This document shows, piece after piece, positions 1 through 16,249 of a stretch of DNA of 16,249 nt. The notes beneath the pieces are model-generated. The model worked only from the letters and a program-made list of their open reading frames with translations. It searched no databases and was not told the DNA's origin. The DNA lies in IMG/VR virus record IMGVR_UViG_3300035495_000018, positions 88,104 to 104,352 of that record, one strand, 5' to 3'. The position numbers and the translations under genes are program-made. Positions within the stretch are counted from its first letter, which is position 1. Every line of letters begins with the position of its first letter. The stretch is from a virus (Duplodnaviria > Heunggongvirae > Uroviricota > Caudoviricetes > Crassvirales).

Positions 1-190
1 TGATACTATAGTTAAGACTGATTCTATTCAGGTCCCAGTATACATAGAGAAGACAAAAGAAGTCAATAAGATTAAAGGCTATCAATACTTTCTAATGTAC
101 TCTGGAGTAACTCTCTTCTTGTTAATTGCGTACATAATTTACAGGTATATAAGAAAGAACCTAGACAAGATTAAAAAACTATTTAGTTAG
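1..190 (+). CDS. C-terminal part of a membrane protein, possibly a spanin/lysis lipoprotein (5' truncated by the window edge)
   Basis: Not in the ORF track. Frame from position 2 reads DTIVKTDSIQVPVYIEKTKEVNKIKGYQYFLMYSGVTLFLLIAYIIYRYIRKNLDKIKKLFS* (TAG 188-190). It has a beta-rich stretch, one C-terminal TM helix and a basic tail, and lies upstream of the holin-like and amidase genes. The spanin role is inference. Confidence 0.6.
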   Translation, partial: DTIVKTDSIQVPVYIEKTKEVNKIKGYQYFLMYSGVTLFLLIAYIIYRYIRKNLDKIKKLFS

Positions 191-277
191 CAGTGATTAT
201 AATGACTACGACAATAGTCTCAGCAATTTCAACTACAGCTATAGTGATGTTAATGCTAATCTAGGGTTGCTCTAATC

Positions 278-301
278 TCTTCCAGGCTTCGGCTTGGAAG
301 A
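278..301 (+). other. Stable RNA hairpin with C(UUCG)G tetraloop
   Basis: TCTTCCAGGC-TTCG-GCTTGGAAGA: 10-bp stem with one G-U pair and no U-tract after it, 27 nt upstream of the holin-like ATG. Confidence 0.8.
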
Positions 302-328
302 CAACAGAAACCAATTAAAACTTACTAT

Positions 329-706
329 ATGAATGAAATCCTAATAACAGGAGGAATAGGTGTTATCTCTACTATAGTCAGTGGCTGGGCCAGCTGGGTA
401 TTTGCTAGGAAGAAATACTACAGTGAGGTTGACCACAATCTAATAGAGAACATGGAAAACTCCCTTGAGTTCTATAAGAAACTCTCTGATGATAACAGAG
501 CCAGACTTGAAGAGATGGCTGAGAGAAACAAAGCACTAGAAGGTGAGTTACAAGAACTGAGGAAGCAGGTACTTAATCTTACAATGAATATTTGTTTGGA
601 CCTTACCTGTGCTCACAGAGTTAGAGAAAGACAAATTATAACTAGAAAGAACAATGGGAAAAGTAAAGATAGGCTCGATGAAACACAAGATTCTAGTAGA
701 GGGTGA
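329..706 (+). CDS. Holin-like protein (N-terminal TM helix plus coiled coil)
   Basis: Hydrophobic N-terminus ILITGGIGVISTIVSGWASWVFA, then basic residues and a heptad-rich coiled coil. Located just upstream of the endolysin. Confidence 0.6.
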   Translation: MNEILITGGIGVISTIVSGWASWVFARKKYYSEVDHNLIENMENSLEFYKKLSDDNRARLEEMAERNKALEGELQELRKQVLNLTMNICLDLTCAHRVRERQIITRKNNGKSKDRLDETQDSSRG

Positions 707-860
707 TGCCAATCTACTAGAACCTAATGAAATACTAATAGCTAAATCAGAAGGATACACAGTACTCAGAGAAAGGCTTACAGATGGTTCTATCAAAACC
801 TCTGTAGTAGTACCTCTTGAGGAGTTTGTATCTAAGACTAAAGATGAGAAAGATAACTGA
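654..860 (+). CDS. Small hypothetical protein (68 aa; start may be the ATG at 678)
   Basis: ORF overlapping both neighbours and filling the gap between the holin-like and amidase genes. Confidence 0.6.
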   Translation: MGKVKIGSMKHKILVEGDANLLEPNEILIAKSEGYTVLRERLTDGSIKTSVVVPLEEFVSKTKDEKDN

Positions 861-1254
861 AATCATAGTACATTGCAGTGCTACTCCTGAAGGTAAAGAC
901 TACACAGTAGCTGATATTGACAAGTGGCATAAAGCAAGAGGCTTTAAATGTATAGGTTACCATTATGTAGTATACAGAGATGGTACTTATCACAGAGGTA
1001 GACAGGATTCAGAAGTAGGTGCTCATTGCACAGGACACAATTCCAATTCAATTGGAATCTGCTATATTGGAGGTGTAGCAAAGGATGGTAAGACTCCTAA
1101 AGATACAAGGACAGAAGCTCAAAAGAAAACACTAATATCTCTTCTTAGAACTATGAAGGCTAGATACCCTAATGCTAAAATTTATGGTCATAGAGACTTC
1201 GCTAATAAGGCTTGTCCATCCTTTGATGCTACTACAGAATACAAGGATATTTAA
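844..1254 (+). CDS. N-acetylmuramoyl-L-alanine amidase endolysin (T7 lysozyme / Amidase_2 family)
   Basis: Family motifs IIVHCSAT, IGYHYVV, GAHCTGHNSNSIGICYIGG and YGHRDF..KACPSFD, including the His/His/Cys zinc ligands. Start reassigned from 817 to ATG 844 (MRKITEIIVHC), the usual N-terminus of the family. Confidence 0.93.
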   Translation: MRKITEIIVHCSATPEGKDYTVADIDKWHKARGFKCIGYHYVVYRDGTYHRGRQDSEVGAHCTGHNSNSIGICYIGGVAKDGKTPKDTRTEAQKKTLISLLRTMKARYPNAKIYGHRDFANKACPSFDATTEYKDI

Positions 1255-1272
1255 CTCTTAAACTTATATAGT

Positions 1273-1368
1273 ATGGCTAGGAAAGTTAAAAGACCTAAAC
1301 CTATGTCACCTAAAGCAGGTGTAAACCCTGGACATAAGTATGGATGTGGAGGAAAGGTTAAGAAATAA
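1273..1368 (+). CDS. 31-aa highly basic microprotein MARKVKRPKPMSPKAGVNPGHKYGCGGKVKK
   Basis: Translated by hand: ATG 1273, TAA 1366-1368, AT-rich leader (ttaaacttatatagt). It fills the otherwise empty gap after the amidase and overlaps the next gene's start. Confidence 0.7.
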   Translation: MARKVKRPKPMSPKAGVNPGHKYGCGGKVKK

Positions 1369-1747
1369 ATCTCTCCATAAACTGTTGATATTAGCTATTA
1401 AGTACACTCCACTAGTTATTGCATTGTGTTATATGTTAAACACGCTATTTGCTTGGATGGGGTTCTACTTTGAACCCCTCAGCAACATAGCAGGCATGTC
1501 ATTAATTACATGGGTATTTACTTACTTAGCTACTATAGCATTCAAATTCTGTGTGTATCATAGAATGTTTCTATGGTACATTCTAGCAGATGATATGCTT
1601 AATATTATTGACTACTATTGGTCATTGCCAATAACAGATAGTCAAATTTTGAGACTCCATAATGGTATTATAGGTTTATTGTTATTTGCATTGCTAATAG
1701 TATATGTTAAGAGTAATAAGGGAGAGGCTCCTTCAGATAATAAATGA
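1340..1747 (+). CDS. Integral membrane protein (about 3-4 TM segments)
   Basis: Hydrophobic segments LLILAIKYTPLVIALCYMLNTLFAW, IAGMSLITWVFTYLATIAF and GIIGLLLFALLIVYV. Confidence 0.7.
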   Translation: MDVEERLRNKSLHKLLILAIKYTPLVIALCYMLNTLFAWMGFYFEPLSNIAGMSLITWVFTYLATIAFKFCVYHRMFLWYILADDMLNIIDYYWSLPITDSQILRLHNGIIGLLLFALLIVYVKSNKGEAPSDNK

Positions 1748-2000
1748 TATTGACGCAGGCAATAGTCATATCACAGAGGAGGAAGCAATTGAGTTGGCTA
1801 AAGTAATTCAATCATATACTGACAAGACTCAGAAGCTTAGTAAGTATAAAGCTTGTCAATACCTTAATGTAAGCAGGGCTACCTTTGATAACTATGTTAG
1901 AGAAGGACTACTACCAAGAGGTAAGAAAGAGATTGGATTCAAGGAGTTATTCTGGGTTGAAAAAGACCTAGAAGAATTTAAGAGGAAGAGTAGATGTTGA
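1704..2000 (+). CDS. Excisionase/MerR-type helix-turn-helix DNA-binding protein (HTH_17-like)
   Basis: C-terminal LSKYKACQYLNVSRATFDNYVREGLLPRG matches the HTH_17 pattern (L...EAA.YLGVS..T...(W/Y)...G.LP). Confidence 0.8.
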   Translation: MLRVIRERLLQIINDIDAGNSHITEEEAIELAKVIQSYTDKTQKLSKYKACQYLNVSRATFDNYVREGLLPRGKKEIGFKELFWVEKDLEEFKRKSRC

Positions 2001-2344
2001 CAGAAAGAAAATTTAGAGTTCCTATATATGACTTCAAGGTAATAGTCACAGTCTTTGATGATTATACTGAGGCTAGGAACAAGTTCCCTCATGCACTTGT
2101 AAGTAGTGCTTATGGGTGTACAATGGAATACATTGACTGTGGTAAATGCCACATACTCATACCATCAAGTGGTATGTCAACTGTAGTTCATGAGCTTGAG
2201 CATGTAAAGAACCTAATATGGAAGTTCACAGGTTATCAATCTCAAGCAGGCAATGATGAACCTGATGCCTATTTAATGGGCTATCTTTATGAACAGGTTG
2301 AGAAAATACTGAATATACACAAGAAGTTAGCATCTAGATGCTAA
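1994..2344 (+). CDS. Small HExxH (zincin-like) putative metallopeptidase
   Basis: TVVHELEHV followed by DEPDAYLMGYL, which supplies a candidate third Glu ligand. Confidence 0.6.
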   Translation: MLTERKFRVPIYDFKVIVTVFDDYTEARNKFPHALVSSAYGCTMEYIDCGKCHILIPSSGMSTVVHELEHVKNLIWKFTGYQSQAGNDEPDAYLMGYLYEQVEKILNIHKKLASRC

Positions 2345-2357
2345 GTTTAAAATTCAT

Positions 2358-2394
2358 AACACCCATAGGGTCAATACCTTATGGGTGTTTTTTT
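2358..2394 (+). terminator. Rho-independent terminator
   Basis: AACACCCATAGGG-TCAATA-CCTTATGGGTGTT stem followed by a T run. Confidence 0.9.
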
Positions 2395-2409
2395 GTACCC
2401 TTAGCATTG

Positions 2410-2441
2410 TTAGGCCCCATGGGATTTTATACATACCTTTG
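2410..2441 (+). promoter_or_regulatory. Bacteroidetes housekeeping-sigma-type promoter
   Basis: -7 element TAnnTTTG = TACCTTTG (2434-2441), with a weak -33 element TTAG 20 nt upstream. It lies just after a terminator and 56 nt before ATG 2498. Confidence 0.65.
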
Positions 2442-2497
2442 CATCCGTAAGCTTACAAAATAAACCTAATTAAAAACACACAATTAACTTCATTACT

Positions 2498-4298
2498 ATG
2501 AGAATTATAGAAGAAGATGATACTGTAGTTAGAGAAGAAAAGAAGGAGTATGCCTCTAGGGGTGTTGGTAATGCAGGCCTCACACTGGGTAAACTTTAAT
2601 TATGCTCAGTATAAACTCCCTTAATTGCTGGGAACTCCTAATAGGACAATCAGCAGCTAAGACTTAATTTTTCATTTATACTCTTGCAAGTTCCAATAAT
2701 ACCTAGTATATTTGTAAAAAATAAATTAGGTATGGTAGGAACAATTTACAGATTTGAATCCCCTTCTGGTAAGTCCTATATTGGACAAACAGTAGATGCT
2801 AGAAGAAGAAAAGCAGAATTTACTAATTTTGATGGTAAATACTCTGGTAAAAAGTTTGATAATGCTAGAAGAAAATACGGACCTGACTCTTTCAAGTATG
2901 AAGTATTAATTCAACTCTATAATATAGATAGAGAAGAATTAAGAAGACAGCTTGATGAAATGGAAATATACTTTATTAAGAAGTATGATTCGTATCACAA
3001 TGGTTATAATATGACTGAGGGAGGTTCTGGTTCTAAAGGCTGTTTTCAAACTGAGGAAAGTAGAAAGAAGATTAGCTTAAAAGCAATTGGAAAACCTGGT
3101 ACTTTCAAAGGTAAACATCACTCAGAAGAAACTAAAAAGCTTCTTAGTGAATATGCTAAAACAAGAATAGGAAGTAAGAATCCTTTCTATGGTAAGAAAT
3201 GTCCTGAAAGTACAAAGGAAGCTTTGAGAAAAGCTAATGGGATACCAGTTATACAGCTTGATTTAGAAGGAAACTTTATTAAAGAATTTCCTACAGCTAG
3301 AGATGCTGCCAATAGCTTTGGTAAGCCTAGAGCTAATTCTGATATAATTAAAGTCTGTAAGAATTATGTGTCTCCCTCAGGAAAACATTATAAAACTGCA
3401 CTGGGTTATAAATGGAAATATAAGGAAAGTTCAACGACTATTCCGAAAGGAAGTACATTACAAGCTAATGGTAATGGAAATGGGGAGTACTCAATAGAGT
3501 AAAGATATAGTCTCAACAATATAGTAATATATTGAAGTTCATAAGAGAACTGCATAGAACTTGCGACTCTATGTGAAGATAATGATAATCGGTACTGCAC
3601 TTGGTGCTTATGCTCTTAGTGGTAGAAACAATGGTTGGAACCTATTTGGCAGCAATGCCTCTATGCCTGAGAATGTAAATATCCTAGCTTCAGGTCTTGG
3701 TGCTGCTAATGGTACTAATGCTCCTACTGCTTTCCAAGCTTGGGAACAAGGATGTGACAATTACCTAAAGGCTACTACTAACTTCTATGAAGGTATGCTA
3801 TCTGAACAGGAGCAAAGATTTAGTGACAGACAGACTCTAGATAGTCAACTATTCAGTGTTTGGAAGTCTCAAGTAGATGGTGACTTTGGTCTATATCAAA
3901 GCCAAAGAAATGGTTTTGATGGTCTAAACAAGAAGCTCAATGAAAGTGCTTTTGCCCTTTACAAGAGTCAGAGAGATGGATTTGATGCTCTCTCAGGTAG
4001 AATATCTCAACTCGAAACTAAGCAGGCTGTAGCTGATGCAGTAGAGCCTTGGAGAGCTAAGGTTCTTGATATGCAGATTAACTGCGTAAATAATGCTGCA
4101 CAGAGTGGTATTGCTCTAGAAGCTGAGAGAAGGTGCTGCAATGATGGTAAGATTGTCAACTATGCAAATAGCACATTCTATCCTATTGCTGTAGCTAATG
4201 TGACTACTGGTACTACTACAACTCTGAGAAATCTATTCAACCCACTTCAGGGTGGATGTTCTTGCAGCTGTGGTTCAACAGTACAACCTAACATCTAA
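2498..4298 (+). CDS. Intron-split hypothetical protein, join(2498..2590,3585..4298), 268 aa; Gly-rich hydrophobic N-terminal segment, helical repeats, Cys-rich tail
   Basis: Exon 1 MRIIEEDDTVVREEKKEYASRGVGNAGLTLG joins in frame to exon 2 IIGTALGAYALSGRNNG..., giving a continuous hydrophobic segment GVGNAGLTLGIIGTALGAYAL. The track's ORF 3561..4298 is exon 2 with a spurious TTG start inside the intron. Confidence 0.88.
2683..2714 (+). promoter_or_regulatory. Intron-internal Bacteroidetes-type promoter for the endonuclease
   Basis: cTTG (2683-2686), 20-nt spacer, TATATTTG (2707-2714), 17 nt before ATG 2732. Same layout (cTTGCA...TAnnTTTGTA) as the promoter at 13172-13203. Confidence 0.6.
2732..3502 (+). 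CDS. GIY-YIG homing endonuclease with NUMOD3 repeats and a C-terminal NUMOD1/IENR1-like HTH domain (256 aa)
   Basis: GTIY...SYIGQT, conserved Arg (RRRK), Glu (LDEMEIYFIK) and Asn (GYNMTEGG). NUMOD3-like units QTEESRKKIS, KGKHHSEETKKLLS, YGKKCPESTKEAL. C-terminal PVIQLDLEGNFIKEFPTARDAA...GYKWKY. Start moved from TTG 2684 to ATG 2732. Confidence 0.93.
   Translation: MVGTIYRFESPSGKSYIGQTVDARRRKAEFTNFDGKYSGKKFDNARRKYGPDSFKYEVLIQLYNIDREELRRQLDEMEIYFIKKYDSYHNGYNMTEGGSGSKGCFQTEESRKKISLKAIGKPGTFKGKHHSEETKKLLSEYAKTRIGSKNPFYGKKCPESTKEALRKANGIPVIQLDLEGNFIKEFPTARDAANSFGKPRANSDIIKVCKNYVSPSGKHYKTALGYKWKYKESSTTIPKGSTLQANGNGNGEYSIE
3885..3992 (+). repeat. Two-copy 66-nt (22-aa period) internal repeat in the intron host gene
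   Basis: FGLYQSQRNGFDGL (codons from 3885) and FALYKSQRDGFDAL (codons from 3951). A degenerate half unit FSVWKSQVDGD precedes them. Confidence 0.8.
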
Positions 4299-4300
4299 AC

Positions 4301-4325
4301 ATAGGGGAGTGTAATGCTCCCCTAT
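4301..4325 (+). other. Intergenic GC-rich hairpin (attenuator or RNA stability/processing element)
   Basis: ATAGGGGAG...CTCCCCTAT stem directly after the stop of the split gene, with no clear U-tract. Confidence 0.7.
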
Positions 4326-4340
4326 TAATACCAAGTTTTT

Positions 4341-4805
4341 ATGTATCCAGTTAATCAAGTAATACTAGGTAATACAGACCCCCTTGCAACTAGTCTTGAT
4401 AATATTGATGCTCAAATGCAGATGTATCAAGCTAAACTGCAACAACTAAAAGCTGTACAACAAGCTCAGTCTGTAAAACTAATATGGGATGATGTTGATG
4501 CTGAAATAAAGCCAATGTCTAAAGAACAAAGGGAGAGACTCTTTCAGGATAATGACTACTTAGAGAATTACAATGAGATTCAAGAGATGGTTCAAGCAGA
4601 GATACTTAATCTAGTTAAGCCAAGAATTGAAAACACTGAAAGAGGAAAGGAGCTCTTGAGTAACCAACTGAAGATAGTTAAGAAGCTCAAGACTAAAATT
4701 ATCAATGATACTAACAGAGAGATGGAGTTGTTTGTTAGATTCAAGGAATATACCAAGCAACATCCTAATGCTACTTATGAGGAATTTCTAAAAACTAATG
4801 TATAA
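4341..4805 (+). CDS. Hypothetical helical protein (154 aa)
   Basis: ORF track. Gln-rich coiled-coil N-terminal half. Stop overlaps the next ATG (TAATG). Confidence 0.8.
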   Translation: MYPVNQVILGNTDPLATSLDNIDAQMQMYQAKLQQLKAVQQAQSVKLIWDDVDAEIKPMSKEQRERLFQDNDYLENYNEIQEMVQAEILNLVKPRIENTERGKELLSNQLKIVKKLKTKIINDTNREMELFVRFKEYTKQHPNATYEEFLKTNV

Positions 4806-5185
4806 TGGTAACTATTGAACAGTTGGATATTAAATTAAAAGAGTATATTCTAGGTCAGGTTGATAGTCTTGCAAAAGACACACCTATAGTCAGCTTTATC
4901 AAACCTATTATAACAAGAGTAGTTGACAAGAACTTTACTAAAGTCAAGAGTTTTATGAACCTTATTGCTGATGAAGATGGTAAGGTTGATGTAGAGAGTA
5001 TACTTACAGAGATGACTGAATCAGTCATGAAGACAAAGTCCTTCACTTTTAATACTGGGCTATTGGGTGATATGGAAATTGGAGATGGAATGATTAAGTT
5101 GAAGATACCCATGATAAATAAAAGCTTGGTGTTTAATTCAGAAGACCTTGATGGTCTGAAAGAAGCATTAACATCTAAATCATAA
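4805..5185 (+). CDS. Hypothetical protein (126 aa)
   Basis: ORF track. Translationally coupled to the previous gene. Confidence 0.8.
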   Translation: MVTIEQLDIKLKEYILGQVDSLAKDTPIVSFIKPIITRVVDKNFTKVKSFMNLIADEDGKVDVESILTEMTESVMKTKSFTFNTGLLGDMEIGDGMIKLKIPMINKSLVFNSEDLDGLKEALTSKS

Positions 5186-5190
5186 ATACT

Positions 5191-5415
5191 ATGTCTAAGA
5201 TTTATACAATTACTAAGGATGCAGCACATAGCACTCAAGGAAGTGATGTAGATGCACTCATTGAAAAGGCTTTTGAAGAAGGCTGTGAACATGGCTATAA
5301 GAAAGCTATGAAGGAGATGGAAGCCTATAATGAGAAAGGTGGTAGGATTGGCAGGATGCATTTCAAAGAGGGCTTTGAGGAAAAGATTGAAAAGCTGAAA
5401 GAAAAATATAAGTAA
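5191..5415 (+). CDS. Hypothetical charged protein (74 aa)
   Basis: ORF track. Tight spacing to both neighbours (5 nt and 2 nt). Confidence 0.7.
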   Translation: MSKIYTITKDAAHSTQGSDVDALIEKAFEEGCEHGYKKAMKEMEAYNEKGGRIGRMHFKEGFEEKIEKLKEKYK

Positions 5416-5417
5416 CC

Positions 5418-5816
5418 ATGGGTGTTCAGCATTTCAAGATGGATAAGTATGACTGGAGTATCAGTATTTACTATACAGTAAATGATGCTCAGAAGTCAGA
5501 GATTATAGAAGACCTCAAGAGTGTAGGCTGTAGTGGTGATACTCTTAACTCTATAATCAAGAACCTTGATAAGGCCCAATTGGATACAGGCTTTGCATAC
5601 TCAAATTATGAGTATAAATGGTCAATTCTAGTAATCCATAAAGCATCAAGTGTAGGTGAGTTCATCAATACTTTTGAGCATGAGAAGAGCCATTTGCAGA
5701 TGCATCTGTGTGAGGCTTTAGATATTAATCCTTATTCAGAAGAAGCTGCACATATGAGTGGTGACCTATCTCAAACAGTACTTGAAGAAGCTTTGTACTC
5801 TATAGTAGAGTTATAA
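5418..5816 (+). CDS. Second small HExxH putative metallopeptidase
   Basis: TFEHEKSHL followed by SEEAAHMSGDL. Same overall layout as 1994..2344. Confidence 0.6.
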   Translation: MGVQHFKMDKYDWSISIYYTVNDAQKSEIIEDLKSVGCSGDTLNSIIKNLDKAQLDTGFAYSNYEYKWSILVIHKASSVGEFINTFEHEKSHLQMHLCEALDINPYSEEAAHMSGDLSQTVLEEALYSIVEL

Positions 5817-5824
5817 CTGCTAAA

Positions 5825-5860
5825 ATAGGGAAGATACAACCGTGTCTTCCCTATTCTTGT
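5825..5860 (+). terminator. Rho-independent terminator
   Basis: ATAGGGAAGATAC-AACC-GTGTCTTCCCTAT 13-bp stem followed by TCTTGT (weak U-tract). Confidence 0.75.
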
Positions 5861-5903
5861 ATAATGATAGTACTATACTTTCTATTAGTAAAATATTAAA
5901 CCC

Positions 5904-5935
5904 CTTTCATATGTTATGCATAATTGCTACCTTTG
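5904..5935 (+). promoter_or_regulatory. Bacteroidetes-type promoter for the capsid operon
   Basis: -7 element TACCTTTG at 5928-5935, intergenic after a terminator and 28 nt before ATG 5964. The -33 element is degenerate (TTTC). Confidence 0.6.
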
Positions 5936-5963
5936 CACAGAAGTTTAAATAAAAGAGGAAAGT

Positions 5964-7136
5964 ATGGATGAATTATCTTTAGATAACATACTGAGTGAAG
6001 ACCAAATCAATGGTCTTTTCTCTAATGAAGAAATACAGGAGACTGAAGAACCTAAGCATAATCCTGAAGAGGAGGAAGGTAAGAAAAAGGACGGTTCTCC
6101 TGAAGAAGAAACAATTGAAACTACTGAGGCTAATCTTGGTGAACTATTTGGTTCAGAAGAGAAGCCAGAGGGCGTAGGTAGTGAAGAAGAAACAAAGGAA
6201 AAGAAGGATACCACTTCTACGGGTGGTTCCTCTTCCAACTTCTACTCTTCCATTGCCAATGCTCTTGTAGAAGATGGTATCCTTCAAAACCTTGATGAAA
6301 AAGAACTTGCTAAGATTCAAACTGCTGAGGACTTTGCTGAGGCTATCTCCAATCAAATCAAGAATCAACTTGATGAGAAACAAAAGAGAGTTAGTGAAGC
6401 ACTTGACCTTGGTATAGAGCCTACAGAGATTCAGAAGTATGAGAGGTATATCAGTATCCTTGATGGTGTTACTGAGAAGGGCCTAACTTCTGAAGGTGAA
6501 GAGGGAGAGAATCTTAGAAAGAACCTTATATATCAAGATTGTCTTAACAAGGGTTACTCAAAGGAAAGAGCATTGAAGATGGTAGACAAGTCTATTAAGG
6601 CTGGTACTGACATTGAAGATGCAAGAGAGGCTCTAAATGACAATAAGGAATTCTATAAGAAGCAATACAACTCTATGCTTGATGAAGCTAGAGAGGCAGA
6701 GAAAGAAGAGCAGAAGAAGTTCAAGCAGCAAGCTGATGAATTAAGAAACTCTATCCTTGAAGAGGATACAGCTTTTGGTGATGTCAAGATTGACAAGAAC
6801 ACAAGGCAAAGAGTTTATGACAGCATTATGAAGCCTATCTATACTGACCCTGAGTCAGGAGAAAAGCTTACAGCAGTTCAAAAGTATGAGCTTGAACATA
6901 GGACTGACTTCTTGAAGAATGTAGGTCTGTTGTTTGTTCTCACTGATGGATTTAAGAACATAGACAGACTTGTTACTGATAAAGTAAAAAAGGAGACAAA
7001 GAAAAGTCTCAGAAACCTTGAACACACTCTAAGTGGAGGTGGTAGTGGTTTCAGAGGTGGCAATCTGTCATTTGCTAATAATAGTGGTGACACTGACCCT
7101 GAGTCTCTATTCAAAGGCTGGAAACTAAGTGTTTAA
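5964..7136 (+). CDS. Probable capsid scaffolding/assembly protein (390 aa)
   Basis: Very acidic low-complexity N-terminus and helical coiled-coil body, immediately upstream of the MCP. Function inferred from position and composition. Confidence 0.6.
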   Translation: MDELSLDNILSEDQINGLFSNEEIQETEEPKHNPEEEEGKKKDGSPEEETIETTEANLGELFGSEEKPEGVGSEEETKEKKDTTSTGGSSSNFYSSIANALVEDGILQNLDEKELAKIQTAEDFAEAISNQIKNQLDEKQKRVSEALDLGIEPTEIQKYERYISILDGVTEKGLTSEGEEGENLRKNLIYQDCLNKGYSKERALKMVDKSIKAGTDIEDAREALNDNKEFYKKQYNSMLDEAREAEKEEQKKFKQQADELRNSILEEDTAFGDVKIDKNTRQRVYDSIMKPIYTDPESGEKLTAVQKYELEHRTDFLKNVGLLFVLTDGFKNIDRLVTDKVKKETKKSLRNLEHTLSGGGSGFRGGNLSFANNSGDTDPESLFKGWKLSV

Positions 7137-7157
7137 TGTTTTATATAAATACAATTT

Positions 7158-8666
7158 ATGGCAGGACAACTGAATAAATTTCAGACAGTTGGCTTCCAAG
7201 GTTGGGCACCTACTATCAGCAAGCTAAACCACATTTATTCTAATCCTGTATTTAGACAGGAGCCTCAAAAGGTATCGAATCTAATGGTTGAGCTCTTTGC
7301 TGCTAAAAGAGGTGCTTCTCTGGATTCACTTCTGTCTGGTCTGACTGTTAAGGAGTTTGAGAATGATGACAGATACTATTGGGATGTAGTAGGTTCTGTT
7401 AGAAGAAACATTCCTCTTCTAGAGGCTAGAACTCTTGAAGGCAATGTAGTAGCTTCGGATGATACAGTAGGAGCAGGTACTGAACCTTTCTACCTAGTAT
7501 TTGGAGAGCACTACTTCTTCGATGGTGAAGTAATCTTTGGTAACCTTAACCAAGTATATCCATTTAGAATTCTTGGTGATGCTAGAGTTGAAGGAACTCA
7601 CTACATCTATAAGGTAGAACTTATGGGTGGTAACACTACTGGTGTTCCTGGTGAAAGACTTCAAGCTGGTGAAAGGTTCTCTGTAGGTTTTGCACCTGTA
7701 GAAAGGGAGCTATCAAGAAGTGTTGGTGGTGTTAGATTTAACTCACCTGTATCTATGAGCAATGAGTGGACTACTCTTAGAATCAAGCATAAAGTATCTG
7801 GTGCCCTTCTTAACAAGAAGGTTGCAGTAGGTGTTCCTATGGAATCTGCTGATGGTACTAAGCATACCACTACTAACCTATGGATGCACAATGAGGACTA
7901 TGTACTTGAAAAGCAGTGGCAAGACTACAAGAACATTGCTATGGCTTGGGGTACTTCTAACCAAAATGCTAATGGTGAATATCTGAACTTCGGTAAGTCA
8001 GGTGAAGCTATTAGAATGGGCGATGGTCTTTATGCTCAACTTGAAGTAGCTAACACTACATATTACAATGACTTCAGCCTCAAGCTTATTGAGGATGCTC
8101 TATATGACCTATGTTACAATAGACCTGATGTAGAGAACAGAACCATTGTAATCAGAACTGGTATGAAGGGTGCTGAGCAATTTAGCAAGGCAGTAAATGA
8201 TACTATCTCTGGATGGACTAATCTTACTATCAATGCTGATAACCTTGGCATGATTAGAAAGACCTCAGGATGGCATCCTAATTCACTGGCTGCTGGTTAT
8301 CAGTTCACTGAATACAGAACTGCAAGTGGTCTTAACATTAAGGTTGAGATTGACAAGTTCTATGATGACCCTGTAAACAACAAGATTCAACACAGTCTTG
8401 GTGGACCTGCAAGTTCATATAGATATGATATTCTTGACCTTGGTTCTTCTAATGAGCCTAACATCTTTAAGTGTAAGCTCAAGGGACAGGATGAAATCAG
8501 AAGCATCCAACCTGGTATTAGAGACCCATGGACAGGTAAGACTAATGTAGACTATGCTTCTAATGACGAAGATGCATCAACCATCCACAAGATGACTACA
8601 TTTGGTATCTGTGTTCTTGACCCAACTAGAACAATGTCTATTATCCCTGCTATCCTGCAAGGATAA
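7158..8666 (+). CDS. Major capsid protein, crAss-like (HK97 fold; crAss001 gp32 equivalent)
   Basis: 502 aa, the size typical of Crassvirales MCPs. Motifs I associate with the family (YYWDVVG, GERFSVGFAPVERELS, GEAIRMGDGL, IRTGMKGAEQF, SYRYDILDLG). Followed by the canonical crAss-like structural gene order. Confidence 0.88.
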   Translation: MAGQLNKFQTVGFQGWAPTISKLNHIYSNPVFRQEPQKVSNLMVELFAAKRGASLDSLLSGLTVKEFENDDRYYWDVVGSVRRNIPLLEARTLEGNVVASDDTVGAGTEPFYLVFGEHYFFDGEVIFGNLNQVYPFRILGDARVEGTHYIYKVELMGGNTTGVPGERLQAGERFSVGFAPVERELSRSVGGVRFNSPVSMSNEWTTLRIKHKVSGALLNKKVAVGVPMESADGTKHTTTNLWMHNEDYVLEKQWQDYKNIAMAWGTSNQNANGEYLNFGKSGEAIRMGDGLYAQLEVANTTYYNDFSLKLIEDALYDLCYNRPDVENRTIVIRTGMKGAEQFSKAVNDTISGWTNLTINADNLGMIRKTSGWHPNSLAAGYQFTEYRTASGLNIKVEIDKFYDDPVNNKIQHSLGGPASSYRYDILDLGSSNEPNIFKCKLKGQDEIRSIQPGIRDPWTGKTNVDYASNDEDASTIHKMTTFGICVLDPTRTMSIIPAILQG

Positions 8667-8692
8667 ACAATTTCAACATAAAACTAGAGTCT

Positions 8693-8731
8693 GGGGAGGG
8701 AGGCTTACCCTCCTTCCCCTTTATATTTTTC
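8693..8731 (+). terminator. Rho-independent terminator/attenuator after the MCP gene
   Basis: GGGGAGGGAGG-CTTAC-CCTCCTTCCCC followed by TTTATATTTTTT. Confidence 0.85.
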
Positions 8732-8735
8732 AATT

Positions 8736-9638
8736 ATGGCAAAAGGAGTAGAAGAAAAAGAACCACAGCTAACTAGCTGTTTGAGAAATGAAAAAATCTG
8801 TATTAGGTATATCCCTAGACAGAGTCACATGGTAACAGACCCTCATCACATCTTATATGGAGGTATGGCTGAGGATTCAGTTAAAACATTTGTAGTTCCT
8901 AAACTAACTACAGGTACATTTGTAAATGTACTTACTAACAGTGAGATGGCATTCCTAGAGAACTACCTTGGAATGGATAAGGGAACTCTGAGTGTATATA
9001 AAAAGGAAAATAACTTTTGGAGTGATGCTAACCCTCAAGGTATTAATAAGGTTAAACTGAGAAAGCAGGATAACTACCTTGACCTTAGTGTCCCTGAAGA
9101 CTATATAAGATACAAGATTCTTCTTGCAAATAAAGACTTTGTTGCTCCTTCATTGAAGGTACTTGAAGACAGACCTAAAGCTACATATCAGTTTGTTATT
9201 ATTGAGGGTAATGAACAAGTCAATGCAGCTAAGAGAAACATGAATGTAACCAGAGAGTGTTACATGGAATTTGGTAAGATTGAGAATGATATTGAAACTC
9301 TCATGTGTATTGTTGAGTTGATGGATGGTAGAAATGTAGCTCCTAATACTAGTCTTGACTTCTTGCAGACTAAGATTGACAGCTTCATTCAATCTAATCC
9401 TAAGACATTCCTCAAGACTGTGAAGGATGAAACACTTCCTACTAAGGTTCTTATCAGAAGGAGCATCAATGCTGGTAACATTGTTAAGAGAGGTGATTTC
9501 TTGTATCTAAAGAAGGATGGTAAACCAATGTGTGGAGACAATGAAGACCCTGTACTAAGTGTTGCAGTTAAGTTCCTCAACAATCCTAGGAACCAAGACA
9601 TCAAGCTTGGACTTGAAGCTCTTCTAAATAGTAAATAA
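8736..9638 (+). CDS. Conserved crAss-like protein encoded directly after the MCP (crAss001 gp33 position)
   Basis: 300-aa ORF. Assignment by synteny only; function unknown. Confidence 0.65.
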   Translation: MAKGVEEKEPQLTSCLRNEKICIRYIPRQSHMVTDPHHILYGGMAEDSVKTFVVPKLTTGTFVNVLTNSEMAFLENYLGMDKGTLSVYKKENNFWSDANPQGINKVKLRKQDNYLDLSVPEDYIRYKILLANKDFVAPSLKVLEDRPKATYQFVIIEGNEQVNAAKRNMNVTRECYMEFGKIENDIETLMCIVELMDGRNVAPNTSLDFLQTKIDSFIQSNPKTFLKTVKDETLPTKVLIRRSINAGNIVKRGDFLYLKKDGKPMCGDNEDPVLSVAVKFLNNPRNQDIKLGLEALLNSK

Positions 9639-9667
9639 CAGCACTCAGTGCTATAAAAATATATTCA

Positions 9668-10462
9668 ATGACTAACGAGGAATTCAGTAATCAATTTGAT
9701 GTATTGTATAACAATATAATGTCTAATCAAGCTCCAGGATTAGATGAATATGAGAAGTCAGTGTTCTTGACTAAGGCTCAAGATGAAATAGTTAAGGCTT
9801 ACTTTAATCCTAGACTTAATAAGACTCAGGAAGGATTTGATGCTAATGAGAAGAGACAGATTGACTTCTCAATGATTACAAGAAGTGATACTTACAATGA
9901 AGAGGCTAGCTTTAAAGAGTCTTTCTTTGATAACAGAGAAAATACCAAATCTGTAATATTGAATAAAGACATTCTAATGTTTGTCAATGAGTATATTATT
10001 GTAAGTAGAAAAATATCTGATAGTCAGTCTAAGGATACTAGACTAACAGTAATTCCTATCAACTACACTGAGTACTCAAGGCTGATGAGTAAGCCTTACA
10101 AGAGACCACTCAATTACCAAGCATGGAGAATACTTGATAATAGTGCTGCTGATGGAACTACTACAACTTATACAAAGAAAGTAGAACTTGTTGTTGGTCC
10201 TAATGATACTATCAAGTCTTATCACGTAAGGTTTATAAAGAGACCTAGAGCAATAAGACTTATTGACTTTGATGAAGTCACTCTTGATGGTGAAAGCACA
10301 AAGCAGACTTGTGAGCTTGACCCAATTCTACATCAAGAGATTCTACAGAGAGCAGTTGAGCTTGCTAAGGCCTCTTACACTGGAGATTTAAATAGTCAGG
10401 TGGCTCTTGGACAATCAAGTCAAACTAGCATTGGAGCAGTAGCTACACAAGCATCTAGATAA
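9668..10462 (+). CDS. Tail ring protein (P22 gp4/tail tubular-like; crAss001 gp34 position)
   Basis: Shares MT.EEFS..FD.L, LDEYEKS.FLT.AQD and CELD..LH..IL.RAV.LA with the next gene. Synteny with crAss-like ring genes. Confidence 0.72.
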   Translation: MTNEEFSNQFDVLYNNIMSNQAPGLDEYEKSVFLTKAQDEIVKAYFNPRLNKTQEGFDANEKRQIDFSMITRSDTYNEEASFKESFFDNRENTKSVILNKDILMFVNEYIIVSRKISDSQSKDTRLTVIPINYTEYSRLMSKPYKRPLNYQAWRILDNSAADGTTTTYTKKVELVVGPNDTIKSYHVRFIKRPRAIRLIDFDEVTLDGESTKQTCELDPILHQEILQRAVELAKASYTGDLNSQVALGQSSQTSIGAVATQASR

Positions 10463-10464
10463 TC

Positions 10465-11184
10465 ATGACAGTAGAAGAATTTAGCAGTGCATTTGATACC
10501 CTTCTCAGTAGCTATAATAGTAAGTCAGAGTTTGGTGATACTCACTCTAGAGCTGACATAGTGTTAGATGAATATGAGAAATCTCTATTCCTGACAGAAG
10601 CTCAAGACCAGATTATTATAGAGCTCTATAGTGGAAGGAATGATAAGTTGTCTTCCTTTGAGAAGACAGAAGAGCTTAGAGCTAACTTGAGAAATCTCAT
10701 TAAGACAGCTACAATAGCTGCTTCAAGTGAGACTTACAGTGGCTTATCAGAGTACTCTAAGTTCTTCAAACTTCCTTCAGATATTCTATTCATAACTTAT
10801 GAGGCTGCTACTATTGGTGATGAATCTGCTGGTTGTAAAAATGGTAAGACTATTGCAGTAATACCTGTTACTCAAGATGACTTTCATAGAATAATGGAGA
10901 ACCCCTTCAGACAGGCCAACAAGAGAAAAGCTCTTAGGCTTGACAATGGGCTTGACATAGTGGAAGTTGTTTCTAAGTATAACCTTACTAACTATACTGT
11001 AAGGTATATCTCAAAGCCAAAACCAATAGTACTGACAAATCTCTCAGAGATGAATGTATTCCCTGAAGTTGAAGGTAAAGAAACAAATTGTGAACTTGAT
11101 TCTGTATTGCATAGACCTATACTCGAAAGAGCAGTTCTACTTGCTTTGAGTAGCAAGGGCATTCAGAATAAAAATAATGTTTAA
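10465..11184 (+). CDS. Tail ring protein paralogue (crAss001 gp35 position)
   Basis: Visible paralogue of 9668..10462 (motifs above) and in the expected position. Confidence 0.72.
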   Translation: MTVEEFSSAFDTLLSSYNSKSEFGDTHSRADIVLDEYEKSLFLTEAQDQIIIELYSGRNDKLSSFEKTEELRANLRNLIKTATIAASSETYSGLSEYSKFFKLPSDILFITYEAATIGDESAGCKNGKTIAVIPVTQDDFHRIMENPFRQANKRKALRLDNGLDIVEVVSKYNLTNYTVRYISKPKPIVLTNLSEMNVFPEVEGKETNCELDSVLHRPILERAVLLALSSKGIQNKNNV

Positions 11185-11201
11185 TTAAACTTTTTATAAA
11201 G

Positions 11202-12131
11202 ATGGCAATTAAGTCCGTAAATCAGAACAGACAGTTCTATGTAGTATCAGAACTAGTAACTACAGAACCAAAGACAGAAGGTCAAATCAAGCTGGGAAAA
11301 ACTCCTGATGGCAAGCAAATCTTCTTCAAGCACTTTGGTAAGGGTGGCCTAACAAGAACTGACATTATTGATGTAGATAAGGTCAGCTATGCTAAGCTTA
11401 CCACTAAGGAGGATATGCAGAGGAAGCTTAAGAAAGCAGTAGTAACTCTAAGTGATGAAGTCAATGAAGGCAATCCTATTGCAGGTCAAGACTACATTCT
11501 GAGAGTAACAGTCTTCAATTATCTTGCACCAGGTGATGCTTGTCAACTAGTTAAGTCAGCAGCAGTTCATGCTACTAAGGCTATGGCTACAAGTAAGGAA
11601 GCCTTCTACAAGAAGATGGCAGAGTCACTAACCCTTAACTTCAGTAGAGAAGTTCAGCCCCTTCTAACATTTGAAGGTTCTGCTGATGGTATTACTATTA
11701 CTGAGGTGGCAGACCAGCCTTGGAGACTAGGTATCTATTCTCAAGAACCTGTTAATTTCAGTCTTACTCCAACTACTGTGAAGTATGAAGGTGAGAATGT
11801 TATTTGGGGTGAAGTTGAATATGGTACTACTGACACTGTAGTAGGTAATGGTAAAGAGGTTGCTGACCTTGAATACTTCTGCTCAGCAGAAAGAGGTGAT
11901 ATGTTCAGAAACATGGGTTACCCATATAACATTGATGTTAAGATGATGGTTGACCCTGACAAGGAGTATGACATGATTGACCTTCACTATGCTTATAGTG
12001 GTGATGGAGTTCAGGTTCATAAGTCTGAAAAGGACCTAACCTTTGTATCAGCAACTGCTGGTGTACTTACAAGTATCAAGGCAGCTATTGCAGCCCTAGG
12101 TATTACTTTTGAAGGAAGTGCTGAAGGATAA
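11202..12131 (+). CDS. Probable auxiliary capsid (stabilisation) protein (crAss001 gp36 position)
   Basis: 309-aa beta-rich protein in the expected position after two ring genes, followed by a terminator as is the MCP gene. Confidence 0.65.
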   Translation: MAIKSVNQNRQFYVVSELVTTEPKTEGQIKLGKTPDGKQIFFKHFGKGGLTRTDIIDVDKVSYAKLTTKEDMQRKLKKAVVTLSDEVNEGNPIAGQDYILRVTVFNYLAPGDACQLVKSAAVHATKAMATSKEAFYKKMAESLTLNFSREVQPLLTFEGSADGITITEVADQPWRLGIYSQEPVNFSLTPTTVKYEGENVIWGEVEYGTTDTVVGNGKEVADLEYFCSAERGDMFRNMGYPYNIDVKMMVDPDKEYDMIDLHYAYSGDGVQVHKSEKDLTFVSATAGVLTSIKAAIAALGITFEGSAEG

Positions 12132-12134
12132 CAT

Positions 12135-12166
12135 AAGGGGAGGAATTAAACCTCCCCTTTAATTTT
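12135..12166 (+). terminator. Rho-independent terminator
   Basis: AAGGGGAGG-AATTAAA-CCTCCCCTT followed by TAATTTT. Confidence 0.8.
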
Positions 12167-12175
12167 ATATAGACC

Positions 12176-12823
12176 ATGATAGTATTCAATGAATGTAGAA
12201 TAGACTCAGAGGGTAAATATCTTATTGTAGAAGCAAGTGTAGAGAACCTTGACTACTTCAAGAATGTCTTCATAGAGTCTATAGTGATAGATACCCAAGA
12301 CACCTACTCAGCTAATGGACCAAGCAGTAATCCAGTATACAGTGTAGAGCTAGACAACACATCTTATAAGAAGGTTTTGTCTGAAACAGATAAGACTCAA
12401 ATCTACAATGAGGAAACCCTTGAGATTTACTGTGATGAGCTTGATACTATAAAGAGTGTAAGGCTTAGAATTCCTGTTGGAGACCTTAAAGTAGATAGCC
12501 TTAATGACAATATCTTCTTTGTCTATATTGGTGCTGGTGGTGTACCTGATGGCTCTACTCCATGTGGAATGGATAATCAATACACTATGGGTATTGCCAT
12601 TAACATGAGGCCAATTTATAATATGGCTATGGGTTATATAAGAGAGCTTGAGAGTAGCTGTGAAACTCCTAGAGGATTCATAGATATGATTCTCAGACTT
12701 AAAGCATTTGAACTCTCTCTAAAGACAGGTAATTATCAAGCTGCCTTTAAGCAGTGGGATAAACTGAAGAATAAAGCTGTTGTTCCTTCAAAGAAAAATT
12801 GTGGTTGCCATGGAATTTACTAA
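12176..12823 (+). CDS. Probable tail hub protein A (crAss001 gp38 position)
   Basis: 215 aa; beta-rich N-terminal domain, helical C-terminus ending NCGCHG. Assignment by synteny. Confidence 0.55.
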   Translation: MIVFNECRIDSEGKYLIVEASVENLDYFKNVFIESIVIDTQDTYSANGPSSNPVYSVELDNTSYKKVLSETDKTQIYNEETLEIYCDELDTIKSVRLRIPVGDLKVDSLNDNIFFVYIGAGGVPDGSTPCGMDNQYTMGIAINMRPIYNMAMGYIRELESSCETPRGFIDMILRLKAFELSLKTGNYQAAFKQWDKLKNKAVVPSKKNCGCHGIY

Positions 12824-13145
12824 TGAAGTATATGATGCTATAAACAGATACTTCTCTTTACTCAAGCACACTGGATATAAGCCCTATAAGCAAGTGGACA
12901 ACCTACTTGTAATGGTCTTTATTGAAGAGCTGCTTGAGGGCCCACTATCACAATATATAACTGAGAAAGACTACAACTCTATAGTCAATAGTCTCTATTG
13001 TCTATATGGAACCTGCATGATTCCATTCCCTGACTATAAGAAAGCTATTGATGAGGTACTTGCTAAGTCTCCTGATAAGTATAGAGCAACAGAAGATGGG
13101 GCATTTAGAGTATCTGAAACAATTGGTTTGAGAATAATGTCTTAA
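12810..13145 (+). CDS. Probable tail hub protein B (crAss001 gp39 position), 111 aa
   Basis: Start reassigned to ATG 12810 (MEFTNEVYDAINRYF), overlapping the upstream stop by 14 nt. Assignment by synteny. Confidence 0.55.
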   Translation: MEFTNEVYDAINRYFSLLKHTGYKPYKQVDNLLVMVFIEELLEGPLSQYITEKDYNSIVNSLYCLYGTCMIPFPDYKKAIDEVLAKSPDKYRATEDGAFRVSETIGLRIMS

Positions 13146-13171
13146 GAGACTATAATAAATTTACTGAACTG

Positions 13172-13203
13172 CTTGCATAGGTTAGAATTTATTTCTACCT
13201 TTG
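13172..13203 (+). promoter_or_regulatory. Bacteroidetes-type promoter
   Basis: cTTG (13172-13175), 20-nt spacer, TACCTTTG (13196-13203), intergenic and 24 nt before ATG 13228. Confidence 0.7.
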
Positions 13204-13227
13204 TAAGCAGTTTTATTATATATAGAT

Positions 13228-13926
13228 ATGGCAACTTATAGAGAAATAGTTTTCATGTGCCTTGATGAGTTGAAGGTTTCTGCTGATGACAGTTACTTCT
13301 CTGAGGAACACATTATATTCCTAGCCAGTAAGTTCAGAGGAGCCCTACTGAAGCAAACTTACAAGGACATTAAAAAAGAGATACCAGAGTCTAATTATCA
13401 GACTCTATGCTTGGACCTCATACAAGTCCCTGCTATTACAGGAGAAGAGTGTGAAGGTGGAACATATCTTAGAAGTAAGGAGAAGATACCTTTCCTTATG
13501 TCTATAGCTACACCAAGAGTATATACAGAGGACTACTACCAAGGTGAGATAACCTACGTATCAAAAGAAAGAATGAGGTATGTTGGTTACAATAGATGGT
13601 TACCTAATATAATCTATGCCTCTATTGGACCTGACAATTATCTATACCTCAAGTCTTTTAATCCTCAGTATTTATACCTTGAGAATATAAAGCTCACAGG
13701 AGTATTTGAAGATTCAGAGAAAGCCTCAGAGCTTGAGTGTGATAGTTCTGATACTTGTGATATACTTGATAAGACATTCTCTTTGGAAGAAGCTCTAATT
13801 CCTCAACTCATACAGCTTGTAGTTAAGGAGCTATCAAGACCAGAGTACTTACCAAAGGATTCAGCTAATAATGCTGAGGATGACCTATCTGGAATAGCTA
13901 CTGCAAATGAAAGAAGAGACAAGTGA
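13228..13926 (+). CDS. Tail ring protein (crAss001 gp40 position)
   Basis: 232 aa with ring-like helical N- and C-termini (TYREIVFMCLDEL; LEEALIPQLIQLVVKEL). Assignment by synteny. Confidence 0.65.
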   Translation: MATYREIVFMCLDELKVSADDSYFSEEHIIFLASKFRGALLKQTYKDIKKEIPESNYQTLCLDLIQVPAITGEECEGGTYLRSKEKIPFLMSIATPRVYTEDYYQGEITYVSKERMRYVGYNRWLPNIIYASIGPDNYLYLKSFNPQYLYLENIKLTGVFEDSEKASELECDSSDTCDILDKTFSLEEALIPQLIQLVVKELSRPEYLPKDSANNAEDDLSGIATANERRDK

Positions 13927-14443
13927 TTTCAGAAGGGCAGTTTTAAAGCTTAATGAACCTAGAGTACATAAGGTGAGAAACTCCTTAGGTGTCTATGATT
14001 CATATAAGTGGATTCGTAAGAATAAGTGGTTGGATTTACCTAGACCAGTAACAGAGCATGAGTTTTATAGTATCATAAGACAGGTAAATAATCTCCTTGC
14101 TGAAGCATTACTGAGAGGGGAAGATATTCTACTCCCTCACAGAATGGGTGCTATAGAGCTTAGGAAGTATGATGCTAGGATAACTCTTAATGGTGATAAG
14201 ATAATAACTAATCTACCTATTGATTGGGATAGAACTCTTAAACTATGGTCAGAAGATGAGGAAGCCTATAAGGAAAGAACACTTATTAAAATGGAGGAAA
14301 AAGAAATATTCAAGGTATTCTACAATAAGAGAACTGCCAACTACGAGAATAAATCCTTCATGTCATTTGAGGTTAATAGAGACTTGAAAAGAAGACTTAA
14401 ACAGAAAATAAAGAACAAGGCAGTAGATGCCTTCAAGATATAA
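13907..14443 (+). CDS. IHF/HU-like DNA-binding protein of the crAss-like structural module
   Basis: Basic protein with IIRQVNNLLAEALLRGEDILLPHRMGAIELRK, resembling the HU/IHF helix-G(E/D).V.(I/L)..(F/L)G.F signature. Confidence 0.65.
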   Translation: MKEETSDFRRAVLKLNEPRVHKVRNSLGVYDSYKWIRKNKWLDLPRPVTEHEFYSIIRQVNNLLAEALLRGEDILLPHRMGAIELRKYDARITLNGDKIITNLPIDWDRTLKLWSEDEEAYKERTLIKMEEKEIFKVFYNKRTANYENKSFMSFEVNRDLKRRLKQKIKNKAVDAFKI

Positions 14444-15135
14444 TGGATAGATACATTTCAATTAAAGTCATCCTAGACAATGTGCTCGACCATCCCTTAC
14501 TAAGAGATGTCTCTTTTGAAAGGGCAGTTAATCACACCGTCAATTTCATTAGGATAGTAGGAATGCCTAAAGCATTTGAAGAGAAGACTGATACCCTTGA
14601 GGTTAAAAATTACAGGGCATTGCTACCTTGTGATTTCAACTCTATGATTCAGGTCAGAGCTATAAAGAAACATAGTCATGATACTGAAGCATTCAGAGAG
14701 TCTACTGATAGTTTCCACATGAGTGAAGATAAGAAGGGCTCCTTTGATTTTACTTATAAGCTACAAGGAAATATTATCTATACCTCAATGAAGGAAGGTA
14801 CTATAGAGATAGCTTATGAAGCTCTTGCAGTAGACTCTGAAGGCTACCCCCTAATACCTGACAATAGCTCATTTACAAGAGCTTTGGAACTATATATAAA
14901 GAAGCAATGCTTTACTGTATTATTTGACCTTGGGAAGATAAGTCAGGCTGTCTACAGTAATGTCTGCCAAGAATATGCATGGGCAGTGGGACAAGCTCAA
15001 TCAGACTTAGTAAGACCTACTCCTGATGAGATGGAGAGTATTACTAATATGTGGAATACATTAGTTCCTAGGGCTACAGAGCATAGAACTGGATTCATAA
15101 ATAATGGCACTAAAGAACAGATTAAAGTTCAATAA
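14443..15135 (+). CDS. Tail ring/tubular protein (crAss001 gp43 position)
   Basis: 230 aa; FTYKLQGNIIYTSMKEGTIEIAYEALAVDSEGYPLIPDN...ALELYI is typical of P22 gp4-like tubular proteins. Coupled to the previous gene (TAATG). Confidence 0.7.
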   Translation: MDRYISIKVILDNVLDHPLLRDVSFERAVNHTVNFIRIVGMPKAFEEKTDTLEVKNYRALLPCDFNSMIQVRAIKKHSHDTEAFRESTDSFHMSEDKKGSFDFTYKLQGNIIYTSMKEGTIEIAYEALAVDSEGYPLIPDNSSFTRALELYIKKQCFTVLFDLGKISQAVYSNVCQEYAWAVGQAQSDLVRPTPDEMESITNMWNTLVPRATEHRTGFINNGTKEQIKVQ

Positions 15136-15137
15136 CT

Positions 15138-15494
15138 ATGGCTAGAGCAATAAATGATGACATAGCTTATAAAGGTAGTACCTTGGTTCTTGGAGTTAAG
15201 TTTCCTCCAGTTGATGATACATATAGTTTCACTGACCTGCTGAATGCTGGCAACATTGAGGTCTATTACTACATTATCAATACTAAGAACAAGTATAAGG
15301 TGGATAATCTATATAAGGCATGGGAAGAAGATAACCCTGACTATGCTAATATGTATGCCTTTACTGTAGAGACTGAGAACTTAGTTCCTGGAGTATTGAT
15401 GGTAGAAGTAGTAGCTACAATACCTGCTCATGGTAAACTACCACAGAGAACAGAGATTGCCAGATGCTCTTCAGGCATAGCAATAATAGAGTGA
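15138..15494 (+). CDS. Hypothetical beta-rich protein, possible fibre adaptor (118 aa)
   Basis: ORF track. Alternating hydrophobic beta-strand pattern; lies upstream of the fibre gene. Confidence 0.6.
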   Translation: MARAINDDIAYKGSTLVLGVKFPPVDDTYSFTDLLNAGNIEVYYYIINTKNKYKVDNLYKAWEEDNPDYANMYAFTVETENLVPGVLMVEVVATIPAHGKLPQRTEIARCSSGIAIIE

Positions 15495-15799
15495 TGGATA
15501 ACTACTTCATAAGCTACGATAAAAAGAATAAAACAAGGTATATAATACCTGAGGTTAGTATAATATCCAATGATACTTCAAGGCTTTCTATTGTAGAGGA
15601 AAGTGATAATCCTCTACATATGGAAGCTTTCAGAGCTACAAAGAAACTCAATCCTTATGTGTTCAGGGTTAGTCATCCTATAGTTCTTGAGGTATTTGTA
15701 TATGGTCCAGACAGTTTATACTATAAAGTAATTGAAGGACTTTATATGCTTGAGGATGGTACTATGAAACTTAAAGTAAAGAAGAAATATGGAAAGTGA
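15494..15799 (+). CDS. Hypothetical protein (101 aa)
   Basis: Start reassigned to ATG 15494 (TGATG overlap with the upstream stop): MDNYFISYDKKNK... Confidence 0.65.
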   Translation: MDNYFISYDKKNKTRYIIPEVSIISNDTSRLSIVEESDNPLHMEAFRATKKLNPYVFRVSHPIVLEVFVYGPDSLYYKVIEGLYMLEDGTMKLKVKKKYGK

Positions 15800-16249
15800 A
15801 TACTCAAGTAAATATAGTGGTGAACAGGTAGATGCTGCTGTTGAATACTTTCTGAATCACTCTCAGATAGAAGACAATAGTAGCTATGAGTACACCAATA
15901 CAGTCTATTGTAGGAATAGTACTTTCCCATCTAAACCATTCAGTGACTCTGCACTACCAGTAGCAATGCCTACACTACCATTTGCAGGTAGTGATGGTAA
16001 TCTGTGGTATGATGTTCCTAATACCTCCACTAAGGATTGGTATCAGTGTGTACTGAAGATTAACTATAAGACCAATAAGGTTGTTTCTCAAGGTGCTGTA
16101 CTTGATATGAAAGGACAGACTGGAGAAGCAGGAAGTGATGGAAATGATGGTTCTAATGGTATTGATGGTTCTAATGGTATTGATGGTGAGAATGGAAATT
16201 TCACAGAGTATAGATACAAGAGGTCATCAGAGTATGCTATCACTCTAGG
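15789..16249 (+). CDS. N-terminal part of a collagen-like tail/head fibre protein (3' truncated by the window edge)
   Basis: Not in the ORF track. Open from ATG 15789 to the end: MESEYSSKYSGEQVDAAVEYFLNH...WYDVP...WYQC...KGQTGEAGSDGNDGSNGIDGSNGIDGENGNFTEYRYKRS, with Gly-X-Y triplets. Confidence 0.8.
   Translation, partial: MESEYSSKYSGEQVDAAVEYFLNHSQIEDNSSYEYTNTVYCRNSTFPSKPFSDSALPVAMPTLPFAGSDGNLWYDVPNTSTKDWYQCVLKINYKTNKVVSQGAVLDMKGQTGEAGSDGNDGSNGIDGSNGIDGENGNFTEYRYKRSSEYAITL
16146..16187 (+). repeat. Tandem 18-nt repeat encoding collagen-like DGSNGI units
   Basis: GATGGTTCTAATGGTATT twice, plus GATGGT. Confidence 0.85.

What the first reader, a model, noticed from the sequence alone, without database searches (positions are those of the whole stretch)
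2498..4298. Complete group I intron splitting an uncharacterised membrane-segment gene rather than a DNA-metabolism gene
Seen in sequence: P1 (with U.G), P10, terminal G, P3, P4, P5, P7, P7.1, P7.2, P8 and P9 can all be paired. Removing 2591-3584 restores a 268-aa frame, joining ...GNAGLTLG|IIGTALG... The ORF track misses exon 1 and gives exon 2 a false start. Established: phage group I introns are mostly described in conserved core genes (T4 td, nrdB, nrdD; SPO1 DNA polymerase; also lysin and terminase genes). Inference: an intact intron with a homing endonuclease at this site implies the motif is conserved and common enough among co-infecting phages to sustain homing, so this hypothetical gene probably matters. 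No P2 is visible between P1 and P3, suggesting a compact variant.
Basis: partly seen in the sequence, partly recalled or inferred. Interest (0 to 1): 0.78.

Follow-up and report, generated by a model that had tools for sequence, protein, structure and literature searches.

The report
Self-splicing intron in crAss-like phage gene
A gut crAss-like phage has a conserved membrane-anchored protein gene interrupted by a mobile, self-splicing group I intron that carries its own DNA-cutting enzyme gene; the call is solid, but this is an ordinary example of a known kind of selfish element.

Summary
Exon 1 is 2498-2590, the intron is 2591-3584 (994 nt), and exon 2 is 3585-4298. They join to give a 268-aa protein.

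Evidence for the junction and the ribozyme:
- Intron-less homologues at 86-88% identity read straight through ...GNAGLTLGIIGTALG...
- The ribozyme is a subgroup IA2-type group I intron. It lacks P2 and has P7.1 and P7.2 joined by GUA.
- An intact 256-aa GIY-YIG/NUMOD homing endonuclease gene (2732-3502) starts in the P6a loop and runs about 80 nt into the core.
- Rfam scores the window only below threshold, in two pieces, because the ORF splits the model.
- An ORF-less homologue in the same gene of a related phage scores 85.9 bits.
- A profile of nine ORF-less relatives hits the window's two halves at E 2e-13 and 9e-34.
- P1, P3, P5, P6a, P9, P9.2 and P10 show compensatory changes.

The host gene is a conserved Crassvirales gene labelled 'putative tail protein' (KP06_gp61 homologue, >1300 relatives). 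Its function is unknown.

Group I introns are already documented in crAss-like phages. Earlier notes of this scan record two more in this genome, in the helicase and SPFH genes; I re-found only the helicase one. This is therefore a new member of a known kind.

One extra result: three separate lineages of this intron family occupy three splice points within 6 nt of this gene. All three lineages carry related endonuclease genes.

The parts
2358..2389 (+). Terminator-like hairpin plus T-run that closes the upstream unit; the split gene starts 109 nt later
2498..2590 (+). Exon 1 (31 codons, MRIIEEDD...GNAGLTLG)
   Evidence: N-termini of intron-less homologues P0004, P0005 and P0007 match it
2591..3584 (+). 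Group I intron, 994 nt, IA2-type, ending in terminal G3584
2584..2610 (+). P1 hairpin: 5' exon ACUGGGU (2584-2590) pairs with the internal guide GCUCAGU (2604-2610), with U2590.G2604 at the splice site. AUUAU 2599-2603 in its loop is the P10 partner of exon 2 bases 3585-3589.
   Evidence: P1 position -2 and P10 covary in relatives.
2615..2621 (+). P3 5' strand (pairs with 3482-3488)
   Evidence: 4 to 5 pairs with changes on both sides
2626..2655 (+). P4-P5 hairpin (P4 2626-2631/2650-2655; P5 2636-2639/2643-2646)
2656..2666 (+). P6/P6a 5' strand. It pairs across the ORF with 3421-3430.
   Evidence: the profile of ORF-less relatives breaks exactly here
2692..2740 (+). Hairpin that encloses the endonuclease start codon (AUG 2732-2734). 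This is the most conserved stretch of the insert (89-92% identity to L001 and L174). Probable translational control.
   Evidence: No covariation seen with only 3 sequences.
2732..3502 (+). Homing endonuclease gene, 256 aa: GIY-YIG N-terminal domain, then NUMOD3 and NUMOD1. Its last ~27 codons are read from P6a', J6/7, P7, P7.1, P7.2, P3' and P8.
3421..3430 (+). P6a/P6 3' strand
3436..3512 (+). P7 (3436-3441/3507-3512), which encloses P7.1 (3442-3451, GAAA loop), the GUA linker (3453-3455), P7.2 (3456-3476), P3' (3482-3488), P8 (3489-3500) and J8/7
   Evidence: P7.2 changes from U-A to C-G in L001.
3517..3574 (+). P9 (3517-3534, GUAA loop), P9.1 (3537-3550) and P9.2 (3552-3574)
   Evidence: A 20-nt motif spanning P9.1 into P9.2 occurs in more than 116 viral contigs.
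3585..4298 (+). Exon 2 (237 codons plus stop, IIGTALGAYAL...)

Best explanation
Bases 2591-3584 are a mobile, self-splicing group I intron of the phage IA2 type. It interrupts a conserved Crassvirales gene for a 268-aa protein with a predicted membrane anchor and long helix (homologue of crAssphage KP06_gp61, annotated 'putative tail protein').

Splicing (inferred from structure and comparison, not observed as RNA):
- The gene is transcribed as one pre-mRNA.
- The internal guide GCUCAGU pairs with the end of exon 1 to form P1, with U2590.G2604 at the splice site.
- An exogenous guanosine bound in P7 attacks after U2590.
- P10 (2599-2603 with 3585-3589) and the terminal G3584 position exon 2.
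- The exons are ligated to give ...GNAGLTLG|IIGTALG...

Mobility (inferred by analogy with I-TevI-type enzymes):
- The P6a loop carries a GIY-YIG/NUMOD homing endonuclease gene. Its 3' end is read from the ribozyme core, and its start codon lies inside a conserved hairpin that probably limits its translation.
- In a mixed infection the enzyme would cut intron-less alleles near the conserved G-L-x-L-G-I-x-G-T-A-L-G coding stretch. Repair from the intron-bearing genome would then copy the intron in.
For: Exon continuity:
- Intron-less homologues P0004, P0005 and P0007 (86-88% identity) read ...GNAGLTLGIIGTALGAY... with no gap.
- L004 shows the uninterrupted DNA.

Ribozyme:
- RF00028 matches 2626-2731 (P4-P6, 25.1 bits) and 3309-3534 (30.1 bits; the real match there is P7 to P9).
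- The homologous ORF-less intron in the same gene in L005 scores 85.9 bits, E 9e-21, above the gathering score.
- An nhmmer profile of nine ORF-less relatives hits 2595-2671 (E 2e-13) and 3423-3586 (E 9e-34). These are consecutive in the profile, with the break at the P6a loop.
- Pair counts over 15 relatives show 13-15 of 15 canonical pairs and several pair types in P3 (its outermost pair, 2615-3488, excepted), P6a and P9.2, and 12-15 of 15 in P9. P5 is 14-15 of 15 at three pairs and 8 of 15 at the innermost. P4, P6, P9.1 and five of the six P7 pairs are invariant.
- RNAalifold on nine ORF-less relatives independently predicts P3, P4, P5, P7.2, P9, P9.1 and P9.2. 21 of its 44 pairs have changes on both sides.

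P1 and P10 are under selection:
- The Gly third codon position before the splice site covaries with the guide: GGGU/GCUC, GGAU/GUUC and GGCU/GGUC.
- P10 is AUUAU/AUAAU here and ACUAU/AUAGU in Dulem virus 41.

Endonuclease:
- NUMOD3 scores 44.2 bits, NUMOD1 28.6 bits, and GIY-YIG has E 4.8e-4.
- PHROG 314 'homing endonuclease' matches at E 4e-31.
- The frame is full length compared with relatives.

Patchy distribution typical of a mobile intron:
- 9 of the top 120 protein clusters start at the junction.
- 8 of 53 IMG/VR loci matched from residue 25-27, at the junction, and showed intron motifs or the intron's 3' end. L176 is a ninth.

Same genome and same order:
- RF00028 gives 63.8 bits at G000 50500-50749.
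- Group I introns in crAss-like phages are reported in PMC7886860.
Against: - No RNA evidence.
- The window itself does not reach Rfam's gathering score.
- P8 is short (3-4 bp) and P6a has a mismatch and an internal loop.
- About 80 nt of the core are also coding sequence, so translation of the endonuclease could compete with folding.
- Endonuclease activity and its cleavage site are unknown. The GIY-YIG Pfam score (20.8 bits) is just under the cut-off (22.6).
Confidence: 0.93

Rival explanations
1. The intron is real, but this copy is decaying. It no longer splices efficiently, so the host gene is a pseudogene or is made at low level.
For: P8 is short and P6a is imperfect. The related copy in Dulem virus 41 has a frameshifted endonuclease, so decay does occur in this lineage. 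There are no RNA data.
Against: Every core helix is intact. P1 and P10 are perfect or near perfect. Both exons are open and in frame. The endonuclease is full length. The gene is conserved in over 1300 relatives and is present once in this complete 104-kb genome.
Confidence: 0.05
2. It is not an intron. A free-standing GIY-YIG endonuclease gene has inserted into and split the gene, leaving two separately translated fragments or a dead gene.
For: Free-standing homing endonuclease genes are common in phages (my knowledge). Gene callers annotate the pieces as separate ORFs.
Against: The flanks of the ORF are homologous to ORF-less group I introns that pass Rfam's threshold. They carry covarying P1, P3, P6a, P9 and P10. 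Exon 1 is only 31 codons. The insert ends in G and follows a U.G pair, exactly in frame.
Confidence: 0.02

Closest known systems
Subgroup IA2 phage group I introns whose endonuclease ORF starts in P6a and runs through P7-P7.2 (DNA polymerase introns of cyanophage Pf-WMP3 and T7-like phages PhiI and W31; PMC3428280)
   Same: All of P1-P10 except P2. P7.1 and P7.2 are joined by G-U-A (window 3453-3455). The ORF begins in P6a and contributes P6a, P6, P7, P7.1 and P7.2. A short P10 and a U.G pair mark the 5' splice site.
   Different: The endonuclease is GIY-YIG/NUMOD rather than HNH. The host gene is a membrane-anchored protein of unknown function rather than a DNA polymerase. The host phage is a crassvirus.
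T4 td intron with I-TevI (from my own knowledge, not checked here)
   Same: A phage IA2 intron with a GIY-YIG endonuclease carrying a C-terminal DNA-binding module, encoded in the P6a loop. The start region is sequestered in a hairpin, which delays translation.
   Different: The td ORF does not extend into the core as far as I recall. td has a P2. The host gene is thymidylate synthase. No sequence-level comparison was made here.
Group I introns of crAss-like phages (Yutin et al. 2021, PMC7886860) and the two other introns noted in this genome (helicase, SPFH gene)
   Same: Same virus order and same class of element. They also occur in non-replication genes, for example the MCP gene. They cause the same annotation artefacts (split ORFs, false starts).
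   Different: [quoted passage not shown] This phage's MCP is closest to IAS virus and crAss001, which are beta group/Steigviridae. This host gene is not on that list.
Related group I introns at neighbouring rDNA sites, taken as circumstantial evidence for reverse splicing (reviewed in PMC3984707); multiple insertion sites in Bacillus cereus nrdE (abstract of PMC2248736)
   Same: Related introns sit at different positions of one gene, each next to a short sequence that pairs with the internal guide.
   Different: Here the three positions lie within 6 nt of a phage protein-coding gene, and they are occupied by three separate lineages that share one endonuclease family.

Membership tests
Group I intron (Rfam RF00028) | 5' splice site after a U that forms a U.G wobble with the internal guide in P1 | tested here: met
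   U2590.G2604 within a 7-bp P1. P1 position -2 covaries with the guide in relatives.
Group I intron (Rfam RF00028) | The intron ends in G (omega G) and exon 2 can pair with the guide region (P10) | tested here: met
   G3584. P10 is AUUAU 2599-2603 with AUAAU 3585-3589, with a compensatory change in L001.
Group I intron (Rfam RF00028) | Conserved core P3-P9, including J6/7-P7 and J8/7-P7' (the guanosine site) | tested here: met
   GUUCAACGACUA and AAGAUAUAGUC align to the model consensus. Covariation is seen in P3, P5, P6a and P9.
Group I intron (Rfam RF00028) | Score at or above Rfam's gathering threshold (50 bits) | tested here: not met
   The window scores 25.1 and 30.1 bits in two pieces because a 770-nt ORF splits the model. 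The ORF-less homologue L005 in the same gene scores 85.9 bits, and the window's halves match a profile that includes it at E 2e-13 and 9e-34.
Group I intron (Rfam RF00028) | Removal restores a continuous gene, as shown by intron-less alleles | tested here: met
   P0004, P0005, P0007 and L004 are continuous over GNAGLTLG|IIGTALG.
Group I intron (Rfam RF00028) | Guanosine-dependent self-splicing | not testable with these tools
This needs in vitro transcription or RT-PCR.
Subgroup IA2 | P7.1 and P7.2 joined by G-U-A (criterion as quoted in PMC3428280) | tested here: met
   P7.1 is 3442-3451, GUA is 3453-3455, and P7.2 is 3456-3476. Both hairpins are recovered by folding. P7.2 has a U-A to C-G change in L001. 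No formal subgroup classifier was run.
GIY-YIG homing endonuclease (I-TevI-like) | N-terminal GIY-YIG catalytic domain plus NUMOD-type DNA-binding modules | tested here: inconclusive
   NUMOD3 (44.2 bits) and NUMOD1 (28.6 bits) pass their cut-offs. GIY-YIG scores 20.8 bits against a cut-off of 22.6. The GTIY...YIGQT motifs are visible. PHROG 314 matches at E 4e-31. Cleavage activity was not tested.

The most novel reading that the evidence does not exclude
The Gly-rich stretch G-L-G-L-G-I-A-G of this gene is a recurrent landing site, colonised independently by at least three lineages of one intron family.

The exact phosphodiester follows a YUGGNU hexamer that pairs with the internal guide, not a fixed codon position:
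- UUG GGU|CUA (phase 0).
- CUU GGN U|UR (phase 1, one nt later).
- CUG GGU|AUA (phase 0, 6 nt later; this window).

That pattern is what guide-directed integration (reverse splicing followed by reverse transcription and recombination) predicts. Ordinary homing copies a fixed site and does not predict it. These phages also encode a reverse transcriptase (DGR) a few kb upstream.
Probability: 0.2. Interest if true: 0.65.

Novelty: new member of a known kind. Interest (0 to 1): 0.33.

Why it matters
Practical value:
- The finding corrects the annotation of a conserved crassvirus gene. Gene callers and GenBank records (for example Dulem virus 41) split it into a 30-aa stub, an 'endonuclease' and a 5'-truncated 'hypothetical protein'. 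About 8% of the closest database clusters of this family carry the false start.
- It adds a third group I intron, with a third endonuclease family, to one Steigviridae-like genome. This extends the known range of intron-rich crassviruses.

Possible wider value: several intron lineages and one endonuclease family pile up on a 6-nt spot. This offers a natural data set for asking how group I introns reach new sites (guide-directed integration or endonuclease-driven events) and how endonuclease genes move between ribozyme backbones.

Tried and rejected
- Rfam at gathering threshold on the window gave no hit. This is explained by the ORF.
- Function of the host protein is unresolved:
  - Pfam and PHROGs gave nothing.
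  - A profile search of PDB sequences gave only chance-level hits.
  - AlphaFold2 with 39 homologues gave mean pLDDT 61 and pTM 0.22. The model is a helix at 23-40 (pLDDT under 50), one confident long helix at 77-215, and a disordered Cys-rich tail. I did not send it to fold search, because a single helix gives meaningless matches.
  - The ESM Atlas returned only 'putative tail protein' clusters.
  - hhalign against the slot-equivalent crAss001 gp27 ('lysis regulatory protein') found no similarity, so a spanin- or lysis-type role is only a positional guess.
  - The crAss001 structural atlas (PMC10172136) does not mention a homologue among the terms I searched.
- A custom covariance model was not built. 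The alignment has 372 columns, well above the largest size (190 positions) for which the tool quotes a calibration time. I used nhmmer and pair counts instead.
The junctions are therefore read by eye.
- Clade A relatives in other genes (L105, L050) were inspected to see whether they follow the same hexamer. Their guides differ, so this gave no extra support for guide-directed insertion.
- An intein or a group II intron was considered and dropped. The insert is not in frame with the exons, and the RNA core is group I.

Full report
**What the window is.** The window is the last 16.2 kb of a 104,352-bp viral record. It encodes a Crassvirus major capsid protein (7158-8666, Pfam Crass_capsid, E 2e-170). 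That protein is closest to IAS virus (65.7%) and crAss001 (59%), so the phage is Steigviridae-like, beta group.

**Observation.**
- An ATG at 2498 opens 31 codons ending ...GGC CTC ACA CTG GGT at 2590.
- Joining 2590 to 3585 gives a 268-aa frame ending at 4298.
- The mechanical ORF list has no exon 1 and gives exon 2 a TTG start at 3561, inside the intron.

**Exon junction.**
- A search with exon 2 alone found 1326 relatives, mostly 255-295 aa.
- The closest full-length ones (P0004, P0005, P0007; 86-88% identity) read ...KGVGNAGLTLGIIGTALGAYALS... without interruption. Their N-termini match exon 1.
- The corresponding DNA in L004 is continuous.
- The junction is therefore correct to the codon. 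With the U.G pair and the terminal G it is correct to the nucleotide.

**The ribozyme, database evidence.**
- Rfam finds nothing at gathering threshold.
- At permissive threshold, RF00028 matches 2626-2731 (model positions 60-138, P4-P6, 25.1 bits) and 3309-3534 (30.1 bits). The convincing part of the second match is GUUCAACGACUA ... AAGAUAUAGUCU plus the P9 hairpin.
- The reason for the low scores is a 770-nt ORF between the two halves.
- Relatives of the host gene whose called proteins start exactly at the junction (P0002, P0008, P0021 and others) turned out to carry homologous introns at the same spot. Some of these lack an ORF.
- The 257-nt ORF-less intron of L005 scores 85.9 bits, E 9e-21.
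- A profile built from nine ORF-less family members (alignment A2) hits the window in two pieces that are consecutive in the profile. These are 2595-2671 (positions 23-99, E 2e-13) and 3423-3586 (positions 104-274, E 9e-34).
- The break is the P6a loop, so the ORF sits in P6a.

**The ribozyme, structure.**
- I mapped the window's helices on a 15-sequence alignment with the ORFs cut out and counted pairs.
- P3 (its outermost pair, 2615-3488, excepted), P6a and P9.2 keep 13-15 of 15 canonical pairs, with two to four pair types per position. P9 keeps 12-15 of 15. P5 keeps 14-15 of 15 at three pairs and 8 of 15 at the innermost.
- P4, P6, P9.1 and five of the six P7 pairs are invariant.
- RNAalifold on A2 independently predicts P3, P4, P5, P7.2, P9, P9.1 and P9.2. 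21 of its 44 pairs are compensated.
- P7.1, P7.2 and P8 are too variable in length for the automatic alignment. They fold in the single sequence, and P7.2 changes CAUUAC/GUAAUG to CAUCAC/GUGAUG in Dulem virus 41.
- P1 differs between host genes, as expected. Within this gene its position -2 covaries with the guide: GGGU/GCUC in the window, L005 and L174; GGAU/GUUC in L006; GGCU/GGUC in L008 and L097.
- P10 covaries between the window (AUUAU/AUAAU) and Dulem virus 41 (ACUAU/AUAGU).
- The architecture matches the published description of IA2 phage introns (PMC3428280): no P2, P7.1 and P7.2 joined by GUA, and an ORF that starts in P6a and is read through P6a', J6/7, P7, P7.1, P7.2, P3' and P8.
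- The lack of P2 is thus normal for this family, although some members (L104, L163, L111) do have one.

**The endonuclease.**
- The ORF 2732-3502 encodes 256 aa with GIY...YIG motifs, NUMOD3 and NUMOD1. It matches PHROG homing endonuclease families.
- It is full length relative to L174 and L006.
- The Dulem virus 41 copy is frameshifted in an A-run near its end.
- The start codon lies in the 3' arm of a hairpin (2692-2740). This is the best conserved part of the insert (89-92% identity).
- By analogy with I-TevI (my knowledge), this hairpin probably restrains translation so that ribosomes do not unfold the core.

**The host gene.**
- It is syntenic with crAssphage KP06_gp61, 'putative tail protein'.
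- It has no Pfam, PHROG or PDB relative.
- It is modelled as a low-confidence helix at residues 23-40 covering the hydrophobic Gly-rich stretch (a probable membrane anchor), one long helix at 77-215, and a Cys-rich tail.
- It occupies the slot of crAss001 gp27, 'lysis regulatory protein', but shows no detectable homology to it.
- Its role is open. The intron sits in the coding sequence of its most conserved N-terminal motif.

**Context and novelty.**
- Group I introns are documented in crAss-like phages, including in the MCP gene (PMC7886860).
- Earlier notes of this scan record introns in the helicase and SPFH genes of this same genome. I re-found the helicase one at 63.8 bits.
- A 20-nt P9.1-P9.2 motif of this intron occurs in more than 116 viral contigs, including jumbo phages. 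The 3' core also matches introns in crAssphage cr53_1 DNA polymerase, Enterococcus phages and Lak phages.
- The finding is therefore a well-supported new member of a known kind.

**Extra observation: three splice points within 6 nt.** Introns in this gene use three different splice points.
- After UUG GGU (L005, L137, L139; L138's 3' junction is the same but its 5' end is cut off).
- One nt later, after CUU GGN U (L006, L141, L008, L097, L174, L104, L163, L176).
- Six nt after the first, after CUG GGU (window and Dulem virus 41).

**Extra observation: three lineages, one endonuclease family.**
- A maximum-likelihood tree of 125 3' ribozyme halves puts the same-gene introns in three separate, well-supported clades, mixed with introns from other genes. 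Starred branches force at least four label changes.
- Related endonucleases (40-63% identity, same ...KWKYKE(S/G)STT end; the frameshifted Dulem virus 41 copy has lost that end) occur in all three clades.
- L174 combines a window-like endonuclease cassette with a clade-B ribozyme.
- This points to repeated colonisation of one hot spot and to exchange of the endonuclease cassette between ribozyme backbones.
- Whether the exact site is chosen by guide pairing (reverse splicing) or merely filtered by the need to splice cannot be decided here. P1 complementarity is required of any working intron. The guide does co-evolve with the exon, which weakens the reverse-splicing argument.

Noticed in passing
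window 2584-2590/3585; L005 2740-2746/3004; L008 2640-2647/2920; L006 about 2080-2090; L174, L104, L163, L176: Homologous introns in the same gene use three splice points within 6 nt (phase 0, phase 1, phase 0). Each follows a YUGGNU hexamer that pairs with the internal guide. The 1-nt difference follows the Leu codon choice (UUG G.. versus CUU GG.).
   Followed up: partly
L174 1592-2358; L176 1447-2400; L006 2212-2913; window 2692-3502: Related GIY-YIG endonuclease genes, with a conserved upstream hairpin, sit in three phylogenetically separate ribozyme lineages at this locus. L174 is a mosaic of a window-like cassette in a clade-B ribozyme. This suggests that the endonuclease cassette is exchanged between introns.
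   Followed up: partly
L001 (Dulem virus 41, PP511520.1) 3170-3993: The endonuclease of the orthologous intron is broken by a frameshift in an A-run. The GenBank record annotates it as an 'endonuclease' plus a small overlapping hypothetical protein. Exon 1 and exon 2 are annotated as separate hypothetical proteins.
   Followed up: partly
window 2692-2740: A strong hairpin encloses the endonuclease start codon. It is the most conserved part of the P6a insert. It is a possible translational brake like the one known for I-TevI.
   Followed up: partly
Viral-contig loci L009-L124: A 20-nt P9.1-P9.2 motif of this intron is exactly conserved in more than 116 viral contigs of 4 to 313 kb. Several contigs carry 2-3 copies. 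This marks a very widespread phage intron family.
   Followed up: partly
G000:C1:50500-50749 (-), locus L126: A second group I intron in the same genome scores 63.8 bits with RF00028. It lies in the region that earlier notes describe as the helicase intron.
   Followed up: no
L004 1-1032; upstream of the window in G000: A reverse transcriptase gene (RVT_1, the DGR noted earlier in this scan) lies a few kb upstream of the split gene, both in an intron-less relative and in this genome.
   Followed up: no
L008 2889-3617: The stored protein of this relative translates only with TAG read as Gln. This hints at stop-codon recoding in that phage.
   Followed up: no
window 817-1254 and 1340-2344: An Amidase_2 endolysin-like gene is followed by three small genes (one HTH_17-like, one PHROG 1365) just upstream of the split gene. 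In crAss001 the equivalent slot holds 'lysis regulatory' genes.
   Followed up: partly
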